From a virus, in IMG/VR virus record IMGVR_UViG_3300031920_000193: DNA of 64,000 bases. One strand, 5' to 3'. A program made the translations under genes and the position numbers. Positions 1 to 64,000 of the stretch are shown here, in pieces (the first letter of the stretch is position 1; each line of letters starts with the position of its first letter). The notes under the pieces were generated by a model. The model did not search any database, had not been told where the DNA came from, and was given only the letters and a program-made list of their open reading frames with translations.

Positions 1-9743: not shown

Positions 9744-10901
9744 ATGAAAAATGTTGTAACTACAGAAAGAATACCAATTAAATCATGGGTAAGTGATTTA
9801 GAGGAAGGTGCGTTAGAACAAACTAAAAACTTAGCAAATTTACCTTTTTCTTTTAAACACGTTGCACTTATGCCAGATGCACACTTAGGTTATGGTATGC
9901 CAATTGGTGGTGTTTTAGCTACACAAGGAGTCGTTATTCCTAATGCTGTTGATATTGGTTGTGGTATGTGTGTCATTAGAACTTCTTTAAATGATATTGA
10001 TGGAGATACGTTGAAAAAGATTATGGGTCTAATCAGAAAAAGAGTTCCAGTTGGATTCAAACATCATAGAACACCACAAGATGAAAGTTCAATGGCGACA
10101 ACAAAAAAGGATATGTATGTTGTGAATATTGAATATGAAGCAGCTTTATTACAATTAGGTACACTTGGTGGTGGTAATCATTTTATTGAAATACAAAAAG
10201 GTTCAGATGGTCGAATTTGGATTATGATTCATACAGGAAGTCGGAATATTGGATATACTGTAGCGAAATATTATAATGATATTGCAAAAAATATCAATGA
10301 AAAATGGTATTCTAAAGTTACTAAAGAAATGGAACTAGCATTTTTACCTCTTGAAACTCAAGAGGCAAAATATTATATGAATGAGATGCAATATTGTGTG
10401 GATTTTGCTTTTGCAAACCGTAGGGTAATGATGGAAAAGATTAAAAATGTTTTCTATGAAATATTGGATAGTGAACTTGCGTTTGGTAATTTGATAAATA
10501 TTGCACATAATTATGCTGCGATGGAACACCATTTCGGTCATAACGTTTTGGTCCATAGAAAAGGTGCGACTTCTGCTCGTGAAGGTGAAATAGGTATCAT
10601 TCCCGGTTCACAAGGAACTAAATCATATATAGTAAAGGGTCTCGGCAATGCTGAGAGTTTTAATTCTTGTTCTCATGGTGCTGGTAGAAAAATGGGTAGA
10701 AAACAAGCAATTAGAGAATTAAATCTGGAAGATGAGATTAAGAAATTAAACGATTTGGGTGTTATACATGGTATCCGTAATGAAAAAGATTTAGATGAAG
10801 CTGCTGGTGCATATAAAGATATTGATATTGTGATGGAGAACCAAAAGGACCTTGTGGAGATCGTTGTTGAACTTACGCCAATGGCAGTAATTAAAGGATA
10901 A
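9744..10901 (+). CDS. rtcB: RtcB-family RNA ligase
   Basis: PDAHLGYGMPIGG, DIGCG, GTLGGGNHFIE, HTGSR, HRKGAT, SCSHGAGR, DEAAGAYK. Confidence 0.97.
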   Translation: MKNVVTTERIPIKSWVSDLEEGALEQTKNLANLPFSFKHVALMPDAHLGYGMPIGGVLATQGVVIPNAVDIGCGMCVIRTSLNDIDGDTLKKIMGLIRKRVPVGFKHHRTPQDESSMATTKKDMYVVNIEYEAALLQLGTLGGGNHFIEIQKGSDGRIWIMIHTGSRNIGYTVAKYYNDIAKNINEKWYSKVTKEMELAFLPLETQEAKYYMNEMQYCVDFAFANRRVMMEKIKNVFYEILDSELAFGNLINIAHNYAAMEHHFGHNVLVHRKGATSAREGEIGIIPGSQGTKSYIVKGLGNAESFNSCSHGAGRKMGRKQAIRELNLEDEIKKLNDLGVIHGIRNEKDLDEAAGAYKDIDIVMENQKDLVEIVVELTPMAVIKG

Positions 10902-11018
10902 TTTTATGATCATTGATCCCCATAATATTGATAAATTTGAACCAGAGATTGAATTAAAGGTTCAGACTGAATGTGAAAAGGAATTTGATATATAAAAAAT
11001 TATTGTTAACTTACGCAA

Positions 11019-11420
11019 ATGAAAAAAATAGTCTCATTTGATTATGATGATACACTAACAAAAGATGATGTTGCTGCCTATGCACGTGAACTCATTGATA
11101 AAGGTGTGGAAGTGTGGGTAACAACCTATAGATATTCTCCGGAATATTATTTTGCAAGAGGTGAGGTAAATTCAGAGAATAATGGTTTATTTGATGATAC
11201 TGAAGAACTTGGAATTCCATCGAATAGAATAATATTTACTGATCGTAGATCAAAATCATTACATTTACCAAATAATTGTATCTGGCATTTAGATGATTTT
11301 GAAGATGCTATTAAATGTATTGACACTGATGATACTAATAATAGTGTTGGTGTTTGGTTAACTGAAGATAATGATTGGAAACAAAAATGTGAGGAATTAT
11401 TATGGATGAAAGAGAAATAA
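11019..11420 (+). CDS. HAD-superfamily phosphatase-like protein
   Basis: N-terminal VSFDYDDTL (DxD) motif, WVTT motif II, HLDD motif IV. Confidence 0.8.
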   Translation: MKKIVSFDYDDTLTKDDVAAYARELIDKGVEVWVTTYRYSPEYYFARGEVNSENNGLFDDTEELGIPSNRIIFTDRRSKSLHLPNNCIWHLDDFEDAIKCIDTDDTNNSVGVWLTEDNDWKQKCEELLWMKEK

Positions 11421-11774
11421 TAGGCAAAATAATTGAATTTGGTGCTGCTAATAATTATGAAATAATTTTTGAAAACACTGATGACGATGCTACTGTCGAT
11501 TTTATTAATATAAACTTAAAAAGTAATAAAATATATATTGGTGAGTTGAATGTCGATGAGGACTTAACTGATGTTGGATAATTTTTAATTAAAATAAAAT
11601 ATATATGATAAAAGAAAATTGGGTGAAGGAAGATAACCACCAAACACATCATGAAAAAGCTGAAAAACGTTTAGAAGAAATTAAAGAACAAAGAAAAGAT
11701 AAAAAATATAAAATGGTGAAGATAAAGGATAATCCACCAACATATACTGAAATAGAAATTAAAGATTAAACATT

Positions 11775-12083
11775 ATGAATATTATGAAATTAAATATCAA
11801 CGGGACTAAATATAGTGTTCAAATATCGACATCATTGATATTGATTATTTTTGCTGTTTGGTTTGCAAATAATAGAATCACAATAAATAAACCAATTACT
11901 GACACTGTTTATGAAATCGTCAAAGAAAAGAAAAAATTTAATAGCACTCAAAAATATAAATGTAAAACAATTACCCCAAATCGTAAATATTACAGGGTAA
12001 TTAGGTTTATAGAATCAACAGATGTTTATAATGTCGGTGATCAAATAATGTTTTCTACTAATATAACAATTGAAGATAAATAA
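11775..12083 (+). CDS. hypothetical protein with TM helix
   Basis: SLILIIFAVWF. Confidence 0.6.
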   Translation: MNIMKLNINGTKYSVQISTSLILIIFAVWFANNRITINKPITDTVYEIVKEKKKFNSTQKYKCKTITPNRKYYRVIRFIESTDVYNVGDQIMFSTNITIEDK

Positions 12084-12106
12084 TAATTCATCAACACACA
12101 CTGAAG

Positions 12107-12409
12107 TTGAAATTAATGACTGAAAATAATAAAATACCAAGTATAGGTGAACTTTTATCACCAACCCTTGAAAATATTGAAAAAACTTTACTGGAATATA
12201 ATGGTTTAAAACCAAATTATCCAGAAAAAACAATAAGATCAATATGTGTAATATTTTCATCTATGATTATGGATAAAATGTATGATCTACAAGAATATGA
12301 AAACATGGACCATGAAGATCGAATAAACATGACAAAAAAAACAGGGGAAGAGATAAGAGCAATCGTAAAAAGATATACAAATATAGATACATTTGATTTA
12401 TTTAAATAA
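12107..12409 (+). CDS. hypothetical protein
   Basis: ORF in + block. Confidence 0.7.
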   Translation: MKLMTENNKIPSIGELLSPTLENIEKTLLEYNGLKPNYPEKTIRSICVIFSSMIMDKMYDLQEYENMDHEDRINMTKKTGEEIRAIVKRYTNIDTFDLFK

Positions 12410-12470
12410 AATATTATGATCATTGGAAAAAAATGATCCTGAAATGCTTAAAATGTAATGAAAGGAAATT

Positions 12471-13118
12471 ATGGAAAAGACAAAAAATAAAACAACATTA
12501 TTTCAATATAATGGTACGATAAACACATACAGTGGTAAGATATTTAGTTTTATTGATCCCACTCCGGACATGATTGATATTAAGGATATTGCTCGTGGAT
12601 TGGCATTTAGAGGTCATTTTGGGGGTCAAACACCTAAGTACTTTTCAATTGCCCAACATTCAATGTTAGTTATGAAAATAGCTTCAGAAGGTGAGGGTGG
12701 TGACTGGTTAAAATTATTGGCTGCCTTGCTTCATGATGGGTCTGAAGCATATTCAGGTGATATGCTTAAACCATTGAAAATGTTATTACCTGAGTTTACA
12801 GTAATTGAAGATAAAATAACTGCAGCTATTTTTATGAAATATAATATCCCTCTTTCATATATGGAAGATATTAAACCCTACGATATAATTGCTCAACGAA
12901 TTGAATATGATAATTTCTTTGATGATAGAAATGATCTTGGATATTTATCCCCGGAAGAAAGTGAAAAATCATTTATGAAGACTTTTAATTCTTTAATTAA
13001 AAAAATATCGTGGGAACTTTATTGTAAAGAAACTGCTGGAAGTATGGATGTTAGGGATCGTTGGGGTGAATTATCACCAGAGGTTAAAGAATTATATTTA
13101 TCTAAAACAATAAACTAA
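12471..13118 (+). CDS. HD-domain phosphohydrolase (YfbR/5'-deoxynucleotidase-like)
   Basis: GHFGGQT...SIAQHS...ALLHDGSEAYSGD. Confidence 0.88.
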   Translation: MEKTKNKTTLFQYNGTINTYSGKIFSFIDPTPDMIDIKDIARGLAFRGHFGGQTPKYFSIAQHSMLVMKIASEGEGGDWLKLLAALLHDGSEAYSGDMLKPLKMLLPEFTVIEDKITAAIFMKYNIPLSYMEDIKPYDIIAQRIEYDNFFDDRNDLGYLSPEESEKSFMKTFNSLIKKISWELYCKETAGSMDVRDRWGELSPEVKELYLSKTIN

Positions 13119-13393
13119 TGGGAAAAAGAACATTAAAAAAAAGAATATTAAAAATAGTGTTTACTACAGTACCAAATTGTTATGTTGTTCAATATAGAAT
13201 TTTTTATATATGGATGACATATAAGAAGAATAAAACTGGTGCGTTCTCTCCAATTTTTGGTAAAATGTTTAATAGTAAGAAGAAAGCAAAGAAATTCTTA
13301 AATAAAATGGAAAGAAATTCTTTAAGAATAAAAGAATATGTGCATAGTTATACTAATGTTGAATATGTTTCATATAAAAATAATGATAATTAA
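13118..13393 (+). CDS. hypothetical basic protein
   Basis: stop/start overlap. Confidence 0.6.
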   Translation: MGKRTLKKRILKIVFTTVPNCYVVQYRIFYIWMTYKKNKTGAFSPIFGKMFNSKKKAKKFLNKMERNSLRIKEYVHSYTNVEYVSYKNNDN

Positions 13394-13404
13394 AGTCATA
13401 CTTA

Positions 13405-13860
13405 ATGAAAAAAAACGAAACAATAAACAGTAGATTATATGATATATCAAATAATCATGAGGTGGGTAAGGGTGCTATAAGTGATTTACCTAAAGATGTT
13501 TTAAAATTATTATTAAAATATAGTTCATTTACAGACATTCAGAACATATCTGTTGATAGTTTACAGAATTTAGTAAAAATATTGGTAGATATGATTAAAA
13601 ATTCTGGATTTTATCTATCTAACATTAGAAAAGATGATAAACATTGGGTTGAAATCATCTACAACAATGAAGAAGAACCGGGAACTGAACGTGTAGAGAT
13701 TTTAGAAAATGGTAGACTTATAGCTAAAATATATCCAAATATGAATGGTGAAGATAATTCACACTATTGGGATATTGAGGGTAATAATAAAGTTTTAAAT
13801 GAGTTACCAAAAAGAGAAATAAGATTATATACAAGTAAACCAACTAAAAATGTTAATTAA
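13405..13860 (+). CDS. hypothetical protein
   Basis: ORF in + block. Confidence 0.7.
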   Translation: MKKNETINSRLYDISNNHEVGKGAISDLPKDVLKLLLKYSSFTDIQNISVDSLQNLVKILVDMIKNSGFYLSNIRKDDKHWVEIIYNNEEEPGTERVEILENGRLIAKIYPNMNGEDNSHYWDIEGNNKVLNELPKREIRLYTSKPTKNVN

Positions 13861-14131
13861 TGTTATCCACAGTGAAAAAGAATTTAGAAGTGCTATAAAA
13901 AAAGAATTATATGATTTAAAGAAAAATATTGAATTCGATGAAGAATTACCTATTAATAAATTAAATGATTTTATTGATGGTATTTTTATTAATAATAAAT
14001 TATATTATCCTATGTTTATTATTATGGGGGTTGGTATTCTTTTTTTAGATGGTGAAATTGATTTTGACTATGAACATAAAATATTAAACACCGATGAATT
14101 ATCGAATTACTTAATCGAATTAAATAGATAA
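13850..14131 (+). CDS. hypothetical protein
   Basis: ORF in + block. Confidence 0.65.
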   Translation: MLINVIHSEKEFRSAIKKELYDLKKNIEFDEELPINKLNDFIDGIFINNKLYYPMFIIMGVGILFLDGEIDFDYEHKILNTDELSNYLIELNR

Positions 14132-14133
14132 CT

Positions 14134-14388
14134 ATGGTATCAAAAGAATTAATGTTGGAATTTATCCAACTAAATACATTTAATAAACCACCACCACAAA
14201 AACATCCAGTTGAAGTTATTGATATAACATTAAAAGATTGTGATGATGAAGATGGTGCAATAGGTGAGCATTATATTGTTGAATGTAGATGTAGTAGACT
14301 CGATTCAGATAAACCACAAACCTGTTTAGTACATAAACTGACATATAATAGACATATAGATCAACTAAACTCAGTCAAATGGATTTAA
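14134..14388 (+). CDS. hypothetical protein
   Basis: ORF in + block. Confidence 0.65.
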   Translation: MVSKELMLEFIQLNTFNKPPPQKHPVEVIDITLKDCDDEDGAIGEHYIVECRCSRLDSDKPQTCLVHKLTYNRHIDQLNSVKWI

Positions 14389-14627
14389 AACAAATACTTA
14401 AACAGATACAAATAGATGTGATTAAAAACACTGTATTTATTACTTCCAGATATTTTAATTTCAACTATACACCTATTGATAAGGAGAAAGTAAAAGAAAA
14501 ATATCAAAAATCTTATAGATATTTGGGTGGTTTTCAATCTGAATATGATGTTGATTCTAAAGAATATAAACGTCTGGAAGATAAATTGATTGTAATTGCT
14601 GAAAAAGTGTTGGAGGGTATAGTATGA
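14379..14627 (+). CDS. hypothetical protein
   Basis: ORF in + block. Confidence 0.65.
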   Translation: MDLKQILKQIQIDVIKNTVFITSRYFNFNYTPIDKEKVKEKYQKSYRYLGGFQSEYDVDSKEYKRLEDKLIVIAEKVLEGIV

Positions 14628-15145
14628 TAGTAGTAAGATTAAAAGCAAATAACCATAATTGTTGGTTAACTGATGGTGAAGGTGATCCGGCAAGAACACT
14701 TGTGTTTTCTTCAGCGAAACAATTTGTTTCAGAGGAAGATGCTAAAGTAGCAATAATTCTTGCTAAAAAGACATCACCTTTGAAAGAACGTGAATATTAT
14801 ATCGAAGAATGTTGTTATCATCAAGCGTATTTATGTGTTATTACAAGAAAGTGGGATGAACCATATTATGATTTACTAACTTTAAATATAACAGAAAAAA
14901 ATAATCATGAAGTGTTTTTAAGTGTACCAAAAGAAGAAATTACTTTCTATGATGATAATACACTTCTCGTATGGTATATGCGGGGTTTTCATGATGAATT
15001 ATGGGGTAAAAAAACATCAACACCATTTGATGATTTAATTAAAAAAGCATATCAATTAGGAAAAGATGATGCTATAATTGGTGATGATGTTAGGTCCTCT
15101 GATTATAAAACAAATGAAGTAATATTAACCCAAATAAAGAAATAA
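14624..15145 (+). CDS. hypothetical protein
   Basis: ATGA overlap. Confidence 0.7.
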   Translation: MIVVRLKANNHNCWLTDGEGDPARTLVFSSAKQFVSEEDAKVAIILAKKTSPLKEREYYIEECCYHQAYLCVITRKWDEPYYDLLTLNITEKNNHEVFLSVPKEEITFYDDNTLLVWYMRGFHDELWGKKTSTPFDDLIKKAYQLGKDDAIIGDDVRSSDYKTNEVILTQIKK

Positions 15146-15357
15146 TGAACAAAGGTGAATTATTTAAATTATTGGAAAATATTCCAGATGATACTGAAAT
15201 CAAAGTATTGAATTGTTTGATCGAAGACGATGAAAGTTGTCCTACCTTCGAAATTTGTGGTGGTGGGATGGAAGAAAGTGAAAAGAAAGAAAAAATTTTC
15301 ATTTTAGAATTCATGGATAGTGATTACATCCGGGAAGATTGTTGTATGAAACCCTAG
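15145..15357 (+). CDS. hypothetical acidic protein
   Basis: stop/start overlap. Confidence 0.65.
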   Translation: MNKGELFKLLENIPDDTEIKVLNCLIEDDESCPTFEICGGGMEESEKKEKIFILEFMDSDYIREDCCMKP

Positions 15358-15391
15358 TAAATTAATAAATAATAATTATATTTGTAAAATT

Positions 15392-15799
15392 ATGACACCA
15401 TTAGATGCATATAATATTGCTTTAAATAAAGTAAAAGAATTGGAAAACTCTGGTATTAAGGTGGTTATCAAACCTTCTAAATCAAGAAGTAATGAAGATA
15501 CTATTAAAAAATACGATAGAGCAGACCGGGTTTCTCCAGATAAATGGATATATGTTTCATTTAAAACCAATGATAAAATAGAAATATCGAAGATTTTCGA
15601 TGCTGCAACCTATTTGAGTATGTGTGGTATATCCTTTGATACTGGTGGATGTTGTGGTCAAAGAGATTGGGAATTAGATTGGTCTTTTTCGTATGAAGAA
15701 AAATCTGAGAAATGGGAATGGAATGAAGCAAGATCGGATGTTGAAGAAATGATAGATGATATGTGCAGTGATCAAAATTGTGATACTAAAGAAAATTAA
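15392..15799 (+). CDS. hypothetical protein
   Basis: ORF in + block. Confidence 0.7.
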   Translation: MTPLDAYNIALNKVKELENSGIKVVIKPSKSRSNEDTIKKYDRADRVSPDKWIYVSFKTNDKIEISKIFDAATYLSMCGISFDTGGCCGQRDWELDWSFSYEEKSEKWEWNEARSDVEEMIDDMCSDQNCDTKEN

Positions 15800-15957
15800 A
15801 TATGTTAATTTGTCAAATTTTTGGACATAAATGGGGGAAAGGTGAGTACAAACAACACTGTAAGAGAAAAAAATGTACAGCAAGTAGGTCATTAATGTAT
15901 CAACATTATCATACAATAAAGGAAAAACCATACTCTTGGTTGATCGATGATTAGTGA

Positions 15958-16194
15958 ATGAAAAAAGTAATAAAACATAATAAAATTAAAAAGGGGAAGA
16001 AGAAATTTAAATTAAGATTTCTTAAATGCTTCATTGGTATTCATAATTATGAATATAATGAATCTTCGGGATTTGATTTATTAGATAAGGACCAAAATAT
16101 TGTAGGTGAAACTGAATTACATCTATATATTTGTAAGACATGTAAAAAAGAAAAACTAATTGCAACACCAATAATATTAAATAAAAACAAGTAA
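15958..16194 (+). CDS. hypothetical protein, possible Zn ribbon
   Basis: CFIGIH...CKTC. Confidence 0.6.
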   Translation: MKKVIKHNKIKKGKKKFKLRFLKCFIGIHNYEYNESSGFDLLDKDQNIVGETELHLYICKTCKKEKLIATPIILNKNK

Positions 16195-16197
16195 ATT

Positions 16198-16572
16198 ATG
16201 AGAAAAGTAATGTACCTATTAACGCTAATCCTATTCATGTTTTCATGTAATAAGGGTGGTGAAGTTAAAATTGATGAGTTGAAAAACGAAGACGATCTAA
16301 TTTCACAATTAAAAATTTCAATTAATAATGAATATTATAATTGGAAAATTGATGATAACAATATCATTAATGTTGATAAGAATGTTAAGGTGAATTTTAC
16401 TGATTCAGCAATCACATTCATTGGTCTTGATGAATATAACTATCTAATTGAAGAAACTGTCTTGATGACGTATGTATCTACATCAAAACAAACACGTGAA
16501 TGCTTTGAAGACTTAGAAAAAATCCACAAAAAAGCAAGTATTACCAAAATTCACAAAAAATTAGAGGAATAA
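16198..16572 (+). CDS. putative lipoprotein
   Basis: MRKVMYLLTLILFMFSC lipobox-like signal. Confidence 0.75.
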   Translation: MRKVMYLLTLILFMFSCNKGGEVKIDELKNEDDLISQLKISINNEYYNWKIDDNNIINVDKNVKVNFTDSAITFIGLDEYNYLIEETVLMTYVSTSKQTRECFEDLEKIHKKASITKIHKKLEE

Positions 16573-17291
16573 TGGTCCATGACGTAGTTGAAATATCGAC
16601 ATCTGTATGTATGTGCAGTTTGGTAGGTATATGTGGTGAACCACCTGTTTCTTATGGTAATTATTGTTCTGTTAATGAAGGATATCTTCTTAATATGTGG
16701 GCAGAAAACCTTGAGGACCTAACATCTAAAGGTATTATAGATGACAAGATGAAAGCTATTAAATTCGGTAATGGTAATTATGTGGTGGTCGATGAAAGAA
16801 TCCCGGAAGAATATCTAAATAAGAAACCTTGTTTCACCTCATGTAAAGGGGGGTTTGAAGATGGTGATAAGCGAATAATACATCATCTTTGTGATAATTC
16901 TGTTGATTTAAATGAATGTCTCTGTGATCAAGGTATATATTCTTGGAATAAAGCGTATTTTGGTAAAGGTCTTAAGGGTGGATTTTGTTATGAATGTAGT
17001 GCTAATATTACCGAAATAAAATTTCATAACAGGAATAAAAAAGTGATTGTAGATAAATTAAATGAACTACAATTAGACTACAAACAACTACCGGGTAAGG
17101 TTTTATTTATCAAAAGTGATGTTTATGGGGTATTATGTGATTTATTACCTGATCCTAAACCGAAAATAATTAAAGTACCATATATAATTAAACAAAGCGA
17201 ACCTATTGTTTGTGGTATTGATTCGAAATATGTAAATAAACCTATTGATGGTAGTAATTATGTAACTGGTATAATTAAAGGGAAGAAGTAA
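16572..17291 (+). CDS. hypothetical Cys-rich protein
   Basis: 239-aa ORF, many Cys. Confidence 0.7.
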   Translation: MVHDVVEISTSVCMCSLVGICGEPPVSYGNYCSVNEGYLLNMWAENLEDLTSKGIIDDKMKAIKFGNGNYVVVDERIPEEYLNKKPCFTSCKGGFEDGDKRIIHHLCDNSVDLNECLCDQGIYSWNKAYFGKGLKGGFCYECSANITEIKFHNRNKKVIVDKLNELQLDYKQLPGKVLFIKSDVYGVLCDLLPDPKPKIIKVPYIIKQSEPIVCGIDSKYVNKPIDGSNYVTGIIKGKK

Positions 17292-17484
17292 TCAGGAGGT
17301 CCAAATGACAAATATTAATGATGAATTAGGTGATATGTTAAAAAATGGTGTTGGTGATAGAACCAATGATCAAATTACCATATTAAAAGCATTTGCAATA
17401 GTCGCATCTGATATTTCTATGGATAATGTGTTCATGGTTACTAATGAAATGGAAGATGCTTATAACAACTTAAAATAACTTAAT

Positions 17485-17745
17485 ATGATATTCATAGGAT
17501 ATAATCCAGAAGGTTATCCAGTTTCAATAGTAAACGCAAAAACAAAAGAATTAGCATATGCTTATTGGCAAGGTGCTAATATGTTACCACACTCACATAA
17601 ATGTCTGGAAGATGATTTCTCTTCTCTGGATGATCACCCTACTGGTGTATTTCCAATACTAAAAACTAAGGAGTTTACTGATTATGATCTAAGTCATAAT
17701 TGTCGAAACCCCCAAGGTAGAAAATATTTAATGGTAGAGAAGTAA
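17485..17745 (+). CDS. hypothetical protein
   Basis: ORF in + block. Confidence 0.7.
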   Translation: MIFIGYNPEGYPVSIVNAKTKELAYAYWQGANMLPHSHKCLEDDFSSLDDHPTGVFPILKTKEFTDYDLSHNCRNPQGRKYLMVEK

Positions 17746-17777
17746 TTAACATATATATAAACTTTAAATTTAAAAAC

Positions 17778-18536
17778 ATGGAAGAAACAGATACATTAAT
17801 TGACCAACAAGTTGATGTTGCTACTGATACTAAAATTTATAAAACTACTGATTATTCTAAATTCAGTTTTTTAGATGGTAACAGGAATATTAATCCAAGT
17901 CATATAAATAGATTAAAAGAAAGTATGGAAAATAACTATTTATATACTATAATTTTAGTAAATGAAAAGTATGAAATTATTGACGGTCAACATAGATTTA
18001 CTGTGATAGAAGAGTTGGGATTACTACTTAACTATATTATAGTTAAAAATTATGGTTTGAAAGAAGTTCAGGTTCTAAATATTAACACCAAAAATTGGAG
18101 TCAATCTGATTATGCTGATGGTTATGCTAATTTAGGTAATTTAAATTATCAAACTTATCTTGAATTTAAAGATAAATATAATTTCAATCATGAGGTAACT
18201 CTTTGTCTTTTAAATAATACATCTGCTTGTGGTAAAGATTTACGCATTTCATTTAAGAGTGGTAGTTTTATAGTGAGAAATATAGTACAAGCATCTGACA
18301 TTGCTGATAAAATAACACAAATTGGTGAGTTTTATGATGGAAATAAAAGAAGAACATTTGTTTTTGCTATGATTCAAGTATTAAAAAACCCTGAATTTGT
18401 TTTTGATGAATTCACAGCTAAATTAAAAAGGTTAAGTAATAGAATGGTTGATTGTGTTAGTACCGTTGAATATAAAAATCTCATTGAAGAGATATACAAT
18501 TACCATAGAAAAAATAAAATAAACTTAAGATTCTAA
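17778..18536 (+). CDS. ParB-like N-terminal domain protein (DGQHR motif)
   Basis: GNRNINPSHINRLKESM...IILVNEKYEIIDGQHR. Confidence 0.85.
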   Translation: MEETDTLIDQQVDVATDTKIYKTTDYSKFSFLDGNRNINPSHINRLKESMENNYLYTIILVNEKYEIIDGQHRFTVIEELGLLLNYIIVKNYGLKEVQVLNINTKNWSQSDYADGYANLGNLNYQTYLEFKDKYNFNHEVTLCLLNNTSACGKDLRISFKSGSFIVRNIVQASDIADKITQIGEFYDGNKRRTFVFAMIQVLKNPEFVFDEFTAKLKRLSNRMVDCVSTVEYKNLIEEIYNYHRKNKINLRF

Positions 18537-18565
18537 CTTTTTCGTATTTCAGGTGCGATTAATAT

Positions 18566-18610
18566 GTGGGATAAGTTCAATGGAGAGAAAGAACTTATCC
18601 CACTTTATTT
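18566..18610 (+). terminator. intrinsic terminator
   Basis: 13-bp IR gtgggataagttc/gaacttatcccac plus T-rich tail. Confidence 0.85.
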
Positions 18611-18734
18611 TTGGATAATATGTTAGCTTTTTTAAATAAAAAACCATACTTTTGGATAATATATTATCTATTACTCCAGACAATTTAGTATTTATTATTG
18701 GTGGAACATAAATAACTTTATTAATATAACGCTT

Positions 18735-19076
18735 ATGATCTCAGATGACACATTAAACGAAGCACCAGTACCTGCATTCGATTTACGTAATGATTTTATT
18801 ACAATTGAAAACACACCTGTAGTTTGGTGGTTAAAAACAGACGATGATGGAAGTGCTTATCATCTTGAATGGCACGGTAATGGATTTATAGTTAGTGTTG
18901 GTGAAAGTTATTTCTGTAAAGATAGTGAAATAAGACATCGATCAGATATAAAATCAGTTCAACATTCAAATATAGGTGCAGCAGAGAAATGGGAGCATGT
19001 TTTTAACACAAAAGAGGAAGCATTGAATTTATTCAGTGATTGGATGAAAAAGACATACTTAAATAAAGATAAATAA
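18735..19076 (+). CDS. hypothetical protein
   Basis: last ORF of + block. Confidence 0.7.
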   Translation: MISDDTLNEAPVPAFDLRNDFITIENTPVVWWLKTDDDGSAYHLEWHGNGFIVSVGESYFCKDSEIRHRSDIKSVQHSNIGAAEKWEHVFNTKEEALNLFSDWMKKTYLNKDK

Positions 19077-19087
19077 CGATCTAAAAT

Positions 19088-19456
19088 TTACTTTATATAT
19101 TCTTCCAGATCATCTAATAATCTATAGGTTCTATTCTTAATTAAATTATATGGTCTATGTATTAGATGGTATTCATCGTTACATAATTTCTTCGCAAGTT
19201 CCGGGGAATGTTTATATTGTTTAAAATATATATCTTCTATCTCAGTTTGTATGTTCATTGCTGGCATTGATAATTGCCCAACATATTCCAATATTTGCAT
19301 TGTTTTTTCGTAAAATGCAACATATTTCTTTTTTTCAATTATATTATTTTCTTGTTCCTTACTAAACTTAGCTCTAATTTCTTCTATTTTATTGTTAATC
19401 TTATTCAATTCGGAACTGTGATCCGGTATATCAATCTCAATATCTAAAACCTTCAT
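19088..19456 (-). CDS. hypothetical protein
   Basis: ORF in - block. Confidence 0.7.
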   Translation of the reverse strand: MKVLDIEIDIPDHSSELNKINNKIEEIRAKFSKEQENNIIEKKKYVAFYEKTMQILEYVGQLSMPAMNIQTEIEDIYFKQYKHSPELAKKLCNDEYHLIHRPYNLIKNRTYRLLDDLEEYIK

Positions 19457-19479
19457 AGGTGGTTTGTGATTATATAATG

Positions 19480-19944
19480 TTATTTTTTCTGAAGAGATGT
19501 ATCTTCATCAGGATACAATGGTGCATTATCGTCAGACCAGCTTTGATGTGTTTTAACTAAATAGTTACTGACTTTTTTTGACCATTGTTCTGCCTTTAAA
19601 AACTCTTCTTTGGTACAACATGTGTTAGGTTCAAGAATTCCATTTAGAAATTCCATCTCTAAATAGATTTTAAATCTTTGATATAATGAAGTGTTTTTAA
19701 AAATATCTTGGATCAGAGAATCAGTTCTCTTTTCCTCTTTCATTGTGAGATTATTCCAGTTTTCTTCTATTTCATTGAGTTTTTCATTGAGTTCTTCATT
19801 CTTTTTTTCAAGTTTCTTTACACGGATTTCTAAAAGTGTTTTTATTTGCGTATGTAAATGATCTTCACTAAAAGAAACATTATCATTTTTGTCTGGTTTA
19901 TATAATTTAGAAAAATCATCATTAGGTTTATTATTTTCGTTCAT
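19480..19944 (-). CDS. hypothetical protein
   Basis: ORF in - block. Confidence 0.7.
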   Translation of the reverse strand: MNENNKPNDDFSKLYKPDKNDNVSFSEDHLHTQIKTLLEIRVKKLEKKNEELNEKLNEIEENWNNLTMKEEKRTDSLIQDIFKNTSLYQRFKIYLEMEFLNGILEPNTCCTKEEFLKAEQWSKKVSNYLVKTHQSWSDDNAPLYPDEDTSLQKK

Positions 19945-19991
19945 CCATTATGTAAATTAATGTATTGTTATTATACAAATATAACGATAAA

Positions 19992-20720
19992 TTAATTATT
20001 ATTTGCGATTAATTCACATAAATTAATAAAATAATCTTGATTATATGATCTTTTCATAAAATTAATATCTTTATGTACCCATTGTACGTTATCTTTTAAA
20101 TAATCTAATTTTGAATCAATACGATCTAATGATGCTGTAGTTTCGTGTTTTTTACCGTTAGATAAACCAAATTTAAGTGGTAAACCAGATAAAGCACATT
20201 TTTTATTTTGTTTAATAAACAACTCCCACATAAATTTAATGTCAATATCAATTAAATAACCCCTTTTATTTGCTTGTTTTTTAAACAAGCTCCAATATTG
20301 CCCAGATATATCTTCATATCCTGTATAATTAGGGTTGTTTTTTCCTTTTAAACTCAAATATTGGGTTTTCAAACAACCACAAGAGCGTGTGTTTCCTTTC
20401 AATAAATCATACGGTCTAACATCAACATTATTATTACCACATCTACAATTACACATTGCCATCCATTCATTATATTTTTCTGATTTTTTTGTGTATTCCA
20501 TATGTGTAACATTTAAATATCCAAATGTTTTACCAATTAATTGATGTTTCATTCCTTTTCTTCTTAAAAGTGGAATGTTATTTTCTTTTAATATTTTAAA
20601 TATTGTTTTATTACTAATGGTAAAATCAACACTATTAATAATTTTTTTGATAGTATAACTATTAACATGATACATATTAATTATTTGTGATTGTTGTTGT
20701 TCTGAATATTTTGTTTTCAT
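19992..20720 (-). CDS. HNH/His-Me-finger homing-endonuclease-like protein
   Basis: LIGKTFGYL...CNCRCG...LLKGNTRSCGC and CALSG...ASLDRIDS...NVQWVHKDINFMK. Confidence 0.82.
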   Translation of the reverse strand: MKTKYSEQQQSQIINMYHVNSYTIKKIINSVDFTISNKTIFKILKENNIPLLRRKGMKHQLIGKTFGYLNVTHMEYTKKSEKYNEWMAMCNCRCGNNNVDVRPYDLLKGNTRSCGCLKTQYLSLKGKNNPNYTGYEDISGQYWSLFKKQANKRGYLIDIDIKFMWELFIKQNKKCALSGLPLKFGLSNGKKHETTASLDRIDSKLDYLKDNVQWVHKDINFMKRSYNQDYFINLCELIANNN

Positions 20721-20857
20721 AATTACACCTTTCTATATAAATACTTTAATAAAGATGAAAACATCTATAGGGTTGTGTAATTATGAAAAAAATCTAATAA
20801 ATTACAATTGAAAATCAATCCACATGTAGAACATTTCATAATTGTGAGATAAGAAAC

Positions 20858-20895
20858 AAAAAAAACGGAAGTTTTAAATAAATTTACTTCCGTTT
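20858..20895 (-). terminator. intrinsic terminator
   Basis: 10-bp IR aaacggaagt/acttccgttt with U-tract on - strand. Confidence 0.75.
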
Positions 20896-20899
20896 AATA

Positions 20900-21004
20900 T
20901 TATTTACCTTTACCTAATCCCTTCGGAACAATTATTGTTCTTCTTCCGGATTGTTTAAGTTTTTTAATTAAAACTTTTTGATGTATTGTTAAATTATTTT
21001 TCAT
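20900..21004 (-). CDS. 34-aa basic micropeptide (below ORF-track cut-off)
   Basis: MKNNLTIHQKVLIKKLKQSGRRTIIVPKGLGKGK; overlaps upstream stop and ends at terminator. Confidence 0.5.
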   Translation of the reverse strand: MKNNLTIHQKVLIKKLKQSGRRTIIVPKGLGKGK

Positions 21005-21284
21005 CAAGATATTCGATTTTAGTTTGGACTACACCTGATCGATCTGCGTTGTATTTTTCAAATCTCCCAATAATGTCAATATATTTTGATACACTAAGAT
21101 ATCCACTATCTTCTAAAAATATTGATATGTCTTTACCTGTTGATATTTCACCAGTTGGTGCTTCAGGATATTCTTTACATAATTCTAAGACACGTACTTT
21201 AATCCTCACTTCAAGAGCTTTGGTTTTTTCTAGAAGATTACTATATTCCTTCCTATAGTCCTTTGATGTTTTTCTCTTTGGCAT
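20994..21284 (-). CDS. hypothetical protein
   Basis: directly downstream of rIIB. Confidence 0.7.
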   Translation of the reverse strand: MPKRKTSKDYRKEYSNLLEKTKALEVRIKVRVLELCKEYPEAPTGEISTGKDISIFLEDSGYLSVSKYIDIIGRFEKYNADRSGVVQTKIEYLDEK

Positions 21285-21287
21285 ATA

Positions 21288-22496
21288 TTATTTATTTATT
21301 TCGGTTAAATCAACAAGACGATATTCAATAATTTTCTTCAACTCTTCAAGGGAACGAGTTTCCTCGATTTTCTTTAATTTAGCATCCAATTCGATTGGTT
21401 TCTCATTCTTGTGAATTGCTTCAATCATTTTAGCCAAATCTTCTTGCTCGTAGTGAGTGTAATCACTTTCATAATAAGATTCTTCAATAATATCAATTTT
21501 ATTTTTAATGAAACTTGCAATTGCGAATGGGAAATATTCAGATACTCTAATCTTAGTGTGATTATAATTAGGTACTGCAATTACATGTGCCGGGTTTACA
21601 TAACAAACTAAAATAGCATCACCATCACTACCAAACCATTCAACATATTTAGTTGCACCAACATGAAGACCATTACTACAATCATTGGCAGGATCAGAAT
21701 CACATTCTTTTCTATCCATAATAACAGGTTCACCGAGTTTAATTTTCATTTTTTTGGTGTGTTTATCTGTATATGGTGCATCATCATCATTAATCACAAA
21801 ATGAGATAATTTTTGAAACATTTCACCTAAGTTACCAAGGATTTTAACACCCTTTTTATTTTTATCCCAATTTTTTGCAGTAACTTTTTTAGTAATATTA
21901 AGATTGTCATTTTTATCTTGATATACAATATATTTTTTTGGTGAACAAGACCATTTTGTTTTAACAAATAGTGCTTTAGTTGCAACGAATTCAGCAATTC
22001 TACTATCTTCAGTATTCCCCTCTTCTCTTCTGGCAACTGCTTTATACACTATCATGTAACCAGTATCTGTCAATACAAAATCATGTTCTTTAATAAAATC
22101 GAATAAACTCAAACGCACCCTTTCATCTGGATTGAGCATAAGTAATTTCCAAAAATTAATTACACTCTCCATAGGATATTTATTATCGTGGTAATCTTTA
22201 ATAATTTCAACTAAAGATAGTGGGATTGCTGTATTGAATCCGGCAAGATAAGCATTACCTGAATTAACATCGGTTTCAAGACCACACTCCATCATCATTC
22301 TTGTTTTTTCATTAAGAAATCCATTAATCATTCTGATATTTTCATCAGAGGGGTCTTCTTTTGCATTTAAGACTAGTTTGAATAGTTTTTTTGCTTGTGC
22401 TTCGGTTTTACAAACCTTTCTATCCATTTTACCATTTATAGAAAGATTAACTGTTTTACCTATAATCACACCTTCAACTCGTTTTTTATGTTCCAT
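21288..22496 (-). CDS. rIIB: rIIB-like protein
   Basis: LFDFI...LTDTGYMIVYKAV...YTDKHT...GEPVIMDR...CSNGLHVG; adjacent to rIIA. Confidence 0.9.
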   Translation of the reverse strand: MEHKKRVEGVIIGKTVNLSINGKMDRKVCKTEAQAKKLFKLVLNAKEDPSDENIRMINGFLNEKTRMMMECGLETDVNSGNAYLAGFNTAIPLSLVEIIKDYHDNKYPMESVINFWKLLMLNPDERVRLSLFDFIKEHDFVLTDTGYMIVYKAVARREEGNTEDSRIAEFVATKALFVKTKWSCSPKKYIVYQDKNDNLNITKKVTAKNWDKNKKGVKILGNLGEMFQKLSHFVINDDDAPYTDKHTKKMKIKLGEPVIMDRKECDSDPANDCSNGLHVGATKYVEWFGSDGDAILVCYVNPAHVIAVPNYNHTKIRVSEYFPFAIASFIKNKIDIIEESYYESDYTHYEQEDLAKMIEAIHKNEKPIELDAKLKKIEETRSLEELKKIIEYRLVDLTEINK

Positions 22497-22515
22497 TATT
22501 TTTTTTTTATATTAT

Positions 22516-22543
22516 TATACGATTTTTTGTTTGAAATGTTACA
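22516..22543 (-). promoter_or_regulatory. phage promoter TGTAAC-N16-CGTATA (rIIB)
   Basis: exact consensus between rIIA and rIIB. Confidence 0.75.
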
Positions 22544-22570
22544 CAAAGATAAATAAAAAAAAGTAATGTC

Positions 22571-24868
22571 CTAAAGAGACATCGCTTTTTTTAATAAACC
22601 CGGAAGTATTTTATTATCCATTTCTTCACTTACAGTAACACTACCATCTCTCACAGTATAATTAAAATAACTTAATACCTCTTGATTTTTTTTCTGAATT
22701 TTAATAATTTTAGCTATGGTTTTTATGATATGTTTCTCAACACTATTGGGTTGGATATTATCCATGTTAATATAACGTGAAAGATAAGATTTTTCATGTT
22801 CTAAATTCCAATTATTATCAATCTTGTCAACATGTTGATGAATGTCCATAACAACATTAAACCATTTTGGTGAGATTTTTTTGAATAATTCTGTCATATA
22901 AAAACCATTAATCTCTTGGAATTTATTGTAAATATCTCTACTAATGGAAGAATTTCTGATTTTCTCTTCATATCTTCTGATTATCCAATCACCAAATTTA
23001 CTAATAGGACGAATATCTTTACAATCTTCTAAATATTTTAGATTGTTTTTAGCTACTAAAATAAAAAGAACATTAGCGTGTTTACTTTCATGACACCATC
23101 CATAATTACTATCGTGTACATCTACTTCATTGTATTGGTAACCCCATCTTTCACCAAGATAATCTTCTAATCCTATCGTTTTCATTATCCTAACAGCAGT
23201 CGAGGTCTCATAATCATCAACATAAGTACCGTAGAAAATAATACCTTTAAAGTTAACAAAATTTTCTATTGTTGTTTTTTCTCTATATCTACTACCACTA
23301 ATGGTGTAAGATATTTTCCTTTTCAATTGGTCTTTATCTAGTATTGGTTTGCCGTAAGTAACTGTGAAATCTGAAGGTACTTCAACATCGTTATAATCAA
23401 TAACATTTTTTTGAATAATTTTAAAATAATCCTCTTGCATTTCAAGAATTCTTTTAAACGTTTTTGACTCTCTAAATTTTTCTAATTCACCTTCAACAAC
23501 ACAATTAAGTACTTCAGTAAGGTCCAGACGATCATATCCAATGACTTTTTTTCTAATTATATAATAACGTCCATGATTTTCTTTTAAATATGCTTGTTTA
23601 ATTCTTTTTAATTTAAATTTTTCATCATCGTTATAGTAAATATTTGTTGCTTCAATGATATCACTATAATTTTTCAAAAATGTATGGTAACGATCATTAA
23701 GTTTTTTACTTTTTTTACCATATTGTTTTGCTTCGAAAAATATATTAAATAACGCACCATCTTTAGGTAAAATAAATTTATCATATTTGAAATTGGTAAA
23801 ACTCACCTCAGATTTTTTAACGACAGTTTTTAAATTTAAACTATGTGTTTCTGATAAATTCAAAATTCCGAAATTATTTGCAGATTGAAAATATTCTTCA
23901 AGTGTTGTAACGTTAATATATTGTTCCTGTAAAAGTGTGATTAATTCTTCTTTGGTTTCTTTTAGTCTTTTTTTCAAAAATCTAATTGTTGAATCTGAAT
24001 ATTCAAGAGTTTCACGTGAAGCAGTAACACCGATCTTACCTATTGGTATATCAATTGCAACCGGAAGAGCGTATTCAGATTCATCCAATTCCAATGTTCT
24101 GTAATCAATTGGATAATACACACGACCAAGACAAATATGTATTTTATTATCAACAGAATTACCTCTATGTAAGAAGTTTTTACCTTTAATAATTTGATAA
24201 TCATTTTTAATCGTATCTGAGAATCCTTCAAAAACGATATTCTCAAAATAATATAGTTGATTAATTATTTCACTTTCGAATTTATATATATCTCTTTCAA
24301 GTAATGGTACACGAATTTCAGTACCATTTCTTTCTGTGGTATTCTCATTATGAAAAAGTGTAAATTCAGGTGATTCTTTTCCTTCAAATACACTATAATA
24401 ATATTTAGTACCATCAAAATTTGTGATGATATTAAATGAATTATCATATTCATGATCTTTTTCACCTGTGGAACGTTTATATGCTAAAGGTGTTTTACAT
24501 CCCAATCCAAACCCCCCTATTTGTTCATTACTATTACGTTTAGTGCTTTCAAAATAAACACCATAAATATTTAACATTCGATCAGGAGATAAACCAACAC
24601 CAAAATCAATAAATGAGATGTAATGTGTGTCTGTTTTTTCTTCATATGTTTTCTTAATTAAAATTGGATTATTAACACCAGCTTCAATGTGAGAATCAAA
24701 ACAATTTGATGTGATTTCACGAACAACAGCACCAATAGGGTTTGAATATATGTTTTCTGTGAACATTTTAAAGATTATACTTTCTGCACCATCAGCAAAT
24801 CTCATTTTATTAGTTGAAGATGTTATTTGTGTTTTTTGTTTATTTAGTACATCTAAATTGATTTTCAT
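22571..24868 (-). CDS. rIIA: rIIA-like protein (N-terminal GHKL ATPase)
   Basis: IYSNPIGAVVREITSNCFDSH, DFGVGLS, YFESTK...IGGFGLG. Confidence 0.92.
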   Translation of the reverse strand: MKINLDVLNKQKTQITSSTNKMRFADGAESIIFKMFTENIYSNPIGAVVREITSNCFDSHIEAGVNNPILIKKTYEEKTDTHYISFIDFGVGLSPDRMLNIYGVYFESTKRNSNEQIGGFGLGCKTPLAYKRSTGEKDHEYDNSFNIITNFDGTKYYYSVFEGKESPEFTLFHNENTTERNGTEIRVPLLERDIYKFESEIINQLYYFENIVFEGFSDTIKNDYQIIKGKNFLHRGNSVDNKIHICLGRVYYPIDYRTLELDESEYALPVAIDIPIGKIGVTASRETLEYSDSTIRFLKKRLKETKEELITLLQEQYINVTTLEEYFQSANNFGILNLSETHSLNLKTVVKKSEVSFTNFKYDKFILPKDGALFNIFFEAKQYGKKSKKLNDRYHTFLKNYSDIIEATNIYYNDDEKFKLKRIKQAYLKENHGRYYIIRKKVIGYDRLDLTEVLNCVVEGELEKFRESKTFKRILEMQEDYFKIIQKNVIDYNDVEVPSDFTVTYGKPILDKDQLKRKISYTISGSRYREKTTIENFVNFKGIIFYGTYVDDYETSTAVRIMKTIGLEDYLGERWGYQYNEVDVHDSNYGWCHESKHANVLFILVAKNNLKYLEDCKDIRPISKFGDWIIRRYEEKIRNSSISRDIYNKFQEINGFYMTELFKKISPKWFNVVMDIHQHVDKIDNNWNLEHEKSYLSRYINMDNIQPNSVEKHIIKTIAKIIKIQKKNQEVLSYFNYTVRDGSVTVSEEMDNKILPGLLKKAMSL

Positions 24869-24907
24869 GATATGTGTGTTAAATTAAATAATGTTTTTAT
24901 ATGTTAT

Positions 24908-24935
24908 TATACGATAAAAATGAAGATAGGTTACA
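24908..24935 (-). promoter_or_regulatory. phage promoter TGTAAC-N16-CGTATA (rIIA)
   Basis: exact consensus. Confidence 0.75.
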
Positions 24936-24944
24936 AATTATTAT

Positions 24945-24982
24945 AAAAAAACCCCCTGACGATCTAGCAACCGAACAGGGGG
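24945..24982 (-). terminator. intrinsic terminator
   Basis: ccccctg/caggggg stem with U-tract on - strand. Confidence 0.7.
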
Positions 24983-25004
24983 CGATTAAAACAAAAACCC
25001 AATC

Positions 25005-25466
25005 TTATATGTCACAAATATCTTCCATTCTTTTAATCATGTTTTCTTTATATTTATCATCAGCAACGTAAAGAGCACCTATTATTATACCATTACATAA
25101 TGCTGCAGGACCTTTATTTCCTACAATAAAATCATTATAAATATCAATTGCTTTTTCAAATTTCTTATCTTTAATTGTGTTAAATAATCTTAAGCTGTGG
25201 AAATATTGTCGTTTGTTTTTTAATTTAGTACTGTATGAATTTATGTCCTGTAAGATACTACCTGAGATCATAGTTAAAATTAAACCACCCATAATCAAAC
25301 CAAGGAATATTCCAAGAAAAACAAATACTGTTGTTTTGTTATTTATTGGTGCAAAAATCTTAATGGTTGTAGTTAAGAAAACAATTGCACAAATAATACA
25401 ACTAAATGCTAACCAGAGTAATTCTTTTCTTTGTCTTATTTTTTTATTTTTTTCTTGACGTGTCAT
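25005..25466 (-). CDS. hypothetical membrane protein
   Basis: two TM helices. Confidence 0.7.
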   Translation of the reverse strand: MTRQEKNKKIRQRKELLWLAFSCIICAIVFLTTTIKIFAPINNKTTVFVFLGIFLGLIMGGLILTMISGSILQDINSYSTKLKNKRQYFHSLRLFNTIKDKKFEKAIDIYNDFIVGNKGPAALCNGIIIGALYVADDKYKENMIKRMEDICDI

Positions 25467-25482
25467 AATGTTTTTATTTTAT

Positions 25483-25510
25483 TATACGATGAAAATTCAA
25501 AAAGGTTACA
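25483..25510 (-). promoter_or_regulatory. phage promoter TGTAAC-N16-CGTATA
   Basis: exact consensus. Confidence 0.75.
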
Positions 25511-25617
25511 GATATATCACTAATTTATTATAATAATTTACAATTCAATTGAATAGACCCTGTATTGCTTTCTCTCACTAAGATACCCTAACTCACCTAC
25601 GGTATTATAGTTAGAAT

Positions 25618-26007
25618 CTATTTCTTGTTATACCATTTGACGAATTCAACACACCCTTCCCAAGTTTTTTCCTGATCTAAATTTGTTAGACTGGTGAAGA
25701 TAGTAATATATGAATTAGCGATATCATTACCGATTATTTTTTCACCTACAAATTCTTTTTCCCAAACTTCCTTGATCTTGGCAAGTAATTTCATTAACCA
25801 CTTCCAATCAGAGTGAAATTTTAATTCAGTATCAATACAACAATTACCCACATTTAATATCGGCATCTCTGATTCTAATCCACAGTTTAATACTTCAATA
25901 CCGGGTACATTAAAACAAACACCATCTGTCTGATCTGTTTTTTTAATATCACCATAGAAACTAGCAAGAATTATATTATCTTTTTGTGTTTTGGTTAGTT
26001 TTTCCAT
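25618..26007 (-). CDS. hypothetical protein
   Basis: FHSDWKWLM motif; resembles C-terminus of 26234-26842 (YHRSWNDLM). Confidence 0.7.
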   Translation of the reverse strand: MEKLTKTQKDNIILASFYGDIKKTDQTDGVCFNVPGIEVLNCGLESEMPILNVGNCCIDTELKFHSDWKWLMKLLAKIKEVWEKEFVGEKIIGNDIANSYITIFTSLTNLDQEKTWEGCVEFVKWYNKK

Positions 26008-26018
26008 AATATAATATA

Positions 26019-26228
26019 TTAAACAACGATTTTTGATTTTGTTATTCCAATTCTGGCAGCAACAGGATGGAAACCGGAACAGTAGAATTTATGTGGTTCA
26101 TCAACTTCTTCTACATACCAAACATAATCCTGTAATTGTTCTAAGGTCACACCACATTTAATAAGTATCTTCATGAACTTATTATTGTCGATGGGTTTAC
26201 CATCTAAATATTTACCGTATTTCTCCAT
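26019..26228 (-). CDS. hypothetical protein
   Basis: ORF in - block. Confidence 0.6.
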   Translation of the reverse strand: MEKYGKYLDGKPIDNNKFMKILIKCGVTLEQLQDYVWYVEEVDEPHKFYCSGFHPVAARIGITKSKIVV

Positions 26229-26233
26229 ATTAA

Positions 26234-26842
26234 TTAAAGTTTATTATTTGAGTATAATTCAAGGAATTTAACAACTGCACCCCATGTTGCCATGCATTTA
26301 TCACCTACAACATTCCTGACGAAAATTACGTCTTTAGTTTCTATGCAATCTTTTTTTATGTTATAAAGTCGAGGGGTGATCTCACAATAATTACCTAAGA
26401 TTTTAACCGAGGTCTGTCCTAATTTTTCAATTTCGATAACAACGTCCATTAAATCATTCCATGATCTGTGGTAATTAGCTCTAAATTCACCTTTCAAACT
26501 CCATTTAATGTTATTGTATTTATCATCAGTATCGATTAAATAAATATAATCAACACAATGACCAATAACTTCAATTTTATTATATCTTGAAAGTGGTTCA
26601 AAATCAGAATATATATTTGAACCAAATTGACCTTCATCAAATTCAACTATATTAAAATATCCTTTATCCGGAACAGAATTATAACCATCGGCATTAATAA
26701 TACTACCTTCAGTAATTTTAACGTTATTAATATCAACCATCCCGGAGTCTAAATATTTAAAAATATCTGAGTCCATAAATTTGGCAATTAATTTATTACC
26801 ATCGATTGTTATTTTAGTTAGAACTGTTTTAATTTTAGCCAT
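26234..26842 (-). CDS. hypothetical protein
   Basis: 202-aa ORF. Confidence 0.7.
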   Translation of the reverse strand: MAKIKTVLTKITIDGNKLIAKFMDSDIFKYLDSGMVDINNVKITEGSIINADGYNSVPDKGYFNIVEFDEGQFGSNIYSDFEPLSRYNKIEVIGHCVDYIYLIDTDDKYNNIKWSLKGEFRANYHRSWNDLMDVVIEIEKLGQTSVKILGNYCEITPRLYNIKKDCIETKDVIFVRNVVGDKCMATWGAVVKFLELYSNNKL

Positions 26843-26944
26843 AGTGTTATCGTTTTAATTCTTTATTTAATTTCTTGAGTGTTTGTTCCTTTTCTTTTAG
26901 TGTTTTTTTCAATTCATTAATAACCCTTTCAACTTCTTTGATTT

Positions 26945-27427
26945 CTATCTCGTTTTTTTATCAGCATATATTTTTGATCTCTCATCATCAGCTACCTCAA
27001 ATTTAACACCAGTAAGATAATAACCATGATGATCTCCATGTTGATAAATTCTAACATGGGTAGCACCATGATCGTCTTTCATATTTTGAAGATGGGTAAT
27101 TAATCTATCGATATTAACCGGATCACCTTCTGTCCAATAATAATTGGAATCTTTATCGATTTTTTCAATGAAATATTTATATCCATCCTCTGGATATTTA
27201 CCTAAAATTTCTTCAATTGTAATAATATATAAATCCATTAGATCATCAATTTCAACTAAAAATGTTTCAATTATTGTTGGCTTTTTCATTATTGTTGTTT
27301 TAATATTACATTTCCGGGGATAATCGTAAACTTTTACCTCGAAGACCCAATGCCTTTTGCATTTCTTTTTGATTTGCTTCCACACCCTTATCAAAATATT
27401 CATTTTGGATTTTGAGAATTCCAACAT
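26945..27427 (-). CDS. hypothetical protein (true start likely internal MKKPT)
   Basis: ORF in - block; 5' part overlaps upstream gene. Confidence 0.6.
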   Translation of the reverse strand: MLEFSKSKMNILIRVWKQIKKKCKRHWVFEVKVYDYPRKCNIKTTIMKKPTIIETFLVEIDDLMDLYIITIEEILGKYPEDGYKYFIEKIDKDSNYYWTEGDPVNIDRLITHLQNMKDDHGATHVRIYQHGDHHGYYLTGVKFEVADDERSKIYADKKTR

Positions 27428-27707
27428 AGATTATACTTACAGTCATTTGATTTAATATCATTTGATCTAATTTCTTTTGAAAGGTCTTGGCTTTAGTATT
27501 GTCTTTAATCATCTGGGTAATTAGTTGACCTTCTTTAGTGTCTTTACATACCACCATACCAGTATCTAAAATACAATGATTAATCCAATATTCTTCATGG
27601 TTTTCAGATATGTTATGAAGATTAATATTAAAAACCTTAACTGCTGAAGCAAGATAATGAATACCATTAACTTTATTTCTTGTTCCTATGATTATATCGT
27701 TCCACAT
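27306..27707 (-). CDS. hypothetical protein
   Basis: ORF in - block. Confidence 0.65.
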   Translation of the reverse strand: MWNDIIIGTRNKVNGIHYLASAVKVFNINLHNISENHEEYWINHCILDTGMVVCKDTKEGQLITQMIKDNTKAKTFQKKLDQMILNQMTVSIIYVGILKIQNEYFDKGVEANQKEMQKALGLRGKSLRLSPEM

Positions 27708-27863
27708 AATTTTTAGTATTTATTTTTTTTTCTTACAAATATCTTTAACAAAATTTGGAACTAAAAAATCCCAATAGTTTTTTTCAAAATTATCTAATCT
27801 TTTTAAATAATCTTTGTTCGTTTCATTTGGAGCTTGTTCTGGTATATTTTTACCCATAATTTT

Positions 27864-28172
27864 TTAATCTAAAATAAAGTTAATAAGTTCTATCAATTCA
27901 TCATGTTCTTTAATACCATTTTCATTTAATCTATCCTGTGTTCTCAAACCATTTAAGTCCTCTAGACGATCAATGGCGACCTTTAATAATTTCTTAGACG
28001 ATGCTAATAATTTAGCATTTGCAAGTGCTTCAACTTCATCACCTGTAGTACAACCCCTTAGTTGTGCAACGTCTTTATCATCACTATTGATATATGATAT
28101 TAGTGTATCGGAAAAATTCATAATCTCAGAATTCCACCAATTACCTGCAGTGCCTTTAAATCTATCTAACAT
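27864..28172 (-). CDS. hypothetical protein
   Basis: ORF in - block. Confidence 0.65.
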   Translation of the reverse strand: MLDRFKGTAGNWWNSEIMNFSDTLISYINSDDKDVAQLRGCTTGDEVEALANAKLLASSKKLLKVAIDRLEDLNGLRTQDRLNENGIKEHDELIELINFILD

Positions 28173-28190
28173 AATTATATTTTTTTAGGA

Positions 28191-28442
28191 TTAATAATCG
28201 TAACCTAAGATTTGTTTACGTGCTAACTCAGTATCTTTTTCAGGTCTTGATTTCAAATCCAATGAAACAGATTCACCATAACAAGTACAACTTGATGTAT
28301 GTCTACCTTCTACCTCTATTGAACGTATTGAAATGAATCCTGCACTGATTGGGTCAAAATTTTTAAATTGATCATGAGTTAAAAGTTCTGAGAATACTAT
28401 GATCTGATTTTCTTTTGTTCGAATATATTTTACTCGTGGCAT
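28191..28442 (-). CDS. hypothetical protein
   Basis: ORF downstream of promoter. Confidence 0.7.
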   Translation of the reverse strand: MPRVKYIRTKENQIIVFSELLTHDQFKNFDPISAGFISIRSIEVEGRHTSSCTCYGESVSLDLKSRPEKDTELARKQILGYDY

Positions 28443-28469
28443 AATTTAAATTTATTGATTACTTTCAAT

Positions 28470-28497
28470 TATACGATAAAAATCAAGAAAGGTTACA
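28470..28497 (-). promoter_or_regulatory. phage promoter TGTAAC-N16-CGTATA
   Basis: exact consensus. Confidence 0.75.
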
Positions 28498-28668
28498 AAC
28501 TATCACCACGATCACCAACATCAGGTTTATTTGGACGTAAATTAAGTGCTTTACGTATACCATCTTCAATTGGTTCAATTTCTTCACCATTAATGTAATT
28601 TTTACATTCTATTACTTGTCTTACATTTTCAGCAATTTCGATTGCTAATTCACGAATTTTATTTTCTG

Positions 28669-29202
28669 TCATAATATTAAATTACATAATTTTCCGGCAA
28701 CTACTTGAGATATTTGTACTTTAACATGTGGATTTGTCCATTTTTCATTTGTGGCTAAATCAACAGCACCGGGATAATCTGGAGAATAACCATTTGCCAT
28801 AATACTAAGAGATTTTTCATCTATGCGAAGTTCACTTAATAGGTCCTCTATTGCTGTGATGTATTTGGTATTATCGTTTAATTCTTCATTTTTGATAAAA
28901 TTAAAGTGATTAATTATTTCAGTAATTACAGCACCCTTCCCTCTAATAAAGTCTTTTGATGAAGGTAGTCCACCAATAACATCAAACTTTAATTTATCTA
29001 AAGTTTCATTTAAGAAATTTCTAATCTCATTAGTTATTGAATAACCACAATCATTATAATAGTCCATAATTTTATCGATTACAATATCATTACCTTCGAT
29101 ATATTGATTTACGTTTGGTTTATTACCACCACCACATGTTACTATTTTTAATCCATGTAACATTTTCAGTTTCTCTACCATACCATTTCTCCCTTTTTTC
29201 AA
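28669..29202 (-). CDS. hypothetical protein
   Basis: ORF in - block. Confidence 0.65.
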   Translation of the reverse strand: MKKGRNGMVEKLKMLHGLKIVTCGGGNKPNVNQYIEGNDIVIDKIMDYYNDCGYSITNEIRNFLNETLDKLKFDVIGGLPSSKDFIRGKGAVITEIINHFNFIKNEELNDNTKYITAIEDLLSELRIDEKSLSIMANGYSPDYPGAVDLATNEKWTNPHVKVQISQVVAGKLCNLIL

Positions 29203-29359
29203 TGGTTTTATTAAAAACTTTAAGACAACCTGTTAAATATTCAGCTAAGATAAAATCAGGTGTGTTATTATCATTCTCTAAGGAATGTGAATTAATTAAT
29301 TGTTCTAATTCTTTTTTAAAATTACTCATTTTTATTTTACTTTCTTTAAGTTGACTCAT
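29123..29359 (-). CDS. hypothetical protein
   Basis: LINSHSLENDNNTPDFILAEYL, a phage-type small protein motif. Confidence 0.65.
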   Translation of the reverse strand: MSQLKESKIKMSNFKKELEQLINSHSLENDNNTPDFILAEYLTGCLKVFNKTIEKREKWYGRETENVTWIKNSNMWWW

Positions 29360-29378
29360 AATATTCTATATTAATTTA

Positions 29379-29567
29379 TTAAACAAATTGCCATTCATCA
29401 GGTCTATATACTTTATAACAATCTTCATCTTCAGTGGTTTTTCCTTCGCATAAGAATGCTTCACCTACATTTATATCATTGGTCCAAATAGCTTTTCCAA
29501 TATATTCACCTTTTCTCCAACAATGGTATTCATTACCATATATTCTTAAATCTTGTCTATTACTCAT
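29379..29567 (-). CDS. hypothetical protein
   Basis: ORF in - block. Confidence 0.6.
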   Translation of the reverse strand: MSNRQDLRIYGNEYHCWRKGEYIGKAIWTNDINVGEAFLCEGKTTEDEDCYKVYRPDEWQFV

Positions 29568-29758
29568 TTTATTTTAAATTCTTTTTTATTAAGATCATAT
29601 CCATTCATAAAATTCTCATGTCCTGCATGATATTTCATGTTCACAATGAGTGATTTTGCTTCTTCATAAGCATCATCACCAACGCTCTCACCACTATGTA
29701 GAATATAAGTAATAGGTCTGTAACCATCAATATATTGATCACCAACCTCTATTTCCAT
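29564..29758 (-). CDS. hypothetical protein
   Basis: ORF in - block. Confidence 0.6.
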   Translation of the reverse strand: MEIEVGDQYIDGYRPITYILHSGESVGDDAYEEAKSLIVNMKYHAGHENFMNGYDLNKKEFKIK

Positions 29759-29970
29759 TTATGACCGTGTTCCCAATATCTTCTATCGGTACAACGAGCA
29801 AGGAAAAATAAACCTGTTTGTTTTTTATGAACTTTGAAGAAAACAATCAACGATCTTTTCCCGTGACCGGAGCAACTTTCAGATGTTTCGATTCCGGGTA
29901 ATGAATTCATTGCGTTACATAATTCAATAACTTCCTCATCCATATTACCAGTGTATGTTATTTTTTTCAT
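29749..29970 (-). CDS. hypothetical protein
   Basis: LCNAMNSLPGIETSESCSGHG. Confidence 0.65.
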   Translation of the reverse strand: MKKITYTGNMDEEVIELCNAMNSLPGIETSESCSGHGKRSLIVFFKVHKKQTGLFFLARCTDRRYWEHGHKWK

Positions 29971-29975
29971 TGTAT

Positions 29976-30170
29976 CTATTTTTTTGGTATATAACCTTTT
30001 TTCTTCATGAATTTATAGATAATAATATCCGGAATAATATCAGATGCAATTGTCAATTTTCCATCATATTCTTTTTGAATAAAATTTATAAATTCATCTA
30101 AAAGTTTCTCAGTATATTGAGTAAGCTCTTCATTAAAATTATCTAAATTATCTGATTTTTTATTTCCCAT
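29976..30170 (-). CDS. hypothetical protein
   Basis: ORF in - block. Confidence 0.6.
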   Translation of the reverse strand: MGNKKSDNLDNFNEELTQYTEKLLDEFINFIQKEYDGKLTIASDIIPDIIIYKFMKKKGYIPKK

Positions 30171-30191
30171 TATACGTCTTTTATTATTTAA

Positions 30192-30398
30192 TTAAAAATT
30201 AATTGTTAAATCAACAACACTATGTATATCAATTTCATGGTCATACTCCTTATGTCTATTATTTAATAAGGTACTTCGATTGTTGTTAAATCCTGCATCA
30301 GCCGGAACATATAAAAGAGCATATTCCACCCCACGATCTTCACTCCCTTGGCAATGAGAGATATAATTGTATTTGAATAATTTATAAACTTTTTCCAT
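30192..30398 (-). CDS. hypothetical protein
   Basis: ORF in - block. Confidence 0.6.
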   Translation of the reverse strand: MEKVYKLFKYNYISHCQGSEDRGVEYALLYVPADAGFNNNRSTLLNNRHKEYDHEIDIHSVVDLTINF

Positions 30399-30399
30399 G

Positions 30400-30687
30400 T
30401 TAATTGTTTATTTGTTTATGTTTAGTATTGGCTACCTTAAATGCTTCAAGACACTCTTTTAACATCAATTCAACATCATTCATTTCATCCGCACGATATG
30501 TTAGATAAAAACCATCTTTTTTAGTTCCACCCATTGAGACTCTCATACATTGGGGGTCGGTTGGTTCTTTTACGATCTTAATGTCACGGTTCTGTTTGTT
30601 TTTAATTAAAAAATCCATAGTTATATATTTTTGTTCCACATTTATATTACTCTTCTTCATCTTCTTCTTCATAAACATGATCACCAT
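30400..30687 (-). CDS. hypothetical protein
   Basis: ORF in - block. Confidence 0.6.
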   Translation of the reverse strand: MVIMFMKKKMKKSNINVEQKYITMDFLIKNKQNRDIKIVKEPTDPQCMRVSMGGTKKDGFYLTYRADEMNDVELMLKECLEAFKVANTKHKQINN

Positions 30688-30883
30688 CTACATTACAATG
30701 CTCTGGTGGGTAACCGTGCTTTAATATTGTAAAGAATCTTAATGTTCGATTATAAAATGCGTATATAACAGTAAATATAGCACTAAATAAAATTAAAAAA
30801 CCAAGAAATGTCATAAAACTACTAAAGATGATGTTAATGAATTCTACCATGATTATATATTTATTTAAAATTTTACACTCCAA
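30647..30883 (-). CDS. small membrane protein
   Basis: long hydrophobic helix and acidic tail. Confidence 0.6.
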   Translation of the reverse strand: MECKILNKYIIMVEFINIIFSSFMTFLGFLILFSAIFTVIYAFYNRTLRFFTILKHGYPPEHCNVDGDHVYEEEDEEE

Positions 30884-31111
30884 AGATATATAACTGTATT
30901 TAATTTTCCAAATTATATCTATTATTTTGGTATTATACGAATTATTATTTATATTTGTTGCGTGAATATAAAAAATAATTCATGAGTAGAAGGACAAAAA
31001 TAAATTTCGAATCAATAAACAAAGGGAATTACACAATAATTAATCCCAAACTTATTGCTGAAGCAAATAAAAGAATAAAACAAGCAATAGGTAAATTACG
31101 ATTTAAAAAAT

Positions 31112-31333
31112 ATGGATAAAGTTGGTGAATATTTAAAAGTTATCAATGATAACATGGTAGTGGTGATAATGTTATTATTTATGTTTGGTTTATTTATAAT
31201 GAGTATTGTTTATGTAATAAAATTCATAATAAAATTAATCAATAAAATATTTAAGAAAAAACCTATGATTGATTATGAACATAAATTAGGTGGATTTAAA
31301 CCAAAATTAAGAAATCCATATTCACTATCATGA
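31112..31333 (+). CDS. small membrane protein
   Basis: one TM helix. Confidence 0.6.
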   Translation: MDKVGEYLKVINDNMVVVIMLLFMFGLFIMSIVYVIKFIIKLINKIFKKKPMIDYEHKLGGFKPKLRNPYSLS

Positions 31334-31466
31334 AATACGATCCAGAAAATGTACCTAAAGACAACAGAACTACAGAAGAAAGGTTTGAAGATATAATGAC
31401 ATTCATTAATCAATTAAATGAATTCGATGAAGTAAGTAAAAAAAGTAAATTAAGATTTGATTAAAG

Positions 31467-31494
31467 CGTAACCTTATTTAAATAATATCGTATA
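31467..31494 (+). promoter_or_regulatory. phage promoter variant CGTAAC-N16-CGTATA
   Basis: one mismatch; correct spacing and orientation. Confidence 0.65.
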
Positions 31495-31515
31495 TAAACA
31501 ATAAAAACAATTAAA

Positions 31516-32643
31516 ATGGAAAAAAATTCAAGTAACAACAACGATTCAGTAAGACTGAAAAAGAAAAGCTGGCATTTTAAGTTAGCTAAATTTGTATATG
31601 GTAGGTTGGCAGAACACCCATATAAAACAGAAAATTTCTGTCTCTATTTTTGGATGGTAATGTCATGTTTTCTACTATTACCTTTCGTTACCTTAATTAA
31701 AATAATAATACTACCACATACATTAATGGATCGATATTTCCTACAAAAATATGATATGTGGCTTGAAGGTCTAACATCAGAACAAATTATTTTAGATTAT
31801 GAAATTTATGGTTATAAAATAAGAAAACCATTTCGATATCGTAAATATAAAAATGATGGAATACTTAGTGATTGGTTTTTTAGAAAATTTGGTCATAGTC
31901 TTCACTCTGATAAAGGTAATAAAATATTTGAAGACCTCTCAAAAGAAGAAGAAAAGAGTGTTATTAAATGGAGGGAAATAAAAGCTGCTGAAGATAAAGC
32001 AACAGTAGATAGATATAAGAAAAAACAAGAAAGAGCAGCACGGATTGAAGCTAAATTCAATAAAATAACTACTCTTTGGGATATATTAATAAAGAAACTT
32101 TCAATTGATTTCACTAAAATATCCAACATAGTAAAATGGACTAAAAGAATGTTTGGTTTGATCATAACCGGAACTATCTTAGTTGCTGTATATTTTATTG
32201 TTTCTTGGTCTTCACAATTTATTCTCTGGTTAACCGAGATAATTACACAAGAACATCTTATGTGGGCATTAGCTATAGTTATAGTAATTGGTGTTTTAGT
32301 TGGTTTTGGTATTGGTTTGTGGTATGTTATTAAATCAACATTTAGTTGGTTATATGATTTATTTACAAGGTTATATGATTTATTTACAATAAAATCAGAT
32401 AGTGCGTTAGCCAAAGCATCATTATATTTAATCGTATACCCAATTAAATACTTAGTGTGGTATCCAATTAAATTTATCTTCTATCATTTCCTATGGAAAT
32501 TAATATGTGTTAGGGTAGTTGCTGGTTTATCTGTAGCCATTTGGAATGCACTTTTCGAATCATCAGGTATCTTCGGTGAATACTTTAGAAGATCAAAAGG
32601 TGATATGTGCCCGGTTATTGAGTGGGTTGATGATAACGAGTAA
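31516..32643 (+). CDS. multi-pass membrane protein
   Basis: several hydrophobic helices around a coiled segment. Confidence 0.8.
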   Translation: MEKNSSNNNDSVRLKKKSWHFKLAKFVYGRLAEHPYKTENFCLYFWMVMSCFLLLPFVTLIKIIILPHTLMDRYFLQKYDMWLEGLTSEQIILDYEIYGYKIRKPFRYRKYKNDGILSDWFFRKFGHSLHSDKGNKIFEDLSKEEEKSVIKWREIKAAEDKATVDRYKKKQERAARIEAKFNKITTLWDILIKKLSIDFTKISNIVKWTKRMFGLIITGTILVAVYFIVSWSSQFILWLTEIITQEHLMWALAIVIVIGVLVGFGIGLWYVIKSTFSWLYDLFTRLYDLFTIKSDSALAKASLYLIVYPIKYLVWYPIKFIFYHFLWKLICVRVVAGLSVAIWNALFESSGIFGEYFRRSKGDMCPVIEWVDDNE

Positions 32644-32666
32644 TATTAATTTAAAAACTTAAAATT

Positions 32667-33239
32667 ATGAATACTTATTTAGTTACCTCAATTTTAATAT
32701 TTATTTTATGTGTTATTTATTATGGTAAAAAGGCAAAGAAGAATTGGTTTATTATAGTTATGGCTGTGTTTGTTGGTTCATTAATATCAACATCTGTAGT
32801 AACTGGTCTTAAAAAAAAGGATTTAGATCAGGAACAGTATATTGTAAAGACTAAAAATTTACGTATTGTATTTACTGTTGACTATCGTAGACCTACAGAC
32901 ACTGTAAGTTGTCAGTATCATGTATCTAATCAGCAGGAATCATTCTATATCAATAAAGAAGGTAATTCTTGTTCTCATGATTCGGTAACTTTTGCTGTTA
33001 TCCATGATTCAATCCCGGAAATGTATGTTAAGATAAAAAATCGATATATTCCGGATGGTAATAGATGGATAAGTGGTGCTGCATTACCTAGATTTAATAA
33101 ACAACACTATGTTTTACTACATCAGTGGGAATTAGATACTATTTGTAATCAACATAAAACAATTAATTATGTCACAGCAGATGAACTCAGTTGGTACAAC
33201 AAAGCAGAAGAAGATAAACTTGTTGCGGTTGTTGATTAA
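32667..33239 (+). CDS. membrane-anchored protein
   Basis: two N-terminal TM helices. Confidence 0.7.
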   Translation: MNTYLVTSILIFILCVIYYGKKAKKNWFIIVMAVFVGSLISTSVVTGLKKKDLDQEQYIVKTKNLRIVFTVDYRRPTDTVSCQYHVSNQQESFYINKEGNSCSHDSVTFAVIHDSIPEMYVKIKNRYIPDGNRWISGAALPRFNKQHYVLLHQWELDTICNQHKTINYVTADELSWYNKAEEDKLVAVVD

Positions 33240-33459
33240 AAAAGAAGGTGTTTTTTGGAGAGAAAGGTTCGCCAAAGCATGGTCTGAAATGTCTATAGGT
33301 GCTAGATTTACCATATTCATTGTTTTATTCGGACCACTTTTAATCCTTTGGCACTATGCTACTGTTTTTATTCACGTATGTTATGAGACTTATCTCTACA
33401 CATTTAAAAACAGTAAATATAAAACCAATTTAGTTGTAATGTATAATATGGGGGTTTAA
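33169..33459 (+). CDS. small membrane protein (start uncertain)
   Basis: hydrophobic segment; 5' overlap. Confidence 0.5.
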   Translation: MSQQMNSVGTTKQKKINLLRLLIKKEGVFWRERFAKAWSEMSIGARFTIFIVLFGPLLILWHYATVFIHVCYETYLYTFKNSKYKTNLVVMYNMGV

Positions 33460-33460
33460 T

Positions 33461-34111
33461 ATGGAAAAATATCATAAAATACAAACGATTTATAAAAGAG
33501 ATATGCAAAATAATGGTAAAACTCTTTTAATCGGTGATTATTCTATGCCTGAATTTGAATATCTTAAAGATAATATTTGGGTTTGGACTGAAAAAATTGA
33601 TGGTACTAACACACGTATTAAATGGGATGGTCAAAATGTAAGATTTGGCGGTAAAACAGATAGTGCTCAAATACCGACTAATCTACTTGATACTTTGCAA
33701 GATACTTTCGTTAAAGATATTATTAATGATACTTTTCCCGGTATAATTGAAACAGAAAGTAAAGTATGTCTTTATGGGGAGGGTTATGGTGCTAAAATAC
33801 AAAAAGGTGGTGGAAATTATATTCCAGACCATGCAGATTTCATACTCTTTGATGTTAAAATTGATAATTGGTGGCTTAAAAGAGATGCGAAAGAAGATAT
33901 TGCGAATAAATTAGGTATTAAAATAGTACCAATTATTGGTAAAGGTACTCTTGATGATGCGATTAGATTAGTTAAAGAAGGATTTACATCAAAGATCGCA
34001 TATAATAAGGATCACATGGCTGAAGGTCTTATTTTAACACCTGAAGTAGAACTATTTAATAGAAAAGGTGAACGTATCATAACAAAAATAAAACATAAAG
34101 ATTTTAGATAA
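33461..34111 (+). CDS. ATP-dependent RNA ligase (Rnl2-like adenylation domain)
   Basis: motif I TEKIDGTN, LYGEGYG, FILFDV, motif IV AEGLIL, motif V ITKIK. Confidence 0.9.
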   Translation: MEKYHKIQTIYKRDMQNNGKTLLIGDYSMPEFEYLKDNIWVWTEKIDGTNTRIKWDGQNVRFGGKTDSAQIPTNLLDTLQDTFVKDIINDTFPGIIETESKVCLYGEGYGAKIQKGGGNYIPDHADFILFDVKIDNWWLKRDAKEDIANKLGIKIVPIIGKGTLDDAIRLVKEGFTSKIAYNKDHMAEGLILTPEVELFNRKGERIITKIKHKDFR

Positions 34112-34118
34112 TAATTTA

Positions 34119-34408
34119 ATGAATAAAGAAAAACTTTTTAAAAAATATAAAATTGATGAATCCCACAGTGAATGGGATGATAAAATAGATAATTGGATAT
34201 CTGTGGAATTATATCGTGTTATGCATGATGGTAATTTACCACCACAGGGTGATATGTCTGTAAGTTGGATTACTGAATGTTTTATAGTGATTCATCATTT
34301 AAAAATTCAGTAATGAATAGAGAAGATTTCGGAAGTTTATATCTTACAGGTAAAAGAATGATTTATTCCCTTTCTGATTTAATATTAGAAGATATTAAAA
34401 ATGGGTAA
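34119..34408 (+). pseudogene. hypothetical gene, apparently frameshifted near 34280
   Basis: 34119-34313 ORF; a second frame reads SDSSFKNSVMNREDFGSLYLTGKRMIYSLS... to about 34408. Confidence 0.4.
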
Positions 34409-34670
34409 AGGAAAAAAAAGACATAATCCAACAAAACCACAAAATTTATATGGTGGTGATTATAAATGTATCCAATATGATACTAGAAAAGATGGTACTG
34501 AATGGTGTCATGATGATGGGTATATGGGAGAATATGTTAAATGGGATAAAAATGATAATAATGGTAAATTATCTTGTAAAGGTAATCGACATAATTGTAT
34601 GAAGCTAAAACTAAAATGGTTAGCTTCTTTGTCTGAAAAAGTAAAGGATAAATATCTTAAAACTGAATAA
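34401..34670 (+). CDS. hypothetical protein
   Basis: ORF in + block. Confidence 0.65.
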   Translation: MGKGKKRHNPTKPQNLYGGDYKCIQYDTRKDGTEWCHDDGYMGEYVKWDKNDNNGKLSCKGNRHNCMKLKLKWLASLSEKVKDKYLKTE

Positions 34671-34676
34671 TTAACT

Positions 34677-34955
34677 GTGAAACGTGAAATAACTATAACA
34701 ATTAATGTTGAAATTTCAGATAGTTTTGAAACAGATGACACCATTGGAAGGATATATTATCCCAATGAAGGTAATAAGATTCAAATTATAAAAGGTCTAA
34801 ACAGTATTGAATTCAGTGATACTGTTCATCATGAAATTGGTCATTTATTTGATTGGTATCTTTCAAATGGAATACAATCGAAAGACGTTAATATTAGAGA
34901 AACAAACGCAAACATTATCGGTGAGGGTTTAAGATTTAAAAAATCACTGCTTTAA
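34677..34955 (+). CDS. small protein with HExxH (zincin-like) motif
   Basis: TVHHEIGHLFD...E..A. Confidence 0.55.
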   Translation: MKREITITINVEISDSFETDDTIGRIYYPNEGNKIQIIKGLNSIEFSDTVHHEIGHLFDWYLSNGIQSKDVNIRETNANIIGEGLRFKKSLL

Positions 34956-35287
34956 GACTCAATGTATTCAACATTTTTTATTGGTTCTTTAACCAACATA
35001 TCAAAATTCTCAGTTAATATTTGTTTCTCTTCAAGAGATAGTGTGTTGATCTTATTTATTAGATTATGATTTATTTCATACAGTAGACTAACATCCGGTC
35101 TTTTATCCATAGGGATATCTTTAAATACAAGATCAATCTTACTTCTAAACTCTTTAATAACTTTTTTGGACCAATATTTTATTTCTCTTTGAAATATATT
35201 TTCACCTTCAAATTCTTCTAATTCATCAACGAATATTTGTCCAAATACTAATACATCAATAACACTATCTGATTTACTTTTTTCCAT
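34952..35287 (-). CDS. hypothetical protein
   Basis: convergent 4-nt overlap with + gene. Confidence 0.65.
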   Translation of the reverse strand: MEKSKSDSVIDVLVFGQIFVDELEEFEGENIFQREIKYWSKKVIKEFRSKIDLVFKDIPMDKRPDVSLLYEINHNLINKINTLSLEEKQILTENFDMLVKEPIKNVEYIES

Positions 35288-35486
35288 GTTTATCTGATTT
35301 AAATTTGTGGTTGTATTTTATTGTTATTTCTTCACTAACTGGAAAACTATCTAATATTGTTTCAATATTATCATTGAGATATTTAACCGTTTCTTCAATA
35401 CTATTGAATCCTAAGTTATTATACACTTCATAATAGTCTTTATTTGGGGTTTCTTGATACCAAGTTTTAAGTATTATTTCATACAT
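35274..35486 (-). CDS. hypothetical protein
   Basis: ORF in - block. Confidence 0.6.
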   Translation of the reverse strand: MYEIILKTWYQETPNKDYYEVYNNLGFNSIEETVKYLNDNIETILDSFPVSEEITIKYNHKFKSDKHGKK

Positions 35487-35487
35487 A

Positions 35488-35856
35488 TTATTCGTTATCT
35501 AAATATTCACCAACTAATTTTTTCCACAATTGAGCAGTAGGTGAGGTTAATCTTATATCTCTAGAATATATCCAAAATACTGTGATCATACTATAACAAC
35601 CTACATCATATTCTAATATATTATATCTTTCCCTACGAAATTCATTAAAGGATTTATCCATTTGCTTACAATATAATTCAAGTTCACCATCGTTGAAAAT
35701 CTCACCATCTAATTCATCAACAAGGGGTTTGAAGTGTTCTATATCAAGGATATTCTGACCAATAAGTTCTCTAACTCTGGCAGCTTTCTCGAAATCTATT
35801 GGGGGTAGTTGTATCATTACATTCGCATTTTTTTCCAATCTTCCTTTTTCCACCAT
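35488..35856 (-). CDS. hypothetical protein
   Basis: ORF in - block. Confidence 0.65.
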   Translation of the reverse strand: MVEKGRLEKNANVMIQLPPIDFEKAARVRELIGQNILDIEHFKPLVDELDGEIFNDGELELYCKQMDKSFNEFRRERYNILEYDVGCYSMITVFWIYSRDIRLTSPTAQLWKKLVGEYLDNE

Positions 35857-36163
35857 TTTCCCTGTGAGTCTTTAATATAATTATCCTCTTTCCCAACTGG
35901 TATAAAATCAATTGGTTCTTTACCTGCAGGTACAAATCTTGGTCCATCATCACCGTCATTAAATCCTTTTCCGTAGTATCCCATAAAATTTAATTTTGGA
36001 TGTTTTTAATATCATCAATAATTTCATTACATAATGATTGTGCTGCCAGATTAGAACCTCTATCATAATCATCAATAGTGATGGTTTTATACACTTCTTT
36101 TAGATTAAGAAGTTTATCTTCATATTTTTTCAATAACGAATCTAATTCATCTACCATATTATT

Positions 36164-36643
36164 TCATTTTTTTCTTAGTTTATCACCATTGACATAGAAT
36201 TTCTTATTATGTTCTTCTGCTGTTATTACTGCAGGTGGTTGTATCATTACCCCAAGTGCTTTCTGGAATAAAGCAATTTGTTCCATTGTAATTAAATTTT
36301 CTATATTTAACAGAGCAGTGATTTTAATCCTATTTAAACCAGTTAATTCAGATAACTTCTTCACTGTGTACCCTTTCTGTTCAATCACCTCAATTAGGGG
36401 TGCGAGAAGCCTTGATTGGACCATTTTGGTCTCATGTTCTTGGTCGTAATCTTTGGGTTTAACGATTTTACTGTATTTAGATATTTTTTCTTTTAATTTA
36501 TCAACTTTTTCCTCGTCACATTCATGGTCAAAATATTCCCAACGTAAAAAATTATCACCGATTATATTTGATTCAGTATCATGAATAGCTCTTGCTATAT
36601 CTTTTCCACATATAAAACATTTTGGGTTTTCTCTTATTATCAT
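36164..36643 (-). CDS. XRE/cro-type helix-turn-helix protein
   Basis: IEQKGYTVKKLSELTGLNRIKITALLN...ITMEQIALFQKALG; N-terminal CxxC. Confidence 0.78.
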   Translation of the reverse strand: MIIRENPKCFICGKDIARAIHDTESNIIGDNFLRWEYFDHECDEEKVDKLKEKISKYSKIVKPKDYDQEHETKMVQSRLLAPLIEVIEQKGYTVKKLSELTGLNRIKITALLNIENLITMEQIALFQKALGVMIQPPAVITAEEHNKKFYVNGDKLRKK

Positions 36644-36678
36644 AATATATATTCTTATACGTTAATTTATTTAATTAG

Positions 36679-37233
36679 TTACGAATTACAATCAAAAACT
36701 CCCCGGATCATAATATCTCTTATACCCTTCATTTGATAATCTTCTTGTTTGTTCAAAATATTATCTAACAAATGATGTAACTCTTTTCTATTATGAACCA
36801 AATTTCCTACCTCAAATGATAATTTTAATAATCGATATGGTTTTGAACTAAAAGGATCATATGTAATAGGAGAAAGCCATGCATCATTTTTAATTGGATT
36901 AAATGGTCCGTTTATTTTCTCAGGATCAAAACTTTCCGGAGAGAAAAAAATACTATATAAATATAATTTACCTTTGAAACCTTTAAAATCATCACCTAAC
37001 TTTATAACATCAACTTTTAATGGTGTATTATTATCATCAACAAAAGTTAAATCATCAATAATTATTAATTCATTAACGTCTTTAAACTCATCACACTTTA
37101 AAATCTCTTCTTTTATTAGAAAAAGTTGTGGTGATGTTAAACCATCATGATCGCTGTGAATTTTCGGTGATAATTTATCACCTAAGTCTTCTATTAATTC
37201 TTTTATTTTCATATTATTTACTATAATTAACAA
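36679..37233 (-). CDS. hypothetical protein
   Basis: ORF in - block. Confidence 0.7.
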   Translation of the reverse strand: MLIIVNNMKIKELIEDLGDKLSPKIHSDHDGLTSPQLFLIKEEILKCDEFKDVNELIIIDDLTFVDDNNTPLKVDVIKLGDDFKGFKGKLYLYSIFFSPESFDPEKINGPFNPIKNDAWLSPITYDPFSSKPYRLLKLSFEVGNLVHNRKELHHLLDNILNKQEDYQMKGIRDIMIRGVFDCNS

Positions 37234-37577
37234 ACATCACTATCTCTTAATTTCAACATCCATCTACTTAATTCAATAGTATCATTAAATGTAAAAACTT
37301 CACGTTGTTCCATAGCATTTTCAATACTATCATAAAAACTACCACCATAATATCTAGGTTTTCCTTGTGAATCACCTAATGGAACAAAACCAAACTTATT
37401 TTGTATCGTACCAGCACGAATTTCACCACTTGAACCCAAACGAGCAAGAACAGCAACATTTGGACTGTTTTTACATTGGTATGCAACTATCTCACGCCCA
37501 TCAAGAGAACTTAATTTAATTTCGGTTACTGAATCAGTTACTATTTTTTTCATAATAAAAATTTTTAAACACATCAA
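37227..37577 (-). CDS. hypothetical protein
   Basis: ORF in - block. Confidence 0.65.
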   Translation of the reverse strand: MMCLKIFIMKKIVTDSVTEIKLSSLDGREIVAYQCKNSPNVAVLARLGSSGEIRAGTIQNKFGFVPLGDSQGKPRYYGGSFYDSIENAMEQREVFTFNDTIELSRWMLKLRDSDVC

Positions 37578-37610
37578 AAATATATAATCTATTTTGATTT
37601 ACCAAATATT

Positions 37611-38123
37611 ATGATTAGTTTTGATGTCTTTAAAAATCATAAGATGGATTTTGCTAAAAATAGAAGAAAAAAGTGGTACAAAGAAAAGACCAAGCTGCAG
37701 AAACTTTTAATTAGAATTTTTACCCCGGCAAGATATGGTTTTTGTTATGCTCACGATGAAAAAGAATTCAACCACATAACAACATATAAGGAATGTTTCT
37801 GGTGCACACATCACAGGAAATTAAATAAAAGAGTAGCAAGAGAGGGTACGCAGTTAAATAATACTTTAAATATGGAAGATATTAATGAATATAATGAAAC
37901 AATGGTTGCACGAAATCTTATTCACAACCACACAATTGGGGGTTTAAGGGATAATACTGATTTAGATAATGCAAAATATCATGCGAAAATCTCAATTGGG
38001 TTTGTTAATGACATACTTACTAATATTAAAGGCACGTCTGAAGATAAGATTAAATTCTTAGATAAATTAAGTAAAGAAATACCTAAATTCACTGGTAAAA
38101 AACCCGAAAAAAATGACAGATAA
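37611..38123 (+). CDS. hypothetical protein
   Basis: first ORF of + block. Confidence 0.6.
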   Translation: MISFDVFKNHKMDFAKNRRKKWYKEKTKLQKLLIRIFTPARYGFCYAHDEKEFNHITTYKECFWCTHHRKLNKRVAREGTQLNNTLNMEDINEYNETMVARNLIHNHTIGGLRDNTDLDNAKYHAKISIGFVNDILTNIKGTSEDKIKFLDKLSKEIPKFTGKKPEKNDR

Positions 38124-38661
38124 AGAAAAAATACATAACATGGCAGCATGTATGTTATCAATATTAGATTCATTGAAACTATTTGATAATAGTAGTCTAC
38201 TCACAGAAAATGAGACACTAAGTGAGATTATGTTCCGAAAGATGAAAGGATATGATATTGATCTTAATAAAGAACTTGATTTTACTCACTTAACACCTGT
38301 GACAAAAAAAGATAGCAATAAGATAAAGTTATCGGATAAAATGAAAAAAATAATATCATCATTTAAATCTATGAATATTCAATGTAATGAAATATATACC
38401 TTAATGTGTGCTTTTGCAATTGAAAATAAGATTCCTTATGGTATTGGATTACACTCTGAGATATTGATTGATATTGGGTTAACCGAAGAACAAAAAGATG
38501 CATTGGAGGTATTAAATGATCAATTGTGCTTATCTGAATACACAACTAAAGCTAGTTTTGTTATTCTGAGACAATTAGAAGCAATGGGACTTGCTGAATT
38601 AAAAGATGATAAAAGAAGCACAGTTGCATCTTGGTTTCCAATTAAACCTTTAGACAAATAA
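38113..38661 (+). CDS. hypothetical protein
   Basis: ORF in + block. Confidence 0.7.
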   Translation: MTDKEKIHNMAACMLSILDSLKLFDNSSLLTENETLSEIMFRKMKGYDIDLNKELDFTHLTPVTKKDSNKIKLSDKMKKIISSFKSMNIQCNEIYTLMCAFAIENKIPYGIGLHSEILIDIGLTEEQKDALEVLNDQLCLSEYTTKASFVILRQLEAMGLAELKDDKRSTVASWFPIKPLDK

Positions 38662-38668
38662 AAACACT

Positions 38669-38953
38669 ATGGAAGGACATTTTTTAGATAACGAAAACGT
38701 ATTTGAAGAATTTTTAAATACACTTAACTGCAATCATTGTAGTTTCCTTAAGGACAAAGTATGCACACACGAAAATGCAGGGAAGAATGAGATTGAAAAA
38801 CATAAAGCAAAAAAAGCATTCAATGATGCATATATAGATGGATGGAAAGATACACCCGAACCAGTATCTAAATCAAGACGTGAAATGCTTAATGGATTTA
38901 AAGAAAGTGCAGACGAGATTAATAGTGTTTTTGTTTGTGAAGATCATGAATAA
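38669..38953 (+). CDS. hypothetical protein
   Basis: CNHC...CTH. Confidence 0.65.
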   Translation: MEGHFLDNENVFEEFLNTLNCNHCSFLKDKVCTHENAGKNEIEKHKAKKAFNDAYIDGWKDTPEPVSKSRREMLNGFKESADEINSVFVCEDHE

Positions 38954-38964
38954 ATAATTCTAAT

Positions 38965-39360
38965 ATGAAAATAATATTTGTAGGTGTTCATAATAAAACT
39001 GAAATGACCCCTTTAGATTCTGAATCTAAAAGCGGGAAATTAATTGATAAAGTCATTGAAAAAGTTGTGCATGAAATTCCATATAACTGGAAAAAAACTA
39101 ATCTATATGATTGTTATTGTTTACCTGATAAATTAGAAAAACATACATTTGCTTTTAATTGGACTTTCAGAGTAAAGGTAGAAGATAATGATATTATTGT
39201 TTTATTGGGTAAAGAGGTCCAAAAAAACTTTATTAATAGATGGAAATCTAAAGTCGTTATGATACCACATCCGGGGAGAATATGGGGAAAAGAAAAGCAA
39301 GATAAGTATGTTGTAGATGCCGTTTCTAAAATCATTAAAACCTCCAAAGATGGTAGATAA
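38965..39360 (+). CDS. uracil-DNA-glycosylase-superfamily-like protein
   Basis: IIFVG...SKSGKLI...TNL...IVLLG...IPHP layout. Confidence 0.6.
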   Translation: MKIIFVGVHNKTEMTPLDSESKSGKLIDKVIEKVVHEIPYNWKKTNLYDCYCLPDKLEKHTFAFNWTFRVKVEDNDIIVLLGKEVQKNFINRWKSKVVMIPHPGRIWGKEKQDKYVVDAVSKIIKTSKDGR

Positions 39361-39456
39361 AAAAGAGGGTTGTGCTCATGTGGATGGGTATCTGTGTGAT
39401 TATCCTGAGTGTACTATGAATACTGATTACGTTAATCAAAATCATTTTTTAGACTA

Positions 39457-39837
39457 ATGAAAAAACTTTTATTAATTTTAGTAACATTAATTATCACAAG
39501 TAATCTTTATAGTGGTGATAGTATTAAGTTTATGAACTATAATGAATTCAAATATGAATTTTCTAAACTTGAAATTGAATCATATAATATTATTAATAAT
39601 CCGGATAGGAGAAAAAAGACATTAAATGAACCTTTAATTTGGTTAGGTGCTGGTGTAATGGGACTCTGTTTAATGGTAAATGGGTTTAATCATAGAACAT
39701 ATGTAAAGAACCCTTATAATGACCAGTCACTATCATTCATTGAAATTAGGAAGGAAACGAATTTAACTTTATTGAATATTGGATGTATTACAACAACCAC
39801 AGGTTTAGTTATTTATCATTTTGTTTATAACTTTTAA
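39457..39837 (+). CDS. putative membrane/secreted protein
   Basis: signal peptide and two hydrophobic segments. Confidence 0.65.
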   Translation: MKKLLLILVTLIITSNLYSGDSIKFMNYNEFKYEFSKLEIESYNIINNPDRRKKTLNEPLIWLGAGVMGLCLMVNGFNHRTYVKNPYNDQSLSFIEIRKETNLTLLNIGCITTTTGLVIYHFVYNF

Positions 39838-39852
39838 TGTGTAGAGATTTTT

Positions 39853-39880
39853 TGTAACCTTTTGGGTTTAATATCGTATA
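39853..39880 (+). promoter_or_regulatory. phage promoter TGTAAC-N16-CGTATA
   Basis: exact consensus. Confidence 0.75.
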
Positions 39881-39887
39881 CTAAACT

Positions 39888-40061
39888 ATGAAATTACTAC
39901 CTGACGAAAAAATAGAATTAGGTGATTCATTTCTTACTTACTTTGGTGAGATAAGAATATGTAAAAGAATAGGTGATCAGAAAACCGGAAGGGTAGCGGA
40001 TTGGAATGGATTTGTTGTATGTAAATCAAGAGAACAAGCATATATAAAAATTAAAAAATGA
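39888..40061 (+). CDS. 57-aa hypothetical protein (below ORF-track cut-off)
   Basis: MKLLPDEKIELGDSF...; just downstream of promoter; ATGA overlap with next gene. Confidence 0.6.
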   Translation: MKLLPDEKIELGDSFLTYFGEIRICKRIGDQKTGRVADWNGFVVCKSREQAYIKIKK

Positions 40062-40891
40062 ATAAAGAAAAACCATTATCGTTTATGTCATCGTTTTTAG
40101 TCCCCACAAAGGATTTAAAACACTATGAATCTATTAGTTTGAAAGTAACATCAAATATTTATCCAAGTGAGGAACTTTTAGGTAATCCTATTTACAAAGT
40201 AGTTCTTCCTGATTTTATGTTTAAGGAACTTGCTGATTCAGAACTACAATTTGCAACCAAACATGATTGGAATAACAAAGCCACTGTTAGTGGATTATTC
40301 AGTGATAAGGCGTTAACACATACATTTAAGAAGACACAAACTTCTCAATTAATGAGTGCGTTGCAAGATTATTTTAGTGAATTAACTACCATTATAAACG
40401 AAAGGCATAGTTTCGAAAAGACAACAGCCAAAAAGAAAATATTTATAAGCTTTCATCACCAAAAAAGACATTCAACCAATAATTTAAATGGTGCATATAG
40501 GGGAGAAATAACTGCCCAACAGTTCCAATATTTCACTGGATATGAAATGATGTCTACCAAATTTGATTCTTTAAATCCAGAACCCCAAAAAACCTATATT
40601 ACTAAGATAAGATATCACTCACCTCAATCCACAACTAGACATCTTGATACAGGATTTAAGGAACAAGATGACTTAGTAATTCAATTGAATAGTGTTAATC
40701 AAAGTAACGAAGCCTTTGAAGATGATTATTCAATTATTGATTGGACTGAAGAACGTGAAGATTTTTGTAAAAAAATACAAGAAATGTTTGATCGTGTGAA
40801 TGCAGACCTATCTAATTTCTTGAACGATATAGATTCAGAAAAGATGGATATGTTAATGTCATCAAATGCTTTGAAATTTTTAACTAAATAA
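40058..40891 (+). CDS. hypothetical protein
   Basis: 277-aa ORF. Confidence 0.8.
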   Translation: MNKEKPLSFMSSFLVPTKDLKHYESISLKVTSNIYPSEELLGNPIYKVVLPDFMFKELADSELQFATKHDWNNKATVSGLFSDKALTHTFKKTQTSQLMSALQDYFSELTTIINERHSFEKTTAKKKIFISFHHQKRHSTNNLNGAYRGEITAQQFQYFTGYEMMSTKFDSLNPEPQKTYITKIRYHSPQSTTRHLDTGFKEQDDLVIQLNSVNQSNEAFEDDYSIIDWTEEREDFCKKIQEMFDRVNADLSNFLNDIDSEKMDMLMSSNALKFLTK

Positions 40892-40905
40892 AAAATAATA
40901 ATAAA

Positions 40906-41436
40906 ATGAAAAATATATCAGAATTAAGAACGACATTAAAATTTAACCCACAAGAGATAAATTCTCAGGTAGGATATTTTGCTGAAAAGATTAAAATTGA
41001 TTTTGATGTGTTTTTACCAACTAAGAACATGAATTTACAACGTGATTTTGTTTGGACTATTGATCAGAAGAGAGAATTAATATGGTCAATATTAATGAAT
41101 AGAAATATTCCACGAATGGCTATGATGAATGTTATAACAGATATATCTGATACTAATGGTACGTATCAAGTAATTGATGGTAAACAAAGATTATCATCTA
41201 TGATCGATTTTTATAATAATAAATATACACTATTAATCGATAGTAAAGAATATCTATACAAAGAACTTCCTAAAGATTATCAAGATGTAATTCGGGGATA
41301 TCATTTTCCATACTACATAGTTAATGAAGATTATGGAAATACTTATTCAGATCAAGATAAAATAGATTGGTTTATGTATATAAACTTTGCCGGAACACCA
41401 CAAGATAAATCACATTTCGATAAATTAAGTTTATAA
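40906..41436 (+). CDS. DUF262 (GmrSD N-terminal, ParB-like) domain protein
   Basis: LQRDFVWTIDQKRELIWSIL...YQVIDGKQRLSS. Confidence 0.88.
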   Translation: MKNISELRTTLKFNPQEINSQVGYFAEKIKIDFDVFLPTKNMNLQRDFVWTIDQKRELIWSILMNRNIPRMAMMNVITDISDTNGTYQVIDGKQRLSSMIDFYNNKYTLLIDSKEYLYKELPKDYQDVIRGYHFPYYIVNEDYGNTYSDQDKIDWFMYINFAGTPQDKSHFDKLSL

Positions 41437-41445
41437 TTGTAGTAA

Positions 41446-41943
41446 ATGTATCAAGATTTAACAATAAAAAGTAGGATAGAAATGCTTCCAAGTTGTGGAA
41501 GTATTAAAGCACATCAATTAGCTATTGATGAAGATGGTGTATTAAGACAATTCGGGTTTGATATGAAAGATGAACATCCGGATATTCCTCAACATCTTTA
41601 TTTCACTGATGATGAAGCAACGATAAGGGATGGTGATTATTGGATTAACTTAGATGATAATTCAATTAATACAGAAGGTGGACTTAGTAAATTAGCAAAT
41701 GATGCACCAAGTTGTATTAAAATCGTAGCCTCAACAAATCCAGAATTAAACCTCCCTCAACCATCCCCGGATTTTATCATGAATTATATACTAATGTATA
41801 ATAAAGGGGAAAAGATTGAGTATTGTATGGTATTAATAGATAATAGATTAACCTTAGAAATGGAAAAGGGAATCGATGCCCCGGTAAACCCTAATTTTAA
41901 TAAACCTATGGTGAATAAAAACAATCACATCAGGGAAACATGA
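41446..41943 (+). CDS. hypothetical protein
   Basis: ORF in + block. Confidence 0.7.
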   Translation: MYQDLTIKSRIEMLPSCGSIKAHQLAIDEDGVLRQFGFDMKDEHPDIPQHLYFTDDEATIRDGDYWINLDDNSINTEGGLSKLANDAPSCIKIVASTNPELNLPQPSPDFIMNYILMYNKGEKIEYCMVLIDNRLTLEMEKGIDAPVNPNFNKPMVNKNNHIRET

Positions 41944-42000
41944 TAATAAAACAAGAATAAATATGGGTTTAGAACCTATTCCTTATAAACACTAAAGATT

Positions 42001-42504
42001 ATGGAAGATTTTATCGGATTTAATGAAGATGATACAATATTTGAATTCAATAACGATATTGATGGTTTAAGAGATAATGCATTAAGAATTGTTAAAAATG
42101 TTCATATGCCTAAAGTAAATTCTCTAATAATTAACAAGAACTGTGAATTAATTAAAACACATTTTAAAGATTATATTAAATTTGTAAAAGAACGAGAATA
42201 TAATTTTAATGGTTCAAAGTATACATTTCCTGTTATTGTGGTATATAATATCACAGAAAAAACATTAATGAATCCAAATACTATATCTGATTTAGATGAT
42301 GAAAATGAATCAGATAATCGTAAATATTATCATTTAATGAATTTTTCTGGCATTGATCAACAAACATTTTTATTTAATAATCAAGGAGCAGATACAGATG
42401 ATCCTGTTTATTATTTTCCTGATTCAATGTCAGGTTTTTCATGTGAAAAATGTAATAATAAAAAATTACATGATGATGTTGGTCATATAATTGAATTAGA
42501 TTAA
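42001..42504 (+). CDS. hypothetical protein
   Basis: ORF in + block. Confidence 0.7.
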   Translation: MEDFIGFNEDDTIFEFNNDIDGLRDNALRIVKNVHMPKVNSLIINKNCELIKTHFKDYIKFVKEREYNFNGSKYTFPVIVVYNITEKTLMNPNTISDLDDENESDNRKYYHLMNFSGIDQQTFLFNNQGADTDDPVYYFPDSMSGFSCEKCNNKKLHDDVGHIIELD

Positions 42505-42510
42505 ATAATT

Positions 42511-42711
42511 ATGAATATAAGAGATGAGAAATTTATTAAAGAAATAGGTAGTAAACCAATTAAAAAGGTTTACTTATTAAATATCTGTGAAGATATAATG
42601 ATATGTGATTGTTGTGATGAAGAAAAAGAATTAGCAAGTATCGTCCCTTTATGTGGTGATATTATGTGTATCTGTAAAGAATGTCTTCAATTAATAATAA
42701 ACGAATTTTAA
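42511..42711 (+). CDS. small Zn-binding protein
   Basis: CDCC...CICKEC. Confidence 0.6.
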   Translation: MNIRDEKFIKEIGSKPIKKVYLLNICEDIMICDCCDEEKELASIVPLCGDIMCICKECLQLIINEF

Positions 42712-43097
42712 TAATTATGGATGATAATATAAGAGATATAATGACCAGTGCTATTTTAAAACATCAAGATAGTGGTGAAACTAGTATTAACCGGGAAGCA
42801 AGATTAATTAATGATACATTAATTGATAATGGGTATGAGATTATTAAAAAAGATGATTTTATGATTGTGGCTGGATTAGAAGAAACCGGGCATGGTTGTC
42901 CTACTGTGTTTGAATGGAAAGATAAAAAAGGTGATGATATCTATTTTAGATTAAGAAATAGTCATGCAAGAATAACCAATGAAACCAAAGACATTGAAAT
43001 CATATCAGAAGATTTTCCATATGGGGACGGTGTGTGTAATTGGAATGAGGTTGTAAAATGGGCAGCAGAAAATAATTTAGAATTAAAAACAGAATAA
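42681..43097 (+). CDS. hypothetical protein
   Basis: ORF in + block. Confidence 0.65.
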   Translation: MSSINNKRILIIMDDNIRDIMTSAILKHQDSGETSINREARLINDTLIDNGYEIIKKDDFMIVAGLEETGHGCPTVFEWKDKKGDDIYFRLRNSHARITNETKDIEIISEDFPYGDGVCNWNEVVKWAAENNLELKTE

Positions 43098-43101
43098 AAT
43101 C

Positions 43102-43320
43102 ATGGCAAAAGAACATATCAATAAGAAAGTTAACGATTTAGAAACACAAATTGCTAAATTACATTGTGGTTTAACCTATGAAGAAATATTAAAAGTAGCA
43201 TTATTCACAGCTAATGAGGTTCATGATTCAATTAAGCATGAAGACAATAGAATGTATTATGAAATAAATCATTGGGAAGAGGTTATTGCTGAAATAAATA
43301 AAAGAATTAAATTACAATAA
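43102..43320 (+). CDS. hypothetical protein
   Basis: last ORF of + block. Confidence 0.65.
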   Translation: MAKEHINKKVNDLETQIAKLHCGLTYEEILKVALFTANEVHDSIKHEDNRMYYEINHWEEVIAEINKRIKLQ

Positions 43321-43354
43321 AATGGGACTAAGAATATTCTTTTATGTGCCATGT

Positions 43355-43696
43355 CTATATATATCCAACTACTAATGTAGCATACTCCATATAGGTAATT
43401 TTACTTGGACGATAAACCAAAGAAACAAATTTATAATTCTTGTTTTTTTTGAGTATTTTTTCCATTTGTGTTTCTATGGGTTTAGTTGGCTCACCAACAC
43501 ATACAGAATCTTTCATGGTAAGGGATTCCCCACCAATCATATAACTCAGTTCAATTATTTTTGTTTTATAACTATCTAAGATAAATTGTGCCCCGGCTAA
43601 AAATGCCATTTTTTCAATTGCCATTTTATTAGCACTATTCTTAACATATTTATCTGCTGCTTTATTTAATTTTTTATTCATAATAACATGATTCAT
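43355..43696 (-). CDS. hypothetical protein
   Basis: ORF in - block. Confidence 0.65.
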   Translation of the reverse strand: MNHVIMNKKLNKAADKYVKNSANKMAIEKMAFLAGAQFILDSYKTKIIELSYMIGGESLTMKDSVCVGEPTKPIETQMEKILKKNKNYKFVSLVYRPSKITYMEYATLVVGYI

Positions 43697-43721
43697 GATA
43701 ACATGTGTTTGTTTATGTTAT

Positions 43722-43749
43722 TATATGATAATATACCCGGAAGGTTACA
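43722..43749 (-). promoter_or_regulatory. phage promoter variant TGTAAC-N16-CATATA
   Basis: one mismatch; correct spacing. Confidence 0.55.
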
Positions 43750-43750
43750 A

Positions 43751-43936
43751 CTAAAGAGATTTAATGTTATATATTACCATTAACACACATATAAAGATAA
43801 ATAATATTATAACCAGTAAAGTAATATTATTTATAGTCACAGGATACCCACCAAGTCTAGTGTAAACTTCTTCCACTTCCCAATCAGTGATTTTCTTTAC
43901 TATTTTTTTATAATATTTTCTAATTTTCATAACCAC
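43751..43936 (-). CDS. small membrane protein
   Basis: C-terminal TM helix. Confidence 0.55.
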   Translation of the reverse strand: MVMKIRKYYKKIVKKITDWEVEEVYTRLGGYPVTINNITLLVIILFIFICVLMVIYNIKSL

Positions 43937-43953
43937 ATATATTATTTAATCTA

Positions 43954-45141
43954 TTAAAATGAAAATAATTTTTTTAACATTAGGGGTTCGATATCTTGAA
44001 ACCTAGCTGCGGATATTGTTTGTTGTTGAATACCAAACTTTAACATACCACCACAACAAAGTTGACCAAATTCATATATTGCTTTTATCTGTTCTTTGGT
44101 TAATGGTATATTTTCTATATCCAATCTTTCATTATAATATCCATCGAACAATATCCAATCTTTATGTTGACGAACCCAACCATTTGAAGCTAACCAACCA
44201 TCAGGGTTACCCTCATTCTTTTTATTATTAGGAATGATTTTAGCATCATACAATGCACTTGCAATATTATTATGAAGCATGTTAGCAATCTCACCGTTGA
44301 GACCATAATATGTACCATCAGGTGCTAACCACCCTGCATTATAATCATCTAAGATACTTACCGCTTGAATACCATCGGACAACTTTTGATCGATATCACG
44401 AGCAGCTTCTAAATAGTTTGCAAGTTGGTCGTCTTCTTTTTTAACCTCTTCAATTATTGTGTCAAAATCTTGATTAAGAAGTTGTGTAAATGAATATTGA
44501 ACATCTTTAACAATTACCCATTTATCAGTCGATAGATATTCTTTATATTCAGGATACCATTGTTTAAGTACATCAAAAATAGAATGTAATTTCATTGTTT
44601 TTTCAAGATAATTTTTAACCAAAACAATCAGGTCAAAGATTTCTTCAATGTTTTTTTGCTCACGAAGATATTCTATAAGTGGATCATTATTTCCACCAAT
44701 AAAACTAAAGATTTCTTTATATGGTATAGTTAAGCTAACACCACCAAAATTTCTTATATTAATAGCAATATCATTTTCCATTCGTTTTAATGCAGCATTA
44801 AGAGAAGAACCAACTCTATTAATTTCAAGATATTTTTCTTTACACCAAGAAGGGATATTAAAATTTTTAATTAAAAACTGTTCATAACCATCTGTGTTTT
44901 CAACTTCACCTACTGGTTCAATATTACATACTTGTGATTCTTCATCAACTGTGATTAACATATCACCTTTAATAACTGCTTTAGCTAAATTTACTGGACA
45001 ACCGTGTAAAGATTCTGTTATAACAGCCAATGCCTTTTGGGGATTGAGATTGTAAAACATATGTTCATGAGCAATTTCCATCAATCTGATTCCTAAATCA
45101 CTACCAATACTAAAATGTAATACATCTGATTCTTTTTCCAT
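43954..45141 (-). CDS. hypothetical protein (~395 aa)
   Basis: start moved to ATG 45141 because the promoter at 45172-45199 lies within the ORF-track extension; contains NAGWLAPDGTYY motif. Confidence 0.8.
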   Translation of the reverse strand: MEKESDVLHFSIGSDLGIRLMEIAHEHMFYNLNPQKALAVITESLHGCPVNLAKAVIKGDMLITVDEESQVCNIEPVGEVENTDGYEQFLIKNFNIPSWCKEKYLEINRVGSSLNAALKRMENDIAINIRNFGGVSLTIPYKEIFSFIGGNNDPLIEYLREQKNIEEIFDLIVLVKNYLEKTMKLHSIFDVLKQWYPEYKEYLSTDKWVIVKDVQYSFTQLLNQDFDTIIEEVKKEDDQLANYLEAARDIDQKLSDGIQAVSILDDYNAGWLAPDGTYYGLNGEIANMLHNNIASALYDAKIIPNNKKNEGNPDGWLASNGWVRQHKDWILFDGYYNERLDIENIPLTKEQIKAIYEFGQLCCGGMLKFGIQQQTISAARFQDIEPLMLKKLFSF

Positions 45142-45171
45142 GATATTATTTATATTTGGTTTATATACTAA

Positions 45172-45199
45172 TATACGATAATAAACCAATTAGGTTACA
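45172..45199 (-). promoter_or_regulatory. phage promoter TGTAAC-N16-CGTATA
   Basis: exact consensus. Confidence 0.75.
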
Positions 45200-45407
45200 C
45201 TATTAAGAACCTTTATAGCAATGTTTACAATATGGGTTATCGAATGAATCTGGTGATAATACGTATTCATGTTTACCGTCTGGACTTTTCAAACAATCAT
45301 CAGCATTTGCTTGTTGTAGAGTTTCTTTCATTTCATTATATAATTCTTCACTAATAACCGAATCATCGAATGGTCCTGCTGTTAAAATAAATACCTTTCT
45401 TAGTGTG

Positions 45408-45677
45408 TTATATAGTTTTGTGTTTATTTCGTTTATCGTTGCTTTCCAAATATTCTATATATAATTCTTTTATGGTGAGTCTTATATAACTATTAGGGTC
45501 TTCGCTATTATCATATTCCATATCTGCTGCTTCGTACCATCCCTCATCTTCAATCCATTTATGAAACTCGTGGTATTCTGAAAAAGGCAACGAACCGCTA
45601 ACATTATATAAACCCATTTCTAGTTCGTAGGCTTGTACTGTCGCTTGTGCTATTAAATATTGTCCTTGTCCTATCAT
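45408..45677 (-). CDS. hypothetical protein
   Basis: ORF in - block. Confidence 0.6.
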   Translation of the reverse strand: MIGQGQYLIAQATVQAYELEMGLYNVSGSLPFSEYHEFHKWIEDEGWYEAADMEYDNSEDPNSYIRLTIKELYIEYLESNDKRNKHKTI

Positions 45678-45867
45678 ATTTAGTATATTTATTTATAAAT
45701 AAATACTAAAAATTGTTAGTAACGATCTAAGTTTTTCCTTTTTAAATATGTCCAAAAGTGTTATCAAAATCACAATTAGAACAAAATTCACCATTATACA
45801 GAGGTGTTGTTGCTTGACAATTTGGACATATTGGTTGAGTATCTGCTATAATTTTCATAATCACATA

Positions 45868-46071
45868 TTAAAATCTCATTCCAGTAACACCAACTTGTTT
45901 AGATAGCTTTCTTAATCTCCATAGATTATATTTACTACGAATAAACCTTCTGATTCCCTTTAACTCAGAAACAGGTTTTCTTCTTCTCTTACCCCTATCT
46001 ACATTAATTGAATCTAATTTATCTTCAGGGTGTTTATAATCTAATATGCTCTTTAATAGTTTTTTATCCAT
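45868..46071 (-). CDS. small basic protein
   Basis: Arg/Lys-rich. Confidence 0.6.
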   Translation of the reverse strand: MDKKLLKSILDYKHPEDKLDSINVDRGKRRRKPVSELKGIRRFIRSKYNLWRLRKLSKQVGVTGMRF

Positions 46072-46429
46072 GATTACTTAGTGTTAATTATAATGGTAAA
46101 TCGTCATCAGTAAAAATATGTTTTGGTGGAAATATTAATTCCCATACCCATATTGTTGGTCTTATTACAATAAGTCCAATAACCCATATAACTGGTAGGG
46201 CAGCTAAAACCCCACATGCTAATACTACTATCCAGAAAATGAAATTTGCAAATACTTCCATACTATTTATTTTTAATTAAAATTTTCAAACTCTAATCCC
46301 AAGTGTAATAATCTCCTTTTGGCAACCACCTAAATTTCTTACCACAATCTTTACACTTAATTCTAAACCACCAATGTTTTATTTTTATAAATTCCGTATG
46401 CTTACATTTCTTTATTTCCGGCATATCTA

Positions 46430-46693
46430 TTACATTTTATCTAATTTCTTTTCAATATTAGCTAAGTCTTTTGATATTGATTTAAGATTGTTAAACCAAG
46501 AACACCACATAAGTACAGTATAATTACCATCCCATCCATCCTCATTTGAATGACAATCAACACTTTCAACCTCAAAGTTTATCATACCGTATTTTAATAT
46601 AGCACCAACAACAGCATCAAGATACAGTTTGTTCTTACACGTTACTTCAAGTTCCCAACTTTGAGCGTTGGATTTTTCGTCTGTCTTTATCAT
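46430..46693 (-). CDS. hypothetical protein
   Basis: ORF in - block. Confidence 0.65.
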   Translation of the reverse strand: MIKTDEKSNAQSWELEVTCKNKLYLDAVVGAILKYGMINFEVESVDCHSNEDGWDGNYTVLMWCSWFNNLKSISKDLANIEKKLDKM

Positions 46694-46704
46694 AATATTT
46701 TAAA

Positions 46705-47001
46705 TTAAGAACTTAATAGGTTTGCAGATTGCATTTCTAAATGTTCAATCCACTTTTTAGTCTTTGCAGCAACTTCAATAATCATTTTTTCCGGAATATC
46801 AATTTCAACTTCCATACTATTAAATCTTATCCCAAGAAATGAATATTCTACCTTTTTTTTAATCACCACCTTTGGCTTGTTTGATCTTTGTGTTGCTACA
46901 TCTTGTAACATAGAGAAAAATCTACTAAGTTCTTGAATTTCCTTTTCAATCTCCTTAATTTTTTCTATCTTTTCTGTTCTACTTAAGTTGTTGTCTTCCA
47001 T
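46705..47001 (-). CDS. hypothetical protein
   Basis: ORF in - block. Confidence 0.65.
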   Translation of the reverse strand: MEDNNLSRTEKIEKIKEIEKEIQELSRFFSMLQDVATQRSNKPKVVIKKKVEYSFLGIRFNSMEVEIDIPEKMIIEVAAKTKKWIEHLEMQSANLLSS

Positions 47002-47090
47002 AGTTATTTCATTATTTAAATATATTAATAAGTGTTCCGATTAAAAAACAGAGACTACCGATAACATAAAATATGTTGGCTAAATTATTT

Positions 47091-47465
47091 TTAATTATCT
47101 CGATCATCTTTATCTTTCTTTAATAATTCCATTATCTCTCTTGTTAAAGAACCTGCTGTTTTAGTTCCATCTATGTTCCATTTGATAATAAGTGTTTCAA
47201 TTTCGGAATACGATTCTTTATCGTTTTTATTTATATTCATCACAAGATGATTTAATTCAAGGTCTTCATTAACCGGATCACATTCACAGAAATTATTCAC
47301 AGCACATGAACTACATCCACATTCAGGTTTAGTCACTTGTTCGTAAGCTTCTTCTTCAATTAATTTTTTAATTCTATGTTCCGGGATAAAGTAAGTAACT
47401 TCTTTACCTTCATCACCTATGAATACACATTCAATTCCGTCTGTTTTATTTAATTTATGTTTCAT
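47091..47465 (-). CDS. hypothetical protein with Cys cluster
   Basis: ECGCSSCAVNNFCEC. Confidence 0.65.
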   Translation of the reverse strand: MKHKLNKTDGIECVFIGDEGKEVTYFIPEHRIKKLIEEEAYEQVTKPECGCSSCAVNNFCECDPVNEDLELNHLVMNINKNDKESYSEIETLIIKWNIDGTKTAGSLTREIMELLKKDKDDRDN

Positions 47466-47467
47466 GA

Positions 47468-47698
47468 TCAGTTATTTTTATTCATTACTAACACATATTC
47501 CACAGTAAGTTGTTCTTTTCTTAATGGACATTTTTCTGGTATCTTACCATCTCTACTATTACTTTGTGTTATAATCATATTATCGAAAGCACCCTTACTT
47601 TCCCAATACGGATGATTACATTCCATTCCATCCATTGGTGGTGAAGCAAAAAATGGACAGCTATGATAACACTTTGTTATTTTATTTTTTTTATTCAT
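47468..47698 (-). CDS. small Cys-rich protein
   Basis: CYHSCPF...CNHP...CPL. Confidence 0.65.
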   Translation of the reverse strand: MNKKNKITKCYHSCPFFASPPMDGMECNHPYWESKGAFDNMIITQSNSRDGKIPEKCPLRKEQLTVEYVLVMNKNN

Positions 47699-48204
47699 AA
47701 TGATATTCCATATTATTTTAATATATGATATATTACATATAGAACAAAAGTATGTAATATTTTGTTCGTATCCAAATACAAATTAATCGTTATGATTATT
47801 CTGACACATTTGTTCTATACAATCAGGACAAATATAATCGTTTTCATTATCGATCATATGTAGTTCACATGTTCCTTGAGTATCTTCTATAATATCTTCA
47901 ATATTGTTTTCCATGATATTTTTAATTAATAAGGATAAAAAAATATAACACAAATTATCAGTACCAATAACATTAAGATACCAAATATTATCGGTAACCT
48001 TATTTCTCTATCTGACCAAAACTGTAATATACGTTTCATGATTTTTAATTAAGATATTATTAATTTCTCCAAAACCAATTACCTTTTATATATGTTCTAC
48101 CTTCCGGGTAAAATTCTTTCTTATTGAAAGCAATCCACCATAATTCAAGTTTCCATATATAAAATCTTCTTTGTGTAACTATTACTTCAAACATAATATG
48201 TAAT

Positions 48205-48832
48205 TTATATCTTTAATTGTTTCACTATAAACTCTTCATGCTTTTTATTATTATCTAATAGAGCAAAATTAATGTCTTTTATTCTGGCATAGTCATCATT
48301 CGTATCTATAGGGGTATTAAAAGGTACGTCTTTAAAATCAGAATAAACAATGGTATGTTTTAAATTATGCTCACTAATTAAATGATCATATTTACCACCA
48401 TAACTTGCTGTTAAAACCAAATTATCTGGTATCTCATTTATTCTATTTACCCAATAGTTAATACTCTTTGTAAATGCCCAAAATTCAATATCCGGGTTAG
48501 TCTTACAAATATCTAACCACATATCAAAATACTTTTGATTAAAAAAATCACCACTTGCATGTATTCTAACTGCTTTACACTTATTAGGTATTTCAGGTAT
48601 CTTACCTTCCTTAACATAATCAAAATTTCTCCATCGATGTTCCCTTACTGCAGGAAATCTCTCACTACTGGCAGCATAACACCTATATTTTGTGCTTAGA
48701 TTACTTACCAGTTTTCCTATCAACACATACCTTACATTCAACCGCAAATGGACATGCATGACCACTAGGTAAATTCCATTCATACACAATTGTACTGTAG
48801 TATGTTTTTTTTCTTATAAATTTATGTTCCAT
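48205..48832 (-). pseudogene. GP88-like Cys-cluster (radical-SAM-like) protein, frameshifted near 48703
   Basis: frame A 48832-48701 MEHK...WNLPSGHACPFAVEC...KTGK*; frame B continues NLSTKYRCYAASSERFP...RIHASGDFF...FWAFTKS. Confidence 0.8.
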
Positions 48833-48926
48833 AATTAATATCTTCAAATAATTACCGGACTTTGCCGGGTAAAATTGTTATTCTATTACTAATTAATACT
48901 TTATCCATCTGGAAACTATCCGGAAA

Positions 48927-49214
48927 TTACAGGATAACCTTACATTTTGGTTTATCATTTATAAATGTTAAAGATATTCCACATGGTCTATCTAAAAAAT
49001 ATCCAGCAATATCATTTCTAACTTCATAAGATATTTTCTTTTTTTCTTTAAATGTTTTAGTAGTCATTTCACCACCTGTTACACATCTTAAAAATCTTTC
49101 TTTACCATTTTCATCTTTTGTTAAAACACCATGAGCAGTATAAGTCCATTCGATTGTGTCACCATCTTTAATTACATTCCCATAGTCATCTTTAAGTCCA
49201 GTATCTTTTTTCAT
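48927..49214 (-). CDS. hypothetical protein (YopX-like start DTGLKDDYG...GD)
   Basis: TGLKD.YG..IK.GD pattern only. Confidence 0.55.
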   Translation of the reverse strand: MKKDTGLKDDYGNVIKDGDTIEWTYTAHGVLTKDENGKERFLRCVTGGEMTTKTFKEKKKISYEVRNDIAGYFLDRPCGISLTFINDKPKCKVIL

Positions 49215-49219
49215 ATCTA

Positions 49220-49405
49220 TTATTTATTTTTTACTTCATTCTCCTTTACATAAACACTCATTCTCCTACATAAACATTCATTAATTGATAAACGAATATC
49301 AGAATCTGTTCTATCTTCAAGTTTCAATTCGTTACTTAAACGTTCAATTAAACCTCTAAGTAAAATTAATTCGTTTGCCGAAAGTAATTCTTTTTCTAAA
49401 TTCAT
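49220..49405 (-). CDS. hypothetical protein
   Basis: ORF in - block. Confidence 0.55.
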   Translation of the reverse strand: MNLEKELLSANELILLRGLIERLSNELKLEDRTDSDIRLSINECLCRRMSVYVKENEVKNK

Positions 49406-49470
49406 ATTATTATTTTAAATTATTTATCTGTTACTTAATTTTACCAATCTCAAAGATGTAAGTATAATAA

Positions 49471-49737
49471 TTATGCTTCATTTAGAAGTAACCATATATC
49501 TTCATCAACGTAACAATCTTCTTTACCACTTATTTTATTGTATTTCTCGACATATTCTTTTGCTTTTTCAATACTCACACAAGCAACGTCTTCATCTACA
49601 TTATCATGCCATCGTACCATTCCAAAAGTACGTAAAGCATTAGATAATTTAAAAATATCTTCGATAAATTTATCTTCATTTTCAATATCAATACCGTAGT
49701 CTTTTATTATTTTTGCTATTTTATCTTTCATATACAT
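49471..49737 (-). CDS. hypothetical protein
   Basis: ORF in - block. Confidence 0.65.
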   Translation of the reverse strand: MYMKDKIAKIIKDYGIDIENEDKFIEDIFKLSNALRTFGMVRWHDNVDEDVACVSIEKAKEYVEKYNKISGKEDCYVDEDIWLLLNEA

Positions 49738-49799
49738 ATTTATTTATTTTAAATCATCTATCTATTACTTAAGTTTGTTATGTGTTTATACAATCATTT

Positions 49800-50075
49800 T
49801 TATTTTAATTTAAAAGTTGGTAAATCACTACCTTGATGTCTTTTGTCATACTCAAACAAATTAAAATGTCTTTCGTTTAATGTTATTATTTCTAAAGGTA
49901 ATTCAGGATATTCATTATCTTTTTCAATAATATCACTCATTAATATTCCAATTAAAACAACATCACCTACTTGTTTTTTTTCATTATTAAAATATGTTTT
50001 CAATTTTAAGTTTTGTAATACTTCCTCTGTTAATGGTTGATTTCCATTTAATTGTTTTTCAAATAATTTTCTCAT
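49800..50075 (-). CDS. hypothetical protein
   Basis: ORF in - block. Confidence 0.65.
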   Translation of the reverse strand: MRKLFEKQLNGNQPLTEEVLQNLKLKTYFNNEKKQVGDVVLIGILMSDIIEKDNEYPELPLEIITLNERHFNLFEYDKRHQGSDLPTFKLK

Positions 50076-50097
50076 GGTTATTTATTTTTTAATAGTT

Positions 50098-50382
50098 TTA
50101 ATCTAATATAGTGAATTTAGAATTTGATAAACCACCCCAAATATCATCAGACTTTTTATCTTTATAATATTCATTAGATTTTTCACCTTCAGATATTAAA
50201 AAGTTACCTAACATTATTAATCTTTCAGGTGTCATTCTAATTTTCATTTCACCCATTTGATGACCTATCATACTACCGTTAATTTTTAATACAGGTATAT
50301 TATCTACATCTTTTTCAATATTCAATTTTTCAACGGAAATATTAAAACCACCATTACCTAAATTAATATAAATTTTACTCAT
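50098..50382 (-). CDS. hypothetical protein
   Basis: ORF in - block. Confidence 0.65.
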   Translation of the reverse strand: MSKIYINLGNGGFNISVEKLNIEKDVDNIPVLKINGSMIGHQMGEMKIRMTPERLIMLGNFLISEGEKSNEYYKDKKSDDIWGGLSNSKFTILD

Positions 50383-50394
50383 TTTGTTATGTTT

Positions 50395-50688
50395 TTATTC
50401 TTTCATATATTTTACAATCCATTTATCATAAGTAAGTGAATTTTCGTTTAGATATTTCTTTGCTATAACACTATTATATTTTCTATTTTCCTCCATAAGA
50501 TTACCATCACGAAACATTTCACCTGTTTTAACCATATTCCATTCTAAACCATCATCCCATTCGACTATTAACATTTGTGACATCACATCTTTTAAATGTT
50601 CATGTGATGTTGTTTCACTTTGCATCTCTATAAAAGCATCAGTTACTTGTTTCATATATGCTTCATATTCTTTTTGGTATTCTTTCAT
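50395..50688 (-). CDS. hypothetical protein
   Basis: ORF in - block. Confidence 0.65.
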   Translation of the reverse strand: MKEYQKEYEAYMKQVTDAFIEMQSETTSHEHLKDVMSQMLIVEWDDGLEWNMVKTGEMFRDGNLMEENRKYNSVIAKKYLNENSLTYDKWIVKYMKE

Positions 50689-50978
50689 ATAATATAAAAT
50701 TTTCTTTCTTTAAATTTCCAATCATGTGTTTCAATTTCATCATATAAAAAGTGATCAAAATGTCTTTCGTTAGGATATTGATATTTTCTTACCATAAATT
50801 TACGATATTCATATACTTCAATATATCTTTCTAACCAAACAATATTTGTTATGTCATTTGTTATGTCTATTTTTTCAGGTAGTAAGGCAAATTTTATTTT
50901 TTCTTTGGTATCACCAATATTAGGTGGTTTTTTACCAATTACTATCTTTTTTACTATCTTATTTACTTTCCATCTCAT
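50685..50978 (-). CDS. hypothetical protein
   Basis: ATGA overlap. Confidence 0.65.
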   Translation of the reverse strand: MRWKVNKIVKKIVIGKKPPNIGDTKEKIKFALLPEKIDITNDITNIVWLERYIEVYEYRKFMVRKYQYPNERHFDHFLYDEIETHDWKFKERKFYII

Positions 50979-51119
50979 AACTATAGAATATATTTATTTT
51001 CAAATACCACGTTTATTACATATATGTATTTATTTTCAATCAAATTGCTTTTTATTTGAAGCTATACATATATTATCAATAAAATTTAATTCCTTTAGTA
51101 ACTCTTCTTTGTTCATAAT

Positions 51120-51368
51120 CTATACGTTTTTAGATTCATCTATTTTTTTTACACATCTTACAAAATGACCTTTACTTATCCTATCATTTATTTGTATATC
51201 ACAAACTCTATCAACATAACCAAATATACTTTTATGATTATATACCTTAATCACTTTACCTATTGGATAATATTTAGAATTCGTTCCAGAATAATCCTTA
51301 TCATTATTTGCTTGTTGGCAGTCGTAAAACTTAACCAAATTACCACTATCAATTGTTTCAATACTCAT
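51120..51368 (-). CDS. hypothetical protein
   Basis: downstream of promoter. Confidence 0.65.
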   Translation of the reverse strand: MSIETIDSGNLVKFYDCQQANNDKDYSGTNSKYYPIGKVIKVYNHKSIFGYVDRVCDIQINDRISKGHFVRCVKKIDESKNV

Positions 51369-51376
51369 AATTATAT

Positions 51377-51405
51377 TATACGTAAGGGGTGTTAGATAGG
51401 TTACA
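51377..51405 (-). promoter_or_regulatory. phage promoter TGTAAC-N17-CGTATA
   Basis: both boxes exact, 17-nt spacer; 21-bp part duplicated at 52198-52218. Confidence 0.65.
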
Positions 51406-51569
51406 AATATATAAATCCAATCTTAATCTTATTTGTAGATATAAAAACATAAAATTCAGTATTAAACCATACTGGAATACTAAATTCAATATTATTATTT
51501 GTTTCCACACAATATAGATATGAAAAAAGAAAACAGAATAATAATACTGCAATTATTTTTGCTATAATC

Positions 51570-51947
51570 TTAATCATCATATTGTTTAATGTTAAGTTCA
51601 CCCTCAAATAATGTAAATTCATCACAAGGGAAAGTATCAAATACATCACCAGATTCACAATAAAACTTATCACTTTCAATATAAAAATCGTTAGCAATTA
51701 CAACAGCTTTATTTGTTTTCTTAGTACTATCTTCAAATTCATGGTCACCACCACAAAATATAATAACACCCTTAAAATAATCATTGTCCCACGCACTACC
51801 CATACATAGAACAATTAGTTCTTTTGTGTTATGTTTTAAAAAAATACCTTTTTTGTGATTATAACTATAACCATCTTTTGATTGTTTATGTTTGATATTA
51901 AATGTTGGTTTCATTTCTATAAATGTTGGGTGTGCTTCTGTTTCCAT
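51570..51947 (-). CDS. hypothetical protein
   Basis: ORF in - block. Confidence 0.65.
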   Translation of the reverse strand: METEAHPTFIEMKPTFNIKHKQSKDGYSYNHKKGIFLKHNTKELIVLCMGSAWDNDYFKGVIIFCGGDHEFEDSTKKTNKAVVIANDFYIESDKFYCESGDVFDTFPCDEFTLFEGELNIKQYDD

Positions 51948-51971
51948 TTTATTATATGTTATTAATTAATA

Positions 51972-52193
51972 TTATTGATTACAATATTGCTCTATCATCT
52001 TATCAATTTCATGTTTTAAATTATCTGGCATGTTTGATGTTATTAATGTTATTGGTTCACCAATTGAATATTTTTCTATCATTATATTATTTACATCCAT
52101 TGGTTTTGATCCAATCATTTTAAATTGATTATATGTTAAATTCTCCAATTCAAACTTAATCACTTTTTCTTGTATTTCTAAAATTCCATTCAT
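51972..52193 (-). CDS. hypothetical protein
   Basis: ORF in - block. Confidence 0.6.
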   Translation of the reverse strand: MNGILEIQEKVIKFELENLTYNQFKMIGSKPMDVNNIMIEKYSIGEPITLITSNMPDNLKHEIDKMIEQYCNQ

Positions 52194-52458
52194 ATTTTAA
52201 GGGGTGTTAGATAGGTTATAATCTAAATAAAAAGGAAACACATAATACCACAGAATATAATTATTAATACTGATATTGTTAACCAATTTGGTATACTATG
52301 ATAACCTACATCAAAACTAATTCGTTTATCTTTTGGTACGTAAGGTATAATTCTTTTTTTCATAATTTATATATTAAAACTTATTACTTTCCATATTTCA
52401 AATCTAAGTCCAAATATACTTAAACTGTTTGTACTTGGTTTTTTAATCATATTATATT

Positions 52459-53133
52459 TTAATTAAAAACTTTAAACATTTTTTCAATCTCACTATCTAT
52501 TAGTTCTTTATTAACATCTTCTGTTTTTTGTAATATAATATCCCATTTCCCTTGATTAAAATCTGGTTTAAAATATTCTTGCTTTATTTTTGGTTGTGAT
52601 GCATTTAAAATTACTGTTTTTCTAACATCTTTCCAGTTTTCATCTTGACTTTGTATTTCTTCTAATAATATATCTTTTGTCAACATATCAATTAATTTTT
52701 CCTTTCTATGTTTTAAAGATATCGATGGTCCACCAGTACAAGTATCTTGACTTGGTATTATTTTAAAATTATCTAAATCATCTGCTTCAAAATGTGGATT
52801 GAAAAAAGATATACTAATATCACTAAACCTAAATTTACCTATTGTTTTAATATCTTTTTTTCTTAACCTTGATACTTTCACGATTTTACCTGTTTTTTTA
52901 GTGCTGACTTTAAAATTGATAGATAAATTATTTATATTGATCAGTAATTCTCGATTCGTATAATAAGGTATTGATATTTTAACAGTATCATCAAATAATG
53001 TTTTCACACTATCAATCATCATACCTTTTACATCAGTATCGTGTTCTGATTCAATATTAATGGTTGAAATGTTATCATTGAGAAATATTTCTATTTCTTT
53101 ACTGGTCATCTGTAATATTTTTTCTTTATTCAT
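52459..53133 (-). CDS. hypothetical protein
   Basis: 224-aa ORF. Confidence 0.75.
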   Translation of the reverse strand: MNKEKILQMTSKEIEIFLNDNISTINIESEHDTDVKGMMIDSVKTLFDDTVKISIPYYTNRELLININNLSINFKVSTKKTGKIVKVSRLRKKDIKTIGKFRFSDISISFFNPHFEADDLDNFKIIPSQDTCTGGPSISLKHRKEKLIDMLTKDILLEEIQSQDENWKDVRKTVILNASQPKIKQEYFKPDFNQGKWDIILQKTEDVNKELIDSEIEKMFKVFN

Positions 53134-53260
53134 ATACGTAAGGGTATTATATTTACATTAACTGAGCACAAATATAACACCTTCTAAGCACACTTCCAAA
53201 TTAAATATATCTACCTACCTCTTACCCTCTAAAAGTGTCACAAAACATACCACAATATAG

Positions 53261-53289
53261 TATACGTTCATATATAATAATAGGTTACA
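53261..53289 (-). promoter_or_regulatory. phage promoter TGTAAC-N17-CGTATA
   Basis: both boxes exact. Confidence 0.65.
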
Positions 53290-53469
53290 CTATAACTGTA
53301 CTTTATATGTACTTTAACTCTTCCCCAGACCATCATTACATCGTATGAATAGTGATTTCGGGCACACTGTGTATCAACACCTTAAACAGTGCCCGGTGTA
53401 TGTTCTATACTTAAGGGGGAATAAAAAACACTTTCTCCCACTTACTGACACTTATTCCCACCCCTTTAA

Positions 53470-53497
53470 TGTAACCTTTTAATATAGTATTCGTATA
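53470..53497 (+). promoter_or_regulatory. phage promoter TGTAAC-N16-CGTATA
   Basis: exact consensus; divergent from 53261-53289. Confidence 0.7.
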
Positions 53498-53504
53498 CTA
53501 CAAT

Positions 53505-53657
53505 ATGGATAGACCAACAAGTACATATACGGACATTATAACAAAGGAGATAGTACATTATAAACAACACCCTCCTGTATCGGACATTGATCTGGTTGAA
53601 GATCGGACATTGTTTCAGGGGAATGAGACTGTTGATAATATACGTACATTGAAATAA
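53505..53657 (+). CDS. possible leaderless 50-aa peptide
   Basis: MDRPTSTYTDIITKEIVHYKQHLPVSDIDLVEDRTLFQGNETVDNIRTLK; ATG 8 nt after promoter box. Confidence 0.35.
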   Translation: MDRPTSTYTDIITKEIVHYKQHPPVSDIDLVEDRTLFQGNETVDNIRTLK

Positions 53658-54140
53658 CGGACATTGTTATATAATTTTTTATAGGGGAATGTAGTCCCCA
53701 CACACCAATCTCCCGCCCCCTTTTTAATATTCTAAATTAAAAATTATAAAAAATTATATATATTATCCCCCCGATCTCGCACCCCTTGTACAATGCCGGG
53801 TTACACATCGGACAATGTGTATGTCCCGGTCTCCAACCCCTAAAGTTTAGATTAAGATTTTCCTATAGGGATAAGTACATTGTAATCAGGACATTGTAAA
53901 ATAAAATTACTAAGGGGCGGGAGATTGTTGGACATTCTTAATTAAGAAATGTTTTTTAATTAAGATTATCTCACTCACCACAATGTGTATTATTAAAAAA
54001 TTCCTATACAGGGTTTTTGAGATTATAAAATAAAGATATATTTAAGGGGGTAGGAGATTGTCTTTTTTTTTAATTAAAACTTAATTCAGGTAGTGAGACT
54101 ACTTGTACATTGATTAATTTAATGTGGGTGGTATATACAT

Positions 54141-54190
54141 AAAAAAAAATCCTCTCTATGTTATATAATTAAAATACATAGAGAGGATTT
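54141..54190 (-). terminator. intrinsic terminator
   Basis: 15-bp IR aaatcctctctatgt/acatagagaggattt with U-tract on - strand. Confidence 0.85.
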
Positions 54191-54217
54191 ATAATATTAC
54201 TTAAGGGGTTGGAGATA

Positions 54218-54607
54218 TTAATTAATAGGATTGTGTTTTCTACGTTCGTATTCTTTTTCAAGACCTTCGATCTTCTTATCCCATTCTTGTTCATCATCAC
54301 ATTGTATCTCTGTCATGTGTACATTGAAGTCCGAATTATTTTCTTTATAGCCATAGTATGAATTCTCTTTGAAGTTGAATTTCATATCCAGCTTACTTAG
54401 TTGGTCCAATCTTTTTATTAATTGTTCATCCTCAACATGGTTTCCTGTTTTTGGTATGATGTACATTGACCCATCATCACCATCTGATTTCACTATTTTC
54501 AATGATCCAAATCTTTCACTTAAGGTGTATATTGTATTACCTATTTCAATAACTACCTGAGTAGTTTCAATAGTTTCTTCACCTCTTTTTACTTTACATT
54601 TTAACAT
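54218..54607 (-). CDS. hypothetical protein (start probably MLKCKVKR)
   Basis: ORF track extends to 54721, but that part overlaps the upstream gene and leader. Confidence 0.6.
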   Translation of the reverse strand: MLKCKVKRGEETIETTQVVIEIGNTIYTLSERFGSLKIVKSDGDDGSMYIIPKTGNHVEDEQLIKRLDQLSKLDMKFNFKENSYYGYKENNSDFNVHMTEIQCDDEQEWDKKIEGLEKEYERRKHNPIN

Positions 54608-54668
54608 AATCTTATTTTTAATTAATAATATTACACATACTAAGGGGGGTGAGATAGAGAGAGTATGT

Positions 54669-54875
54669 TTATTCTTCAAACCCTTCTTTAATGTCATTAC
54701 CAGCTTGTTTGACTTTATCAATTACTTGATATTCTTTCATGTCTTCAACAAGTTCTTTACTTTCTTTCCCCATGTTACTGAAGAAAGACTTTTCATTATC
54801 TTGAGTTGCTTGATATGCTTTCCAGCATACAAATACAACGATAATACCTATAACAATTTTTAATAATTTTTTCAT
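54669..54875 (-). CDS. small membrane-anchored protein
   Basis: MKKLLKIVIGIIVVFVCW. Confidence 0.7.
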   Translation of the reverse strand: MKKLLKIVIGIIVVFVCWKAYQATQDNEKSFFSNMGKESKELVEDMKEYQVIDKVKQAGNDIKEGFEE

Positions 54876-55015
54876 GATGTTTATGTTTTTTAAATTAATA
54901 CTATATTTATATTTATTGTGTGAGTGTACATTCTCCTACCCCTTGAGTAAATTCATATTCCACTCGGACATTGTATTCTTTTTATTGGTCATTATATTCT
55001 TTTTAATTAAAATGA

Positions 55016-55255
55016 TTATTTTTTCATACCAAACATGTTCATCAAATTATTTAATTCATCATCCCCCTTTATAAAATCATCGGACATTGTATCATCAATA
55101 TCTTTTATTTTTTGATCATTATTTATAATTATTTTATGGAAGATAATTTTTTTTATAAGCAATTCTTTAGCTTGTGGTTTATTTGATGCTGTTATTATGG
55201 TCTTCATTTTCTTTCCGAAGATTTCAAAGTAGATTATATATTCTTTATTTTTCAT
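55016..55255 (-). CDS. hypothetical protein
   Basis: ORF in - block. Confidence 0.65.
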   Translation of the reverse strand: MKNKEYIIYFEIFGKKMKTIITASNKPQAKELLIKKIIFHKIIINNDQKIKDIDDTMSDDFIKGDDELNNLMNMFGMKK

Positions 55256-55261
55256 ATTTGG

Positions 55262-55663
55262 TTAATTTTTATCATCAATATAGTGAACATCATCTCCTAT
55301 GATCGTAAAATTAGCTGGCTTCTCATCAACTAATAATTCCTCGAACATTTGTTTAGTTGTGATTGTAGGTTTGATCCTGTTGGTTTTACATATCTCCCGC
55401 CCCTTATAATAAACTATTCTTTCACGGGGGTTTGTGATCACTACCAGACCTTTATAATTATATTTGTATCCGGACAATGTAGTTGGTTCATCTAGATCAA
55501 TAATGTCAGTGCCATACTTTCTAGGGGGAAGAGATATCATATTTATGATCTTCCCGGTTGCAGCATTTGCAATCCTAAGAATATTAGGATTATCTTCTTC
55601 GAACGTTATTTTATATTTGTTTTCTACTATCATTGTGGACATTGTTTTAATTAATAATTCCAA
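55262..55663 (-). CDS. hypothetical protein
   Basis: ORF in - block. Confidence 0.65.
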   Translation of the reverse strand: MELLIKTMSTMIVENKYKITFEEDNPNILRIANAATGKIINMISLPPRKYGTDIIDLDEPTTLSGYKYNYKGLVVITNPRERIVYYKGREICKTNRIKPTITTKQMFEELLVDEKPANFTIIGDDVHYIDDKN

Positions 55664-55695
55664 TATATTTCAGGAACGTTATTTTTCATTAATAA

Positions 55696-56169
55696 TTACG
55701 GACATTCAATAATTCCATTACAATCCCATTTGATTTCTTTACCGGATGATTCTAATTCTTCGTAAAGATGATTATTAATATCAGAGGGGTTGATTGGAAA
55801 ATCTTCATGAAATAGAAAATGTTTATCCCATGCTTCCATTTGTTCTCTAATTCTTTTAACAGCTTCCTTAGTATTGTTTTTACCTTTTAATAAGATAATT
55901 TCTTCAACAATACCACCATCAGATATAATAATAACTTCTACTTCTCTAAGTACTTTCATATCTATAGGAGAACCACATACTAAACAAGTACCGTTTAAAA
56001 TAGGTGATTCTGTTTCACAAGCCGGACATTGTTCAAAACTCACTTCTTTATAATCAGGATTGTTATTTTGTATTTGTTTATTTACGTGCTTAAATACTGA
56101 AGTTTGTCCATGCTTATTATAAATGTTTTCACATTTATCATATACTTTATTTTGTTCTTTTATTTTCAC
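55696..56169 (-). CDS. Zn-finger protein with C-terminal module shared with 63474-63992
   Basis: CPAC...CLVC; start probably GTG 56169 (track gives 56286); ends GKEIKW...ECP. Confidence 0.7.
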   Translation of the reverse strand: MKIKEQNKVYDKCENIYNKHGQTSVFKHVNKQIQNNNPDYKEVSFEQCPACETESPILNGTCLVCGSPIDMKVLREVEVIIISDGGIVEEIILLKGKNNTKEAVKRIREQMEAWDKHFLFHEDFPINPSDINNHLYEELESSGKEIKWDCNGIIECP

Positions 56170-56266
56170 GATATATTTATTTTTAATTAAGATTTGTTTT
56201 TCATTCTCCTGCCACTTAGTAAAAATAAAGTAAGAGTACAATGTGTATACTCTTACTATAGTTATC

Positions 56267-57055
56267 TTATGCAATTGTTTGTACATTAACTTTCTCTACG
56301 AAACAACTGTTTTTAATAATCTCACTATTTTCTCTGTTGGCAATTTCTTTAAATTTAAGACCAACAACAACGCCATATCCATCATTAGGACGATAATCTG
56401 TAAGGTCACCATCAATAACTTTATAGCCGTTCCATGTTTCAGGTAAACCACCAGTAAATACTACTGCTACATTACCACCACAAGCCAAATGTGATTTGCA
56501 AATTTCAGTATTTTTACCTGTATGGGATAATGTAATGTGATAATTTTCAGGTAGTTTTTTAATCAAACGACTTGCATTTTTGGTATAATCATAAAATTGT
56601 ACATCTGAAAATATTTCAAAGATAGTCAGACCGTTATATTTTACGTTTTCCCAAACAATATCACTTGTACCATTAAGACGTACAGAAAAATAAAATCCTT
56701 CTCTTTCTGCTTTTTTCTTTGAACTTTTAATTTCTTCAATCATCCACTGCATGAAAAAATCTTGTTCCTCAAAGAATAATTTTGTCTTAACTGTTCTTGC
56801 ATTTTGAATACGGTTCATCCCTGCCCACAATTCAAGTTTGTTTCTACCACTTGTAGATAAACAACCTAAACGACATTCAGGTGTACTATGTGAACAAACA
56901 TTATAACCCGATGTATTTGCGGGTGCTAAATAGATAATGTAAGTGTACATTTTAGAAACCTCTTTACTATGTACTAATTTAGCTGAAATATTAATACCAC
57001 CTAAATAAGATAATCTTGTTTCTCTTGTTGCTGCTGCTCTTGTTGTAAATTTCAT
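56267..57055 (-). CDS. GP88/DUF7227-like Cys-cluster (radical-SAM-like) phage protein
   Basis: YLAPANTSGYNVCSHSTPECRLGCL, VRLNGTSDI, QFYDYTK, GNVAVVF, DGDLTDYR, VVGLKFK; start moved to ATG 57055 after the AAACGCAAAA leader. Confidence 0.8.
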   Translation of the reverse strand: MKFTTRAAATRETRLSYLGGINISAKLVHSKEVSKMYTYIIYLAPANTSGYNVCSHSTPECRLGCLSTSGRNKLELWAGMNRIQNARTVKTKLFFEEQDFFMQWMIEEIKSSKKKAEREGFYFSVRLNGTSDIVWENVKYNGLTIFEIFSDVQFYDYTKNASRLIKKLPENYHITLSHTGKNTEICKSHLACGGNVAVVFTGGLPETWNGYKVIDGDLTDYRPNDGYGVVVGLKFKEIANRENSEIIKNSCFVEKVNVQTIA

Positions 57056-57099
57056 GATTTTTGCGTTTATGTGAATACTGTATTTATACACTACTTTAG

Positions 57100-57127
57100 T
57101 ATACGATAAAAACACCAAAAAGTTACA
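57100..57127 (-). promoter_or_regulatory. cassette promoter TGTAAC-N16-CGTATA
   Basis: exact consensus. Confidence 0.8.
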
Positions 57128-57209
57128 TTCGATTGCCGTTTTTATTGCCGGACATTGCCGGATAATAATCTTAATTAAGAATATCATTGACACTGATTGC
57201 CGTTTTTAA

Positions 57210-57539
57210 TTAAGAAAACAATTCCTTCAATTTTTTTTGTTGACTAATTTTTTCAAGTACATCTTTTAATGTTAGTCTTTCAATGTAATTAAATTCCCAA
57301 CAATCACCAACCTCTAAATGAATTATTTCAAGGGGTTTAATTGAACATACCATGTACATTGCTTTACCGTCAGCAACAGGAAAATAAATAATTTCACCAA
57401 CGTACTTATCATTGCTCTGACTTAAACAAAATTGTTTAATCTCTTCAATGTATCTCTCTTCATCTTTTTTCCATGCTTTAATATCTTTCCAATTTAAAAC
57501 AGGTTTTTTAATGTGTTCCGGTGCTGAATATACTTTCAT
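57210..57539 (-). CDS. hypothetical protein
   Basis: YFPVADGKAMYMV motif. Confidence 0.75.
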   Translation of the reverse strand: MKVYSAPEHIKKPVLNWKDIKAWKKDEERYIEEIKQFCLSQSNDKYVGEIIYFPVADGKAMYMVCSIKPLEIIHLEVGDCWEFNYIERLTLKDVLEKISQQKKLKELFS

Positions 57540-57588
57540 GATTTTATGTTTTAAATTTATATTGTGATAATTATTTTAATTAAAAACT

Positions 57589-58035
57589 CTACTCTTCATC
57601 CTGTAAGTGAACATCATTTTCATCTTTACCCAAAGTATCAACAGCATAGTCTTGAATATCATCAATCATATGTAGAATACCTGTAAGATTACCCTCTAAT
57701 TCACTACCACCATCAACATGATTAATAACATCAACTAATGATTTCTTTTGTTCTCTTAACATAGGAAAATCAATCTTTGCAATTGGGTTTCCCTCTGTGA
57801 AACTCTTAATTAAAGTTTCCATTTGGTCAGCTTCATTTTCAATTGTTTCAATAAGTGTTTTAACTAACCAATCTTGCACTTGTTCCCATAGGTAAACATG
57901 ATTATTTGCAAAGTCAGATTTGTTTTCGACCTCAGTTAATTTAATATAACCATCGTAATGGTCTTTACCTTCTTCTGCTTCACAAAAATAAGTTCCTGCA
58001 ACAAGATTAATACATTTTCTTCTTAAATTTTTCAT
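57589..58035 (-). CDS. hypothetical protein (cassette gene)
   Basis: AAACGCAAAA leader and own promoter. Confidence 0.75.
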   Translation of the reverse strand: MKNLRRKCINLVAGTYFCEAEEGKDHYDGYIKLTEVENKSDFANNHVYLWEQVQDWLVKTLIETIENEADQMETLIKSFTEGNPIAKIDFPMLREQKKSLVDVINHVDGGSELEGNLTGILHMIDDIQDYAVDTLGKDENDVHLQDEE

Positions 58036-58081
58036 TTTGTTTTGCGTTTATGTTAATACTATATTTATACTCTTATTTTAT

Positions 58082-58125
58082 TATACGAAAACCCCCTTAA
58101 AAGGTTACACTTCTAAGGGGGTTTT
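58082..58125 (-). promoter_or_regulatory. cassette promoter embedded in 12-bp stem-loop
   Basis: boxes 58082-87 and 58104-09; IR 58088-58099/58114-58125. Confidence 0.8.
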
Positions 58126-58133
58126 TATTGTTT

Positions 58134-58379
58134 TTAGATGAAAAACTTATTCATTATTTTATGTTCTCCCTCTGTCATTTCAATGACTTTTACAACTCTC
58201 ATTGCCATAACACCTTTTGCCCACCACCATTCATCAATATGGGAATCAGCACCCCAATATTGTGATACAAATCTTTCAGCAGCAAAATTAATGTTCTTTG
58301 CATTTGTTGTGTGTTGTACCCTGTGAGTGTGTCTGTTTTCACCGTCTTGTACTTCTAACTCAATAAATAAATGTTTCAT
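58134..58379 (-). CDS. hypothetical protein (cassette gene)
   Basis: leader and own promoter. Confidence 0.75.
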   Translation of the reverse strand: MKHLFIELEVQDGENRHTHRVQHTTNAKNINFAAERFVSQYWGADSHIDEWWWAKGVMAMRVVKVIEMTEGEHKIMNKFFI

Positions 58380-58436
58380 GATTGTTTTGCGTTTAATTAA
58401 TAATATATTTATACTTTCTCTCTCTTACTACTTTAG

Positions 58437-58484
58437 TATACGAAAAAAAACCCCAAAGGTTACAAATCTTTAGGGTTTTTTTTC
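58437..58484 (-). promoter_or_regulatory. cassette promoter embedded in stem-loop
   Basis: boxes 58437-42 and 58459-64; aaaaaaaccccaaag/ctttagggttttttt IR. Confidence 0.8.
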
Positions 58485-58507
58485 CAACTGTAGCTTATTG
58501 TTTTTAA

Positions 58508-59128
58508 TTAAAAGTTTAAGCTAATTCCTACTTTAAATCTTTTCTCGTCAGTTTCAGCAAACTTGTATCTTACATAGTATGGTGGCTGTACCTCATTCAC
58601 AACCCAATTATAAAGAACGTCAAATAGTTCTGCTTTGGTCGTGTTCTCAGTATCACTAGCAACGGCATATTTGAAACCTCTACGTTTACTAGTTTCTAAC
58701 CAATCAAAATAAAATACATTGGTTCTTACACCGTAACCTTTGTACAAATGATGTGAAGCTAATTCTTTTAATGCTTTCTTAGACATTTTCTTAACTGGTT
58801 TTTCAACAACTGTTTTAATTTCATCAACCATTTTACCATGAACATAAGACATAAATGTACCATCTTCATTAATTTCTTGATTGTTAAATAAATCCATAAA
58901 TTCAGTAATTGGATATACAGTAATATATTTTTGTTTACTTATAGGTATTTCAAGTTCCTCAATGATACCTAATCTAACCTTATCTGCAATTATAATAACA
59001 TCATGTATATCTTCAATAATAACTAGAATTTGATATACTTTGTTTTCAATACTCTCAGCATATTTTCTACTGTCATCAAATCCATTAACATTAAATAATA
59101 CTACGAATGTGTTTTTTAAATTTTTCAT
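58508..59128 (-). CDS. hypothetical protein (cassette gene)
   Basis: leader and own promoter. Confidence 0.75.
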   Translation of the reverse strand: MKNLKNTFVVLFNVNGFDDSRKYAESIENKVYQILVIIEDIHDVIIIADKVRLGIIEELEIPISKQKYITVYPITEFMDLFNNQEINEDGTFMSYVHGKMVDEIKTVVEKPVKKMSKKALKELASHHLYKGYGVRTNVFYFDWLETSKRRGFKYAVASDTENTTKAELFDVLYNWVVNEVQPPYYVRYKFAETDEKRFKVGISLNF

Positions 59129-59160
59129 GATTTTGCGTTTTTAAGTTTATACTACTTTAG

Positions 59161-59188
59161 TATACGGACATTATTCAAAAAGGTTACA
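59161..59188 (-). promoter_or_regulatory. cassette promoter with GGACATT site
   Basis: exact consensus. Confidence 0.8.
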
Positions 59189-59224
59189 CCCGAAAGGGTA
59201 TATTTTATTATATTGTACATTGTT

Positions 59225-59376
59225 TTAATTAAGATTAATACCGAGAGGGTATAAAAGAGTAGACCCTGCACGGATTTTGAGTTACCGTGTCAGGGTCTGA
59301 GTATAAATCTAAACGCAAATTTAGAATCTTTAATGTTTTACTTTTGTGTTTTACCCTCTGCGTTTATATCTTATAC
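59225..59376 (-). ncRNA. candidate small RNA cassette with anti-leader loop
   Basis: own promoter; no ORF; hairpins 59261-59298 and 59308-59325; long-range helix 59244-51/59352-59. Confidence 0.7.
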
Positions 59377-59381
59377 TTTAT

Positions 59382-59409
59382 TATACGATGATTTTGTTAA
59401 ATAGTTACA
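59382..59409 (-). promoter_or_regulatory. cassette promoter driving the small RNA
   Basis: TGTAAC-N16-CGTATAAT. Confidence 0.8.
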
Positions 59410-59590
59410 ATCTGAACCTTCTTTTTTTTTTATCATCCATTGGTAAATCTTCAGTTATTGTATTTCCTAATACCCAATCAAGTGCATTTTTAACACCTGC
59501 TTCATAACTCATTCCCGGAAACTTTGAATTGTGTTCAGTTTCTGTTGCTTTATCAATTTGATCATAAATTTCATCTTCAGTTTTTGTCAT
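59405..59590 (-). CDS. hypothetical protein
   Basis: SKFPGMSYEAGVKNALDWV; variant leader AAACGTAGAAATC. Confidence 0.7.
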   Translation of the reverse strand: MTKTEDEIYDQIDKATETEHNSKFPGMSYEAGVKNALDWVLGNTITEDLPMDDKKKRRFRL

Positions 59591-59622
59591 GATTTCTACG
59601 TTTAAATTTTTAATTAAGATTA

Positions 59623-59964
59623 TTATACAACTTCATCTTCAACGTCTGCACCAAACGATGCTTCAAGTGATTCAATACATTCATCATCACCTTCCCAAAC
59701 TCTTTGCCAAAAGTTTTGTGCATTGTTTAATGAACCTTTAGAACCATCTTCTAATACACCACGTGGTGGAATAGTATTACCGTAATAGTCTCTTGTTAGT
59801 TTTTCACCTAAGAAACAAATACCTGCTTCTAAACAACTCATTGCAAATCTACCTGCTGAACCTTCGAATTTCCAGATATCACCAGTTTCAATACTTTGTT
59901 GGGTTGGTGTTACATTATAACCCTCTTGTAATTTTCTAATTTCTTCAATTGTAATTGTCTTCAT
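59623..59964 (-). CDS. hypothetical protein (cassette gene)
   Basis: WKFEGSAGRFAMSCLEAGICFL...DYYGN motif; leader and promoter. Confidence 0.8.
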   Translation of the reverse strand: MKTITIEEIRKLQEGYNVTPTQQSIETGDIWKFEGSAGRFAMSCLEAGICFLGEKLTRDYYGNTIPPRGVLEDGSKGSLNNAQNFWQRVWEGDDECIESLEASFGADVEDEVV

Positions 59965-60010
59965 GATTTTGCGTTTTATGTTTATACTATATTTACACTC
60001 TCTATATTAG

Positions 60011-60038
60011 TATACGAACATTGTTCAAAAAGGTTACA
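60011..60038 (-). promoter_or_regulatory. cassette promoter containing palindrome GAACATTGTTC
   Basis: exact consensus. Confidence 0.8.
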
Positions 60039-60043
60039 TATAA

Positions 60044-60295
60044 TTAGATCAAAATTGGTTTTTCTGTAACAAATCTAAAACAACTCATGCTTTTTTTATT
60101 ACCATCACTATCCATTGAGTACAATACATTACTATCAGGTGTGAGTAGATATGAGTACATTGTATCATCAATAGTTAGTACAATGACCTTACCCCCAAAG
60201 TGAACATTGTATATCTGTGTACAATCATTTTCCATGACATTAACACTATAATGTCTTACCGGATTTTGTTGTGATATGTATTGTTGGAAATTCAT
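60044..60295 (-). CDS. hypothetical protein
   Basis: ORF in cassette array. Confidence 0.65.
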   Translation of the reverse strand: MNFQQYISQQNPVRHYSVNVMENDCTQIYNVHFGGKVIVLTIDDTMYSYLLTPDSNVLYSMDSDGNKKSMSCFRFVTEKPILI

Positions 60296-60335
60296 TATTT
60301 TAATTAAAACATTTCATGATATTTTTAATTAAGAT

Positions 60336-60491
60336 TTATCTCCTGCCCCTTTTTGATCTTCTTCTTTGACTTGCATAAGTTTGATGTGTATGCTTTCTCG
60401 GAATAAAGATTGCTGAACCACCAGACATTTCAATAATTGGTCTGTAATACATTCTACTCATTGCTGAAATTGCTTCAATAATTCTTCTCAT
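60336..60491 (-). CDS. 51-aa Arg-rich peptide (cassette gene, below track cut-off)
   Basis: MRRIIEAISAMSRMYYRPIIEMSGGSAIFIPRKHTHQTYASQRRRSKRGRR; leader and promoter. Confidence 0.7.
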   Translation of the reverse strand: MRRIIEAISAMSRMYYRPIIEMSGGSAIFIPRKHTHQTYASQRRRSKRGRR

Positions 60492-60527
60492 GATTTTGCG
60501 TTTTTAAGTTTATACTCTTTATATTAT

Positions 60528-60570
60528 TATACGACAAAACCCTCAAAAGGTTACAACCTAATGAGGGTTT
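60528..60570 (-). promoter_or_regulatory. cassette promoter embedded in stem-loop
   Basis: boxes 60528-33 and 60550-55; IR 60537-45/60562-70. Confidence 0.8.
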
Positions 60571-60599
60571 CTATCAACCTACATCAAAAATCCCCAAAC

Positions 60600-60764
60600 C
60601 TAATATTGATTTAACCATTCAATATAGCTACCAACTAAAAATGGTTTTTTAATACGATTTTTCATTCCCTTTATTTTTTTGAATACTTTAACACCGGAAC
60701 TGAAATTCTTATTCTTTTCATCTTTGAATTTGTTAGCTTCTTTTCTTGTTTTAAAATGTCTCAT
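60600..60764 (-). CDS. 54-aa Lys-rich peptide (cassette gene, below track cut-off)
   Basis: MRHFKTRKEANKFKDEKNKNFSSGVKVFKKIKGMKNRIKKPFLVGSYIEWLNQY; leader and promoter. Confidence 0.7.
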   Translation of the reverse strand: MRHFKTRKEANKFKDEKNKNFSSGVKVFKKIKGMKNRIKKPFLVGSYIEWLNQY

Positions 60765-60801
60765 GATAATATGATTTGCGTTTATACTGTCTCTACTTTA
60801 G

Positions 60802-60848
60802 TATACGAAAATATCCCCAAAAGGTTACAACCTAATGAGGATATTTTT
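60802..60848 (-). promoter_or_regulatory. cassette promoter embedded in stem-loop
   Basis: boxes 60802-07 and 60824-29. Confidence 0.8.
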
Positions 60849-60882
60849 CAAACGGACACCTAATATTTTTTTAATTAAAATT

Positions 60883-61131
60883 CTACTCACCTACTACGGC
60901 ATCACCTAAAAATGTAACTGATTCTAAATAACCCTTATATTCTTCTGAAAAATAAAGTTCAATAACCTCATTATCATCTTTAGGGATTGTTACTGCATCA
61001 TCAATTTCATGCCACCACTCACGACAAAAATTTGCCACTTGTTTATTAAGTCCTTCTTCTGTTCTTGATACATAAACATTATCACCGTGTCTATGTGATA
61101 TTGTTGCAACATATACTGTTATTTTTCTCAT
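60883..61131 (-). CDS. hypothetical protein (cassette gene)
   Basis: leader and promoter. Confidence 0.75.
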   Translation of the reverse strand: MRKITVYVATISHRHGDNVYVSRTEEGLNKQVANFCREWWHEIDDAVTIPKDDNEVIELYFSEEYKGYLESVTFLGDAVVGE

Positions 61132-61182
61132 AATTTTGCGTTTTTAATTTATACTATATATATATTTCTTTCTCTACTTTAG

Positions 61183-61227
61183 TATACGAAAATATCCTCA
61201 AAAGGTTACAACCTAATGAGGATATTT
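61183..61227 (-). promoter_or_regulatory. cassette promoter embedded in 11-bp stem-loop
   Basis: boxes 61183-88 and 61205-10; IR 61190-61200/61217-61227. Confidence 0.8.
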
Positions 61228-61249
61228 ATCAACCAAAATCAAAACAACA

Positions 61250-61480
61250 TTATGCTTTCTTTATTTCTTCAATGACCTTTTTTGCTGTTAATTTTTTCCA
61301 ATTTAAAATCTGACCTGTTTCAATGTCAATATCTAAATCAACATAATCACCACCCCCAAGATTAAGGTTCTGTGGAACATAACTATCACTTTCGACAATT
61401 ACATTATCATTTTCATCTACGTATTGAGTACAACAAAGGTCTGAACATTTTGCACTAATTGATAATACTTTTTTTCCCAT
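61250..61480 (-). CDS. hypothetical protein (cassette gene)
   Basis: AKCSDLC...YVPQNL..GGGDYVDLDIDIETGQILNWK motif. Confidence 0.8.
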   Translation of the reverse strand: MGKKVLSISAKCSDLCCTQYVDENDNVIVESDSYVPQNLNLGGGDYVDLDIDIETGQILNWKKLTAKKVIEEIKKA

Positions 61481-61511
61481 GATTTCTTGCGTTAAGTTTA
61501 TACTATCTTAA

Positions 61512-61539
61512 TATACGAACATTATACAATAAGGTTACA
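61512..61539 (-). promoter_or_regulatory. cassette promoter
   Basis: exact consensus. Confidence 0.8.
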
Positions 61540-61776
61540 TTATAATGTTAGTTTTTTCACTCATTAACTCACTTTTTAGGGGTTAGTGAATGGTTTCTCA
61601 CTCATTAGTTTTAATTAAGATTGTGTTATTTTTGTTCTCCTTGTGATTGCTACCCCTCTTCTTCTCGGTAGAAGTTTATTCTCAGTACCTTTTTTATTTT
61701 ATAGTACCTACTTTTATTCAAATCTCTTAAACTTCAATCTATTCAAACATTTTAAAGAACACTTTCTATATATTAG

Positions 61777-61804
61777 TATACGAATTTTGATCGAAAAGGT
61801 TACA
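61777..61804 (-). promoter_or_regulatory. cassette promoter with no downstream ORF
   Basis: exact consensus. Confidence 0.75.
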
Positions 61805-61805
61805 C

Positions 61806-62222
61806 TTAATATCTACATTTAGTAGTTCCCTCAGTTAAATTTTCTCTTTCCCCATCTGAAAGGTAATTAAGTAAAATATCCCTGCTCACATTATTTTTAA
61901 TTAATAATTCTAACACTTCGGATAATGCAGTAAAGTCCTGTGCATTAAAATCTCTTTCAATCTCATTTAATACACCATGTTCTAATGGCTTAAAGAATTC
62001 TTTATCTTCTTTGTATTTCCAGTACAATTTAAATACCTCCTTACAGGTCTCACACTTCGTATGTGATACTTCAATATCATTTTCTTCACCAACCCACTCA
62101 ATAATACTGAACACCTGTAAATGATGTCTTTGTTCATCAATGGATTGTTGTTCACAATTTTTACAATGTGGACAAGTTACAAATACATCTGTTAAGTCGT
62201 TATCAATATAAGATTTTTTCAT
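61806..62222 (-). CDS. Zn-ribbon protein (cassette gene)
   Basis: CPHC...CETC. Confidence 0.75.
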   Translation of the reverse strand: MKKSYIDNDLTDVFVTCPHCKNCEQQSIDEQRHHLQVFSIIEWVGEENDIEVSHTKCETCKEVFKLYWKYKEDKEFFKPLEHGVLNEIERDFNAQDFTALSEVLELLIKNNVSRDILLNYLSDGERENLTEGTTKCRY

Positions 62223-62253
62223 GATTTTGCGTTTTAAGTTTATACTACTTTAG

Positions 62254-62281
62254 TATACGGACATTGTTCAAAAAGGTTACA
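62254..62281 (-). promoter_or_regulatory. cassette promoter with CGGACATTGTTC site
   Basis: exact consensus. Confidence 0.8.
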
Positions 62282-62323
62282 AAAATTAAGCGGAATGTAT
62301 AAAATAATTACACATTCCGCTTA
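62282..62323 (-). terminator. intrinsic terminator abutting next promoter
   Basis: 12-bp IR taagcggaatgt/acattccgctta. Confidence 0.8.
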
Positions 62324-62335
62324 GTATATTTTTAA

Positions 62336-62734
62336 TTAAGATTTACTGATATAAGATATGACAACATTAAAACCATTTTCTATGTTTTCATAATCATAGT
62401 TTATGGTAATTTTATATTGTTGAGTATAGCTACTATTACCAACTATAAATTGAGTATCTTCAACACATATATTAACACATTCTTCTAATGTTTCTTCAAG
62501 AATTTTAATTAAATCATCATCAGATAAATCATCTTGAGATTTTTTACTCATAAATTTCTCAAACATTTCTTTAGAGCATCTTTCACTTTCATTTTCAAAA
62601 CCTAACTTTAGAGTATCTTCTCTAAAATATTCTTCATTCTCTGAAAAGTCGGAATCGTTATCAAATAATTCAACAAACATTTTTTCGTTAAATTCATTTA
62701 TATCAAACGTTATTACTTTTAAATTTACTTGCAT
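62336..62734 (-). CDS. acidic hypothetical protein
   Basis: ORF in cassette array. Confidence 0.7.
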   Translation of the reverse strand: MQVNLKVITFDINEFNEKMFVELFDNDSDFSENEEYFREDTLKLGFENESERCSKEMFEKFMSKKSQDDLSDDDLIKILEETLEECVNICVEDTQFIVGNSSYTQQYKITINYDYENIENGFNVVISYISKS

Positions 62735-62772
62735 AATATTTATTTTTGGTTTATATTTTTAATTAAGAATTA

Positions 62773-63357
62773 TTATTCTTCAATCTCAATAAGTTTACCA
62801 TCTTTCCCCTCAATAAATTGAAAGTCGTTTTCATCTTCCCACTCTGTCCAATATATACTATAATGATTGTAAGCAATATCAAACATCCTGTCCTCTGTGA
62901 TAGTCGGTAATTCATTTTTGAATTGTTCATCTTGTGCAATAATATCTTTGACGTGTTTAACAATGTCTTCATGTTTTTTGATGTAACTAATTGTTTTATG
63001 ATTTTCATCATACCAACCTGAATTCATTCCCTCACCTGTAATATCACATTTTCTTCCCCATTTTGTTCCCTCACCTGTATTACTCACCTCAATTAAGTGG
63101 TCAATAAGTGATATTAAATCAGTTATTGGTAAAACATCGTGTCCACAAACATAACCTTGATTATCAATTAAAGTACCTTTGCTAATTTCAGTTAAGTATC
63201 TACCACCATCAAGATTAAACATAAAATCATCTGCTTCAATCTTTAATACTTTCGTATTACTATATTTACTCTCAACCCCGTGAATATCAATAAGGTTTTG
63301 AAGTTCAGCAATTGCTTCAATAACTATTGCAATTAATTTATTAGTTAAATTTCTCAT
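62773..63357 (-). CDS. hypothetical protein (cassette gene)
   Basis: leader and promoter; RKCDITGEGMNSGWY motif. Confidence 0.75.
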   Translation of the reverse strand: MRNLTNKLIAIVIEAIAELQNLIDIHGVESKYSNTKVLKIEADDFMFNLDGGRYLTEISKGTLIDNQGYVCGHDVLPITDLISLIDHLIEVSNTGEGTKWGRKCDITGEGMNSGWYDENHKTISYIKKHEDIVKHVKDIIAQDEQFKNELPTITEDRMFDIAYNHYSIYWTEWEDENDFQFIEGKDGKLIEIEE

Positions 63358-63392
63358 GATTTTGCGTTTTAAGTTTATACTCTCTATATTAT

Positions 63393-63420
63393 TATACGGA
63401 CATTGTTCAAAAAGGTTACA
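63393..63420 (-). promoter_or_regulatory. cassette promoter with CGGACATTGTTC site
   Basis: exact consensus. Confidence 0.8.
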
Positions 63421-63473
63421 TAATAATCAGGTTAATCCTGACAATATTACTATGAAAGATTTTTAATTAATAA

Positions 63474-64000
63474 TTACGGACATTCTGTTAGTGCTGAACC
63501 TTCCCACTTGATTTCTTTACCAGTACCATCTAATAATTCATAACACTCATTTTCCATATCATCATTTGAAATATCAAGCGGTAACTCATAACCCCACTTT
63601 GTCATTTGTTCTCTGATTATTTTAACAACAACTTCCACTCTTTTAACACCTGACAATAAAGTATGACTTTCAATTAAACCACCTTCTAAAATAGTAATGA
63701 TTTCAACCTCAATAGATTTTTCAATCTCTGAACCACATTCTGCAACAATATCAACCCCAAAATAATTATCAGGATTACCAATACAAATATGCTCACTAAT
63801 TACAATTTCATCACTTGTATCAATTTCACCATCTTTTACACCATATAAACATACCGTTGGTTCTTGCTGTTTATCTTCTTGGTGAAAATTAACATCTTTT
63901 ACAATACCACTTGTCCACCAATTGGTTTTTTTATTGGTTAGGGTATTCCAAAAATCTCCAACATCACCATCATTTAAATTTAAAACAAACACTTCATTCT
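63474..64000 (-). CDS. hypothetical protein, 5'-truncated by window edge; C-terminal module shared with 55696-56169
   Basis: frame open to the window end; ends GKEIKWEGSALTECP. Confidence 0.7.
   Translation of the reverse strand, partial: NEVFVLNLNDGDVGDFWNTLTNKKTNWWTSGIVKDVNFHQEDKQQEPTVCLYGVKDGEIDTSDEIVISEHICIGNPDNYFGVDIVAECGSEIEKSIEVEIITILEGGLIESHTLLSGVKRVEVVVKIIREQMTKWGYELPLDISNDDMENECYELLDGTGKEIKWEGSALTECP

Follow-up and report, generated by a model that had tools for sequence, protein, structure and literature searches.

The host-takeover module of Bacillus phage SPO1 and the pre-early region of T5 hold many small genes with strong promoters of their own, which are read by the host's primary sigma factor. 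We know of no common leader, gene-end palindrome or -35 box within a terminator loop described for these clusters. T4-type phages carry promoter-early stem-loops, or PeSLs (Arbiol et al. 2010, PMC2839356; Comeau et al. 2014, PMC4122927), and cassette turnover of the PeSL kind is already known from them. The sequence of the array described here suggests the same turnover with a different, ECF-type promoter.

We analysed 64,000 nt of IMGVR_UViG_3300031920_000193 ("the window"), from an uncultured phage in marine sediment. The array lies within 53900-64000, with its genes on the minus strand, and is part of a hyperplastic region in a large phage whose host is most likely a member of the Bacteroidota. 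The initial annotation drew on the PeSLs of T4-type phages; that this phage is itself T4-type was not borne out, with only rIIA and rIIB found. For comparison we used the sole close relative available (dS ~0.6), here called R, which consists of two JGI contigs from another sample (L031 and L016, 26 kb together) joined through an exact 127-bp overlap that contains repeat sequence.

With a probability of roughly 0.7, the array is a set of independent small-gene and RNA cassettes with ECF-read promoters, shuffled in the manner of PeSLs by unequal exchange between repeats. The 60-110-bp repeats would serve as homology patches for the phage recombination machinery. Unequal exchange between copies would insert, delete or swap cassettes, and the product of each exchange would still be transcribed, translated and insulated.

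The cassettes and what they encode

In order of transcription the features are as follows.

63474-64000, minus: 3' part of a 277-aa gene that starts beyond the window
62773-63470, minus: cassette 1; TTAATTAA 63463-63470, 6-bp stem-loop 63426-63442, promoter 63393-63420, leader, ORF 62773-63357 (194 aa)
62336-62766, minus: cassette 2, without its own promoter; TTAATTAA 62759-62766, ORF 62336-62734 (132 aa); window-only
61806-62323, minus: cassette 3; 16-bp terminator hairpin 62287-62323 (predicted), promoter 62254-62281, leader, ORF 61806-62222 (138 aa, two domains); window-only
61611-61804, minus: ORF-less cassette (non-coding RNA 2); promoter 61777-61804, ~165 nt, ends in TTAATTAA 61611-61618
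61250-61539, minus: cassette 4; promoter 61512-61539, variant leader, ORF 61250-61480 (76 aa); window-only
60871-61229, minus: cassette 5; predicted terminator hairpin 61187-61229 around the -35 box (z -7.4), promoter 61183-61210, ORF 60883-61131 (82 aa), TTAATTAA 60871-60878
60600-60848, minus: cassette 6; hairpin 60806-60848 around the -35 box (z -6.5), promoter 60802-60829, ORF 60600-60764 (54 aa); window-only
60300-60574, minus: cassette 7; hairpin 60532-60574 around the -35 box (z -5.7), promoter 60528-60555, ORF 60336-60491 (51 aa), TTAATTAA twice (60325-60332, 60300-60307)
60044-60295, minus: cassette 8, without its own promoter; ORF of 83 aa
59610-60038, minus: cassette 9; promoter 60011-60038, leader, ORF 59623-59964 (113 aa), TTAATTAA 59610-59617; window-only
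59405-59590, minus: cassette 10, without its own promoter; ORF of 61 aa; window-only
59225-59409, minus: ORF-less cassette (non-coding RNA 1); promoter 59382-59409, ~150 nt, ends in TTAATTAA 59225-59232
58504-59202, minus: cassette 11; 7-bp stem-loop 59185-59202, promoter 59161-59188, leader, ORF 58508-59128 (206 aa), TTAATTAA 58504-58511
58134-58486, minus: cassette 12; hairpin 58438-58486 around the -35 box (z -5.2), promoter 58437-58464, ORF 58134-58379 (81 aa); in R its ortholog forms the C-terminal end of a longer, 153-aa gene
57576-58130, minus: cassette 13; hairpin 58084-58130 around the -35 box (z -5.2), promoter 58082-58109, ORF 57589-58035 (148 aa), TTAATTAA 57576-57583
57171-57539, minus: cassette 14, without its own promoter; ORF 57210-57539 (109 aa), TTAATTAA 57206-57213 and 57171-57178; window-only
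56267-57127, minus: GP88 unit, the last with promoter and leader; promoter 57100-57127, ORF 56267-57055 (262 aa)

The 277-aa gene (287 aa and 75% amino acid identity in R) shares the leader of the array, which therefore extends upstream beyond the window; this twelfth leader copy is seen in the Logan contig L030, which starts with the leader and ATG of that gene. At the other end the 262-aa ORF belongs to Pfam GP88 (PF17338, E 3.9e-37; 6570 homologs; 86% amino acid identity in R), and this conserved gene provided a synteny anchor. The GP88 unit apart, the enclosed ORFs are mutually unrelated, as the initial annotation had it; none has a Pfam or PHROG family, and no recognisable family or fold lead was found for any of them. 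The early host-takeover or anti-defence role that the initial annotation proposed for them is putative. Nine genes shared with R have dN/dS values of 0.11-0.50, and the shared ORFs evolve under purifying selection. Amino acid identity to the R ortholog is 88% for cassette 1 (dN/dS 0.11), 74% for cassette 8 (dN/dS 0.21) and 64% for cassette 5, which has another promoter class in R. The ORF of cassette 11 is two separate genes in R, and each domain of the cassette 3 protein also occurs elsewhere, singly or in other fusions. Homologs of the cassette 13 gene are present in L016, L021 and L022, in the last downstream of GP88, and its promoter is 92% identical to the orthologous R21060.

Each of the two ORF-less cassettes encodes a conserved RNA. 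Non-coding RNA 1 has a core of ~95 nt that is 100% identical in R, while neighbouring synonymous sites differ by ~40%; similar RNAs follow promoters in L022 and L041. Non-coding RNA 2 is ~94% identical to its counterpart in R, with two compensatory pair changes in two helices.

Elements of the cassette boundary

The motif TGTAAC-N16-CGTATA has 20 exact matches in the window and none in 100 shuffles. Thirteen of these lie on the minus strand of 57100-63420, a density of 2.0 per kb in the array; over the remaining 57.6 kb it is 0.12 per kb. The 13 promoters in 6.4 kb that had been annotated on sight, from 57100 to 63393, were all recovered at exactly those coordinates, on the minus strand; two of them (61777-61804 and 59382-59409) have no ORF behind them. 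In its extended form, TGTAAC(C)TTTT-N-CGTATA(A/C)T, the promoter has an architecture of AAC, T-tract and CGTA that fits the sigma-W-type consensus tGAAACnTTTt...CGTA (PMC5758882). Sigma-70-like sites occur in the region at chance level (46, with 45.4 expected). Judged by its motif, the array promoter is of the ECF sigma form and not a sigma-70 early promoter of the T4 type.

Exact copies of the extended motif turned up on 19 genome contigs, of which 15 carry a Bacteroidota label. In a Porphyromonadaceae MAG one copy sits directly upstream of an ECF sigma gene, and on Flavobacteriaceae or Bacteroidota contigs six copies are found upstream of rpoD-family genes. Four IMG/VR phage contigs each encode a Sigma70_r2 protein; three of the four use the motif, one of them at 24 sites. 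The single such phage protein tested is built like an ECF sigma factor, and its best hits are SigW models. There is no sigma gene in the 64-kb window, and the promoters would be read by RNA polymerase carrying an ECF-type sigma factor, be it the phage's own product or one taken from the host.

Eleven genes carry a common leader, GTATAAAC..AAACGCAAAATC-ATG, with the general form GTATAAAC..AAAACGCAAAATC-AUG. The count of eleven in the initial annotation holds with one qualification: AAACGCAA precedes ten of the ATGs, and the gene starting at 61480 has only the variant TAACGCAAG. The leaders of the 15 array genes contain no Shine-Dalgarno-like sequence. They have A at -3 in 15/15, at -6 in 13/15, at -12 in 13/15 and at -13 in 14/15, and A at these four positions is a positive determinant in Flavobacterium johnsoniae (PMC6847099). 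By sequence, the leader fits this Bacteroidia rule.

The gene-end motif, consensus (T)CTTAATTAAAAA, centres on the palindrome TTAATTAA, which yields stop codons in two frames on both strands. It occurs 25 times in 53900-64000, about tenfold more than the 2.2 expected under a first-order Markov model, and 21 times in the rest of the window, where 14.3 are expected. In 10 of the 15 array genes it overlaps the stop codon or lies within 6 nt of it. Five hairpins (-19 to -23 kcal/mol, z -5.2 to -7.4) enclose a -35 box, and three more stem-loops lie directly upstream of promoters. The earlier observation that units usually end in a motif and/or a hairpin stands. In the predicted intrinsic terminator hairpin the loop holds the -35 box, and the 3' arm and U-run form the promoter spacer.

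The boundary copies had been called almost identical in several cases. This is true of three: 62281 matches 59188 with 97% identity over 62-63 nt, and 63420 shares 89-91% with each of them. Identity of the remaining copies is 57-88%. A cassette boundary thus comprises up to four elements, the gene-end motif, often a terminator hairpin, the ECF-type promoter and the leader, and the view of self-contained cassettes with a regulatory grammar of their own is supported.

Turnover between relatives and its interpretation

R has 30 strict promoters, all on one strand, with a leader identical in type to that of the window, and 59 copies of TTAATTAA where 6.4 are expected. Its gene map shares ~9 collinear genes with the window, with 7 genes window-only, ~24 R-only and 3 relocated, and dozens of whole-cassette changes, among them gains, losses, replacements and moves, separate the two. 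For three of the nine orthologous genes the promoter modules are at non-orthologous positions. As R is the only close relative, at this divergence the events are old, and each may be a gain on one side or a loss on the other.

Two junctions are clean chimeras with a crossover within the promoter-leader repeat, as reported for PeSLs. Element 59188 (cassette 11) matches R19273 in its upstream half and R19485 in its downstream half; element 60555 (cassette 7) follows R13139 as far as the -10/leader stretch and then R13568. The slot between the 148-aa gene and GP88 is variable. It is empty in L021; in the window it is occupied by the 109-aa gene, with direct TTTTTAATTAAAA repeats on either side, and in R by an unrelated 68-aa gene between copies of a 40-nt direct promoter-leader repeat that differ by one mismatch. 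Because intergenic DNA is almost wholly made of motifs, breakpoints that coincide with them are weak evidence by themselves, and only the two chimeric junctions are specific evidence for repeat recombination. Among assembled contigs, neither intermediates of recombination nor variants within the population were seen. The alignment with R thus revealed gain and loss with breakpoints inside the repeat at at least two indels; as content and order also differ, the array is not of fixed order, in agreement with the shuffling first proposed.

The repeats might instead be expression signals only (promoter, translation start region, terminator), kept by selection and with no causal part in shuffling, the turnover being due to illegitimate recombination, homing endonucleases or larger-block exchange. 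We consider this unlikely. The whole grammar, including both spacer classes, persists in the more distant L022 (GP88 63% identical; 23 promoters in 16 kb, 26 copies of TTAATTAA, a different leader), so function alone could explain the identity of the copies. About half of the orthologous promoters are still mutual best matches, both the window and L022 contain HNH endonuclease genes, and a large indel (1.6 kb in R, 13 nt in the window) has TTAATTAA copies on its flanks and is not a clean repeat-to-repeat product. Against this, each of the two junctions combines two tandem repeat copies in an exact chimera that switches within the shared core, the 68-aa insertion adds a third case with its 40-nt direct repeat, and identical spacers recur up to six times in R, although function by itself would not call for this.

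An integron-like platform, in which TTAATTAA and an A-run are the site of a site-specific recombinase or nuclease and the promoters are cargo, seems improbable. The tenfold enrichment of the palindrome is common to the array, R and L022, direct copies of it flank the window-only 109-aa cassette, and a 42-aa gene at different places in the window and R has the same TTAATTAAAAATATC-ATG head in both. As it also stands at the end of both ORF-less cassettes, its role goes beyond that of a translational stop. However, the window yielded no recombinase or integrase, the clean junctions lie in the promoter-leader repeat and not at TTAATTAA, and the palindrome might just as well signal the end of a gene, mark a site of RNA processing or provide an unstructured A/U-rich spacer that helps the next gene to be translated. 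It is more improbable still that near-identical repeats misled the assembler into joining blocks of different location or strain, in which case the array would not be one molecule. Independent Logan contigs from the source sample do break exactly at the two 97%-identical copies (59143-59168, 62236-62245) and at the leader that precedes the 277-aa gene, and another contig of equal depth has a look-alike promoter beside a paralog of 54715-54844. But R, which comes from another sample and another assembly, has its shared genes in a collinear order that matches that of the three blocks, depth is uniform across the blocks (15-16.5), and the joins have no bearing on the motifs themselves.

Comparison with known systems

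Like integron arrays, the array is a one-directional row of short, unrelated, exchangeable cassettes, each ending in a short palindromic motif, but it has no integrase and no attC-like folded site, most of its cassettes have their own promoter, and its junctions look like products of homologous recombination in the promoter repeat. The early clusters of SPO1 and T5 are comparable in that small genes are packed closely in one direction, many of them under a strong promoter of their own.

The promoter resembles those of group 4 ECF sigma factors, such as Bacillus subtilis sigma-W, sigma-X or sigma-V (Gaballa et al. 2017, PMC5758882), in a -35 box ending in AAC, the T-tract that follows it, the 16-nt spacing and a CGTA -10 box. 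The same motif upstream of a bacterial ECF sigma gene corresponds to the usual autoregulatory arrangement. What differs is its use 13 times in 6.4 kb of phage DNA, fused to terminators and a common leader.

The likeness to PeSLs is the most extensive. Both consist of modules of terminator stem-loop, promoter, leader and ATG, ~60-110 bp long and in many copies, in a region rich in small genes without known relatives where each gene is an insulated transcription unit. In both, cassettes are inserted, deleted or replaced from one relative to another, and the crossovers between two copies fall in the stretch from the -35/-10 boxes to the ATG. The PeSL promoter is sigma-70-like, whereas that of the array has the ECF form (AAC...CGTA); the stem-loop, upstream of the -35 box in PeSLs, encloses it in five array copies; and the array leader has no Shine-Dalgarno sequence, in keeping with the rule for Bacteroidia. 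The array also has two additions of its own, the gene-end palindrome TTAATTAA and the RNA-only cassettes.

Promoter form and the sigma factors that may read it

The motif TGTAAC-N16-CGTATA occurs exactly 20 times in the 64-kb window and not once in 100 shuffles. Thirteen of these matches fall within 57100–63420 on the minus strand, just where the initial annotation had placed its promoters, giving a density of 2.0 per kb in the array of small gene cassettes compared with 0.12 per kb elsewhere in the window. The other seven lie outside the array and lack the leader found within it. All 20 sites read AAC-N16-CGTA, two further sites have a spacer of N17, and in most a T-tract follows the AAC.

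AAC-N16-CGT is the hallmark of promoters used by group 4 (ECF) sigma factors. The array sites have the -35 ...AAC and -10 CGT(A/C) elements, 16–17 nt apart, by which ECF promoters are recognised. They also share their architecture (AAC, T-tract, CGTA) with the sigma-W-type consensus, tGAAACnTTTt ... CGTA, in which a T-tract adjoins the -35 box (PMC5758882). By its form, the array promoter appears to be of the ECF sigma type. This reading was first prompted by the contig of a relative, on which a small sigma gene has regions 2 and 4 and no others. A T4-type promoter did not hold up. A sigma-70 consensus scan of the region gave 46 sites against 45.4 expected, and the array promoters were not among them. 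As a TATAAT box would also lie at a spacing of 18–19 nt, and the CG before TATA is invariant, we dropped the sigma-70 reading. Bacteroidota housekeeping promoters have the consensus TTTG / TAnnTTTG; the motif is unlike this, and that candidate was dropped too.

The array promoters could be read by a sigma factor of the phage or by one of the host, and we considered both. No sigma factor gene lies within the 64-kb window. A Sigma70_r2 protein is, however, encoded by each of four IMG/VR phage contigs, three of which use the motif, one of them at 24 sites all on one strand. The one phage sigma tested has regions 2 and 4_2, and its best NCBIfam matches are SigW models. Its own gene, on phage contig L023, is preceded by a weaker variant, TGCAAC-N16-CGTACA. 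On the host side, the extended motif turned up on 19 contigs in a scan of 185,579 species genomes, and 15 of these carry a Bacteroidota label. It immediately precedes ECF sigma genes in a Porphyromonadaceae MAG (L047) and a second MAG (L035), and both downstream proteins pass the TIGR02937 sigma70-ECF model; this position is the usual autoregulatory layout of ECF sigma genes. Six further matches lie about 30–60 nt upstream of a 287-aa rpoD-family gene on Flavobacteriaceae or Bacteroidota contigs, one of which is 793 kb long:

L050, 5554-6471: motif (TGTAACCTTTT-N-CGTATAATAA) just upstream of a housekeeping rpoD-family sigma gene; likewise in L037, L038, L042, L043 and L048

The same ECF-type motif upstream of rpoD-family genes points to rpoD being under the control of a conserved host ECF sigma in Flavobacteriaceae/Bacteroidota.

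The rIIA and rIIB genes of the window are preceded by the same promoter as the array which, with T4 as an analogy, hints at pre-replicative expression. In one class of promoters, with spacers at 63393, 62254, 60011, 59161 and 61512, the sequence ACA(A/T)TGT(C/T)CG abuts the -10 box. It is also found outside promoters, at 57150 and 55647 in the window. The relatives' contigs L022 and L016 have copies too, and the spacer class persists in L022 as CAATGTACG. This sequence may be a candidate operator for a regulator.

The boundary unit and cassette turnover

The cassettes are separated by a composite unit with a regular order:

Boundary unit, minus strand: stop codon; usually (T)CTTAATTAAAAA; often a stem-loop; TGTAAC(C)TTTT...CGTATA(A/C)T; leader GTATAAAC(TT)AAAACGCAAAATC; ATG

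The eleven genes said to share a leader before their ATG do so: AAACGCAA precedes ten of these start codons and a variant precedes one, while a twelfth copy heads a gene that runs off the window end. None of the 15 array genes has a Shine-Dalgarno-like sequence. Instead, A is found at -3 in 15/15, at -6 in 13/15, at -12 in 13/15 and at -13 in 14/15, against a background A frequency of 0.37. These A positions are positive determinants of translation start in Flavobacterium johnsoniae (PMC6847099). Together with the taxonomy of the motif matches and the MAG labels on homologs of GP88, the 262-aa gene at the end of the array, they make a Bacteroidota host likely.

The gene-end sequence TTAATTAA is present in 25 copies in the last 10.1 kb of the window, where 2.2 are expected, compared with 21 copies against 14.3 expected in the rest. 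It overlaps the stop codon, or lies within 6 nt of it, in 10 of the 15 array genes, and also ends both units that have no ORF. Stem-loops are found at 8 of the 13 promoters, enclosing the -35 box in five and lying just upstream in three. The five hairpins with the -35 box in the loop have stems of 10–17 bp followed by a U-run, and folding energies of -19 to -23 kcal/mol (z -5.2 to -7.4).

From promoter to ATG, the copies at 62281 and 59188 are 97% identical, that at 63420 is about 90% identical to each, and the rest range from 57 to 88%. Independent Logan contigs of the source sample stop precisely within the two copies that are 97% identical (59143-59168 and 62236-62245), so these repeats are long enough to break short-read assemblies. 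Apparent joints between contigs in the source-run data, which are assembled contigs only, trace to paralogous repeats. Collinearity with a relative supports the order of blocks given in the window.

This relative, R, was found by using the 206-aa and 194-aa ORFs as queries, which returned two JGI contigs from one other sample (3300082323). Joined over an exact 127-bp overlap they make 25,974 bp, the sole close relative in the collections searched. On R, 30 strict promoters all share one strand, the leader is that of the window, and TTAATTAA is present in 59 copies against 6.4 expected. Nine shared genes have dS of about 0.5–1.3 and dN/dS of 0.11–0.50, showing that the array ORFs are real genes under purifying selection. 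Around these shared genes the content differs greatly.

Table. The array from the 194-aa gene to GP88 in the window and in R
Length: window 6.3 kb; R 12.5 kb
Protein genes: window 15, plus 2 RNA units; R about 35
Shared genes in the same order: window about 9; R about 9
Private genes: window 7; R about 24

Three genes of the R array are located elsewhere in the window, at 54.7, 47.8 and 44–45 kb. One slot, between the 148-aa gene and GP88, differs in each of three genomes:

L021 (a relative): empty
Window: 109-aa gene, flanked by direct copies of TTTTTAATTAAAA
R: 68-aa gene unrelated to that of the window, between direct promoter-leader repeats of 40 nt with one mismatch

In the more distant L022 (GP88 63% identical), a 148-aa homolog lies downstream of GP88 and the grammar is kept, with 23 promoters and 26 copies of TTAATTAA in 16 kb, a hairpin class and a CAATGT(A/C)CG spacer class. 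Its leader is different, ACAAACTAAAAC; each lineage thus has its own homogenised leader.

The small proteins are modular as well. Where the window has the 206-aa ORF (58508-59128, minus strand), a fusion, R has two separate genes. The 81-aa ORF (58134-58379, minus strand) corresponds to the C-terminal end of a gene in R that encodes 153 aa, with 70 extra residues. The halves of the 138-aa ORF (61806-62222, minus strand) occur alone or in other fusions in 139 representative metagenome proteins.

That breakpoints coincide with the motifs says little in itself, as whole-gene insertions and deletions must break between genes, where the DNA is nearly all motif. The structure of individual elements is more telling. 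Element 59188 matches R copy 19273 from the upstream hairpin through TGTAACCTTTT; from CGTATA onwards, up to and including leader and ATG, it is R copy 19485 that matches. In R a 46-aa cassette lies between these two copies. Similarly, element 60555 follows R copy 13139 across the hairpin, the -10 box and the start of the leader, and R copy 13568 thereafter, the two being separated in R by two genes and a promoter. Both junctions are what homologous exchange between tandem copies should produce. In PeSLs, the promoter-early stem-loop cassettes of T4-type phages, the crossovers sequenced in mini-circles lie between the -10 box and the ATG (PMC2839356), and the two chimeric junctions of the window map to this same stretch.

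For three of nine orthologous genes, the promoter modules also occupy non-orthologous positions; in the window, for example, the GP88 promoter most resembles that of a different gene in R. One spacer version is present six times in R. At one difference, of 1.6 kb against 13 nt, copies of TTAATTAA flank the site, yet there is no clean repeat product. The predicted gain, loss or reordering of cassettes between relatives, with breakpoints in the repeat, is seen in two chimeras and one insertion flanked by the 40-nt repeat, in comparison with one close relative.

Cassettes without an ORF

Two promoters, 59382-59409 and 61777-61804, are followed by units that lack an ORF and end in TTAATTAA:

59225-59409, minus strand (L031 19036-19272 in R): first unit, whose core of about 95 nt is unchanged (100% identity) in R
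61611-61804, minus strand: second unit, about 94% identical to R over about 165 nt

As nearby synonymous sites differ by about 40%, both are conserved RNAs. In the second unit, two of the roughly 10 differences are compensatory pair changes (A-U to G-C), one in each of two helices, and it is probably a structured small RNA.

The loop of the first RNA has a 9-nt complement to the shared leader (UUUGCGUUU to AAACGCAAA), which is conserved in R; the homolog in L022 shows no clear covariation for this pairing. AAACGCA is also present at the 5' end of the RNA itself, making intramolecular pairing an alternative. From its sequence, the loop could pair with either the shared leader or its own 5' end. 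Look-alikes of the first RNA, of the GGGTAAAAC...GCGGTGCAGTAATCC type, lie behind the same promoter in L022 (9119-9260 and 13843-13955) and in L041, a contig labelled as bacterial.

The phage clade and known cassette systems

The window has a G+C content of 28% and encodes rIIA, rIIB, RtcB, an RNA ligase, a dNMP phosphatase, an HNH endonuclease, ParB-like proteins and two GP88-family proteins. The second GP88-family gene is shorter and 8 kb downstream of the first:

48205-48789, minus strand: GP88-family gene (PF17338, E 4.9e-30)

No tRNA genes or Rfam families were found in the window and, although it encodes rIIA and rIIB, it holds no T4 core gene. A DNA search of 50,697 phage records, in near and distant modes, gave no match to the array, and querying IMG/VR with rIIA likewise turned up no relative. 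Among cultured phages the closest rIIA is 25% identical, the closest homologs of rIIA and GP88 both stay below 41%, and the sequencing runs containing window DNA are all marine sediment metagenomes. The window is therefore a segment of a large phage not yet in culture. No array ORF could be assigned a function from Pfam, PHROGs or the ESM Atlas.

Leader-only patterns had no match in IMG/VR or JGI metagenomes, and the promoter-plus-leader pattern matched only on two unrelated phage contigs. Two contigs with bacterial labels, L041 (145 kb, Saccharibacteria) and L046 (24.7 kb, Chloroherpeton), have 9 and 13 strict promoters, respectively, each within 8 kb and with small ORFs behind; they are probably phage contigs of this clade mis-binned into bacterial genomes. 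Contigs of a related phage group from three samples (L018/L019/L020; 39% G+C, GP88 63% identical) have rIIA and rIIB downstream and encode an ECF-type sigma. They have no TGTAAC...CGTATA sites, no TTAATTAA and no AAACGCAA leader, so the grammar is lineage-specific.

These results describe a clade of uncultured large phages, widespread in sediments and other metagenomes and encoding ECF-type sigmas, which gains a sharply defined promoter consensus. As the motif also lies before host rpoD, who reads these promoters, and when, is directly testable. For work in Bacteroidota, the promoter-leader unit might also be useful as a compact expression part. A more ambitious picture, which we think improbable, is of a phage cassette platform with two devices: TTAATTAA(AAA), recognised by a phage protein for cassette exchange or transcript cutting, and promoters plugged into the host's envelope-stress ECF regulon. 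If the latter were true, DNA injection itself would switch on the whole library before any phage protein was made.

Among known systems, integrons have a tyrosine-recombinase integrase beside the array, and attC sites. The window has neither: no integrase was found in its 64 kb, and the cassette-end motif is an 8-bp palindrome, unlike the imperfect inverted repeat of attC. The PeSL-type reading proposed at the outset fits better, in part. Like PeSLs, the window has a composite of stem-loop, promoter, translation-start region and ATG (8 of 13 copies with the stem-loop, 11 with the leader), copies clustered in a dense, hyperplastic region of family-less genes whose content is highly variable in comparison with R, and insertions, deletions or replacements with junctions in the repeats. 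On these structural and comparative grounds the array would work like PeSL regions. What did not stand was the sigma-70-type promoter: PeSLs have a sigma-70-like early promoter (TTGACA-N17-TATAAT or a close variant), whereas that of the window has the ECF form. Additional features of the window are a gene-end palindrome, -35 boxes placed in terminator loops, a leader lacking any Shine-Dalgarno sequence, and RNA cassettes. To our knowledge, every PeSL described to date comes from a T4-type phage of Proteobacteria and has a sigma-70-like promoter; what is new here is an ECF-type promoter and the connection it has with host rpoD and ECF sigma genes. The same logic, by which portable terminator-promoter-leader modules drive accessory genes and also shuffle them, seems to have been rebuilt from an ECF-type promoter, a Bacteroidia-style leader and an 8-bp gene-end palindrome, which suggests that the use of regulatory repeats as recombination handles is convergent or very old.
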